The notes under the pieces: generated by a model
What the model was told of the DNA's origin: nothing
The model's database searches: none
The model's input: the letters and a program-made list of their open reading frames with translations, nothing else
Shown here: piece by piece, positions 1 to 64,000 of the stretch
Numbering within the stretch: the stretch's first letter is position 1
Layout: every line of letters begins with the position of its first letter
Program-made: the position numbers and the translations under genes
Assembly: GCF_009834535.1 (NCBI RefSeq)
Contig: NC_045696.1
Coordinates: 47,494,001 to 47,558,000, forward strand
Reading direction: 5' to 3'
Source of the DNA: Camelus ferus
Lineage: Eukaryota
Length of the DNA: 64,000 nt

Positions 1-689
1 AAATTATTGGGGCAAAAGTAGGTAACAGTATAGTCAGTACAGTTAAATCCTATGCCTTCAACCATAACAATTGCTAAACAGAAAATAATAATAAGTTTGG
101 AAGCATATTAACTGAGGTGTTCACAGTGATTGTCTCTTGATAGTAGGGTTAAAGTTGATTCTTATCATTTTGTTTTTTGCATATCTGTGTTTACTGTTTT
201 TAACTATGAACATGGATGATGTGTGTAATAAGTCTGGCTTCCTTGTAGCAATTAAAGTTCACGTATTTAAGTGTCACCAAACACAGGGACTATAGAGGGG
301 GAGTGATTAGAGTCTTCATGTGGCTAAGCAGGTAGCCTAAGATGATAATCGAAACATACCTCAATAGAAAATACAGTGTGTGCCTTCAAATTGCTTTAAA
401 ATGTGGATGAAGTTAGAACTGTAGCTAGACTGTGGGTCCTTAAGGGACACACAAGGAAAAATAACAGAAAACAATCTTTACTAATAGTAATGATTAATTT
501 AATCACAGAAATCAGACATTAACAACCCTGTATTGTGACAGCAAAGAGGGAAACTGAGACCAATCTGGCAAGAGACAGCTTGCTGGTCCCAGTTTTCACC
601 ATTACAGTTAAATCAACCACCTGAAGGGACTATTATCAACCGGAGGTGGGGAACAATCGCTCTCAGAAAAAGCTTACCTTAAAAATTTC

Positions 690-1065
690 CATTAACTCAG
701 CAATTCTACTCCCAAGAACCTTTCTCCAGATTAAGTCCACATATGGACAAAATGTCTGTCCAATGGAGTTTCTTGCATTATTATTTATAAAATGAAAATG
801 TTTTTAAAAAGTATGTCCATTTTAGAGGAATAGGCAGAAAAATTATACTACAGCAACACTGTGAGATTCTATGCAACCACTAAAAATAATATACAAAATG
901 GTAAAAAAACAAATTCCCCAGATGCGCTGGTAAGGCTAAAAGTGTTATATTAATGTCCCATTTATGTTTTAATAGAGGACCTTAAATGTTATTCTACATT
1001 TTGATATTGTTGGAATTTTAAAAATTTACACTCAGCAGGCACTTGTTTTTTTTTTAATAAACAAT
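690..1065 (+). mobile_element. Old L1 (L1ME-like) 3' fragment
   Basis: ccattaactcagcaattctactcc and gcattattatttataa...tatgcaaccactaaaaat motifs typical of L1M 3' ends. Confidence 0.55.
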
Positions 1066-2044
1066 TAGACATAAAAATCAAATAAATAATTCTAAAAATA
1101 TATGCAGTACCATGCAATAACTAGAATTTCAAATTTATTTTAAATAGTTAATAATTATTATGTTGTAGTATTCTATAAATATTTATGGGATTATGATCAT
1201 GATGAATAAATTAGGCCTCTCCAAATCTTAGTGTTTTTAGCCAAATTAGTTGGTAGGTCTATTGCAGAAGATAAAAAAACTATTCACATGTTCTCAGTTT
1301 TCTTATAATTTATGAAACATAAAAATTCCCTTAAAGAAAATAAAATCACACATTTCACTACCATTATCAGTTAACTTTTCCCATTTATTAATTCTTTGAA
1401 AATTTTTATAACTCATGTACGATATGTCTGGCATAGCAAGTAGAACGCAGAAGTGGTTTTGTTCTCTGTGGAGCTTATGGTATTTTGAACATCTAACTAC
1501 ATGGTATAAAATTAAAGAGGTAGCAGACATTAGTAGACAGATTTTCTCATGTGGAAAGAGCCAGAGGCTAGTTCAAACCAAAGCAATGTATAGATGAATG
1601 TGATATGCAAATTATATGCATGTTTATGTATACATACATCTATATCATAAATGTATATATATAATCACCTCTATGCCTAACTACGCTCATTTAAAAATAA
1701 GTGATGCTAATAAATAAATAAAGCAACTCAAATACACAGGACTACGGAGGACAGTTCAACCACTACTGCAATGTCAATACTTCGAAGAAAACAATTCAAA
1801 TGTCAAATTTGAGATATAGAAAAGAAGTAAAATAGAGCAACACAAAGAACATTTGGGTTTAGGGATTCTTTATTCAATGGGTTAAAGAGAGGCTACGGAA
1901 GTAAAACTCATTTCCCTCCCATTGAGTTTTATTGTGTTTAACATTGTGGTATTTGGATTTCTTTGAAAGGGCCTAAGATGTTTTGATTCCAGGCAGTCAC
2001 AGAGAGAAAGCTGAGAATATGAAGGAGCATAATCTCTATCATGG

Positions 2045-2210
2045 CTGTTTTCACACTGCATTTCTTATTATGTGTTTATACGTTCATGTCCCCAACTAAA
2101 CAGAGTTCCTTGAGGGCACGGATTCTGTTTTCTTTAACTCCCTAATATAGGGTATAGTTCCTGGCACAGAAGAGATGTCTAGTTGATACTGACTGAATAC
2201 ATAAATATTT
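2045..2210 (+). mobile_element. L2 3' end
   Basis: gagttccttgagggcacgga...cctggcacagaagagatg...tgactgaat. Confidence 0.7.
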
Positions 2211-2520
2211 AGTATTAGAGAATCACAAGTTATTTTTCTGGGATCAGCATTCACATGGGTATATGACTACTAGAATAACTGGCCAAGTTTTATATATGTA
2301 TGTAAATATATCTTATTTATATTTTATAATATACTTATACATATATTTATAACTAGGCTAATTACCTTAGCAGTCACTTGTATATGTGTAGAGTGCCATA
2401 AATAATTAAGGGCTCAGAAATGAAAAAAGAGGCCTTCACAGAGGGAAAGGAGAGAGAAAACCAACTCTCCATTACCAGTTCATGGGGATTAAATAGTCAG
2501 AAAAAACTCTGTGGCTAATC

Positions 2521-2656
2521 TTTTTTTTTTTTTTTTAATATTTTTTATTCATTTTTAATCATTTTACAATGTTGTGTCAAATTCCAGTGTAGAGCACAAT
2601 TTTTCAGTTATACATGAACATATATATATTCATTGTCACATTTTTTTCTCTGTGAG
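2521..2656 (-). mobile_element. Young 5'-truncated L1 (camelid-type 3' end) with poly(A) and TSD
   Basis: Poly-T then ttttacaatgttgtgtcaaattccagtgtagagcacaatttttcagttatacatgaac; flanks GCTAATCTT / GCCAATCTT. Confidence 0.85.
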
Positions 2657-3162
2657 CCAATCTTGACGAAACTGGGTCACTACGACTTCAGAAGTATTGT
2701 TTTATCCCAACACACACTGTCCTCTAGTACTGGGATCAACAGAAGGTAGTAAGTGTTCTCCATCATGAGAGCATGTATGACTATAGAATTAAAGAAATGG
2801 GAAAAGTATAGCCAATTTTGATTCTACATAATTTGGGTAGTCTTGATTTTGAACCAGAATTTTTATAATCAGTCACCAGTTTTCAACTTTTAGTAGCTAG
2901 ACTAAAAATGTCTTCTATTTCATCATCACTAGGAATGTGGGGAACTTGCTGTCTTTTACCCATGCTGAATGCAGGGACTTGTCACTAATACCCATTTTGA
3001 AATCTGTAAAAAGCGTTTGGCTGTCAATGTTAATAAATTTCTTGGCAGAGAATTTGTCCTTCATTGTGGATAAATACAGTGGTTTTAATCGTAGGAATAC
3101 CCAGTTCAAAACAAATGAGTAAGCAGCTACTATATTAAGCATGTGTTTGCTTTTGTTTGCAG

Positions 3163-3273
3163 AAAACTCTGAATGCCAGTTTTATGTCTGGGCAATTCTC
3201 GCCTTCTTGGGTTTAGCTCTGACTATATCGCTGATCTTCAACATTTCCCACTATGTGGAAAAGCAGCGACAAG
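3163..3273 (+). CDS. TRAT1: TRAT1 coding exon 2 (short ectodomain with Cys, transmembrane helix, start of cytoplasmic tail)
   Basis: tttgcag|AAAACTCT...CGACAAG|gtaaga; 111 nt, phase 1/1; translates (E)NSECQFYVWAILAFLGLALTISLIFNISHYVEKQRQ(D), matching recalled human TRIM ...LLGLALVISLIFNISHYVEKQRQD. Confidence 0.96.
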
Positions 3274-6200
3274 GTAAGACATTTTGAAAAATAGCCATGT
3301 GATACCTGCTTGAATGGAGTTTGAGCCACTGGAAAGCCTACCAAAAAAAGACAATTTTATGAAACGCTATTCAATAGGATATTTTTATCTGTAGAAAATC
3401 TATTTGATACATTTCTTTCACCCTAAGGGTTCTCTTAATTTGAGAATGCAATCATGCTAGAAATGTAAACAGACTCCCAATTTTAGCTTTATCTCTAGGA
3501 TATAGAATAGGAAGGGATTATCCTGTTAAAATGTATTTTTCCTCCTCCAGTTGAACAACTAATGAAACTGTAGCCTATTCTACAGCATCTCTAATGGCTC
3601 TTTCTGATGTGTGATGAGAAAAGCACAGACTAGCTCTTTAAGATTCGACTCAAGTCTACTCAAACTTCTCAGCCTCATTCAGTGCCTCTAGAATGCAGCA
3701 GGCTCAGTTGGAATCAGAAGGGAACTGGACAAGCAACAGACTGAACCACCGTTGTTATCAAACACTCCCATGACTAGGAGGGCAGGTCAAGAGGACCTGC
3801 ACCATCAGCTTTTCTTTTCAATAAGGCGGGCAGCAGTTTTAACCACGTGGCTTTCACCCTGTGGTGCCATGATGGAAATAATGTGATGCCCAGTGTCTGG
3901 CACGATCTTTGCACACTGTAGGCATTCAACACAGGTATGGGTGCTGAGCACATGGACAAATAGATGGGAGAGTGAAAGTTCAACTATTTCTCAGAGTGGT
4001 CTTAATATTCCAGAATCAAAAAACTCTTGGGGGCAGGACATTTAAGTGATAAACAAATAGAAGAGAAAAGGTAAATACATTTTCTTTTAACAGATGAAAA
4101 TAAATGAAGTAAACTTAACAAAACTAAGTTAGACACATGTGTCCAAGACAAAGTGTATGAAGCTAATTTAGAACAATGTTCAGATTCCAGGGAGAGTCCT
4201 TGATCCTCTTGAGTGTCTTCTTAAATATTGATTACACGAATGTAAAATTTGAAGAAGGCATTACTGTCATACAGATTTGAAAACAAAGATGAGAGGCACT
4301 AGCAGATGAATTGACATAGCTGAGATCACACATCTATTCAAAACCAAGGATAAGTGCTCAGTTTTTCTAATTATCTGTCTAAGCCATTTCCACCAGCACA
4401 TGCTACTTTCACATCCTTGACCAAATGTCCTCAGACAGAAATCCAACTCTTTTAGGATCTCTATCAGTTCTATGCCTAAGATGAAATTCCAGGGGAGCAA
4501 CACTCTTTCACTAGCAATGATTTCAGTAGTTATTTTTTAAATCAAATATTTTTCAGACTGACAAACTTTCTATGTTAGTGCAAGAAAGACCCATCATCAG
4601 ACCTCTTCTAAAAAGTTTCCTTCCTTTACAGAAAGAAGAGAGCTAGGAGTAGCACTGTTCTTTACACAGTAGCTTAAAATGACTATACTTTAATTTCCTC
4701 ATTAAATATTCCATGAATGCAGGTAATATGGTCACCTGAATTAGTAAAAGGTGAATTGAGAGCTGTAAGAGGTGAAATAATTTAAGGTGGGAACCAGGAC
4801 GAGAATGGTCATCTGAACAAGCACTTCACTCTCCCACTGACACCAGCAGAAAACCTCTGGAGATTTGTGTGGAGCTAGGGAACAAGTGGGTTCATATGTT
4901 TAACTTGAATCCAGTTGTCTAACTGAAATTTTATCTAGCGAATCTGAACTATTTAATTTCAACTTAAATAGCACTTTTTTCCAGCCCTATGATTGCACTG
5001 AAGGTTGGTGAATATGAATGTTTAGAATCCCTTTTATCAGTGTGATCCAGATCAGGACTGGCCTGATTTTATTGACCTATCACTTCTGCCCCAGATATAT
5101 TTGGCTGCTCCGGTCTTTTACAACACAGTGTAAGTTCTCCTCCTCTCATTTGTGGTAGTTTGTGCGTTGGGATTTATTTATCCATATTCATACCATTTTG
5201 CCACCATACAAACTCCTTTGGGGAGTTGTTTGCTTGTGATGGTTTAGTTGACAAGTGTTAAAAGACAATACGTAGGCTAACTAAAGATCGATCTCTTCTT
5301 TTTTTTCTTCTTTTTAATTGTACAAACTCTTACTGCCTCAGGCGTGCTATGCATGACTCTGCTGCCTAAGTCACCGCCCCCCCAGCCAGGTCTGAGCCAG
5401 GGCCAGCGGCTCTATCTGACCACTCCAGGCAGGAGGACACTGTCCAGCAGGGGAGTCACCAGTTTCAGCCCTGGTCAAGTGTAGGGTTGGGGGTTTTATC
5501 TCACACCCTCATGCACACCCTCCCATCCTTTTGGGACACCCTCTTCCCCCCACCCACTCCCAACCCTTGAGACCTGCCATGTGTCAGGAATTATGGGTAC
5601 TGCCCATTTCCACCAGGGGTTGGGGTGGGTCAAGTGTAGGTTCAACCCCATGCTCATGAGTCCAGGAGGGGAAAAAAAAAACAAAAAAACACACTGAGAC
5701 TTTACTCAATCTTTCCTCCTTAGGTGGAGCGCATAACACTGGGTCTTGCACTTTACTGGTGTGCAGATCTAAGATTAGCCTAAAAGCAGTGCTCATTGCT
5801 GCCAAAAACATGCCCTTTGTTCTTATCTCATTTCACCTTTTTCTCTCTGCAGCCTTTCCAAACACCCACATATTACTAATGACTGCCATCCTTTCAATTC
5901 CATATGAGCAAACAGGTCTTTCTTTCTCACCCAGACATTCCAGGTGGTTTGGGAGTTGTCTCTGCAAACTGTTTGACCCCTTTCCAGTCCTCCTGAAGAT
6001 ACCTCCCTGCTTTGTTTCTCCTAAACAGACAGACTGGAAGATATTCCATCACATTAGCAGCTTTTCTGCCCCCTGGTCTGTGTACACAACGCCCCTGTAT
6101 CTGGGTTCATGCAACTTTATTTTTACATCTTTTGCTATTCTTTGTGGTTAAGAAACTTGCAAAATCTGACTCCACCTTGAAGTCAGTGAATAAGTTTTGC

Positions 6201-7829
6201 TGGTGTATTAAATAGCTTACAAAAAAAATCTATATCCCAACAACAATACAGTATCTACACATTCAATCAGATAGACAAGATAAGCCTCTCCCTTGATGCT
6301 TTCTGTAGCAGGGCGAGGTAGAAGCTTTGAAATGGAGTTCTCCCCTCCCCAAAAATAAATCTTTCACTTTTATGATGCTTTGTCCAAATCTGTTCTTTAA
6401 GAGTATTATATTTATTTCTCTTTCTGATAGGATTGCACTCGCTTTTTCTTCCGTAAATCCAAAAAATATTCTTTATCCAGCCTTTCTTCTCTGTTTTGAG
6501 AAGGCTAAATAACTGTATGGTTTGCTCATACATCAAAGTCCTATCAGTGTATCTCCTATTTGCCAGAAAATTATAGCACATTATTTTTACATTTCCACGA
6601 TAAAAATGTATCATAAAATTTGCATTATGGAGTTTAAACCATGTGCTGTTGTTTCTTGTTGTTGTGTTTTGCACGTGGAAGGGTGAACACTACATGCAGG
6701 AAAACATAAAAGCAAATGTTAGCCCACACCCTCTCCACCGTGAACCTGACCACAGTGTTTGTATCTGAATCAAAGGAGAGGATTATGAAAACTCCCCTAG
6801 CTTTTCCAGCACAAAGTCTTGCAAATTAACTGCCTTATAGTAAAATAAAAGCTGCATTTTATTTTATTAAATATAACTGAGATGTGTAAGACGGTTTTAA
6901 ATCATGCCATTTATTTTAAAATTAACTTAAAAGTCCTCATGACAGAGCACGCTCTTTTCTGGAGCCTGAGCTTGCTGACCTTTCTCCTGTCCTGTATCCT
7001 CTAAACTTTTGATGGCTACGCCCCTGTTTAAAGAGATGGTACTCTGTCACACTTCTTATAGTAAGTACTGTTAAACTAAAAGCACACAAGTACTGACTGC
7101 CCAGCTCCAGATTATACATCTAAATTCTAAGAGTAGCGTGATGTGAACTTGACCTTTTACTGTTCCCTTTCAGGGTGCTTCTTCAGTATAGTTGGTTCTG
7201 ATGTATACTGTTCTTTACTCATTACTTATTTTCTTGTTCACATTTAGTTCACATTTAGTTCCCTTTCCTTCCGCCTAAGCATCACATTATACTGTATCCT
7301 TTACATAGTTGTTTCTCTTTCCTTTTTCAACCAAAGCTTTTTGGTCTAAATTCTTTTTTTTTTTTTTTTTTTTTCGCTTTTCTCTGCTGATAATATGTCA
7401 AACTGCATTTTCCTTCTCTAGAGCTATCCTTTTACATGTTAAAACAGTATCTTTTCCAGGTGCCGTCATTCATACACTAAGCACCTCCAACTGGAAAATC
7501 CACATTATCTTTAAAAACTGTTAGTCTGTTTGGAGAAATATTTTTACTCCATACCTGTTTTTTCTTATTCCACTCAAGTACTGTAACTATTTTTTTTTAT
7601 CTTTCCTTTCAATTTACTACTCAGTGACAATCTTCTTGCCAAAGGTGAGATTTGATTATTTCATTTCAAATCGAGCTTTACTTATAAATCTTTTACCTTT
7701 AAAATAGCACCTTAACTATATCAACTTGTTTATAGCTAATCCATTTAATGAAGAAACTTCTCAATTCAAATCAGCACAATTAAATGTGCCTTGTTACATG
7801 ACAGGGATTTAGAATGTGGAATAATAATA

Positions 7830-8045
7830 ACCAACTTTGTCATTTCCTGAAATATGTTTACAGAAATTGCTTCATTTATCTTCCACATCTACTCCATGAT
7901 ATAGGCATTACTAACCCTACTTTATACAAAAACTGAGAGTCAGAGTTTTACAGTGATTTGCATGTTCATTTGCAATGAAATGCATTAAAGAGCTGGTACC
8001 CAAATCCAGTGTCTTCTGATTCCTAACCCTAAATTTGTTCCATGC
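7830..8045 (-). mobile_element. MIR
   Basis: aaaactgagagtcagag...agagctggtacccaaatccagtgtcttctgattcc MIR core. Confidence 0.65.
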
Positions 8046-9494
8046 TACAGCAGGCTATAGGTTGACTAAATTCTTCTATGTGCACTTTAATTCCAGGCAA
8101 ATCTGAATAATAATTAATGACCTGAGTCATGTCATTCATATAAAAAGAAATCAATACATACTTTATATTTTCCAGTTTATAATTTTCTAGTCTATATTAA
8201 TTAAATTTTCTTCCTATATGTATTGATATTGTTTACATTTCTCAAGTGTTCTGGTTTTGCTGGGCTTCCATTAACTTGTGGCTATTGTGCAGCAGTAGAC
8301 TTCCCCAGGCTTCTCCCAACACACATGTTGCATTTGTAGTCACAAGACTAATGTGAAAACAACTGCATCTTTTAGATGCAGGCTAGATATTTCTGATTGA
8401 TCCCAAATGGATTACGTTCATCACTTTTGATCCCTCGGTCTTGGTTGCTTGATGTTTGTGCTCTGCAAAAACTTCCTGCATTTGGTCCCTCACAGCATTC
8501 GTACAAACACGTTGACATATGAGATGTCCATTTTGCCCTCCAATGTGATGACTTTAATAATTTGCTTCAGTAATGTTTCTCTAAGAGTTAATGACCTCTC
8601 TGGAGAATAATTCAACTTTGTCACACATAAATTTAAAAATAGTCTTTGCAGTTGTTTGGAGACTTGTTCAATTATTTGGAAATGTTTTTGTCAGTTTCTT
8701 ATGAACACACAGTGGTTTTCACATGTTAAAACTGAAAGATCACCATTTGATTCCTATTGTCTCTGAGTCATTGTCAGAGACTTAGATAATACTGGGCTTC
8801 ACTTTTATATGATAGCTTTTGCAAGACTTTGGCTTTTAATTAATGCCAGGTTAAATAATATGCAATCAAAATATAATAAATATCATACCAAATACATCTA
8901 TCTAGTTCAAAGAAAATTTATTGATGAATGGATAATAGACTTCTTCATAATTTTGATCTTAATTATTAAAAATGAACTATGAATTTCTCAATTTCCCTCA
9001 ATTATTCATTATCAATCTATTGTCTTTCTAAAAATAATTCTTGAAACTATTTCCTTCCCATTTTGATTTATTTTTTAATAAATGTATTTATTTAATTTGA
9101 AGTAAAAATACTTCCTTTCATTTGCCTTTGAACCACTGCCTCCAATGTTCAACAGTGGGTGCTTTCTGAGATGTGACGCATAACTTTTATTATGATTTTC
9201 ACATCAAATTTCTGGTCAGCCTTGTTTCTGCAGGACACATACTGTTCTTTATGAAAGTCATTCTACTGTTTTGATTATTTTCAGAGACTGTGTTCCCAAC
9301 TTTTTCCATATTTCTTCTTCCTAGAACCCCCATATGTCCTTTCTCCTATTTGCACCATGTGGATGAAATGGAATGAGGACCAAAGGAACATCCCAAACAT
9401 CATTTTCATGTTGTTGTCACACATCAAGAAATGTTAACAGACACTGCAAAATTAGGTAGATAGGTAGATAGATAAATAATAAATAAATAGAAGT

Positions 9495-9845
9495 ATCATC
9501 TAGGGACTTTGTGTGTACGTAAGGATGAAAAAATATATTCAAACCAGCAAGGGCAAAGGGGGAAACTTGTCAGAAGGAAGCAGAGGTGTTTCATGGAACC
9601 CAAAGGCAGAAAGTACAGCCGTGCCGCACAACAGACTGGAACCACAGAAAAGGCAGTGACAGAGGTTCCAGTGTTTTTGGCTTGGAGTTTCCCCTTCATG
9701 ACATGGCCACACATCTGGGCTGTACATCACTTCCAAGCCAGCTGCATTGTTTCTCCATCCTAGATTACCAAGGAAGAACATGATTGGCCCAAATCAGAAA
9801 CGTCTTTATCTCTAGGTCAAACAGTGGTGGCCAAGAGGCTTGATT
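9495..9845 (-). mobile_element. MaLR LTR (MLT1-like)
   Basis: ttcaaaccagc...aaagggggaaacttgtcagaagg and gattggccc...ggtggccaagagg resemble antisense MLT1 LTR. Confidence 0.5.
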
Positions 9846-9952
9846 AAACATGTAATGATGTTGAGGCAAAGCTACTCTCAGAACCTGCTCTAGGAGGTTT
9901 AACACGTTATGTCAAATTTTCTTTTAATTTGTCCACTTTGATTATCTTTCAG

Positions 9953-9989
9953 ATAAAATATACATGTACCCCGATGACTGCACTCCCAG
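9953..9989 (+). CDS. TRAT1: TRAT1 coding exon 3
   Basis: atctttcag|ATAAAATATAC...CTCCCAG|gtatgt; 37 nt, phase 1/2; (D)KIYMYPDDCTP(R), recalled human DKMYSYSSDHTR; keeps frame between exons 2 and 4. Confidence 0.9.
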
Positions 9990-12900
9990 GTATGTAGAAA
10001 ATAAATCATAGATTACGACTCCAAGTAATAGGGAAAAGTAACTAATGCTATATTACTTATAGGTTTGGCTCAGGAATGTTGTACTTAGGTTAAAATAAAA
10101 TGAAAAGTGAGTTTTAATTACTTTTACTTCCATCTGAAGATTAAAAGCTATAACGTTATTATCTGCCCGAGCTACCTACTCATGCTGAGTCAGTGAGAGA
10201 GCTGGATGAAGGGCAGAATGAGATTCTAAACTGGTATCTATAGAGCCCTCATCAATTTCAGGAGCTATCCTAGATTATGATTCAGATCAGATGGTAAGAA
10301 TGTCGCCTAATTAAATATAGAATTGCGTGGCTCTTAGGAATCCAAGGTAGAAAGAAATTTGGCAATACCCAATAAATGTAAGGTAAGTATACACACATTC
10401 GTAGACACGGATGCTTCGCACTGTGCTGCTTTTAAGGGGATTGCCATTCACTAGGGAAATGTGATAAATAACTCTAAAATAATATGCAGCTATAAATAAA
10501 ACATAACTTATTTTCTTACACTTATTAAACGATTTGCAGATAAATTTGTATAGTATGAAACTTCTAAAAAACTTTTTAAAGAAGGTTAATGGTAAAAATC
10601 ATAGTAAATAAGTTTCATTTTCTTGGACAGTATATTCTGACCCAAATGTGTCATCAGATTGGAAATTTCTCTTTTAGAATAAAAAAAATTTAAATATAGA
10701 GCATTTCCTAGAGGACTCCTCAAGACCTTTTTGAAATGGAAAACTAAAAGACTAAAAATGTCTTCCCAAAACATAGCTTTCTCACTGGATAGGATAAGAC
10801 TATGAGCTTTTTGTTGGCTAAAAGGTCCTATTTTGAAACAGTCTTCTCCATGTGGAAATGCCTCTGGAAGAGTCAGGATCTGGGCTATAGGCAGACCCAT
10901 ACAAAAAAAAGAAAATCTTTATTTTTGACTACTTTAACATTGGATTCTATAGCATGAGATAATGTTCAAGTCATTAGTTCATATCAAGAGTGATTTGCTG
11001 ATTTGGTTTCAGCGAAAAAATATGACAGAGAGAATCCTACATAACCAAGTTGGAGTTAATCTGATGACTGATTTAATATTTGTCATTTGAAAGGCAGTTA
11101 AGATGCAATGTGATGAAAGTCCTGTGATATGGTCATTCTGCCAAAGTCTGGGTTGGTAGTTTTTGGATTAGGATGGGAAGATTCAGAGAGGAAAATTGGC
11201 AAAATACCTATCTCAAAGCAAGGAGGCTCTTAGCTGCAGGGAAAATTCAGAAAAGATGCTGGTTCTTTTATAACATTCGTTCATTCAATAAATATTCATT
11301 CAACAAATAAGCATCTGCTAGACAGTAGGGATACAAAGATGAAAAGATACAGATCCTTCCCCCAAGGATTTAATAATTGGTTATCTATTGTAATAAATCT
11401 TCGTTTAGGAAAATTTGAATACACAATGCAGATTTTATCTATAAAAAGTGGTTGGCATATTAATTTACAAGTTTCTGTATGTACTTTGCAGCTTGTCTGT
11501 TTCTCTGATTATGTAGTTTGGGAGCCAAAATCATCTTGATAGGAGAGCATGGAGACTTCAGGGAAAAAACAAATAAGCTATTTCCAGCCACTAAAATATA
11601 GACAGTAAAACAGCAAATGGAAACAAGGGTTATCTTCCTTAGGTAGGGCTAGAATTACGGATGCCTCCTCGGTTCTTAGAAGATCTGAGTCTAGACAGAA
11701 GGGCGGCAAACGCCCATCACACCGCGCTCCTGGCTGCACTCTTTCCCTGCCCCTGCTCAGCGTTGGTTTAGGTGGGAAGCTATGCTGGAGGGGAAAGAAA
11801 TTTGCTTCCCTGATCTTATTATCCTTCTTCCCCTGGTCCCTGCCCTTCCTGCATTAGAAAGTCACGAACATGATCACTTTAAGAACAGCATTGCATCTAC
11901 ATCTAATAGAGAACTAAATATACACTTCTTGGTATTTACCACCAGGCCACTTAATTTTTCCTTTAAACACAATTCTACACAATTCTTGTCCTTTGATCTG
12001 TGTCAGGAGGATAATTCTGTGAGGATATCATGGATTTGAAATCCAGACAGTTCTGGGTTTTAATCAAACTCTTGCAATTACAATGTGTAAAATCTTGGGA
12101 AAATGAGCATTAGTGACGTTGAATTTTATCATCTGAAAAATACAGGTTATAATATGATTCTGTATTTACAGTGGGTAGTTGCTAAAAAAAAGCCGGCTGC
12201 TTTGTCAGATGAAAATTGAGGTCTAGGGAAAGTCCCACCCATTTGAATTATATTCACCCCCTAATTTAGGAAAGGAGTTCAGGTTTACATTAAGCTAATT
12301 ATAACTCCTCAGTGTTCAGAGAGTCTCTCAAAGACTTGAGGCAGATTTCTAGCAGCTTTTGCATGGTCTCCTCCTGGGTGGAACCTAAATTGCTTTTTAT
12401 CACAAAACATATCTCATCTCAGCTATTCCTCTATCTTAAAACTGTTTCTTGGATTTCTGGATCTCTGCAGGCCGAGGACCCCCTTTCACTTCCCCTCTTT
12501 GCTAAATACTAACCTGATGCCCTGGAACAGACCTGTACTCTCAACTGTCCTCTTCACGTGTTCCCAGGGCTGAGTGCCCTGATAACAGTGGAACTCCTGG
12601 GTAGCCTTCCCTGCATCTCAGACTTCCAAGTAGATGTGCAGATGAGGCCCTCTCTGTGACCATGGCCACATTTGGAACCAAAGCATCTCCGTGTTTTCCA
12701 GCTTTCTGTTTACTTCTTTTAATGTACAAATAACCATAACCCAAGCTCCAACCCTATGTGACAGCAAGAAGTCCAGTCTCCTTCCTAAGTATTTTTGGGA
12801 ATCCTTGAGGAGTGCTCACAAGTTCCAAAAATCTTATTTTTGACTGGCCTTTGGGTACCCCTAGCTCCAGGTCACTGCTCTAGGATTCTTTCCCCAACTC

Positions 12901-13399
12901 TTAAGAATTCTTCATGCTAGCCAGTTTCCTTTCCCCAAACCTTTGACAAAAGGCCCTTCTTTTGAAGTGCTCCAAAGCACTAGCAATGTAAGTGTCTGTG
13001 TTTGATTGACTTTACAAAGAAGTGGGCTTCATCAGAAGGGCACTGGAGCACTGACAAGAGAAGAAAAATTTAGTGTTAAATATCATGGCTCTGAGAGTCC
13101 ATTAACATCCTCCCTCACAGGAAACACTACTGATTCTTAGCTAAACTTAACCATAGAAAACTTGCTGGGGTTTACATTTCTCCCCTGTACCAGGGGTCTG
13201 TCTTTGGTGTCCTCTCACACCAAGTTCAAGACACCTACACCCATGGCACAGTCCCTGTCAAAGAAAGCAAAAATCCAGTGTGCATACACTCAGGGTCACA
13301 TTGCTGCAACAACTTTCCCTTTTCTCTCCTGCATTATCACTCTTTCTGTCCCCTTTGTCTCATTCCCATCAGTATACACACAGATAGTATTGTCTCATA

Positions 13400-13910
13400 T
13401 CTTAAAAAAAAGAAGAAAAACTCCCTTGATACTATATTACACACAGTTACCTCTCCATTGCCCTGCGCCCTTTACAGAAGAACTCAGAAATTCCACCTGC
13501 ATTCTTTGCCACCTTTTTGCTGGCTTCTTTTCCTCTTCTCCTCCTTCTTAAACCTGCTCTATTCAATCTTCTGTCCTCAATAATCCACTGACTCGGCTCT
13601 TGTCAAGGTCACCAATGAAATCTACATGGCAAATCTTAGGCTCATTGTATGTGGTCCATCTGACACACGGACCTTCTCTACTTCTCTAGACACTTGCTTC
13701 TTTGAGCTCGGGGCCACGCCCTCTTGGGTTTTCCTCCTCAATTACCAGCAACTTCTTCTCCTTGGCTGGTTTCTGAACCTTCGACATCAGAGTGTGCAGG
13801 GCTTGTCTAGTGAACCTCTTCGCTGCCTATACTCATTCCATTTGTAATTTCATCCTCTCTCACTTTTATACACTGGGGAAGCCCAAACTTCTAACTTCTG
13901 AGACCCCTAA
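13400..13910 (+). mobile_element. L2 internal fragment
   Basis: ctcttgtcaaggtcaccaatga...cttgggttttcctcct, characteristic of L2 ORF2-derived sequence. Confidence 0.7.
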
Positions 13911-15349
13911 GCTTGTTCTTTCCTCAGTCTTATGACTTACCAGCCCCTTAAAATAGCTTTATTTAGTTTTGTAGAAATGTCTTTTATTTATTTATTTATT
14001 TTGGATATTTATCACAGTTATGTGATAAAATTTGGGAGCTGAAAAGATCAATGGGGATTAAATAATTTAATATCCTTATTTTATAAATAAGGAAACTGAA
14101 ACTCAGAGACTTTCTAGCCAAAGTCACCCAAGCAGAAGTAATGATTATTTAATAATTGAATTTAAGCTACTTAAATAAAGTATTTGAGGCATTTTCTTTA
14201 AAGGACTTCACAATAAAATAATGATAAAATATAAATAAGAACTTTAAAAATAGAGACTAGAGAAAACATATGTGAAAGCAGAAAAACTTGGATGCAATTA
14301 ATATTATTTTACAAGATGCAGTTAATATTATTCTAAATTCTGGAGTATCAGTAAATATGCTGATTGGTTAGGGATTATCTCAGACATGTCGAGAACAATG
14401 GAGAATCTGATCTGGCCCCAAACTCAGAGGTGCACATGCTTCTGGGCTTATTTATTAATTTATTTTAAATAGCAATCAATCTGCCACATAAAACACTGCC
14501 AAATGTTTGTGCTTGAAGTTTGTTAGATATTCACAACAGGCTGTAGCTATTTGGCATTGCCAAGTAAAAATATACTTTTTAATTTGTTGGTTAGGCAACT
14601 GCTGCTTTACGTAGCTTATTTGAGCTGATTAATCATTTGAGACCTGCCTGTAGACACAGGGCATTGCATTATAAATCACATCTTATTTTCATTCATAGAG
14701 AATGAAATGATGTTCATTTTTTGGACATGATTTATCATTTACAGGTTGTATCTGCTATCTGTGTGGGCTAGGAAAATGGATGGATTGTCTTATTAAAAAT
14801 TCTTCACCTTTTGCTATTATATTCACTGCATAGCCAGAGAAAAACCATGAACAGGGACTGCTCCATATCCCAATAGTAAGCTGAATTAAATTGCCAGTGG
14901 AAAGAAAAGTTACAGATGAGTTTCTTTGTTATCAGATAAATGAAATTCATGCCAGCATCTGGACTTTTCAAACCATTCCATACCGGTATCATTTGATCTG
15001 TTTTTTTTTTTAAGGACACCTACTTAGTACTTACACATACTGTGTCTTCTTTCAGAAGCACGGGAGTGGTATAGGTGTTATGCCTTGAGATAAGAGTTCT
15101 TTTTCCTTCTGATGCAGTTCCCTCCAGCTCTTGGTGATATGTAATCTCAAAGTTAAAGCAGTTGCTGCTATTTTATGAAATGCCACTCTCACTGCCTGAA
15201 ATGTTTCTGTGTTCCCAGCCTGCTATTGTGAAAGCTGGTCATCAGGGCCATCGTCACTGTCTGGTGACAATGGTAGGATGTCTACCGTAATCCTAATAGG
15301 ATTACTCAGATGAGGCTGTAGGGAAATTTAATCAAACATCAACAACAAA

Positions 15350-16050
15350 TAGTATTCAGAGCTTTAGGGCCAGACTTGCATCACAATCCTAGCACTGTCA
15401 TCATTGTCTCTGTGTCTCTGGACAATTTATCTCTATGTATTGCAAATTCCTTATGTGCACATGAAGATTTTATTTTAAAAAATGCCTCTCATATGGTTGT
15501 CCTGAGTGTTGAATGAACACTGGCATAAATAAAAGCTTTCACAGTTGGTATTTATTGCTGATATTACACATAAGGTTACGGAAAATACATTGATCTATCT
15601 GAATCTCAGACTTTTCATCTGTAAAGTGGGAAATAATAATATTTTTGCAGAATTTCCCTGGGTTTTTTAATACAATACATGTAAAACAGCACAGTGTTTG
15701 GATATAATAGGTGATCAGTCATTTTATTGCATCTACCAAGCTGAGTCTACAGTGTTTCTCTGGACTCATTTTTTTAATCATCACTGCCAATTAAGATTTA
15801 CTTAGTAAACAGAGTGTTAGGGGTCCATTCAGAGTGATATTCTTGGCAAATAAATAGGAAGTGCAATGTATAGTTCAGAGCACAGATAATCTAGTTCTAA
15901 TCCCAGCTCTGCCATTTATTGGTCTTGTGACCTTCAGCCTCAGTTTCCTGATTAGGAACTGTCTGGTTGGACTGTTATGAGAATTAAATGAATAAATATA
16001 CATAATGCACTTCAAACAGCATCTGACACACAGTATTATGTACTAAATAA
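15350..16050 (+). mobile_element. Cluster of three MIR fragments
   Basis: cctagcactgtca...; ctgaatctcagacttttcatctgtaaagtggg; aatcccagctctgccattta...cagcctcagtttcct. Confidence 0.7.
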
Positions 16051-16286
16051 TATTTGCTATTATTATTCCCTGAAAGAAGGTCCAAAACACAACTTTTCAA
16101 ATTCCTACACCCACATGCATGCACATTTGCAACTGACTCTCTCACGCTCACATCAACATATCTACTTTGGGTGGTCAAGGTTAAACAAGAACATGTAATC
16201 ATTTACCCAATATTGAATTGAGCTGAAAAATTAGTTATGAACTATGTGTAGATTCTAATGAGGCAAATTATTTTTCCTTATTATAG

Positions 16287-16348
16287 GGAAGATGAGTATG
16301 ATTTTGAAGACACACCAATTTATGGTAACTTAGAAAATGTGGCCTCAG
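16287..16348 (+). CDS. TRAT1: TRAT1 coding exon 4 (YGNL motif)
   Basis: ttattatag|GGAAGATGAG...GCCTCAG|gtaagt; 62 nt, phase 2/1; (R)EDEYDFEDTPIYGNLENVAS(E). Confidence 0.96.
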
Positions 16349-17313
16349 GTAAGTTTAATTTTTCCAGAAAGTAAATTTATCTAGAAATTAATTATTCCCA
16401 CTTAATTCTACAAAGACTTTGAGGTGGCTTATTATTTTTCATCGCAATCACATTTAAACATTCCAACGGTAATCATAAATTCAAGTATATTTCGCACGTT
16501 ACTTAGTGTATATTTCCAAAGCTGCATACTGTAAATCGTATTGCAAAATTCAGTGTAAATCAACATCCTGTTTTTCTATATTCTCTTCATTTCCCTCTAG
16601 TATTAATGAGAATACAGGAAGACTCTACTACCCTGAATTTTGACACAAATAGATTTCTTTGAAATACAGCTATCTCTAGAACAGAAAATGGCCCAGGGAA
16701 ACAGTGCTTGATGCTCTGTAGAAAAGAGCAAATCTACAGTGAATAATTGGGAACAAAGAACACGTTCTCTGTTTCCCTTGTTTTAACTCATTCTTTTTTA
16801 AGTGGAGAATCTAGGGTTACATGGAGGGAAAGAGAAGAGCCAAATCATCACCGAGTGGGTTACACAATTTTTGTTCTTATGTAACAAGTACTCTTCAATT
16901 CCCAGCATCTCTTATTACTTGAAGCATCCCAACCAGCCCAGAGCCAAATGCCCCTAAATGCCTCCTAACAGACAGCTGTGATCTGATCCCAGCGCTCTGA
17001 CAGTAATGCTAGCATTTAACCCCATCCTTGCCCTGCAGGCCGTCACTTAATTCATGATAGGAGACTTGGGGGGTAAGTCCTGTTGATCTCTGAGTCTTCA
17101 ACACAGAGATTTCCAGCAGCAGACTAAATTTATCTGAATCTCTATATATATCAAAACAGTATGGAATCTCCAAAAGTTAAGCATGAGAATTTTATAGGAT
17201 TCAAGAATATAATTTTTGTCTTTCCCCCCATTGTAAAGTGTCCTCTAAGCTCTGTATTCTGAAGAATCAGAAACAATTTTTTCAGGAATAGACTATTAAA
17301 AAGAATTTGCCCT

Positions 17314-17592
17314 ACCAAAGGGGAACGGGGGGAAGGATAAATTAAGAGTTTGGGATTAACAGATACACACTACTATATATAAAATAGATAACCAACAAGA
17401 ACCTGCTGTACAGTGCAGAGAGCTATCTTCAATACCTTATAATAACCAATAATGGAAAAGAATCTGAAAAAGGATATGTAATATATACATATTACTAAAT
17501 CACTTTGCTGTACACCTGACACTAACACAACATTGTAAATCAACTATACTTTCAGTTAAAAATAATAAAATAAATAAATAAAAAGTAATAAT
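17314..17592 (+). mobile_element. Cetartiodactyl L1 3' end with A-rich tail and TSD
   Basis: gagtttgggattaacagatacacactactatatataaaatagata...cattgtaaatcaactatac; TSD AATTTGCCCT at 17304-17313 and 17593-17602. Confidence 0.88.
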
Positions 17593-17714
17593 AATTTGCC
17601 CTTCTGTTTCCCCTTGCAGAATTGTGGTGCCCACCTATAATATTTGAGGACTTAATTTCTTATGTATTCTGGTGGCTCAAAGCCCACCATATCTGCAGTT
17701 TCCATGTCTAATGA

Positions 17715-17845
17715 GCAGAGGTGTCACTCCGACAGGTTCTGATTTAGTAGTTCCACCACAGGGCTCAGTAACCTGCTATTTATCAAACCTCCCAGGTGAT
17801 ACTAATGCATGTTTTTCATGGACCATGCTTTGAGAAACATCACTC
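17715..17845 (+). mobile_element. MER5A-like hAT-Charlie MITE
   Basis: ttctgatttagtag...cccaggtgatactaatgca...ctttgagaaacat. Confidence 0.65.
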
Positions 17846-18513
17846 TATGGACCATTTCTCTGCATGGCTTTTCAGAGGAGCTTGAATGACTATGAAGTGC
17901 CTTGTATTACAGTAAATATATCTTTTTGCCTATGGGGTCAAACTGGCGCAATCCACATTTCTGCCAGGCTACTCACCATCCTACAAGTCACTAACTCTAC
18001 TTCCTCTCCCTTTTAAATAGGAGTATCTGGGGGCAGAAGGGTATGGATGATTCAGTAAGCATCCCCGCAGAATGAAAGGAGTGCAGGTCTGCTGGCTGGC
18101 AGACACGGCACAAAAACTCCAAGCACTTAGAACCAGTATTATACACCCCAGACTCTCAAAACAGCCTGGCTGAACTGTCCTATCACTGATTTATAGGACA
18201 ACGGACATAATTTAAACCCTCTTTTTCAAAAATAGGATGTAGGGTATCCTAAAGGCATTTAAAATGCCTCTGAGGAAAACTTCTTACTTATGCAAAAAAA
18301 TTACTAAATTATAATTATCAATGTACGTGCACTGTGCTTTATGCCACCTGCACAATTTGTAATCAGACTTAAATAGAAGAGAACACAGGCAATCCTTTAA
18401 CTTCTGGAATCTCTATCACATCTAAATGGTTTAAGTTGAGTCTGTCAGACTGTCATGTCTTGCAATGGTAGTGTGAAAAAATGAGTATGATCTAATCCTT
18501 ATCTCAAATGATC

Positions 18514-18640
18514 TTTTTGGGGGGAGGTGGGGGAGGTAATTAGGTTTTTATTTATTTTTTAATGGGGGTGCTGTGGGTTGAACCCAGAACCTTGTGCATG
18601 CTAGGTACACACTCTACCACTAAGCTATATCCTCCCCCCC
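18514..18640 (-). mobile_element. Camelid-type tRNA-derived SINE
   Basis: Reverse complement begins GGGGGGAGGATATAGCTTAGTGGTAGAGTG...GGTTCTGGGTTCAACCC (Pol III A/B boxes); flanks CAAATGATCTT / CAAGTGACCTT. Confidence 0.85.
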
Positions 18641-18877
18641 ACCCAAGTGACCTTCTTTTGTCCAGTTGTTCATGTTATGGGACAACAGACTTCACAGTCT
18701 GATCTGCAGAAAAGAGCTTGTATTTCCTCACCTCTCTGCATCACCATGAAAAAGACAAGTCAAATGATCCTCGAGGGTTTCCTATTTATAGCCAAATGTT
18801 GTTTGGGTCATGTATTTTTATTTGTGCCAGCATTTTTTATTTTTCCTTTATAAATCTTGATCTTGTCAACTCCCAAG

Positions 18878-18966
18878 AACCAGTGGATGAAAATTGCTAT
18901 GAACAAATGAAAGCCCGACCAGAGAGGTCTGTCAATAAACTGCAAGAAGACAACCCCCCTGCACAG
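18878..18966 (+). CDS. TRAT1: TRAT1 coding exon 5 (YEQM, PI3K p85-type YxxM motif)
   Basis: ctcccaag|AACCAGTG...GCACAG|gtgagt; 89 nt, phase 1/0; (E)PVDENCYEQMKARPERSVNKLQEDNPPAQ. Confidence 0.96.
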
Positions 18967-19714
18967 GTGAGTTTTGTTTTTCTGTATCGAAGGGTCAAGG
19001 TCAGCCTAGGTCATAGCACAGCTGCTTGTTTCAAGAGCATAAAAACAGCATATTCTAACATCAGCAGCAGCCTGTTAGGAATTTTGCAGTCCAAATCAGT
19101 GTCCGATTCTCTAAAGAAAAACTCAAAGGCAAATAAACAATCCTCAGAGTCAAAATTGTGTCCAATTACAAAAGCAATAGATTTCAAGGGAAAAGTGGAT
19201 CCTCTTCCTAAACAGTTAAGTTTTTTTCTTTCAGAGTAAAATAAATTACATGTATCACAGAAATAAATATGAAGGTTGACAGAAGTATAATGCTAAGAAG
19301 ACCCAGAAGTCAGGAACTTATGGTGGATGGAGAGAGAAAGCGAGTTTTAGTTAAAAGATAAATTCGCTAGCTATAAAAAACAATAACCTCTGTTTCACAA
19401 GGAAAATGAGTGTAAATTTTATACTATTCCTACGGCTCTCGTCTTATCTCAAGAGACTCACACATGGCTTGTGTGGGGATAGGCAGGACTAAAGCCTAAG
19501 CAGGAACAGAAGAGCCCAAGAAGAAGTAAACAGTTTATCCTTTTCCCATCGTAACCAGCCCAGCCTCCTCAGACACAGCACCGCCATTCACAATTCTTAG
19601 CCTACGTGCGGCTGAAGTATTAGAAATTTCAGTTAAAATGGTTTTTCCTTCTCCTCCCCGATTTTGCCCCTTTTATCATATGCTCTCTTGCTATTCCCTA
19701 AAAATAGCCTTCAG

Positions 19715-19900
19715 AGCCAGCATTTCCTATGTAGTTGTTATGTGTCAGGTATTATGTGCTTTAAAGGCATTATCTTAGATTCCTATGAGGAATTCAGCAT
19801 GATGATCCTATTTGACAGAGGTTTGAAAAGGATGAAAAACTTACCCAGAGACACAGATACTAAGTGGGGAGATGGAATCCAAACTGAGTTCTGCCTAACA
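19715..19900 (-). mobile_element. MIR
   Basis: tgtgtcaggtattatg...aacttacccagagacacag...gatggaatccaaactgag. Confidence 0.6.
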
Positions 19901-20866
19901 AAGCATTCCTCTGAAAATAGGTCACAACTTGGAAATGTCCCACTGAGATATAATTTCTCGTTTTATTTATATGAATACCCCGAAAAATCAAATTCTTGAA
20001 AATTTTTATTAAGGAATCAAGATGTGGTGAGGTTTAAGCAAAATGTAAAGTTAACCTCTCATGGGCAAATCTGTCACGTGATGTTCAATTAATTGTAAAA
20101 TGGATTTTTAGATAAAAGATAGGAAAACCTGCATATAATAAAATGATCTGCTAAATTCATGATAATAAAAAGAAAACCTTTCAAAGAAGGTTAAAATATA
20201 ACCATGCCATCTAAGATTCATGGCACCTTAGTAAAAGGAACTGAGAATTCTGAATAAAAGTTGCTGTTTAATACATGTGAATTGAACAGGACAGCTCTAT
20301 TTGTGCTGCATCTCGTTTTTACTAACATGGAAACTGTGCAAAGCCTTAAAATGTCTTTAATACAAGTTTGCCATTTTATGAATTATATATTTAAAGACAC
20401 TTCTAAAGAGATTATTTCTAAACAAAGACTAATCTCTGTATTTGCTCAATTCCATTTTATTAGAATGATCATTATCATCAAAAACACTACCCAGTTTGCT
20501 ACTACGATACTCAGATACTCTTGTCAATTACAAAAGCATAAGGAATCTAGAATATGATGCATAAAGCTTGATGGATAAAATGATTGTTGGAAAAAGAAAT
20601 AAGCTCCTTGCCCTTTGAAAATTATGTGTGCAGTTCAGAAGTTATAGTTTTAGTATCTAAATCTGCTATTAGCTAGGAAGAGTTGATCAGGAAACCTAAA
20701 AATAAAATGAGTTCCTGAGAATTCTCATATCCTAAAAAAAAATCGAGGGACACAAGTGTGAACTTACTCCCCTTCCCTTATCCTCATGTCAAACCTCTCA
20801 CCCACATCCTTCCTTTCCCTCCTGTGTCAGAAGCATCCTCTCTCCTTTCCAAAGTCAATGCTCCTA

Positions 20867-21031
20867 AACAGGTTTCTTCTGGGAAATATATTCAATATCT
20901 TGTAGTAACCTATAATGAAAAAGAATATGAAAAGGAATATATGTATGTACATATATGACTGAAACATTATGCTGTACACCAGAAGTTGACAACATTGTAA
21001 AAGGACTATACGTCAATAAAAAAGAAAAACA
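20867..21031 (+). mobile_element. 5'-truncated L1 3' end with TSD
   Basis: caatatcttgtagtaacctataatgaaaaagaatatg...gctgtacaccagaa; flanks CAAAGTCAATGCTCCTA / CAAAGTCAGTACTCCTA. Confidence 0.85.
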
Positions 21032-21444
21032 CAAAGTCAGTACTCCTACTTGTGCTCTTGACTATTTCTCCTATTTCTTTCAAGATCTTGCACCTTCAGT
21101 TATTTGTCTCTTTTTAAATTAATTGCTGTTTACCTACCAATATGCACAAATCTCCACGATACTTAAAAACAAAACCAAATAAAACAACAAAACTTTACCT
21201 CAACCATTTTTCTCTCCCATTCCTAAACTGGTTTTTACTTTCCTCCACAGTTTCTGTTTCTTTTCATAGATGCAGATTCTTTTATCCCTGTCTGTATCTT
21301 TTCTACCCATCTACTCAACTGAAACAAAATTCTGGAAGTCACAAATGACTAGGTCACATACAATTTGTGGTCCTTCCTCAGGACTCACGTTGTTTGAACT
21401 TGGCAACACTTGATAAAGTCGACCAATTGTTGACCAGACATATA

Positions 21445-21900
21445 TTATTTGAAATGCTTTTAGTTGTGAGTACAAAAACCCAATTCGAACAACTTTAGCA
21501 TAAAAGGGAAATCACTGGGTCATATAACTGGAAGATGTAAGGGTATATTTTGGTTTAGAGATCATTGATTGTGGGGGCTCTCTCCATTTCTCCCTGATTC
21601 TCTCTGTTACTGACTTCATTCTATTACCAACAGACTCTTCCATTGAGGCTGGGAAAGCCACTGGCAGACCCAGAATTTCTTCCTTCCAACTCCACAAAAA
21701 GATGCCTTTTGTATTTCTTCATCTGTACATCAGTCCCAAGGATGCCATATAATTGGCTCTGCTGAAGTCACATGCCCACTTTGGACCAACTTCTGTTGCC
21801 AGGAGGTTTGGCAGGGTGGTTGGTTCCAGCCTGGATCATGTGCTTAGACCTGTCCTGAGCCTAGAGTACAGTAACTGACAGGATCTCCAAGACCAGATAA
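21445..21900 (-). mobile_element. MaLR LTR (MLT1J/K-like)
   Basis: ttttagttgtgagtacaaaaacccaattc...aaagggaaat...gtcacatgcccact. Confidence 0.65.
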
Positions 21901-22656
21901 AGGAGAGAAATTTCCTAAAGGAAAATGGAGAATTTATCAAAGAAAAAAGGATAGAACAAAGTGCTGGAGTGTCAAAAAAGATATCTACCCACTTGAATTA
22001 CTGAGTGCCTTCTGGTTTTTCTGTTTGTTTGTTTTTAACCTCACTGACATCTTTTCTGTCTAGGCAAAGGCAGAGCTTGTAAAACACGAGGAATGTTCAG
22101 GAAGCAGTGAAATGTTCAGTTGGCTTGGAATACAGAGTAGTGGGAATCAAAACAGAAGATGTGGAGTTATAAGCATGGAAAACCTTGAATGTCAGGCTAT
22201 GAAATGCAGACTTCAGTCTGTAGGCTAAAATTTTGGAGACAGGATGGTAAAGTATGAAAGCTGTGCCTTAGGACGATAATTTAAAGACAGACTGAGCTAA
22301 CTAGCAGAGGGTAGAGACAAGAGCAAGGACACCAATTAGGTATCTGCAGTTTTCCAAAAATGATTATTTTAGGATTAAAAAGTCAGGCAAAGATACCAGA
22401 GAGCCATCCGTCTGGCTGGTAGAGAACACAAGACATTTAACTCTCGGCATGAAATTGAGTGTCCAAAGGGAGAAGCTTATCCATGCGTTAGTGGTTTTGT
22501 TAATCCACAGGTTGCCTCCTTACCCCAGAGCCCACAAATTGATATCACTTTGGCTTACTTTCAAATGTAAAATTTTAATACAGAAATTTGTGATTTATTT
22601 AATGGCTGTCCTAAAGTTTTAGCATACAACTTCTAATAATTAGAATACCACCTTAC

Positions 22657-22872
22657 TTTTGGACCTTGAATAACCAGGTTTGAACAGTGTGGGTCTACTT
22701 ACACACTGATTTCTTTCACTAAATGCTTACTGCAGTGTTAATGACAAGGGGTTGGTTGAATTCCTGGATGCGGAGCTGTGGCTACAGAGGGCTGACTGTA
22801 AAGTTATATGCAGACTTCAACCTGCTCAGAGGGTCAGCATCCCTAACCTCTGTGTTGTTCAGGGGTCAGCTG
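22657..22872. mobile_element. Tigger2-derived MITE
   Basis: Degenerate TIRs ttggaccttgaataacc...ggtttgaac / tgttgttcaggggtcagctg resemble the Tigger2 terminus CAGTTGACCCTTGAACAAC. Confidence 0.75.
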
Positions 22873-23104
22873 TTTACTGTCTCTATTTGCTAAGAACACT
22901 GTAAGACAGGTGCTGCCATTTTAAAAGCAATAGGCTCAAAATAGTTAAAAAAAAAAAAAAAAAACTTCCCAAGGGCCCATGACCAACATATTACAGAGCT
23001 GGAATTCAATCCTAGGCTTTCCAACACCAAATTCAAGGTCTTGTTTTCAAGCCTATTGCTTTATCCAGTATCTCTAGCCTCCTGTTCTTCTTCGATTACT
23101 GACT

Positions 23105-23505
23105 CAGCTCTAGCCCAGAAAGGGCCAACAGGCAGCCCCCTTGGGTGTAAATGAATATCTCTGAGACCAACCTAAATGAGCTCCAAGGGGATCTGGGGAC
23201 AGACAGGCAAGAAGGAAATAATAGGGGAAAATGGTAAATGTAATTCTTGCCAAATGCCAGTTGTATAAATGGACACTGTTGGCCTTATACTTCTGAGTCT
23301 CAAAAATGTAGAAAAATTGGGGACTTTTGTGGGTACCGTCAGAGGCCCAATTATTAAATGTATGTAAAGCAGATTGCTGATTTGTTAAACTGGGAACAGG
23401 CATGAGAGGGAGCAATTTAACCCAATCAGAGTGTGTCACTTGATAGGCAAAATGTAGGGCAAAGCACTCCCAGGGTGAAGGCCGGGGGAGAGGCAGGTAA
23501 GAGCC
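23105..23505. mobile_element. Probable old ERV solo LTR in TRAT1 intron 5
   Basis: LTR-like composition (tgagaccaacctaaatgagctcc, aacccaatcagag); family not identified. Confidence 0.35.
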
Positions 23506-23766
23506 CATCTAAAAGTTTCGTGTTTATCTTGACTATAAGAAAGAAAACTACACACACAAAAAGTTCTTTTAAGCACTTTTTTCCCCCACTCCAAAGTCTT
23601 GAGTTGACTATTGCTTTTCATTATCACCCTAAATGACAAATTTGTTAAATAAGGTAGCTGAAGTCCAGAAAACAAGCTGTGTGTTTTTTGTAGGCCTTAG
23701 AAATTCCCAGAAGTCAAAGTTAAAAGAATGGTTAACAATGAAAAATTAACGTGCCTTTCTTTGTAG

Positions 23767-24024
23767 GAAACCAAAGAAGCAAAGGTGTTCTATGCCGCAC
23801 TAGAACACAACCATGAGAGGAAGCGCAGAAAGCCCAAGAAACAGAATACTTACTTGTCAGACAAGGACGAAGCTGGGCTGGCACATGCAACGAATGTCAG
23901 CCTTTCTAAGACCACTTTGGTGGACGATTTCCCACCAGAAAGCAAGGTGGTAGAGGAAAACATTCACGATGACCCCATCAGGCTGTTTGGATTGATTCGT
24001 GCACAGAAAGAAACTGTAAACTAG
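23767..24024 (+). CDS. TRAT1: TRAT1 terminal coding exon 6
   Basis: tttctttgtag|GAAACC...GTAAACTAG; ETKEAKVFYAALEHNHERKRRKPKKQ...EENIHDDPIRLFGLIRAQKETVN*, matching recalled TRIM C-terminus EENIHDDPIRLFGLIRAK. Confidence 0.97.
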   Translation, partial: ETKEAKVFYAALEHNHERKRRKPKKQNTYLSDKDEAGLAHATNVSLSKTTLVDDFPPESKVVEENIHDDPIRLFGLIRAQKETVN

Positions 24025-24620
24025 CTGGAACTAGCATCCAGCTCCGTGATCCGGCGCTTCCTGGACATGGCTATTAAGAACACAAGATCCCTAGATGACA
24101 CAGTGTGGTTTGGCAGGGTGATGGTCTGGTCATCTGTTGGTGGGATGGTGGCTGACCTCTAATTCAGAGTTTATGATCATGCACACCAAATGTAATTAGT
24201 GGATTTAAAATACACTATACAAAAATTATCTAAATTATCTGTGTGAATCCACTTTAAAAAATGCCTATGTAGTAAAATACAAATGAAAGCAAGTTTGCAA
24301 ATTGATCCTGATAACAAAGTCACAACTTCAAATCAATTCTTAACACTCAGTGAAATAAACCAAGATGTTTTTAAAGCATAGGTATGTTCTGGATCATATT
24401 GAAAGAAAGAAAAAATTTTGTTAAAACAGTTCTCCTTTCTCAGCAATGTGAAACACCCCATAATTGGAAGACATTTCTGATTGAAAGGCATGGAAGACAT
24501 TAAAATTTGTTCCTAAGAGAAGAGGGATCATCTTCTTAAGAAGAATTTTTTCCCCAAATGGAAATATGTTTATTAGTTTTAAAAATTATAAAATTAATGC
24601 ATGTTCCTTGTAATAATAAA
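24025..24620 (+). other. TRAT1: TRAT1 3' UTR with candidate poly(A) signals (AATAAA 24354-24359 and 24615-24620)
   Basis: Follows the stop codon; hexamers seen directly; the true cleavage site cannot be determined from sequence. Confidence 0.5.
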
Positions 24621-26159
24621 CAAGTATCAAAAAGAATTTAGATATTTTACTAGCCAGAGGTAATGACTGTGACCAACTTTCTACATACCCTTCTAGATCT
24701 TTTTCTGGCAGGACCATATGTTCACCCATATATATGCCCATTAGTTGTTGTATCTTTTAATCAAAAAAGAAAAGGCAGGGGGAGGATTATTTTATATATA
24801 TTATTTAAACTTTTTTCACTTAACAATATATTGTGAATTTATTTCCACTTGTGTTTTTAACTATAACTAAATATAGTTATAATTTTAATGCCTGCTTAGC
24901 ATCTCACTGATAATTACACCAAAACTTATTTAAATAATTTTAAAGTACATTTAGCTCATTTCCCATTTCTGGGTTTTTGTTTGTTTGTTTGTTTTTTGGG
25001 GTTTTTTTTTTTTTTTGCCTTTACAAAAACATTGTAATGAGAATACATCTCCACACACGTTTGGGTACTTGTCTGCCTTCTTCTTAAGGCTAAATGTCTG
25101 GGAAAAGAATTGATGCTGTAAAAGGTGTGCATAGTGTGAGTCTCTATAAAATAGATTTCTGGAAGGTCAAGAGTTTGGTCAAAGTGTGTGTCCTGTTTAA
25201 ATTCCAATAAGTGCTCTTAAACTGCCCTCCCAAAAATAAGTGTTTAAAAAAACTTCCTTTCTCCAGTTGGAGCAGTTTAATCAGGTCTCAAATTATCACT
25301 GACCAAGAAAATTGTACATGACAGCCGTCAGTCCTGCCCTCTGACCAGAGCTTAGGGGATTTCAGTAGCTCTTTCCTCAGTGGTTTGTGGAGCTGCTGCT
25401 GCAGTTTAGGTACCAAAGTATGGATGGTGAGGGAAACAGAGTCTGAACCACTGATCTACAAGGTAGGAGAAAAGATGAGTGTCAAGTTTACAAAGAAAAG
25501 GGTAGCTACTAGTAACAAAAAAATACTAGTAAAAAAGTAGAGTGATGAGAGATAATAATGGAGAGAAGGCATCTCTGAAGAGGAAAATTTAATTCTGAGA
25601 ACTGAACAATGAGAAGGAGCTACCCCGGGAAAGGGAGGAAGGGAGAACACATTTTGGATAAGAATTCTATTCGTATTTGGAAGTACTGACTTCCGTCAAT
25701 AATTATTTTCCATTAGGCATCTGTAGAAAATTAAACACTAGTGACAAAGTAAAATATTTTAAGTTGTCCACAATGCCACAGGCAATGCAAAATATATACA
25801 AATTAATGTCTAAAGGCAAAAGAAAAGGAATCCATTTTCTGATTCCAGAGAAGAACCAAAAAAAAAAAAATCCCATAAGAAATAGAATGAATAATTAATA
25901 ACATATTGATTTTAAGTTTTTATGTTTAATTTAAAATAAAATCTTTGCTATCATATATGCTGATGTTGTTACATTTCTATATATACCAGGGTTCAGTAAA
26001 AACAAAGTTTGATTGTATTTTTGGCAGTTATTTTTTCCTGTAACTATTCCACATCACTTACTTACATTATTTACCTAGCACCTAGAGATATCTGAATTTT
26101 TTGCCCCTGGTTTATATTATTTGAATTCCAAAATTTTTTCAAGTTTTGTGTACCAGGTA

Positions 26160-29100
26160 GTTGTGAAGTTTTCTAGCTACAAATTTAAATTCTTTAATAA
26201 ATATAAGGCTCTTCAAATTATTTCTTTGTAAGTTTGTGTCAGTTTGAGGAATTTTTTTCCACTCATCTAAGTTGTTAAATTTATTGGCATAAAGTTGTTC
26301 CAAATATTTCCATGTTATTTGTTTAATATTTGTAAAATCTGTTGTGATTTCACCTCTTTTTGATACTGATAATTCTTCATTTTCTCCCGATTTGTCTAGA
26401 GATTTATTAATTTTATTGATTTCCTAAAGAACTAGTTATTGTTCACATAATTTCTGTTATTTTTATATCTTCTGTTTCATTGCCTTGCCCTGTAATCTGT
26501 ATTATATCATTTCTTCTGCTTATTGTGTGTTTCATTTGTTCTTTTTTAGCATCTTAAGGTGGAAGCTGAGGTCATTAATATGAGACTTTTCTTGTCTAAA
26601 ATAAACTTTTAGTTTAATAAATTTCCCCTTTTAAAAATATTGTTTCGCTTTAGCTGCATACCTCAAATGTTACACCTGATCTTAGCCAAAAGGCCAAGAA
26701 GCGATACATCCCTCAAATGTTGATGCACTGAGTTTTCGTATTCATTCATTTCAAATACTTTCAATTTTCCTTTTGATTTCTTCTTTGACCCATGGGTTAT
26801 TTATAAGTGTTTTATATAGTTTCCAAATACTTGAGGATTTTCCAGATCTCTTTCTGTTATTGATTTCTAATTTAATTCCATTGCAGTCCTAGAACATATG
26901 ACCTGACCCTTTTCCATTTATTGAGCCTTCTTTTATTGGCAGAACATAGTCTATCTTGGTGGATGATGGTGTGCACCTGAAAAAAGGTGTGTATTGTTGC
27001 TGGTAGACTGTTCTGTATATGCCAATTAGGTCAATTTGGCTGATAGAACTTTTCAAGTCTTTTATATCCTCACTGATTTTGCCTACTTGTTCCATCAAGT
27101 ATTGCGAGGGGAATGTTGAAATCTCTGGCTGTGACTGCACGTTGGTCTGTTTCTCCATACCATTCTATCAGTTTTCGCTTCATGTTTTAAGCTCTGTTGT
27201 TCGGTACCTACATGTTTAGAAGCACTGTGGGTTTTCGATGAATTGATACCTTTATTGTTATGTAATGACCCTCTTTATCCTTCAATATTGTTTTCTCTGA
27301 AATCTACTTTGTCTAATATTAATAGTGTCATTCTAGTTTTCCTTTGATTAATGTTAGAATGATAAATCTTTTTATATCCTTTTTAACCTATTTACATGTT
27401 TATATTTTAAATGCATTTTTTGTAGGCAGCATACAGTTTGTTTTGCTTTTTTTCTTTAAATTCAGTCTGAAAATCTCTGTCGTTTAATTGGAGCATTTAA
27501 GCCATTTTCATTTAATGCAACACTCTTGATATATTTTTTATTTATCCCATTTGTTCTTTATTTTTTCCCTCCTTTTATGACTTCTAGATTATACCAGAAT
27601 CTTTTCTGTGATTCCATTTTATCTTTATTGTTGTATTATTAGTTATGAATCAGTGTTGTGTTATTTTAGTGATTTCTTAGGGTTTATCATAAACATCTAA
27701 CTCTTCAATCCTTTGTGTAGATCCAGGCTTCCATCTAGTATTATTACTCTTTAGCTTAAAGGACTTTCTTTAACATCTATTTTAGCTCAGGTCTGCTGGT
27801 GATGAATTCTTCAGCTTGTTTTATATTCACCTTCATTTTTGAAAAGTATTTTCTTTGGGTAAAAAATTTCAAGGTTGAGTTGACTCTATGTTTCTTTCAG
27901 TGATTTAAAGACCCTGCTCTACTCTCTTCTTAGTTGCACTGTTTCTGAAAAAAAATCTGGTGTCATGCTTGTCTTTGTCCCTTTGTGTGTTCTTATTTTT
28001 CTCTGATTTAAGATTTTCTTTATCACTGGTTTTAAGCAATATACTTTGGCGTGGTTTTTTTTTCAATGTGTTGTATTTGGAAATGCTATGCTTCTTGAAT
28101 CTGTGTGCTGATGACTAAATATTTCTTTAAATTTTTTTTATTACCTTCTTCCCCATTTCCTGATTCTTCAATTACTTCCAAATTATCCCACATTTTACTT
28201 ATCTGTTTATTTCAGTCTTTTTTTGCATGTTTCATTTTGGATAGTTTTTCTTGTTATGTCTACAAAAGTCTATTTGTCAGTAATCCCAGACAGATACTTT
28301 AAATGTCAGACAACTTAGTTTTTATCTCTATAAATTCAGTTTGGATATTTCCTTTTCGCATCTTTCATGTCTCAGATATGTTTAATCTTCTGTCTAACTT
28401 CTTGAATATATTGAATACAATTATAACAACTGTTTTAATGTTTTTATCTACTAAGTCTGTCATTTGTGTCATTCTGAGTGAGCTTCAACTGATTAATTTT
28501 TCTCATTATAGGTTGTATTTTCCTACTTCTTTAAATTCTTGCTAATTTTTTATTAGGCAGAAAATAATGTGAATTTTACTTTATTTGATGATGGGTATTT
28601 TTCTAATCCTAATATTCTTGAGTTTTGTTCTGGAAAGTGGTCAAGGTACTTGGACACAACTTGATCCTTTAGAGTCTTGCTTTTAAACTTTGTTAAACAG
28701 AACCAGAGCAGGCTCCTGCCTCAATCACAGGCTAAATTTAACTTAGGTGAAAAGATGTTCTGGCCCTCAAATTATGAGGTATTTCACTCTGGCTGTTAAA
28801 ACAAGGACTATTCCCAGCATTGTGTGAATCACAGTCACTGTTTTCTCCATTCTTTCCCATAGGTATCTCCCCAGGCTGTGGTAGTTTTCTCGCCTGCATG
28901 CACCTATCAGTATCCCACCGAATCCTCAAGGCAAATGCTTTTTACACATCTCCGGAGTTCTCTCCATAGGCAGCTTTCCCCTCTTCAGTGCTCTGCCTTC
29001 TCAGTTTCTCCTGTCCTGCAGCTTCATCCCTCAGTTCAGAAGACCAGCGGACAACACCTATTCCCCCATCTGCCTGCTCTAGGGCCTGAATGCTTTCTTC

Positions 29101-29305
29101 AGGCAATAAGATAGGGCAACAGTAGGGTTCACCTCATCTGTTTCCCATCATTCAGGGTCACTGTCCTTCATTGCCTGATGTTCAATGTCTTGAGTACCAC
29201 TGCCTCATATTTTTGTCTGGATTTTGTTTGTTTAAAGTAGAAGGGAATATATCCAAGTGAGAGGGTAAATCCAAGATGTTATTCTATCTCGAGCAGAAGC
29301 AGAAT
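26160..29305 (-). mobile_element. Old L1 (L1MC/MD-like): 5' UTR, ORF1 remnant and ORF2 endonuclease remnant
   Basis: ORF 26889..27158 encodes KISEDIKDLKSSISQIDLIGIYRT...KIDYVL (L1 ORF2 EN-like); right end gagggtaaatcc...cagaagcagaa is the reverse complement of an L1M 5' end. Confidence 0.85.
26671..26705 (-). pseudogene. 3'-truncated U2 snRNA retrocopy (nt 1-35) with TSD
   Basis: Reverse complement ATCGCTTCTTGGCCTTTTGGCTAAGATCAGGTGTA vs U2 ATCGCTTCTCGGCCTTTTGGCTAAGATCAAGTGTA (2 mismatches); flanked by CATACCTCAAATGTT / CATCCCTCAAATGTT. Confidence 0.93.
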
Positions 29306-30139
29306 GCCAAGCATCTCATACCACTTTGGTATAATTTTAAAATTATATTTTTAGTATAATTCAGTGTAATTCTATAACCTAGTCAGGGCTCTTTAATATT
29401 AATTAATAAGCTATGAATTACTGATTATCATGCAATTATTAAAAGAATACATATGGTTCACCTGTGACAGTTCTCAGGGAAGTATCATTATAAACTTTCA
29501 CATTTCAACTGAAAAAAAAATGCACAAAGGGAAATATAGAGAACAATTTTGACTAGAAAACAGATGAAGTCTAAATCTTAAGATTTTAACTGAAAATGTC
29601 TTAAGGTCCCAAAAAGTTCAACTAAAATCTCAAGAATAGGAGCAATGACTCATTTTCCTTTGGTGTTAAAGAACTTGTTTCTGGCAGAGTAAAGGCAGGA
29701 GGATTAGTTTTGAAATATGATTAAATCTCTCTCTGGGGTTTTGCTTTCAGTTGACAAAGAGAATAGACAATTTATATTAAGACATTAAAAGCAGGAAACA
29801 TCAAAATTTAGAGAAGAAATCAAAAAAGAATACAACATTTCCTTTGACAGAGATGTGCTGGTAAAGCCACCCTACCTACTCGCAGCTTCTACCACCTGAG
29901 AAGTCATAGCTGGCTGGAACAGAGGTGGGGAACTGAACCAAGACAGCCAGAGCGTGCTGTAAACCGGTCTGTAGATGGGACAGTTATGAGTGGGGCAGAG
30001 CCAAAAGGCTGTCATAAGATAAAACTGGGGCCCTTGGAAACAAGGCACAGCTGCAAGGGGCAGAAACTAAGAGTATGTACAAGAAGACGGTAGAGAATGG
30101 AGTTCAAGACTGTGTAATCAGACTAATCGGATAATCATC

Positions 30140-30360
30140 ATAACAACTATTATTTATTAAGAACTTACTAAGCGCAAGACACTGGGCTAAGTACCTACCT
30201 GCATACGTAATTTAGTCACACGAAACCCTAAAAGATAGATGCTATTATAATCATAATTTTACAGATGAGAATGTCAAGGCTGGTAAAGATTAATTCGCTT
30301 AATACTGCACAGATAAAATGCAGATGCAGGATCTGAACAAGCCGTCTAAGTCCAGAGCTG
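30140..30360 (-). mobile_element. MIR
   Basis: tatttattaagaacttacta...ttttacagatgagaatgtcaaggct. Confidence 0.75.
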
Positions 30361-30469
30361 GATCTGTAGAGAAGCGGGTCCCTTCAGTTGGTTCAAAGCA
30401 CCTTGGGCCCTATTTTCAGATTGTCCTTACACCCTATTTAGTCATAATAATCTCTCTCTACTTTAAATA

Positions 30470-30536
30470 GACTGGGTTTCTATTATTTATAATCAAAAGA
30501 CTGTGACTGGGTTTCTGTTATTTAAAATCAAAAGAG
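30470..30536. repeat. About 35-bp tandem duplication at the end of an MLT-like LTR
   Basis: gactgggtttctattatttataatcaaaaga / gactgggtttctgttatttaaaatcaaaaga. Confidence 0.8.
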
Positions 30537-31332
30537 GTGAACTAAAACAAATTGGAAAAAAAGGTATTTCTTAAAAACGTTGAAAAAGAATGAAATTTAT
30601 GATAGCCTTCACATACTAAAAGCCCCTCTAAGTTTAGGATGAATGCAAGTAGAAGTCCACTTAAATGACAGTCTGTGGCTTTCAATAAATACTAAGACAT
30701 CTACCACAACATGTTCGTATTAAAGGGCTGCACAGGGAAGTATTTTATTAATGCCACTTGCTTTTAAATGCCTTAGCCTTTCTTTATCAGTCTTTTATCA
30801 CAATATTAGGGGAAAGAAGTAAAAGTCATCACTTTGGATACTAAAGTCCTGTTCACACTTAAAAAAGACAAAACCCAAAACAAACATGCAAAAAAAAATT
30901 CCAGTGTTACAGCCAAAGTTTTGTGCCCAATTTTTGTCCTTGGGAGATAAAAATTATCTCATTTAGAATCAGAGAAAATTTTATTTAAACCAGATGGAAA
31001 GAGACTGGAATAAGAGTTTCAATCAGTACTGTCCTTGGCCACCTCTGATGTGTTGAACACATGAACACGTGTTAAGAAAGAACAACTTTTTTAACAAGGC
31101 AGTATCCATCATAAACTTGAGAGTTAGTAGACATTTGGTTTGGTTTGTTTTCACCTAAATTGATTGAGACAATAGGTGGTAGATTAATTTTTTAAATTGG
31201 TCCATGTATTGAATAATAAAAAAGTAACAAACATTTTAACTTAAAATGTATAAACATTTTAAATTAAACTTTTGATGTAGGACCAAGGTCATTTCTTGAG
31301 AAAGTCTATTATGGGAGTTCCATGCCATCTTT

Positions 31333-31396
31333 TTTTTAATAATAATTTTTTTTATTGAAGTATAGTTGATTTACAATGTTGTATTAATTTCTGGTG
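31333..31396 (-). mobile_element. Very short L1 3' end with TSD
   Basis: ttattgaagtatagttgatttacaatgttg; flanks CCATGCCATCTTT / CCATGCTATCTTT. Confidence 0.85.
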
Positions 31397-32119
31397 CCAT
31401 GCTATCTTTCTTGTATAAATCTGACTGCCCATAAAACACTGTCTATAGCTCCAGTTTTAATTTCTTTAAAGTGAAATAAGAACTTAAAAATATTTGTGAT
31501 GAAATCTAAATGCAGAATCCCTCTAGATCTTTTTTCCCCAATAGTTTTTTAGGAATTTTACCCCCCCCCCCCATCTAAACTTGCAGCGATTTTTCAGCAA
31601 GTCACATTTATCTTTTTCTTGGCAAAGCAGTGGGCTTAATTATCATACAAAAAGTCCTATCCACACCCGTATTTCATTAGAACACACAATAATTAATTAT
31701 CTTATGTAATTACAATAACAAGTAGAGCTGGCAAGTATACAGACACACATCACTGACTCTTGGACAGTGTACAACCCTGGTGGTGGAAGAAGTTCAGCAG
31801 GTTTTAAGAGTGTTATCTACTGGCCTGAGCGTTTTTCATGCTGTGGTCAGAGGTCAGTACTTTTACAGCAGGAAGGGAGGATGGCTCGCGAAAAGTGGAA
31901 GTTGGTTAACAAGTCTGCTTTACAAATCAAACATCACGAAATGAATTTTTGGAACACTGGAAGGGTCCCAAACATTCATAAAATCTTTACCACACAAGTA
32001 ATAGTAGTACCTGAAATTCTACCAATAGACTTGTAACCCTTTTTTAATTGAGCATGTTTGTGTTTTTGTAGTCTTTCTTTAAAGAACCGAGACAGAAAAA
32101 GTTACTGAGCCAGTGGGAG

Positions 32120-32980
32120 CAAATTGCCAGTAGTCCTCCAATTTTCATTCTCCCATTCATTCTTTTCTGGTACAGAATCTCGATTTTTAACTGGTGACCA
32201 AGTGGGCCTTAATATTTCCTCAGCTTGACAAACTTTAGACGGATTTCTTCCTGACTATAGTCTCCAACCTGACCTACCTTTTCCTAGAGTTTAAAATACT
32301 TGTAATTGTAAATTATTTCTCTGTAGCCTTCGAAAGATATAAAAGTTTCCTTAGGAGCCTCTTTGCAGTGTGATGACCCAGGGGATGTCTTTCTCAAGGA
32401 CCTGGGAACCATCTCTTTGAAATATAAACGTCAAGGAAGACAGTGCCCCTATTTCTCAGTTGCCTTGGGACGGTAGAAGCCTAAATTTAGTGGGTACCTC
32501 GCTCCAAGTTATAAAATTTAGCAAACACAGGTGGCCTAGGTTGACCCCACCCCAGCTCCTAAAAACCCTCCAGTCCTTTGTTTCATGGAATAGAGTTCAG
32601 TCTCCCCCTCCTATTGCAACATTCTTGAATAAAATCTTGCCTGTTTAATTTTGTTCAGCATAACTGACACTGGATGCATGGCTGCTGGAACAACGTTCCC
32701 CCTGAAGCCTGTGTGGCCTCCTTCAGTAGTCTTTCCCTCTAGCTGGAATAAAGATGTGAAGGCTCAATTTGAGCAGCCATATTCCATCACAGGATGGAAG
32801 CCATGGGCTGAAGATGGCAGAGAAACATTAGAAAGAACCTAAGTCTCTGATACAAGACACATCACTCCAACCTTAGACCAACTCTATCTAGCTTCTTTAA
32901 TATGAGAGAGAAATTTGTTTTATTTAAGCCATTATTTGGAGTTTTCTGCTACTTCCGGGTGGACCTAATCTAAACTAACA
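32120..32980 (+). mobile_element. MLT1 (MaLR) LTR interrupted by an ERV1 LTR
   Basis: gcagccatattc...gctgaagatggcagag...tttaagccatta...ttttctgctac...cctaatctaaactaaca MLT1 3' end. Confidence 0.7.
32195..32669 (+). mobile_element. ERV1-class solo LTR (MER31/MER34/MER67-like)
   Basis: TG...CA termini, 4-bp TSD CTGG, AATAAA near the 3' end, ctttctcaaggacctgggaaccatctctttgaaat motif. Confidence 0.8.
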
Positions 32981-34917
32981 CATCCACAAATATCTTAGTT
33001 TCATTTTTTAGGCAACTTTTCTCCAAGAGGAAACAAGGAGTGCTAAAACAGTGTCATTTGGGGTGAGGTGCAGTTGGCAGAATGAGATCCCTTGGTATAT
33101 ATCCCCAGACTGAATCTGTTCCACAACACTCAGAATAGTCTTCAAGATTAAAGAAAGGCCTGTTTTCAGGAAGATGAATACACATTGAAATTCCTCACAA
33201 ATTCCTTATTTTCTCTCCATTAAAGTTTAGAATAGTTTCATATGTGATTATGAAAACTACATTTGCATACAGTTATTGGTTAATGTATTTACAAATTCAG
33301 AGGAAATACAATCAAAAGAGTAAAATTATGCCTTAAGGAGATCACTGAAAAGAAAATATTTGGTAAGACATTTACAGATATTTTAAATAAATAGCAAACA
33401 ACCTGCTTTAAAAGACCAACCATTATCTCTCGATTATTTACACCTCATCCACTCTAAATCTTACTGTCATTAGGGACAGTAACACTTGCTGTATTCTTAA
33501 TTACCAAGTTGATATCAGTCTGACCTAATTCATTCAGCCCAGCTGGCCCCAGAAGACAAGGTTCCAGCAAAGGTGGAAAGCAAGTGGCCTGCGGAGTTCA
33601 GCTCTGCTCCAGTTCAGAGGGAAGCAGTGGAGACGGGAGATGGTCACATTCTAGCCAGGAGGTCTGCAGCCTCTTGTAGGGCGCTCAGGTGAGCAAGTTT
33701 CCTGTTCCTCTAGTCAGGAGTGCTGCAGAGTCCCCTGCCCTAAAAGTTTTTAAAATTTTGATTACATTAAAAACGGAATACCTGCCTGGGTCTGTTGCCA
33801 TCTTTTTGTCGATTTTTCCATTCTTGCATTCTGTGCATTCAGTGAGGACTAGCACCGTCCTCATTTGCAAAATCATAAAGTGGAAGATTAATGCTAGATG
33901 CACCTTCTTTCACTGTTAATAAGTCAAATCCTATTCATCTCTTACTTCCATTTCTGCAAATAAAAATGAGGTTGCGGGCCTGCTTTTTACTTTTTACGCT
34001 AAGTAATGCAGTTGACAGAGCCTGGCCTTAAGCACAAGTCTTCACAATTAACAAGAAGAGTCTGAAAGAAATGAAGTTACAGAAATAGAGAGCTTTCTGC
34101 ATCATAAAACAAGCTCAAACGGTCTGATTTGATAAGGTTTTGAATTGAGAACGTTCACAAGAATATAAATCTTGTCTCCCGTGCAATGAGGGGATTTGTG
34201 TGACTATTCATAACCGTTACCAATGCATACTGTTCTGTCTAGTAATATAGATTTGTCCTTGGAAGCAGCATTTGAAGAAAAGATTCTTGTAAGACTTTGA
34301 AGACTTTAGAGATTGTTGCCATGCCCTGTAATAATAACCCAAAGAAACCTGCAGTTCTGATTAGTTACCTTACCTGACCTGGTATGATTATTATAACTGT
34401 CATCTCAGTGTTGTTAGGCAATATAAATACTTGCTGTATTAGTAAGTCGTGTCAGGAAATAATCACTAGCATTTTCCAAATTCCTAACAGTCATGATCAA
34501 AAAACTTGATGTCAAAGACTGCAACTTTTCTTGTTTTAACAAGGAGATTGAGTCTACCAACTTATCAGGAATAGTAGATCACAAATATTGTGCAAATGGA
34601 GGAATCATCTACCCATATGCTGCCTACAAGTAATCTAAAACATAAAGACATAAAAGAAGATATATATAAAAGAAGGATATATAAGAAGATAAAAAGGTGA
34701 AATATATATATAGTAAGCAGATAACATAAAAGAAAGCAGACATAATGTCAGGCAAAATAGACATGAACACAGAGAGCAGTAATAAAGAGGATCACTGCAA
34801 TCAATAAAGTTAACATTTACTAAGAATATATAATGATTCTAATCAGCATGTGCCTAATTCCACATATGAAGCCAACATTGACAGAACTGCAAAGAGAAAG
34901 TATCAAAATAAGAGACT

Positions 34918-35366
34918 TCGCTGGGGAGGAATTTTTCCCCTCTGCCCTTCTAGATTCTTCTGGCTGGTGTAATAATTAAACTAAGATAGATTAACGGAAG
35001 AAAAGCCAATTTAATTTTGTACGTACAGGGTCCCCAGAGACCTGAGATCCAGAGAAGTGACCAAAGCAGGCAGCTTTTATACCTTTTAGAAGAAGAAACA
35101 GTAAATTTGTGAAGAACCGAGAAGATGGTGAAATTCAGGTCCAGGTGCTAATTAGTGAAGAACCTAAGCAGTTTGTTCTCACGGCCTTCTTGCCCTAAGT
35201 CTCTGCCTCCTGGTGCAGGGAGGCTACCCCTCACATGGCAGATGTATTTCCTGCTTTCAGGGGGGAAAAGGAGGGTCAGAGTGTCCTCCTGGCACTGGCT
35301 GTTTCTTAAATAACTTTAAAATAATCAATATGCCACATTTTGTCACGGCCTGCCCTGGGCCCCATT
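34918..35366 (-). mobile_element. ERV solo LTR nested in L1
   Basis: Abrupt GC-richer block; aagatagattaacggaagaaaagc...ccaaagcaggcagcttttatacc resembles an antisense ERV1 LTR. Confidence 0.6.
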
Positions 35367-36209
35367 GAGTTAAATACAACTTTCTCTGTAATTTATGGAA
35401 TAATACACAGAGAAATCAATAAGGATTTGGAAGATGTGGAAAATATATTTAATATTGACCCAATGCAAGACTTATAAGCTGCTGTGCTCTGGGAAACTGT
35501 TCTACCGTGAAAGGGTTACAAGTCGGCCCAGATCTTAATTCCCTCTGTCCTAGGGAACCCTGACGGTGGGCTGGGTGTCTTGAGCCTCACAGATCAGTCT
35601 CATCTGACGTCAAGTAACCTCATCCATTTACCCCAGTAAGGCATGGTATGAAAATAGTTGAGAAGAACTGAGACAATGGACTTGGATAGAAAATTATAAT
35701 TCAAAAAAAGAAAGAAAAGAAAACTAAATTCAGCAAGTGGACATTCTTTTCAAGAACACAGAGGTTTATGAACATTATTGACCACATTCTAAGCCATAAG
35801 CTGTCTCAGTATATGTCAAAGAATCAGCATTACACAAATACATTCTTTGATAATTAAGTTAAAAATGGATTTTTAAAATAAAAAATTTGTAAATTTGGAC
35901 ATTATAAAAACATATTTTTAAAAAGTCCATGGATAAAAGAATAACTAAAGTTAAAACTGAACTATAATTCCACCTACTTGTGTATTGTTACTTATAAGGA
36001 AATGTATAGTCTTAACTACTTATGTCAGAAAAAAAAATAGGCTGAAACTGAAGCATTAAATATCAACTGTAAAAAGCTGGAAATAAACATCAATAAGACT
36101 AAACAGAAATAAAATGTAAGAACAGCAATGAATTAACCAGGAAAAGAAAAGATAGAATCAACAAAGCTGAATTTATTCTTCAATAAGGCATAATACTTTG
36201 AAACTTCTA

Positions 36210-36445
36210 GAATGGTGGTCTGCAACTGAGAGCAGTTCTGCTTTCCTCCTCCCTCAGCCTTTCCCAGGGGACGTTTGTCAATATCTGAAGACAAGCTGTG
36301 ACTGGACATACAACCTGGGGTGGGGAGTGCTACTGGCATGTAGTGCAGAGAGTCCAGAGATGATGCTAAAAATCCTGCCGTGCACAGGACAGTCCACAAT
36401 AACAAGATTCATCTGACCCAAAATGTCAAAATTGACACCCTGCCT
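36210..36445 (+). mobile_element. MER20 (hAT-Charlie)
   Basis: ccaggggacgtttgtcaatatctg...gtgctactggcatgtagtg...gatgctaaaaatcct...tgcacaggacag...cccaaaatgtcaa. Confidence 0.85.
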
Positions 36446-38306
36446 AGTTGGAAGTATTAAGAACAGAGAGAAGCCACTAGTACACAATATTAGGAATGAA
36501 AAAGGGCTCATGTCCACAATTACAGAAAGATAAAGAAAGATAATTAGAATATTATTAATAACTATATGCAAAGACATTTAGACAAAATGCTTAAACTCCT
36601 AGAAAAACACAAATTACCAGAACTAAAGAAAAAACAGAAAAAGCAAAATGTTCTATAAGTGTTAAAGAAGTTGATTCAATAATTTACAATCTTCCTACTG
36701 AACACAAGTACTCTCCTACTCTGCTGGTAAAGGGTGCAATCCAATACATGGCAGAGGGCAATCTGGCAATATTTGTAAAAATTACAAATTCATTTGCTCT
36801 ATGACACAGCACTCCCATTTTGAAAAATTCATTCTTTAACTACATTAGGATGTATTTGAAATGATACGTCTATGCAGCATTTATTGCAGCATCATTTGCA
36901 ATAGCAAGAGTCTGAAAGCAACAAGAGTCTTGTTAAATGAACTTTGGTATAGCTACTACATGGAATACCATGCAGCTATAAAGAAGGATGGAGGCATGCT
37001 CTGTGCATTGATGTGAAAAGCTTTCAGGATATAGGTTAAGTGTTTTGAAAGCATAGTCTGTAATTATATAATGTATGCTACCTTCTGTGTAAGAAAGTCA
37101 AAGGTGGAGGAATAAGAATATACATATATTTGCATTTACTTGTATTTGTATAAAGAAAAATTAATACACCCACACACAGAAAAATCAAGAAATGGTGTGA
37201 ACTTGGAGAGGATTGGGAGTGTGACTTCTCATCCAGGAACAGAAAAAAGCCCTTAATTTATTTTATGAGATTATGATAATCTTGGTAACAAAAACAGATG
37301 ACAACAATGGTATAAATCCATTTCACTTAAGAGTATAGATTTTAAAAATTTTAAATAAAAAAATCTGCAATTTATTAAAAATATCTTGGCAAGAGATAGT
37401 CGGCACTTAACCACATCAAAGATCTCAATATATGAAGAAAACTCAACATTTATTCACTGAAAAAGAAACAAACGAAAACTCTCAGGAAGTTCAGTCTAGA
37501 AAATCAGGAGCCAGAGAAAGATGCCTATTATTATTGTTCCTATTCAACATGATTCTGTGAGATTCTTCTTGGCATAAGAATCAAAAGTAAATGAAGAAAT
37601 AAAATTATAATAACAAATTATTATAAACTTTAAAAAATGCCTAAGAAATTACAGAAATATTAGAATTAGTTTGTAAGAATGCCAGACATTAAAAAAAATC
37701 AATAAAAGGCAATTGCATTTTTACATACCAGTAACAGAGAATGTAATCGAAGATAGTTACTGCTTATAAATAAGTAAATAATGCCTTTATGTAAATCTAG
37801 TAGAGATATGCAAATTGAAATGAAAAATATTAAAGTTGATTTACATAAATGGAGAGAAATATCAGGTGTGGATCACAAGAGTCAATGCTATAAAGATGTC
37901 ATTTCTTCCCAAATGTACATATAGTTTCAATACAATTCCATTCAAATCCCAACAGGCTTGTTCATGAAAGTTAAAGGCTGATTCTAAAATTTATATAGAA
38001 ATGTAGAGGACCAAGAATAGCCAAAGTACTCTTGAAGGAGAATTAAACTGAGGGAAGAAGCTGGTGCTGGAAGGTGAGGGCACACCAGAAAAGTGGGGAG
38101 GGGGAGAGGGAGAAAGGAGAGACAGGAAAAGGTGGTGTTTTTTTTAAGCACAAGGGAGAACAGTGGATGTTTAGGGGGTATCTTTGAAGGGCAAACACAT
38201 GTGCCCCACTTACTCTTGGGGCCCCACATTTGGTGTTGGCTGTGAAATGTCCACAGAAGCAGGCTTTGAAACATAGACACACTGGGAGCAGTGTTAAAGG
38301 TTTCTG

Positions 38307-38538
38307 TTTGGGATTAACAGATACACACTATTATATATAAAGGCGATAAACAACAGGGACCTACTGTATGGCACAGGGAACTTTATTCAATTTCTTATAT
38401 AACATATACTGGAAAAGAATCTGAAAAATTATATATATATATATACATATGTATGTATATGTATAACTGAATTGCTTTGCTCCACAGCTGAAACTAACAT
38501 TGTAAATCAACTACATTTCAATAAGAAACCAAAGAAAG
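38307..38538 (+). mobile_element. Cetartiodactyl L1 3' end with TSD
   Basis: tttgggattaacagatacacac...cattgtaaatcaactac; flanks AAAGGTTTCTG / AAAGTTTTCTG. Confidence 0.85.
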
Positions 38539-40984
38539 AAAGTTTTCTGAGGTAGAACTGGGAGAGGACTCCTGTGAGAAACAGGTCAATAGCGACATGC
38601 AGCAGGAGCAAAGACGGTAACAGGGACCTCATTTTCTGGGCAAGAAGATTTCCTCCAGGGAGGCGGAATGGCCTTCACAAATACACTCAGGACTGATTTT
38701 CATGGAACCTTAACAAGTGAAGGAATGAAACCAGTATTAATTTGATTTATACAATAAAAGCAATGCAACTTTTCTTGTCCCAGAGTCTAATCTGCTGAGA
38801 AATATCAACCCAAACGAGCAGGGTTTCTTTTGCAGAAATAAATTACACCTATAGCCAAAAGGGGGGAAGGCAAAAATATGGAGCACAACTTTTCAAGCCT
38901 TTTGTTTAATGAACGCCCCAGATTCACCTTGCCTCAGATGGCTCAGACAGTAAGTGCACTAAAGATTAACAAAGCAATACATGATGAAACTGACTTTTAA
39001 AATACTGACACTGTTGTGTCCTGATTATTTTATTTTTCTGCTGTTTTATCAGTATAAAGCTATACAAAAAATGATACAAATTTCTGCCTCAAAAATTTTA
39101 TTGGCCTCACTTTCTATACAAGATAATTAAACAAGTAAAGATAATTGGGCAAATGAAGATGAAAAAAGCATGGTAATCATTTGTCATTCTAATCTCATCA
39201 GCAGATAATTCATCTAGCTCAGACATGCTACTATTTAATCTATCTCCTTTCAGTTTGGGTAATGTTGCACTCTAATCAGGGGAATTCAAGCTTACTCAAT
39301 TATAAAGCAATGTTCCACAAGGTAGAACAGAAAACCTAAGCTACCTGTACATGCATTTTGCTTAATAGCACCTGCTTATGTGTCACCAACAGGAGGTAAA
39401 CTCTTTTGACTCTACTTTCAGAGTCAATTGATGTTCAATGAAAAGTAGAGATATCTTTGTTTAATAATCAATATCAGTTCAGTAAGGAAAAGGAAATAAT
39501 TCTGAAAAGTGAAAACAAAAGGCCCTGCTAAAATTTGAAATTGGTCCCATTTTTCCAAAATTAAATATACTCATATTAAATGATTCCACTGGTTCTTTAG
39601 GCTTTAGTCATCTTATCATTTATAATTCATAATAGCTTTTTCCTTTCATCACTAGATGTAGGGGGAAAAGCCCACCAAACAACATAATAACAAACAGCTG
39701 TTGGATGTGATCAAAATTTCCTAGGAAAGAAAATATGCTTAATATTATTTTTCTCATCATTTCGTCGTGTTTTGAAAGCTGCTTGTCACAGAACAGTTTG
39801 TATATAATGTGTTTATCATGTTACATAAAAAGTGAGAGATTCTACAATGAGCCTAATTATGCCCCTTGTGTTGGAGCCAGTTTTTGCCTGAGTAGAGCCA
39901 GAAGAGAATTCCTGCCCCAAATCCCAAATCCACACTGACTCCAAACGGCTGTCCCTTACTTGTCATGCATCTCAGCACTTGCTTCTGACATGTCGCCTTT
40001 CTTTGTGTATGCTTCCAAGAGACCTCAGGAAAGCACTGTAGTGGAGCCAAAAGATCTGGTCGCCAGCTCCCCCCACCCCCACCCCAGTAACTCTCAAGAG
40101 CTTTGTGGGCCCGCCAGGATATGCTGCAAAGCAGAGGGTTTTGTCACTTTTCTGACAATGCACACACTCAAGAGGAAAGACATCCAGTTTGTTTTATGTT
40201 GAAATTCAATTTCATGTCAAAAATAAAAGTTGACTGAAACTATTTGCTATTTATTGCATAGATTCTTAAGCCCTTAAGGAGCTAAGTCCTCTACCCGACA
40301 AAAATATCAAAAAGGTCAGAGAGCCCTTTGATAAATGCCGAGTCGTGATTTTGTTTCCATTTTCCTAAGGTGTGGGCTGTGTAGCTTGTACACAAATGTA
40401 ACAGTCGAAGGAAGGATTTGAGGATTTTATTTTAAGTCTATAAAAATTTTTGCAAATCTACAGTGTGGCCCAGCATGTGAGAGAAGAATCTTTTCCTCTC
40501 TGGGCCTCTGTGCTGCCCACTCGCTGCTTTTGAGAGAACTGCCCCAAGCAATTTGTCCAGCCGAGGTAGTCACATATTATACCATTTGACCCATGGCTGC
40601 CCAAGGGCACTCCGTGGCCGCTGGTCTATAATCTGGACTGTTATAAGGATTTTTCCAAGTCTAGGCATGATGACAATTCACTGGGCCAGATTCAATCTTG
40701 TTATTCTTTTATTTTTTTTTAAAGGCCGGGGATTATTGACAAAAACCATATAACTGGGAGTGGGTCTAGAATGAGAAAGACAACAGGAAGCAGAGGGAGA
40801 CAGAATATCTGAGAAATACAGCAGCATAGCACTAGAACAAAGATGCATGGATAAGTGCTCCTAAAGGAAGATCTACTAGAGTTCATCCTGTGTCACCAGA
40901 GCTGCTGTCAATCAAACTACCAGAGCTATTGCTGTGTCATTAAGATACTTCTGTGTCAGTGAAGCTTGGATATGTAGGTCGTTC

Positions 40985-41720
40985 CTTCTTTCAACAGATA
41001 TTTATTGAGCACTTCATGTATGCTGAGTACTGTTCTTGATGTGGACAAATAGACAGTAGTGAAATAGACAAGACACCATGTCCCTCATGGGGCTTATTAA
41101 TGCTTTGATGCAGAGAGGCAGAAAATAAATGAAATAAATCAGTAAATTGTATGACAAATTAGAAGGAAAATTGTTATGGATAAAACAGACCAAGAAGGGG
41201 GACACGGGTTGGAGGGAGTGATGGGAGTTATGGTTTTAAATACGGTGGTCGGGAAGGACCTGAGGAGGTAGCATCTGAGCGATGATCTGCAGAAGGTGAA
41301 AGAGCTACCCATGAGGATATCCGGGGCAGGAATGTTCCGGATGAAAGAAACAGTACCTACAATGGCCCTGAGCGGGGAATGTGTCCAGCCTGTGAGAGGC
41401 CACTGTGGGAGCATCAGTGTGAGGGAGCTGAGAATAGGAGGAAAGGAGTCAAAGAGGTCAGCTCGGGGGGATGCAAAATGTGTGGGGCCTTGTATGGACT
41501 TTGACTTCAGTGGCGGGGAGCCCTTGGAAGATTCTGAGCACAGTGATCAGACTATATTTTAACAGTCTCTTAAGCTGCCGTATTGAATTTAGATCACAGG
41601 CAGTCGAAGGGAGAAGCAATCACGGACTTATGACAATAATTCCAATGGGAGATGGTGGTAGTTTGAGCCACGTCGGTAGCAGTGATGAAAAGTATTTGGA
41701 TTCTGGGTATATATTTTGAG
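40985..41720 (-). mobile_element. L2a-like fragment
   Basis: ttcaacagatatttattgagcact...ggattctgggtatattttga. Confidence 0.8.
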
Positions 41721-41827
41721 TGTATCCATGTTCCTTCCTGAGTTTTTTTAAGATTCTTTTATTTCCTGAACTTTAGAAGAGTTTTTATTTGTTGAATAAA
41801 AATTCATTAATCAAAAAAAGTTTATTG

Positions 41828-42829
41828 GCTGACTTCTACTTCCAGATAGATGAAATAGACTTAATGGTCCGACTTCTCTAAGTACAACTAAAACCCCTGA
41901 GCGTTCTGTATCAGAAAGACTAAGAAGACTTGAGAAGTTGAGAAGAGACAGCTAGGAAATTAGAGTCCCAAGAAACAGAATAGTGAGTTCCCTGTGTTTT
42001 CTTTTTAACTCATATTGTCCTAAGTTGGAACTAAAGAAGCCAACAACCTGAAAATGCCACCAACTACAGGCAAACAAGCCTATTCTCTTTAGGTAAAGGA
42101 CTGGGAAAGAAGCAGTCTTGCAAGACAGAAAACTTTTAGACAGTATCTGCTCAACTCCAGTCAAACCGTAGAGGAAATTGTGATCCCGTCTCCACTCACA
42201 CAAGCAAAGGCTGAGTGAAACCTAGACTTCCACACTCAGGAGGCTGTAAGAGGTTTCTCAAAACCCCCACCATATGACATCAAAGAAAGCCATGGGGAGC
42301 CAGGATTGTCATCTCTCTCTGACCCCAGAGGGTAATGAGGTCCCCACCTCCATCCCACAGGATCAGTGGAGATCACATGGAGATCAGAGGAGGCCTAGTG
42401 GAGAGTCAGGACGCTAAGCGCTGCCCAGCAGTCAGAGACCCACTCTCACTCTAATGTCAGGAGTGACCCCTTAGGGAGCCAGAACTCTCACCCAACCCAG
42501 CAGTAACAAGGACTCCCCACCCACCCTAAGTTGTCAATAGACGTTTGAGAGGAGAACCTAGACTCCTACCTCCACCTGGCAGGAACCAGCCAGTGCCCGC
42601 TCCCCACCATTGCCAGAGTGCTGAGAGAGAAAGCCTATCAAAACAGAAGGTAGAAACAAGAATCAGAGTCTCATTAACAAAAAACAGAAATGTCCAGATT
42701 TCCATAAAAAATCACCATTATACCAGGAGCCAGGGTGATTCCAACTGAATGAAATGACAGTCAGTAGATGCCAATGCTGAGATGACAGAGATGTTACAAT
42801 GATCTGGAAAAGATTTTAAATGGGTCATG

Positions 42830-42864
<35 letters not shown>

Positions 42865-43316
42865 CCATGAGTAATTATGAACATTCTTGAAACAAATGAA
42901 AACAGCCTCAGTGAAGAAACAGGAGATATAAAGAAGACCCAAAGAGAAATTTTCGAACTGAAAAATACTAGCCTTGAAGTGAAACCTCAGTGGCTGGGCT
43001 CAAGAGCAGAACGAAGAGGACAGGGTAAAGAATTATTGAACTAAAGACCGAAAAATAAAAATTATGCAGTAATTTCTGAACAATAGAGAGAAAATAGACT
43101 GAAAAAAATAGAGTGTCAGGGGTCTGTAGGGTTATAGTAGAAAATCTAACATTAATGTCATTGGTGTTTCCAAAGGAGAGGAGGAAAAGGCTGGAGTTAA
43201 AAAAAGCACGTAAAGAAATAACGGCTAGAAAATTCCTAAATTTGACAAGAGACAGAAACCTACATATTCAAAAAGCTAACCAAACCCCAACAAGACAAAC
43301 CTGAAGATACCCATGC
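41828..43316 (+). mobile_element. Old L1 5' UTR and ORF1 remnant
   Basis: gacttctacttccag 5' end; ORF 43113..43304 ends ...[26 protein letters not shown], resembling L1 ORF1p. Confidence 0.75.
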
Positions 43317-43465
43317 CATGAATGGGTGCTGAATTTCATCAAATGTACTCTCTGAATCAATTGATATGATCATGTAATTTTTCTTCTTCAGTCTGTTAAT
43401 ATGGTGAATTACACTGAGTGATTTTCTTGAACATTGGACTAATCTTGCATCCTTGGAAAAGACTA
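43317..43465 (-). mobile_element. Inverted L1 ORF2 (RT domain) fragment
   Basis: ORF 43260..43478 contains [33 protein letters not shown], matching L1 RT [28 protein letters not shown]. Confidence 0.9.
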
Positions 43466-45789
43466 TAATTAAAAACAAAAAGCTTGGTATCCACTCAGTT
43501 GGGAATAACGCAATTGTGCAAAATCACTTTGTGTCCTCGTTCATGTAATTTAGATTTGATTAGGGACTTTTTCTTTAAGCCCCAAGACCATTAGTCTGGT
43601 TTTCCTCATGACTTCTTCAGTCAAAAGGTCATCCTAAACAAATCACAAAGAGAATAATTGATCTTCTACTATAGTACCTGCGATGTAATGTTTCACAAAC
43701 CGAAACAAGCCACACATTCTATTTTTCTCACTTGACATAACCTTAGCATTTTAAATTGCTATTCTGTCACTATATAAGGATACTAGCTGTGACCACACTA
43801 GCTTTGTTGAAATGTATTTCTGCTTAAAAGAATGTAGTTGAAAATACTGAATAAGTTTCATAATAGAAAATAAGCAGAGAGTGTGTGTTTTAATGAACAA
43901 TCTTAGCCTATATAGAAAAAAACTAATACACTTCCTAACTTTAATCAGAACAGAGGGCAGTGTAGAGAGCTGCTTATTTTCATTTGTGTAGACACCAATT
44001 ATTTTTCATAGAGGTCACTGAACTATTTGTAATATGCTAATATGCTGGACATTCAATGCCACTGCACAAATTTCACATTTTTTCCCAACAGGGAATCTGG
44101 GAGCAAGCAGCAGGAGAAACAATAGCAATTTTGAGTTCTTATGTAAGAATTGCATTTCTTATGCAACTATATTTATTGATTCTCAGTCTCCCCTCCAACC
44201 TCCTCATTGTCCCCAACTTCCAAAAATCCACTTTCCTACCACTGGTCTTAACCTTGCTTGCCTGTCCTACTCTGCTTCATATTAAATTGGAGGATACATT
44301 TTTTTTAAAAAAGATGCAGTGTATTTAAGCCCTCAAAATCCATGGTTGGATCACAAACTACCTTTATGGGTTACTTCAGGAAAAATCCAAGTAAAAAATA
44401 ATAGTTTGAAATCAAACTGCTTTGCTTTCAACAGTGTCTTCTTAAATTATCACTGAACAAAACCACTGACCGAATTGCCATCTCTTCTTTATGTAATGTT
44501 TCACATTTTTTTTTTTTTTTTGCTAAGCAAAAATGTAAACCACCAAAAAAGTATCTCCCCCAAATGAACACTATTGGAAAAAAATTCAAGTGACTAGTGC
44601 TTCAGATGGTGATTTTATATCTTTTCAACTATTTTTCTATGTAATTGAATTATTTGCAGGACAGTTTTCCGTATCTAAACTTGTATGTGGATTCTTTGTG
44701 ACGCAGATATTATCACGAACTAAACGTCTGCATCACAAATAAAATACCTGTGTCATCTTCTGTTGTTCATTTTTTGTTCAGTTTCAAAAAACTATTTTCT
44801 AACTTACTTTAAGTCATCTTCCTTTAAAAGTACATCTGACTCCTAAACTTTATCAGCTTTAATTATAGCCACAGGAAATGGAGTTTGGACTGGCTTGATA
44901 GTAAACTATTCATTCAATGGCCATCATTTTTTCAGGCTCAAATTTTTAGTTTCGTTTGGTTTCTTTTTTGTGACCAATATACAAGACTATCACTATAACT
45001 GTGCTGACAGAATGTTTAATAATATCTTTCTAAAGAGGCAATGGGTCAGAATAAATATTCCCTGAATGTTAGTGCCTGGTAGGTTTCCAAATATGAAAAA
45101 AAAAATTATACTGAGAAAACATCACTAGTTACTAGATGTAATCAAGAACTTGCTTAAGCCTGTCTTAGATGTTCAAATTAACATAACTGATTTCTGTGAA
45201 AAATGAAGATATACTTCAGTAATATTTTATGTAATCTGGTGGGCTACATCTGAAGGGAAGTTATATGTCAAAGGATTTATAAGGACATCTAATTCAGAGA
45301 TATGCTACATTTTAAGTAGAGAATGTGAGCAAGAGCAGTTTGCTATATAAACTTTTTCAGAGCATCATGCCATTTGGTGGAATTCTTGACAAGATATACT
45401 GTAAATAATACAAAGCAGTATAAATGATGTGTGGAAAAAAATCTTTCACTGGTGGCCTATTTTTCTTTTCCCAACCTCTCTTTGCAATCTTTGACTCAAA
45501 CCCTGGGAAACAGTATTTCTCTGCAGATTCATGTTGCTCATTAAACAAGGTCTGGTGACTCCTTAAGATAATCATCACCACAGCCTGTAATTAGCCTTAA
45601 GGAAAATGAAAACAAAAACTACACACATTTATCCATCTATTTTATTCTAGTGCTTGCTGGAAACAGACACTGCAATCAAAGAGGAAAAGGAAACATATTG
45701 GGAGAAAAAGAGGTGGGAGAGAGTGGAGAAAGACATGCTGAGTCTGTGGGCTCGGGTCTAGCTTTACATACAGGCATGAACTTTTCTTA

Positions 45790-46170
45790 CATTCGTTCAT
45801 TCATTCCAAAACTGTTTTGCAGTGCTGGCCACCTGCCAGCTGGGCGATACCCATAAGGATAGAATAAGGAAAATAAATAATCATACAAAGAAGTGTATAT
45901 AAGTGACTCCAAAAAAAAAAAAAAGAGAAAAAGGATCTTGTTAGGGAATTGGGGGACGTTTACCAAAGAACTTATCATTTGAGCTAAAATCTGAAGGAGG
46001 ATAGGACTGGACAAATGGGAAAGAAAAATCTCTCTGAGAGTGGTTACAGGAAAGCAGAGGCCCTATGTCAAGAGGAAGCATGGTGATGAGAAGCTGAAAT
46101 CTCATCCAAGAACCCAGAAACTAATTAGTGCAAGTGACCAGATATGAACGACACTGCACAATGCAGAGCC
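45790..46170 (-). mobile_element. L2 fragment
   Basis: cattcgttcattcattcc tail, tcatttgagctaaaatctgaagga. Confidence 0.6.
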
Positions 46171-47699
46171 TTATAGAGCCTGATATTAATGACTTGTGGA
46201 GGAGTTTGAATTCCAATGGTTGTTGGATTAGTTCTTGCAAACATTTCAACTGGACTTGAAACCCTTTCATTGGAAGATGAGACACTGATCAAGATCTGGT
46301 TGCCCACATTGCTAATCAGGAATCAGGAATCAGGAATCTGGAGCAGGAAATTGGGTGGTAGAAGAGCCACACAAAGTACTGTGATTCCAAAAAGTCAGAT
46401 TTCTACCTTCTGGGGTGGGCTCCTGCCCTTGGGTTATTAAAGTGGTGAACAGCACAGGGTATCTGAAGGGAGGCCTGGAGAGAAGTGATAATACAAAAGT
46501 GACTGCTTTTCTTTTTATCTTAATATTTTTAGGAAAGATTTCAGACCATTATAACAAATAACTTCCTAATAGAGTGACTCAAAGACCAGGTGGCTTTCAA
46601 GGAGGAAGACGGTCCTCCTGCTTGAGATGTTCATTTATAGTCTTGACAGATGGGTCAGATGCCTGAAACAGATTGATAGATTGATATGCAGTAACTAATT
46701 AGTTTATCATTCTTGATTTTTTTTTATTATGCTGTGAACATTGTCCTGTTTAATGGGCAACATTTGTTGCCTCAGTGGGTGTGAAACAATATGGTAGAAA
46801 TATGACCCTTGTTTGTCAAAAGCCAAGGCAGAGATTTGAAGAACTCAGAACATACAATTTTTGTCCTAAACAAAAATTGGGGAATATTTGAGAATATATA
46901 ATAAAAAGCAGTCTACAGTGCCTCCTATTAAATAAAGATACTTTAGACTCCTTAGAAGGAGTGAGTTTAAATATAAAATAATAAAGTTAGAAGCTGAGAT
47001 TCCTGAAAATTTTGTGCTCTATTTCAGGTACCAGATCTCTGCCTCTAAGCTGGTCCACCCAACTTAAACTTTGTTAAGGAAGCAGAGATCAAAAGCAGGG
47101 TAGCACTCCAACACCAAGCCCCCTCCACCAATTCTTGAGTAGAATTTGAGAAGATGCAAGGCCTGTAATTTCCCCCATGTCCTAAGGAGCAGTAAAGGAG
47201 AGACAGTTTCTATGGCCAAAAGTGGGACCACAACACATTTAATGCTTCTGTGAAACACTTGGATATAGCACAGAAACTTCTACAGGGACAAAAAGATGTG
47301 GCTGTGGCTTGGGTGAAACAGTAGTTGAAGACCAGAAGGGCAGGGTCACCAGTATGTGCTGGTCGCTGGTACTAATTAGCTACTACCAACATCCATTTTG
47401 ATTGTGCCTGTGCCATTTTGATTTTTTGATATTTTAATATAGTTTGATGACTACCCTTGATCATTACCGAAGTCAGCTGGATATATGGCAACACACACCA
47501 GACCTCATCCTCCTATATATTAGTGTCACTGGCAAAGCCCAGTAACAATTCTTGGGAAATAAAAATAGAATCTGGGTGATAAACTAAAGCCTAATCTTTT
47601 CCTTTCCTTTGTGCTTTGTCTAGTATAACTTGCTCTTGGGGTGCCACATGTAGAGACCTTGTCCCCAGCACTTCAGATCAGAGTTCCTTGTGCTAAACA

Positions 47700-48013
47700 G
47701 CCAGGTCGGAGGGACACTGCAGCTCTGTGGTCTGTGTGCAGAGACGCTGCTCCGGCACTGCGAGCTGAGCTGGAGCTCAGAGGGAACAGCTCAGAGGGAC
47801 CCGCCCAGGAGAGCTCCGCCCCGCCCGGCCCCCCCCCCGCTGACGCCATCCCTAGAAAGCAGCCCCACCTGCAGCCTCCGGGCGAGCTGGGGGCGCGAGC
47901 TGGGGAGAGCGAGGACGCTGGATCCCTGAGCTCGCCCCTCTCCATTCTCTGATCACAGAGAGAGCTTTCCTTTGCTTCGGAACTGAACTTTGTCCCATTC
48001 TATCGGTGTGAGT
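47700..48013. promoter_or_regulatory. Small CpG/GC-rich patch with three GC boxes (candidate promoter)
   Basis: CCGCCC at 47801, 47816 and 47821; TGACG at 47841; many CpGs in an otherwise CpG-depleted window. Confidence 0.5.
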
Positions 48014-49949
48014 GACACCAGGCAGGAGGACCCTTGTTGGAAAGTGACTAGAAAAGGTCGTTAACATTAACATTACTAAGTTCACCTTATTATGGGTGAA
48101 AGAGAGAATGGAAGAGTTTCTAAATCGAGATTACATTTCCATTATGAAGAAGAATGGTAATCTTAGAATTTAAGTTGTTATAGAAAAATTCCATTCCATT
48201 CCCCATACACCTGACTGTGTAGACCAAGAGTTCATATGTATCTGAACATTATACACACACACTCCCCAGAGTTTGTAGCAACAGGAAATAGTGGCTTTTT
48301 GTGTTGCCTATCAATATGAGACAGGTAGTGCTAAATCAGAACTCTGTTTACCATCTAAAACAAAAATCTCTTCCTCTTAGGAGAGGAAAAATTACTTATC
48401 TGAAAAAACAAAATAAATTCAAAATATAAACACACATAAGTAAGTGACAACAAAAACACTGAGCCCAGTCAACGTAAGAATTCTCCCAGTAAATATCATC
48501 CAGGTGTCAAGACTCAGCAAGGATGTTGTTTGTTTTATACAAACTTTCCACCAATAGCCCAATTCTCACAGGCATCTCAAACCTAATGAACTGCTCACTA
48601 GAGGAGGAAAGCCTAAACGTGATCCTTGTTAAAACTGACGGTAGTCACTTTAAGTCAGAGAACACTGGCAGGCTGTTCCCTGCCTCTGAGCCTGGCTGTC
48701 AGAACCATTTCAACTAAAACCAATCATCAAAGCAGGTACACACGTCTCTTTCCATCCACATCTGGTTGGTCCCTGATGCATGTTTCTGTTTTTTGTGTGT
48801 GGTTTTTTTTTTTTTTTTGATATTTATTGTCTTACAGTAAAGTGCTAGGGAAAAAAGTATGTGGAAGTTAAAATAGGAAGCTATTTGGTGAGGCTGGTGT
48901 TTTTTAGGAGTATAGGATGGTCAGTGGTCAGGGAGCCACAGAACATTGCATTCATCAGTGTTGCTAAATTCATATCCATTACTTACTTCACCCTTGAAGC
49001 CACAATGTTGAGGGCAGAACTAGGCATAGAATCCAAGACTTCAGACTTCATTCAAATCAAGGTTATTTCTATTGCAGCAAACTGCCTTTAATCATATTCT
49101 GTAATGTGGGATGCAGGAGCAATTTTGAGAGGCTCAGAAGAATAAAATCCTCACTCTGCCGGAACAGTTTTTTGCCAAATGAACTGAAAATACAAGAACA
49201 GTGGGTAAGACTAACTCAGCTGATGGCAGACCAGTAAACCTGCAAACAACAGGAAATGGACAAAGAAGAACTCTAATTACAGGGATTCATGTCCAAAGAG
49301 ACACAGAAGTGTGAAGAAACCATGTTGTAACTGTATTAACCTAGACTTGTACCAAAGTACCATTTTTATACTCAGTTTCCCTTTCTCTAGCACTCCTCCT
49401 TGACAGAGATACACTTAAAATTTTTTAATAGAGATAATGCATAAATAGAGTCTCCTTTTTCAAAGTCTGACACAATCAGCCTTATCTCTGGTCTTGAATA
49501 TGAAATGAGAAGCAGAGATTGATGTCAGTATAACACAGAAGATGCTTTGGTTCCTACATTAAATTTTCCACCTTGTTAGTATTTGGAAGTGATCAGGGCA
49601 AGCTTTTGCACAATTCAAGAGGAAACCTTAGCAATATATGAAACCTTAACAGAAAAAAAGAAAAATTGAAAATCTTTCAGGAATGTCTTCCTTTAGTCCA
49701 AATAGTCACGGAACTGCCCCAATTTCCACCCCTTTAAGCTATCTGGTGAGGCTGTGAATGCAGACAAAGGAGCTGTGAAGGGTCTATATTTCCCTTGATT
49801 AAAAACAAAAGTGATTGATGAAGAAGGCTACACTTTTGTTTTAATTTTGATAAGGCTGGTCTGTTAGAGGTACATGTTCTGATGTAGGGACCCTGAGCCA
49901 GGGTTTAAGGCCACTGGCTCCACCAACCATGATTGGAGATCTAACTGAG

Positions 49950-50133
49950 TGGCTCTTAAGTGTTATCACCACACACACACATACACAGACAGTAATTATG
50001 TGAGGCGATGGAGGTGTTAATTAACCTCATCATGGTAATCATTTTGTAATATATGTATCAAATCATCATGTTGTATACCTTAAACTTACACAATGTTCTA
50101 TGTCAATTATATCTCAATAAATCTGGGGAAAAA
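49950..50133 (+). mobile_element. L1MA-type 3' end
   Basis: tatgtgaggcgatggaggtgttaattaacc...ccttaaacttacacaatg...tcaattatatctcaataaa. Confidence 0.8.
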
Positions 50134-50749
50134 GGGACCATGGCAAGGACACAAAAAAAGTGAGTAACAATTTGGAAGGATGTCTATAATAATTATAAGA
50201 GCTAAAGTTTATTGTATACTTACAATATATATGTAAGCACAATGCCAAGTTATTTAGTTTCAGTAAGAAGCAATAAGTAGTTGTAAATCAGAACTTGTCA
50301 GTCAAGATATAGGCACTTATCCTTGAGATAGAGTTGATCTCAAAATCCTCAAAATGACATTTGAGTCAAATAATCAAAATATTTTGCCAATTTCTTCTCT
50401 AAATCCCCAAATTCAATTTTACTATAAACTTATTATATGCTTATAATTTGGGATCATAAGATTGAAAGTGAACTTCAGTTTAGCAAGGATGAAATGTTTC
50501 ACAACTTCTGAGTAAGCCAAGTCCAAATTAATGTTTACTGTCCCTAGGCTGCCCATTTGGCCCTTAGCCAAATTGATCCCGTGTTTGAGGCTCTGCTCTA
50601 AGGAGGCCAGGGCACTGCAGCTGGTCCCAGCTGGTGCCCGGAATGGTTTGAGGTGGCCTTAGTCAGCACCCATAAGATTATCAAGTGTTCTAGCTCTATT
50701 ACCCATCACAACTTCAGCATGCCTCTTGAGCTGCTATTATCCTTTGGAG

Positions 50750-50985
50750 AGTGCAGTGTGTTATGACTGAGACCATGAGATTTAGGATAAAAAGCATATA
50801 CTCAATTCCTAACTTGGGGACATAATGACCTAAGATCTCTTAAAGTTATCTGAGCTTTAATTCCTTCATCCTTGAATTAGGAGTTGTAATAAAGTCTTCC
50901 TTATATAGCTTCTGTGAGGACCAAATAGACAACAAGCATGAAAGTTCTTGGTAAATTGGAAAGTCCTGTACAGATGTCATTATTT
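50750..50985 (+). mobile_element. MIR
   Basis: tctgagctttaattccttcatccttgaattaggag...tgtgaggaccaaat. Confidence 0.6.
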
Positions 50986-51789
50986 GTTTTTGCTGAATTA
51001 ATTGAATTCTGTTGATTCCCTTTCAAGGTAGTAGTAATTTTGCCCTGGTGGAGAAAAGAAGCATTGAGATCTGTGTCCCTCTCTTTTATGGCCCTTTGAT
51101 CATCTTGTTAAAGGTGTGATGTATCTCTGTCTACCTCAATATCTCTCTCTGTCTACATGAAACCTAGCACCTCTGTGACTTATTCTGACACAGTCACTCA
51201 AGAGAGACTTCTGCCCAGGCGAGAAGTTCAAAATAATGAACACATCTTGTTACTGAGACACTTTTGTCCTAATGGGAAACCCAATTCTAATGAGTTAGGC
51301 TGCATTACACTGAGAATTCCTTCTGCCCAGGTTTCAGGGAGGCTTAGCACCTAGAAGTGGCTGTAAACACAAATGCCCAGACAGGCAAAGCAGATCATGT
51401 TAATTAGTGACACTGACCGGGCATACTAACAGAGAGTGATGGAAGCTGACAAACTGGCAGGCACTTTTTGTCTAGAGGGAGCAGCAGCTACTCAACCACT
51501 TCCCTCTCGTCTCCCCAATCTTCCAACTTTAAGAGAAGGTAAAGATCGAGATTTTTATGATTTTTTTTTTCAATTTTCAAAATACACTGTGGGTACCAAA
51601 AATGACTGGATCTGGCCTATGAATATCTTACTTGGGATTCATGGCCTACAACCAAGGCAAGGCAGAGCTACTTACATCCTTGTCTGTTCCCTCTAGGGTC
51701 ACAGTTACGTCTTAGTCCTTTGTGTTTTAGAAGCAAGATCTGTCTGGGGGGGACGAGGGGTCAGCAAGCAGACTGTGACGTCAACTGGA

Positions 51790-51968
51790 TCGGTGGTGGC
51801 AATCTTGGCTGCACACTGAAGTCACCAAACGGGCTTTAAAAAATGCTGATGCGTGGGGCCCCATCCCAGCAGTTCTGATTCACCTGACCTGGGTTACATC
51901 CTGGACATGGGAATTTTTTTAAAGTTTCCCAAGAGATTCTAATGTGAGGCGCAGTTGTGATCACCAAA
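51790..51968 (+). mobile_element. MER5A-like MITE
   Basis: cttggctgcacactgaagtcacc...taaaaaatgctgatgc...ttctgattc...gattctaatgtg. Confidence 0.75.
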
Positions 51969-52699
51969 GTGATAAAGGAAAATTGACAGTGCCCAGTGCC
52001 TGAAGCAGTGCTTGTTAGTACATTCAGACAGCAGTGGGAGAGTGCTGGAGTCTTAGGGGACCCATGCCAGCAATGGGAATAGTCCTGAGCATTTGCAGAT
52101 TAAAATCCTAAATAGGAAAGGATTTATACAGTATTTTCAGAGCATGCTTAAGGTTTTCTCATTTTTCAAACAATGATTAAAATTTGTATAGACTCTGCAA
52201 GTCTGTGTTTCTACAATATTTAATGAAGGCTGTTTTGCCTTACTTTGTCATGCACTTAGCTCTCTAAAGGAGAGGTAGCTGAACCCTGCCACAGGTGATG
52301 TGAAATGAGGCCCAGGGCTTTTGTAACTTCAGTGACAAACGCTATTCTCTCTAGACAGCTTCCCTTCCCTTTTACTGGAAACATAATTCTTCTCTGCTGT
52401 GGGAAAGTCATTTGAACTTTCTAAAGAAAATCCATTCTTAAGATTCAGGGGAGGCTGATGATATTTGCTCCCACTGGATGGGGGGTGTATGAGCAGGGTT
52501 AGCCAAGCCCTCCATCCTCCTTGGCCACAGTGACCGATGCAGGCAATGACCCAAGACAATCACTCTTTGCTCAGATTTGATATACAGGTGCATAGGGAAG
52601 AAGGGGGAAGAAAGGGATATTGATAGAGCTGGAGCTATAGAGGTGAAGAAAGAGAAACAGAGAGGAATAGGGAGGTGAGGGAAGGGAGATTCTCTTCCT

Positions 52700-52940
52700 T
52701 TGGAATGGAGAATTGTAAAAATTTAAGTTAGATTCATTTGTGGCTATGTATCTCAGCCTAAGGGAGAGCACTGAAGAGAATGAAGCCAGCATACAGAGAC
52801 ATTCAAAGACGGGAGCTGCAGAGAGCTGATAACGTCCTCTGAGCCCCGTACTCCGCTGTCTGAATGTTTGCGAGTGAGGAGATTCTCTTTTCTACTTGAG
52901 CTTATTCTGAGCTAGGTTTCTGCTGTTGACTACTACAGTG
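52700..52940 (+). mobile_element. MLT1 LTR 3' part
   Basis: gaagagaatgaagccagcatacagag...tgagctaggtttctgc. Confidence 0.55.
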
Positions 52941-53269
52941 GAATTAATCTGCATCCTCTGGTCCTAAGCTGGCATAAGTACAGTCATCAGTTTACTCTAA
53001 ACCATGATACATGCACCTGTTAAGGTAAGACAGGTTAGAAGACAGGAAGAGGGAGCTTTATTTTCTACACCAGATTAAAACTGTATGAGACCGGCATAAT
53101 CCGAGTGGAAAAATAGGCTGTACACCCAACAGACCAGATCATAAATCTGGAGGCATCCAAAGTCCGATCAGATCCAGTTTTACTCGAGCTATAGGACCTG
53201 GAAGAGGAGCTCAGGGAGCACCAACAGAGGAAGATACACCCAGAATATTGTTGTTACAGCCCTTATCTT

Positions 53270-53470
53270 TCAGTTAATTCTCCCCAAATGCACCTATAAA
53301 TTCAATGCAGTTCTAATGGGAAATTCCAGCAGTGATTTTTATGGAAATTGACAAGCTGATGTTCCATTTTATATGGGAATGCCAAGGGTCAAGAATAGCT
53401 GAGACAATTGCAGAGAAGAAAGAAGATACCAGATATCAAGACATATTGTGTCAACAGAACAGAGTGTCTA
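53270..53470 (+). mobile_element. L1 ORF2 fragment
   Basis: ataaattcaatgcag...gaaattgacaagctgat...tttatatggg...caagaatagc. Confidence 0.7.
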
Positions 53471-54404
53471 TTCTTTTTTTCAATTTTAACCTTTGAACTA
53501 ATTTTATACTTAAGGAAAATTTGCAAAAATAGTAGAAAGCATTACCTTATATCACCATTTTATGACTGATTTTTAAAACACACTTTAAATTTCCCTCTAA
53601 TATTAGCATCTTATGATTGACTTTTAAAATAAATTTTAAATTTGACATGTGAAATTGCTTCTGTTTTCTTTAAATTTGTGGGGTTTTTTTTTCCTATTAT
53701 CTGTGACCTTGAAAACTTTTTGTGTTTGTTAACCCATAATCAGTTGCATTTTCTCCTTTGCAAATTTCCTTCCCAATCTTTGGAGCCTTACTCTTTTCTT
53801 GTTAATTTGTCTGAACTGTTATATTTAAAATGTGTTGTCACACTTGTACAAGTAAATTCAACATATTTATCTTTGAATTTCTTGATCCAATAGTTTTAGA
53901 TTTAAGTATTAGATTTCTAACTATTTGAAAATCTTTTGAGATTTTGAGAACCATTTTGCTCTTAATGGTGCCATATCATTCTACTCTTCGAGACTTTATT
54001 TTGAATTCTGAAAAGAGCCAGAAACCATTCCTAGTTAATTCAGGTAACCAGAGTAAAGATACAGTAATATCATTTGGTAAGCAAATGAACAAACCAAAAA
54101 CCAAAACCATCAGCCAGCTGTGAAGATGATATGATAGCATTATGATTTTCCTTTGTGATCCAGAAACTGCTTAAAAGGCAGTTTCAATAACATTGTAAAA
54201 ATGGCAGCATCAGTTGGATTACATGAGCTCCTACACAAGTTAATTTGAAGAATAATGGAAAAAAAATTATTTCTCCATTCTGACTTTTGTGACATAATGA
54301 AGGGACATGGAATGGAAGAGAGATGACAGAGAGACCCTGAAGAGCTCTGTTAGCACCATCACTGTTAAGATGTATAGTCATTGGCAACCTGTGTAATTCC
54401 TCTG

Positions 54405-55180
54405 TTCATTTAGCAAATATTTGTTGAGTGCTTACTGTGTGCCAAGCTCTGTTGTAAGTGCTGGAAATACGTTAATAAACCAAACAGCCAAAAATCTCTG
54501 CCTTGTAGAATTTGTGTTCTAATGGAGAGAGGCAAAGAATAAACAAAATAAGCCATGGAATAGTAGGTTGGGAGATAAATTTACTCCATAGTACTGGTGA
54601 AGTAGAAAGGGGCATACGGAGTGTGAGGGTGAGGAGAAGGAACGTTTGCAATTTTAAATAGGTGTCAGGGATGACCTCACTGAGAAGGTGACAGCTGAGC
54701 AAAAGCTTGAGGTGAGAGAAAAAAAGCAAGGTTGCTATCTGGGGAAAAGCGTCTCAGGCAGAGAGAATAGCAAGAAGGAAGTCCCTGCAGAGGGCTGGCT
54801 GGTGCCTTCGGTGTCTTAAAGAAAGTGGCTCTTGTGGCCGAGTGAATGAGGGGAGAGTAGCAGCAGGTAAGGTGGAGGGAGGGGCAAGGGCAGATGGTGT
54901 ACAGATCCGAAGGCCAGTCGGGGAAACTGTGGCTTTTATCTCCAGAGAGAATGGAAGCCACAAGGAGTTTCGAATGACATCATCTGCCTTTTACTTTAGT
55001 TGGATCACTCTGGCTGCTCTGCTGAGACTAGACTGTGGAGGGACAAGGGTGGAAGCAGGGAGACTAGTTAGGAGGTTGCCGTAGTAACCCAGGCGCTAAC
55101 GAAGGGCAGCCTAGGGCAGGCTGGTCCTGTGGGTGGTGGTAGCGTGGTGGAGAAAGTGGTCAGGTGCTGGATATATTTTG
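54405..55180 (-). mobile_element. L2a-like fragment
   Basis: ttcatttagcaaatatttgttgagtgcttactgtgtgccaag...ggatcactctggctgct...ggatatattttga. Confidence 0.85.
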
Positions 55181-56013
55181 ACTTAATATTCTTATATGTA
55201 TTACTCTAAATAATATATTAAATGGCCATTATAATATCTAAATTATCTTAGTAAATTTCTATTAGTTTTATATTATGTATAATATAAACTAATATTTATA
55301 TTAGTTCGTAAAGTGCTCATAAAGTATTAAATATTATGGAAATGTAAAGTGTATGATCAGAAGGAATGTATGTATGTGGTGGAGCAGGGACTGAGTGTAT
55401 AGTCTAATCATAAGACCTCTGTACAGACATGAGGGTCCTATCATTTTAGGAGCACAGGGAAAATCTTTACTCTGTATAACTGGCAGAGGACTTGTTCCCT
55501 GTCGGTATTTTAAAGCTTTTGCCCACTCGGAGATAATAGTTTATAGATGATTATTTTCTCAGACTTCATTAAAAGGGCCAATTAAGCATGGCTTGAGAAC
55601 CAAGAGATTTAAATGTCTGGGACAAGTATCTGGCCTCCCTCTAGGCCAGAATGGAAGCCATTCCCTAAGAAGTAACCTTAGTTCCATGTGTCTAAGGCCT
55701 GGAACATTCTACGAGTTAGAGGAAAAGCGTGTACTAAATGTGCACCCTGCCAGGCACTGTGCTAGGTCCTGACGTATGTTCTCTCATGCTGGCATCATAA
55801 CAGCTCTCACTAAAGTATTTTTAGTCTCATTTCATGGGTGTAGAAACAAACCTACTGAGGGAAAATGACGCATCGAGGGTAATACAATTAGTGAGCGATT
55901 GAGGCAGGATTTAAACTAGTCTGCATGCGTGCAGGACCGTGATCGCTTTGCTGTACCTTGCAGATGAAGTGTGCAGGACTCCACGACCCCAAGGAACTTG
56001 GAAGGTCAGTGCT

Positions 56014-56124
56014 GGGGACGGGTACAGCTCGGTGGTAGAGTGAGTGCTTAGCGTGCACAAGGTCCTGGGCTCACTCCCCAGGACCTCCATTTAAAAAAAC
56101 AAAATTTAAAAAAGTAAAATTAAA
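56014..56124 (+). mobile_element. Camelid-type tRNA-derived SINE with TSD
   Basis: GGGGACGGGTACAGCTCGGTGGTAGAG...GGTCCTGGGCTCACTCCCC then A-rich tail; flanks AAGGTCAGTGCT / AAGTTCAATGCT. Confidence 0.88.
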
Positions 56125-56514
56125 AGTTCAATGCTGGGAGACAGTGTGGGTAGATGACTCTGGGGCTGAGTCTCTCATAGAGGAAATGTGAGCAGCTGTG
56201 GCTTCCACACCTGGTCATGCATCAGGGATATCAGAGACATAAAAACATTCATTTTGAAAAAAAACTTTTAGGTGACTTCTATGTAGGCAGCCTGTCTCTA
56301 GTCTTCCCTTCCATTCATGATAGGGGGCAACGCAGAATGAGGGATAGGGACAAAAAATAACAAACGGAAACAGCCCATAGGTAGCAACCTGCAACTCCAC
56401 TGGCCATGAATCTAAAAAAATCTGGGCTTCATGCAATTTGTGTCAAACAAGTTTTCTTAAATTTTGTTTCCAAGTAACTAATCTCCTTGAGGTCCTGAGG
56501 TGTCATCCTCTGCA

Positions 56515-56690
56515 TTATGAAGGTTTCACAGAATCATAGACAACTGAAGGTGGAAGGGACCGCAGAGATTTGCTCCTTGCCCACACCCTCTTGAGAGCTG
56601 AGAGACCAAGACCCAGAGGGGTAAATGGCTCGTCCAAGGTCACCAGAATCCAGGTCTGGGTCTTAGTCCAGTGCTCCTTCCACCAAGCAA
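56515..56690 (-). mobile_element. MIR (MIR3/MIRc-like)
   Basis: gaatcataga...gaagggacc...gacccagaggggtaaatggctcgtccaaggtcac. Confidence 0.65.
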
Positions 56691-59037
56691 TTCTGCCTCC
56701 CTCCGTATTTTTCTCAGTGTTATCAGTCATCCTGCTGATAATACTTGGTACTCCCAGGGTTTAATCTGAATGTCCAATGTTGCCTACCTGCAGCTGTCCC
56801 CAGAAACAAACTCTAAGTGTTGGAAAAGCTATTCCCAGTCCACACTGTTCTAATGATGCAAGTTTTTTCAGTAAGCATAAAACTCCAGCTTGGTTTTAAA
56901 TGTCAAGACTTTTCTGGATTTCATTTTCATTGTAAAGGTTATTCTAATATAAATGGGGGGGGGAGCAGAGGAAGCAGGCTCTTTCTAGCACTTACTTTGT
57001 TTCTTTAATACAGTAACCCTTCTTTTAGGCCTCTTCATTTGCCTCTCAGTCATATGTTTAAACAAACTGTGTTCTCTCCTTAATTCCCCATTACATTTTT
57101 GCCAATACATTTTGGGAAGGAAAATGAAGGAAACATTTGCCCACCTAAACCGTCCTCCCGCCCGCACAGCCTACTGTCCTGCTTTAAAGCGCAGCTCTAC
57201 ATCAGCAGACTCTTCTCTACCAGAAAGGACCAAGACTTACTTGAAGGAATAGGTGGTCACCAGCCACTGACCTGAGGAGAAAGAAGAGAAACCACACTAG
57301 AGCTCATTCTCATCCTCAACTAGCTGCTGCTCCTCCCTTTCCTTTATGCTTCCTTTCTTTCTCGATATTTTGGGCCAGAGGATAAGGCCATCTTCTTTCC
57401 GGTGCATCTTCAACTATATAGAGGGATGGGAGTCAAATGACTTTAGCCTCCGTTTTTAAAGGGGAGGGGTTATTTTTATAAGGTAAACATTATTAGACCC
57501 TTTAATATTTTCCCTTTCATCTTTCCTTAAAAAATAGTATTCTTTTTTTCAAAGCATCAAAGAATTGTTAAAGAAAAAAGAGGAAGATACATCAGAAGAT
57601 CTAGGATCTCATTAGACAGTTATGATTCTGGCTGGCTTACTGCCCTTTGGTAAGTGGGAATGACAGTCTCAGAAATTAATTAAAGTTGAACTTCTTCACC
57701 CACCCATTTGTCATGGAATCCCTTGCCTGAAATTTTACTGTTAAACCATTAGGGGGAAACACACGAATTCCAATTAATTCAGAAAACTGTAAAATTAAAA
57801 AAAAAATCACTGTGCAGAAGGCTCTACTTAGAGCTTATCATCTAAAGGAGGAATTTAAATTTACTTTAAAATATTTAGTTCATTGAAGTATCATGACTTC
57901 ATATTTCAGTTAGGACTGTTTCCTCGGACTCAGGATCACGATGCTAAGCTGCAGAAGACAACATGGAGAAGAACATGACTTTGGGGAGATGTGACCTTAG
58001 AGATGGAAACTTGAAGAACAAGGCTCTGTTTTTCCAGCCTCTTTTTCTCCCTTACCTATCCATGATTTAATCTAAATTCTTCTGTACTTGAATTTCAGCT
58101 TATCTCCTTCTTAGGACCACCGTCAGCAAAACTATGAGGTAGACATCATTATGTGATTTGCTTTCTTATGACAAACAACTAACATCTTCACGTACTTCAA
58201 CCACCAGCCATGTTCCTAAGAAGCTGCTGTGTGTGTTATGTGGGCCTGGCCTGCCCTTCTTACAGATAAGCTTCCTTTGGAAAAGGAAGGGAGTACTGCT
58301 CTTATCTCTCTCCCATGTCAACTTGAGAAGAGGTTGACCTGGAGTGAGCATTGGGTACAGAGATGGAACAGAGCTTAGAAATCTAAGAGGCAGCATCCAG
58401 GGAAAAAAAAACCAAAAACAAAAAACAAAAAAACTGAAACCAAACCTGGCAAACTAAACAAACCAGTTATGGCACCAAAGGGGGTGATGAGTGGAGGAGG
58501 AAGGTCCAGGTAAGAGGCCACAGGTAACTGGAGCCTGGGGAGGCCAGATGAGAACGACAGGGTTCAAAGCATCCAGTGGGAGATGGCGCCTGGGATCAAG
58601 CAGAGCTTGGATGCTCTTATTACGGTGTCTGTGGGTGGGGAAGTGTCCTCAAGTTGTCTACTTGGCTCAGCCCATTTATTCTACCTGTGCTGCTAATTAA
58701 TCTATAAACCCTCAACTCCAAACCCATCCTTCCATATTCCACTCTGTGATGCTGGGCTGGTACCCTGCTGACCACATTGCTCTGTTACCACAGTTGTTTC
58801 CCTGTTAGGTTCAGCCCATAGCAGGTGATACTATCAGGCAATAATCTGGGGAAATGACATCAGTTCTTTGAGTCTCAGCTACCAGACATAAAGTGGAGAT
58901 AACAGCCACATCACTGGGCTGTTAGTATTCAACAGCCCACTCGGCACGATTCCAGGGTAAGTGCTCAGTACATACAGGGAGAGGGGGGAGTGGGTTTCCT
59001 GCCTTAAAGAGAATTGACCCTTAAGTCAGTCAGGGTC

Positions 59038-59450
59038 CAGTACTAGTCAGGATCCAGTCAGGGGAACAGAACACTAGTTACTTTAACAGAGAAAATTTAG
59101 TACCAGGAATTGGTTAAAAAGACACTGGAGGACAGAAAAAGCAAAGGGAAGACACCAAAGTAACCCAGAAATGTCAAGGAGCAGCTACCATTCTAGGCTG
59201 GAGAAACAAAGGGAAGAGGTTGAGATTAGCAGAACACAGAATTTTGGAAGGGGGATCTGGAACCCAGTTTTATGTGGAAAGGACATGGTGTACCTCAGAG
59301 GAATGTGGGGAGAGAGTGAAATCAACTACCACTGCCAGGATTAGGCTGTTGCTGGGGCGAGACTGTAATGATGTTTCCCTTTTCAATTCTACTGCTAGGA
59401 AGCTCGGAGTCCAATGGGTAGCCCATCTTTGGCAAATGAGAAGAACTTTG
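59038..59450 (-). mobile_element. ERVL-type LTR
   Basis: tactagtcaggatccagtcaggggaacagaac...ttaacagagaaaattta...ggaattggtta resembles an antisense ERVL LTR end. Confidence 0.55.
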
Positions 59451-60494
59451 TGGTATTACGCCTGCAATGATTTTTCTCACCTTACTTTGTGATAATTTTA
59501 TTTCAACGTATATTATGTACTTTGTAGATCTCAAAACCTTTTGGAAAATCCTAGAATATTTCCACCTCCATTTATACTACCTCCATCTGTCTCTTCATCA
59601 ATCCATTCATCTACAACTTTTCCACCTCCATTTGTATTTCATTTCTACTGCCATGTGTACCTCTATCTATACTTTATCCATATCTGTAACTGTGTGGGAG
59701 ACAGGGACAGTCCAGGTCTTTCTTCACATTTTCAGTTGTGTGTTTTTAACACAAACCTGACTATGAAAACATAATTAGGAAGCTCTTAACATAAAGATAG
59801 TTCATATCTGCTCTTCGACTTCCACTGTGTTTCCATGAGAAAGCCTTGTGTTGACAGAAGGAACTAATGGGCCTGTGATACAGAACCCAAAACTTAAAAA
59901 GTTCTAGCCCATCAAGAGATCCCATTCATCATTTCATTTTGGGGAAAGGATATAAAAAATGAAATGTCAGAGCTATAATGTCAGGACCGTTTAAAATGTC
60001 AAGTGCTTGTTGTTGCATAGCCTGGCTGTCTGCTGTTCTGATCAAACTTCCAACTGGCATAATAATTACAGATGATGCATTGCATTTTCATGCACAACTG
60101 GACCCCGATTTATAACAAATCTGATGGAAACATTCTGGTTGCCCAGCCAGAAATTTTCTCCTTTTACTACATACTTTAAGACTTTTCCTTTGGAGCAGAA
60201 CATTATTACTGATTCAAGACAGGATTCAGGGTAAGGAATGAGAAAGAAGGGCAGAAAAAAAAAAGTTTCTTAACAGACCAGAACTCAGTCATTTATAACA
60301 TACAGATGCAACAAGAGCCAAGAGGCAGCGAACGCATTTGCCAAATGCATGTTTAATCTGAGAAGAATGCTAAACTGGGGAGACACTGCCCGGAGAATCC
60401 AGCTCTGTTTCAAGATGCAGACTCATTAACGTGGGCAAGGAAACACACATGCGAGTTCTATTGTGAACTGATAGATATGGAGGCAAAACTTCAG

Positions 60495-60500
60495 TTTAAT
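60495..60500 (-). promoter_or_regulatory. Candidate ATTAAA poly(A) signal of GUCA1C
   Basis: tttaat on + strand, about 230 nt downstream of the ancestral stop position. Confidence 0.35.
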
Positions 60501-60729
60501 CATCACGTTCTAATCTGCAGAGAGCGAGCAGAATACATAAACAGAAGCAACAATGCTTCTGTCTAGCATCTTCATGGAAGTCTCTATGCGACTTCAGGTA
60601 AGTGAGGTATTCATAACCAGATACAAATTATCATAAAAACCTGAGATCAACAGCAGGTATGTACAGAAAGTCACACTTCTCCACTGAAAGTTTTGTGTCC
60701 TCTGAAAGTTGGGTAATGCTTTCCCGCAG

Positions 60730-60921
60730 CCACTTCATTCCCCCTTCCCTAAAGCAGCCTCGTCAGGGAGTTTGGAAGCCTCGCTCCTGTGTCTGGTAGC
60801 TTCCTGGCACTGATTACTCTCAGCACATTCTTTCCAAGCGCTTCAGCGTTTCCAGTCTTCAGAAGACCTTGATCTTTTTCTGTGCCATTGCTAATTCTTC
60901 TACATTTTAAAGTCAGTTCTC
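60730..60921 (-). pseudogene. GUCA1C: GUCA1C (GCAP3) last exon, apparently inactivated
   Basis: Minus strand gives GELTL...NGTEKDQGLL...NVLRVISARKLPD and, in shifted frames, PDEAALGK and MK. Recalled human: GELTLEEFINGMAKDQDLLEIVYKSFDFSNVLRVICNGKQPD...SPDKAGLGKVKMK*. Pyrimidine tract present but acceptor reads TGG; indels; stop position reads TGG; expected synteny downstream of TRAT1. Confidence 0.88.
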
Positions 60922-62384
60922 CCAGAAAAAAAAAAAATGAAAGAACAATTATCAAGAGGCTTTGTCTATACCACTCACGAGCATACACAGTATATTCACT
61001 GGTACTTTTACTGATAGTCCTTTGATAACTTTTCATCTCTACCAGACTCTCAATTCCTTATATAGAAAAGCATTCAATGGTAAGATTGCTCATGAAAATA
61101 AAGGTGATGAATACATCTATTTTCATCTTGAGCCGAGAACATCAGGCAATGCATCTGTTCACATGTACGTTTGTACCTCGACACAATGTTGATTATTTGA
61201 CCTTAAATTTTGAAGGTATGACCAAGTCATAGGAGTATGAAGATTGCAGATTTCTAAGATCAGAAGGAAATGACTGTTTTGCAAGGCTGTTTTTAATATT
61301 CTGCTCTCTGAGGAAATAATTCCAAGGACACTCCAAAGCTGTGCAAAAGGTTAAACATTCATTCATTCCATGTGTAATGACTGGTCACTAGTTCTCCTCT
61401 CCTCTTCTGATTTTTGATTCCTAATTTTGTCCCCTTAACTTAAGCATTAGGCCTACGCTGACCAGTCCAGTGCTATAAAACTATCAGCTTTTACCCTCGT
61501 GTTCTGGCCATGATGTTTTCCACTAACCTCATCCCACAAGACAACATTTTCGGGTGATGGGGGTGGGGTTGACTAAACCATTTGGATTGTAATTATGGGT
61601 GTATTCAAGTCGAAAGGTACAGATGCATTTCCTGATCTCAAGGAGGTTGTACTTCATAGGGTTTGTGGCTTGGTGGGAGGTTAGCCAAGGACAAGTGAAG
61701 TACGTTGAGTAGCTAGAAAACGTGCACCTGCGGCAGAAAGTCAGCAGGAACTGAAATCAAGTGTTATACTGCACCTGTGCGTTAATAGATAAAGATCTAA
61801 AACAAATAGACATATCTACAACACCACAGCAGTGACTCAAATATCAGTAAGCATAAAGTCACATTCTCATAAGATACTTTTCAGTTTCCATGGAAAAATA
61901 CAAAAATGTGTGTTTTTTGAGAGAAATCTAATCTTTGTTTCTTGTTTTCCTTATGCCAAAGAAGTCTGTGCAAAACCCCAGCTAACAGCAGGTAGGATTA
62001 GAATCCCAGGGAAAAGGCAACCATGGAATAAACCAAAGTGAGGTAGGAAAATCTGAAAATACAAAGGAGGGTTGCGTGTGTGGGCGGGGAGGGTCGCATG
62101 GAGGCAATGGTGGTAGGGCGGCAGCGGGGGGAGGGTGTCATAAATAACAAAAGAATAACCATCCTTTACAAAGGGAAAACACAGCTGCTAAATTCCCAAA
62201 AGATTTTTCAAATTTCTAGTGGCTCAGCACGACCAAAAAGAGAAGAGTGGAGACAGGGGAGCTGAAGTCGGTTTTGACCAGTTACGACAACACTTCCTCA
62301 TTACCGCTCCTGGCGAGGAGAGAAGCTGCATCCGAAGGGGCTGGAGTGCCGTTGCTGAGGTGGAAAAGAGAAAATAAAACATTT

Positions 62385-62545
62385 TCTAAATTGAGATATA
62401 ATTGACATACTGTATTAATTTAAGATGTACAACATGATCATTTGATACATAGACATTGTAAGATAATTAGTATGTAAGTTAACACCCATTCCCTCACATA
62501 GTTATAAATTTTTCCTCTTGTGATAGGAACTTCAGAGTTACTCTT
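62385..62545 (-). mobile_element. L1MA-type 3' end
   Basis: aattgagatataattgacatac...tgtacaacatgat...cctcacatagtta. Confidence 0.75.
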
Positions 62546-62639
62546 ACCAACTTAAAGATGGAATTCGCTGCTGTTTTACCACATTTTTCAAAATGTCTGT
62601 GAATTCTGCATATTCATTTTTTCCCATTAAATAACTATT

Positions 62640-62668
62640 CACATACACACACACACACACACACACAC
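62640..62668. repeat. (CA)n microsatellite
   Basis: cacatacacacacacacacacacacacac. Confidence 0.9.
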
Positions 62669-64000
62669 CTCTTTTCCAAAGTAAGCCAACCTCTACCTGT
62701 AGCAACTTGTCATGCTTACTATTTCTGTCTGACATACTTATTTGGAAGTTTTCCTCACTCCATTTGTTCATTTATTCATCAAACATTTATTAAGCCGTCA
62801 TTACAAGTGCCACATCCTGCACGGCACGGCTGCCACCAGTCCAGCCAGCTACAGAGCAGTGAAGGTGGGAGGGGCTCAGAAAACCCATGCTGATGAATTG
62901 CTTTCCTGTATCCATTGTTTTTAAATGCTGCTTCCTAATTCTCTTTAAGTTGTCTATCGAGTTATGTCCCAACAAATTAAAAGGGTGGTTTCTGGGTCTC
63001 CCTAGAAAAGATGGCCTGTGCAAGTCCAGAAATTTCCCATCAAAAGATCTACTAGCAGAGAGCCAAAGACAAGAGGTGGTTGGGCTGGAGATCGTGGGAC
63101 TCAAAGACCAAAAATGATTTGTTTGTTTTGTTTTATCCTTAAAAACATTTCAATCTTTTTGGGGTATCATTCAGAAATTTAAGAATTTTTATACATTATA
63201 TGAAATATGCACACAACTTGTATCTGCATTATTTAGGGCTGCTTGTTCTGTTGGTGAATATTCTCGCCTCCTGGGGACTCTGAAGTTCGGTGTCATGGGT
63301 GCTTTTCCATTGATCACCACCAGGTTCAGTTTTACTGGTGATAGAACCACTACCCACGAATATTAGCTTTCATCTTGTTTTTGTGATCTGGTTCTTTTGT
63401 TGAATATCTCTCAATCGTGGATTCCTTCTCATTAACATCTTAAATGTCTTTATAACGTCACCAAAAAATTACTCCCTCCTTTCAAAAAGCCAGAATTTAC
63501 TGTGCATGCCCACATGAGCATTTTTTGCTCCAAAGAAGTCAGCCTGGTTAGCAAAGAGCCTGTCTAAAAGGAATTGTTTGTCAATTCTTTGTAAGTCTTT
63601 TAAATTAAAACTTTATGAAAATTTATGCTGGGGCTAGGAAGTGACGAAAGATGAAAATGGGGAGTCCTGGGAAATGAGAACGACCAGATTTTCAAGGGAG
63701 GGTGCAGGATTTTAAACAACAAGCTTTGTATTCAAGGGCAAGGTAGCGCTAGCCGCATTTAGCAGCATTGTGTGGCGGAGCGTGGGCAGCCGCAGTCCCC
63801 TCCCTTCTGTAAGGAAACTGGATTCCCTCAGATCTCCTGGTCGTTCCCAGGTCCCCAGTTTGATCCACAGTGTTGCAGTCTTTCTGGTTAGGTGCTCCAT
63901 AAAATACCTTTATGTTCTGGCCCTGTTTTCTTTTACCCCGAATATCTGCTCAATAACCACCCTCTGTCCTTTCCTCTCTGGCCTTGTTCTGTCTCTTTTC

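What the first reader, a model, noticed from the sequence alone, without database searches (positions are those of the whole stretch)
60830..60853. Clean 24-bp micro-inversion inside the GUCA1C exon
On the coding (-) strand the segment reads L-K-T-[GNAEALGK]-N-V, which is unrelated to the orthologue. Flipping exactly 60830-60853 (CTTTCCAAGCGCTTCAGCGTTTCC) gives L-K-T-[LSKRFSVS]-N-V. That aligns without gaps to recalled human L-E-I-[VYKSFDFS]-N-V, with K, F and S restored. An in-frame coding inversion is a rare, nearly homoplasy-free character that gap-based aligners score as a run of substitutions. Short inverted flanks (ACT/ATT...AAT) would fit template switching, but that mechanism is inference.
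Basis: partly seen in the sequence, partly recalled or inferred. Interest (0 to 1): 0.7.

Follow-up and report, generated by a model that had tools for sequence, protein, structure and literature searches.

The report
Small inversion in dead vision gene
A 22-30 base piece of DNA really has been flipped in the last exon of a retinal gene, but that gene was already reported as broken in camels, so this is an ordinary mutation scar and not a change to a working protein.

Summary
The inversion is real. Against outgroup DNA deduced from two reading frames, the 24 bases match 2 of 24 (horse, bat) as they stand and 19 of 24 when flipped. Four runs from four studies show the window's orientation. (1) It is not exactly 24 bp: the core is 60831-60852 (22 bp) inside a 4-bp inverted repeat, so flips of 22-30 bp give the same product. 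(2) It is not coding: GUCA1C has no open frame in dromedary, alpaca, pig or the ruminants tabulated (PMC10061024). (3) It is not homoplasy-proof: the flanking repeat pre-exists in intact orthologues (10 of 12 pairs in bat), and microinversions can recur. An unnamed close relative (P0002) shares the flip; blue whale does not. Most likely a neutral, repeat-guided template switch in a decaying gene. Size and flanks match published microinversions. I found no published description of this instance, and the scan had not noted it before.

The parts
60831..60852 (.). Minimal inverted core, 22 bp; the ancestral coding orientation now lies on the + strand
   Evidence: Boundary scan and controls; equivalence of 22-30 bp flips
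60853..60856 (.). Inner arm of the flanking inverted repeat, 5' side on the coding strand (ATTG in outgroups; one later change at 60855 in the window)
   Evidence: Pairing profile; P0002 fit
60827..60830 (.). Inner arm of the flanking inverted repeat, 3' side on the coding strand (CAAT in outgroups; one later change at 60830 in the window)
   Evidence: Pairing profile; P0002 fit
60819..60864 (.). Core plus 12-bp imperfect arms: 10 of 12 pairs in bat, 9 horse, 7 marmoset, 5 colugo, 6 in the window today
   Evidence: counts read from the pairing profile, distances 12-23
60749..60921 (-). Remnant of GUCA1C (GCAP3) exon 4, 173 nt to the stop in the laurasiatherian C-terminal frame; frame still open
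   Evidence: exon sizes in PMC10061024 supplement 2
60922..60923 (-). Splice acceptor position reads GG, not AG, behind a polypyrimidine tract (about 60924-60945)
   Evidence: Sequence; intron phase from exon sizes 204+150+88; no outgroup intron DNA available
60903..60909 (-). 7-bp insertion in the EF-hand 4 coding stretch
   Evidence: Alignment to Lycaon and meerkat reconstructions (the marmoset alignment splits it 5+2)
60893..60895 (-). 1-bp deletion that restores the frame (net +6 nt)
60610..60762 (-). 3' region colinear with the blue-whale GUCA1C read-through
   Evidence: tblastn of P0077

Best explanation
A single micro-inversion flipped the 22-bp spacer between two short inverted arms in exon 4 of GUCA1C, on the branch leading to the window's organism and its close relative P0002, most likely after the gene had stopped working. 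SHOWN: the orientation is reversed; the centre is 60841.5; flips up to 30 bp fit and 32 bp fits worse; the arms pre-exist in intact orthologues; the outer arm mismatches were not corrected; length is unchanged; the gene is reported broken. INFERRED: during replication the new strand left its template inside the first 4-bp arm, copied the spacer from the opposite strand using the second arm as microhomology, and returned (event type 1-3-2-4 of the four-point model). With no selection left, it drifted to fixation. Later point changes in the window's lineage (60830, 60855, 60859, 60839) eroded the arms. It has no function.
For: Orientation: 2 v 19 of 24 with null tests. Arms: in the bat reconstruction the best of 525 arm/loop combinations (10 of 12 pairs) has exactly the loop 60831-60852. 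Background over five loop sizes at 63,920 window centres: 27 reach 10 of 12, 211 reach 8 of 12 with four inner pairs, 1,513 have four inner pairs. Shared with P0002: four residues (ETLK) are encoded exactly by the window's orientation, reached by 0 of 3,000 shuffles; un-inverted forms give runs of 1-2. Giving four window sites the outgroup base leaves no residual substitution over 13 residues, and two of these sites (60830, 60855) are inner-arm bases. Dead gene: PMC10061024 supplement 2 lists dromedary exon 1 with +1 and 2 stops, alpaca +1/-1 and 2 stops. Here the acceptor is GG, EF-hand 4 has +7/-1 indels, and conserved residues are replaced on both sides. The eight residues are strongly conserved in 62 orthologues (V 62, F 62, S 62, D 61, K 60), so a working gene would hardly tolerate the flip. 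Type 1-3-2-4 was 45% of 794 human-chimp events (PMC5453318, passages).
Against: The arms are short and imperfect. PMC8755829 (passages) argues that template switching is hard to apply to 3-4 nt or imperfect arms. The 10-of-12 figure is for bat, from a pair of two species (Artibeus, Sturnira). With the window's own right arm the ancestor had as few as 8 of 12 pairs (hand count); colugo has 5, marmoset 7. The stem is the lowest-energy fold only for the bat coding strand and is weak (-4.0 kcal/mol); 7 of 8 outgroup strands fold otherwise. The order of inversion and gene loss is not shown. Over the 31-residue stretch the P0002 fit favours the window's orientation by only one cost unit (9 v 10). 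P0002 is an unnamed gene model, not DNA.
Confidence: 0.6

Rival explanations
1. Same neutral inversion in a dead gene, but made by repair of a double-strand break inside the spacer through microhomology-mediated break-induced replication, using the 4-bp arms.
For: PMC8755829 (passages) proposes this for inversions of 17-33 nt with short or imperfect arms; half of its 59 cases have 4-8 nt arms. Here the outer mismatches at distances 16 and 20 were left uncorrected.
Against: The four-point model needs no long repeat and yields the same product (PMC5453318). Sequence alone cannot separate the two.
Confidence: 0.27
2. The inversion struck while GUCA1C still worked and was the first, or an early, disabling hit. 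It swaps 7-8 conserved residues after EF-hand 4 without a stop or frameshift.
For: It is shared with P0002, whereas four changes nearby are window-specific, so it is among the older lesions. The main frame of exon 4 stays open. The lesions listed for camelids, pig, ruminants and whales differ, which allows separate losses.
Against: Other lesions are shared too: P0002 has G for D and A-R for N-G like the window, and both camelids have +1 and two stops in exon 1. Stops, frameshifts and splice changes are far commoner first hits (general knowledge). All 15 artiodactyl and cetacean rows read show lesions, so relaxation may predate the branch.
Confidence: 0.1
3. No inversion: a cluster of substitutions and small indels, or an assembly error.
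For: An internal palindrome lets a gapped alignment recover part of the forward orientation. Only contigs were laid, and 10 of 23 listed runs are marked as possible sources of the window.
Against: Flipped scores exceed gapped forward scores in 8 of 8 comparisons; null tests. The four runs laid were not among the 10 so marked, although flags X17 as near-identical. X11, X12 and X19 differ from the window nearby yet match over the segment.
Confidence: 0.03

Closest known systems
[quoted passage not shown]
   Same: [quoted passage not shown]
   Different: Those are young and near-exact; this one is older (5 of 24 mismatches) with eroded arms. None of their 59 overlapped coding sequence; this one lies in former coding sequence of a pseudogene.
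Template-switch event type 1-3-2-4 of the four-point model (PMC5453318; passages read)
   Same: Inverts a fragment in place, creates no new repeat, and looks like a substitution cluster in a linear alignment.
   Different: Inferred here from outgroups far more distant than human-chimp; switch points cannot be placed within the 4-bp arms.
Spacer inversions in yeast coding genes (PMC8604942; passages read)
   Same: Spacer flip between inverted arms that changes codons in frame.
   Different: In working genes the spacers were 2-5 bp, arms longer than 9 bp, and at most two residues changed (five in one mixed event). A 22-bp flip changing 7-8 residues fits a gene free of selection.
Avian microinversions (PMC3123225; abstract and first part of Results read)
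   Same: 5-38 bp, median 22 bp; usable as lineage markers.
   Different: Non-coding loci; two were homoplastic; their hotspots showed no stem-loops.
GUCA1C (GCAP3) pseudogenes of artiodactyls (PMC10061024; passages, section 15 and supplement 2 part 3 read)
   Same: Same gene; dromedary and alpaca are listed without an open reading frame.
   Different: That table stops at exons 1-2 for camelids and does not describe exon 4; 'inversion' occurs 0 times in the main text.

Membership tests
Microinversion | Segment matches the reverse complement of the orthologous segment far better than the forward one | tested here: met
   2 v 19 of 24 (horse, bat), 1 v 18, 3 v 17
Microinversion | Colinear flanks, no length change | tested here: met
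   Ungapped alignment to bat: left flank 28 of 33, right 18 of 24
Microinversion | Not a palindrome or chance match | tested here: met
   0 of 200,000 shuffles (6 for marmoset); 1 of 127,954 window 24-mers
Microinversion | Present in independent sequencing data | tested here: met
   4 of 4 runs, 4 studies, contigs only
Inverted-repeat-guided spacer inversion | Inverted arms whose inner edge meets the inversion boundary in the ancestral state | tested here: met
   Four perfect inner pairs in bat and marmoset and implied in P0002; 3 of 4 in horse, 2 of 4 in colugo
Classic quasi-palindrome correction | Imperfect arms converted to perfect arms | tested here: not met
   Mismatches at distances 16 and 20 persist in the window as in all four outgroups
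Replication template switch 1-3-2-4 versus microhomology-mediated break repair | Arises at a fork without a break, or depends on break repair | not testable with these tools
   Both give the same sequence product
In-frame inversion in a functional coding sequence | Gene intact and expressed | tested here: not met
   GG acceptor and +7/-1 indels; exon 1 frameshift and stops in dromedary and alpaca. Exons 1-3 lie outside the window and were not examined; expression was not tested
GUCA1C pseudogene | Orthology to GUCA1C exon 4 and 3' region | tested here: met
Homoplasy-free camelid marker | Present in all camelids, absent elsewhere, single origin | tested here: inconclusive
   Present in three organism labels and in P0002; absent in 62 of 62 in-frame orthologues including blue whale. 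Pig, ruminants and hippo not examined; P0002 unnamed

The most novel reading that the evidence does not exclude
The inversion was the first hit that disabled camelid GUCA1C: one in-frame flip, guided by a latent inverted repeat that intact mammalian GUCA1C genes still carry, replaced 7-8 conserved residues. The same repeat may have flipped independently in other lineages that lost the gene (pig, ruminants, pangolins, hyenas), giving a natural test of how often repeat-flanked spacers invert once selection is lifted.
Probability: 0.1. Interest if true: 0.5.

Novelty: new member of a known kind. Interest (0 to 1): 0.2.

Why it matters
Modestly. It is a clear example of a repeat-flanked microinversion whose arms can still be seen in working orthologues, and a candidate marker for the camelid stem. 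It is a warning for pseudogene dating, because aligners count it as about 20 substitutions or as paired frameshifts (P0002's model needs skips of 1 and 5 bases here), which inflates decay estimates. It changes nothing about the protein or about camel vision, since loss of the gene is published. Hand arithmetic on published rates (59 events in about 1 Gb over roughly 13 My; 0.25 per Mb per My in birds) with a recalled branch of about 50 My gives hundreds to tens of thousands of such events per 2-Gb genome.

Tried and rejected
No whole genome is held for this window, so exons 1-3 and paralogues could not be checked; tblastn finds only exon 4 in the window. Protein searches with the exon's translation found only P0002 among longer proteins (1 of 89 candidates), nothing at near length and nothing among 50% representatives, so no named camelid, pig or ruminant sequence was obtained. 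The cluster look-up gave P0002 no name. Two-frame reconstruction: of 12 isoform pairs, 3 were compatible over 31 residues, 5 ended early with the shorter protein, and 4 became incompatible and were cut. Six pairs were then used, horse re-anchored close to the segment; four span all 24 nt and two span 18. A synonymous/non-synonymous count against a consensus was too small and circular to date the loss; marmoset also showed 7 replacements. My DP could not tell whether P0002 shares the 7-bp insertion or the 1-bp deletion. The repeat finder does not report the arms in today's window. A hairpin-extrusion mechanism was considered and given little weight because the stem is weak. A supposed frameshift behind the segment relative to human was rejected: the window follows the laurasiatherian C-terminal frame, one residue shorter. 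Three runs with 0.00 share are no evidence. The first paper search was swamped by unrelated matches.

Full report
What is there. The - strand from 60922 to 60749 translates without a stop to a GCAP3-like C-terminus. Its only PDB match up to E 10 is human GCAP3 (2ggz_A, E 1.6), which is weak on its own. tblastn of named orthologues places it firmly: bat P0006 at 60922-60782 and the blue-whale read-through P0077 at 60762-60610. Only exon 4 is in the window; intron 3 is about 4.7-12.7 kb in other mammals. Three coded organism labels hold at least 95% of the sampled words, which fits three close species.

Getting outgroup DNA. No mammalian DNA collection was available. However, one search returned predicted isoforms that read exon 4 in two different frames. 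Requiring one DNA string to encode both fixes nearly every base. Four reconstructions span the segment: horse, colugo and marmoset (one species each) and bat (Artibeus plus Sturnira). The dropped pairs are listed under Tried and rejected.

The inversion is real. Matches over 60830-60853, as is versus flipped, are 2 v 19 (horse), 2 v 19 (bat), 1 v 18 (colugo) and 3 v 17 (marmoset) of 24; the flanks match 71-85%. Reversal or complementation alone does not help. Shuffles reach the value in 0 of 200,000 (6 for marmoset), and no other of 127,954 window 24-mers does. Gapped forward alignments score lower in 8 of 8 comparisons. Contigs of four runs from four studies cover the segment with no difference or joint; one of them (X17) is flagged as near-identical to the window. 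At protein level the 22-nt reading gives VSKRFSVS against the commonest orthologue residues VSKSFDFS, 5 of 8 identical.

It is not exactly 24 bp. The five best of 3,081 candidate inversions share the centre 60841.5 and are 22-30 nt long. In the bat and marmoset reconstructions, flips of 22, 24, 26, 28 and 30 nt give an identical product because four base pairs of perfect inverted repeat enclose a 22-nt core; 20 and 32 nt fit worse. Horse slightly favours 28-30 and colugo 22. The breakpoints therefore cannot be placed more closely.

The arms. In bat the repeat extends to 10 of 12 pairs and is the best of 525 arm/loop combinations, with its loop exactly at 60831-60852. Horse has 9, marmoset 7, colugo 5 and the window 6. 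With the window's own right arm, the ancestor had 8-10 (hand count). Background frequencies at window centres are 0.04% for 10 of 12, 0.33% for 8 of 12 with four inner pairs, and 2.4% for four inner pairs alone. The coincidence is therefore unlikely but not overwhelming. The stem is weak and is the lowest-energy fold for 1 of 8 outgroup strands.

When it happened. P0002, an unnamed 201-residue model, shares derived residues with the window but differs by at least 5 of 99 bases; it is probably another camelid (inference). It has six residues where orthologues have eight. Four of them are encoded exactly by the window's orientation, which 0 of 3,000 shuffles achieve. Of 256 mixtures of window and outgroup bases, the best needs no substitution and gives the outgroup base at 60859, 60855, 60839 and 60830. 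So the relative carries the inversion with both inner arms intact, and those four changes are later. Against this, the overall fit differs by only one unit between orientations. All 62 of 102 proteins that hold the main-frame exon, including blue whale, are un-inverted; proteins with a broken frame would not show up in this count.

The gene is dead. Supplement 2 of PMC10061024 lists no open frame for dromedary, alpaca, pig and the ruminants, with a frameshift and two stops in exon 1 of both camelids. In the window the acceptor position reads GG, EF-hand 4 has a 7-bp insertion and a 1-bp deletion, and near-invariant residues are replaced. The eight residues under the inversion are highly conserved in working genes, so fixation after loss is the likeliest order. 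The order is inferred, not shown.

Mechanism. A length-neutral flip of a spacer between short arms, with outer mismatches untouched, is the product of an inter-strand template switch of type 1-3-2-4 (PMC5453318). It is also the product of microhomology-mediated break repair, which PMC8755829 prefers for short or imperfect arms. I put these at about 0.6 and 0.27, a first-hit role at 0.1 and artefact at 0.03.

Comparison and novelty. Size and flanks are typical: 17-33 nt in human-chimp and a median of 22 bp in birds. Homoplasy is documented. I found no description of this instance: 'GUCA1C' with 'inversion' gave 5 papers and 'GUCA1C', 'gene loss', 'camel' gave 1, none on this by title or abstract start (listings only). 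Most subscription papers are not searched. Data Sheet 4 of PMC10061024 was too large to read and only part 3 of 7 of Data Sheet 2 was read; these may bear on camelid exon 4. PMC7954356 (passages) reports template-switch events depleted in coding regions, in line with a dead gene here.

Verdict. It is a new instance of a known kind of mutation, in a known pseudogene. Interest 0.2.

Noticed in passing
window 60839-60848: All four differences from the outgroup inside the core (60839, 60845, 60846, 60848) fall in a small perfect inverted repeat of 4-bp arms around 2 bases. It could be secondary palindrome correction, but it was noticed after the fact and is probably chance.
   Followed up: partly
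window 60749-60921 (-): Exon 4 keeps an open frame to the laurasiatherian stop despite +7, -1, the inversion and a one-residue loss near 60772. An AG three bases downstream of the lost acceptor would also keep the frame. Splicing untested.
   Followed up: partly
window 60812-60859: Four of the five protein-visible differences from P0002 are derived in the window's lineage; P0002 keeps the outgroup state.
   Followed up: partly
window 60926: The A run of the polypyrimidine tract is one base shorter in 3 of 4 runs laid; five single-base variants lie at 61062-61229.
   Followed up: no
proteins P0058-P0100: Many mammals have a predicted second GUCA1C isoform that reads exon 4 in another frame; it ends early in carnivores and Pteropus. 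Useful for deducing DNA; biological reality not examined.
   Followed up: partly
window 60680-60710: A 13-nt direct repeat 18 bases apart in the 3' region, probably a small old duplication or chance.
   Followed up: no
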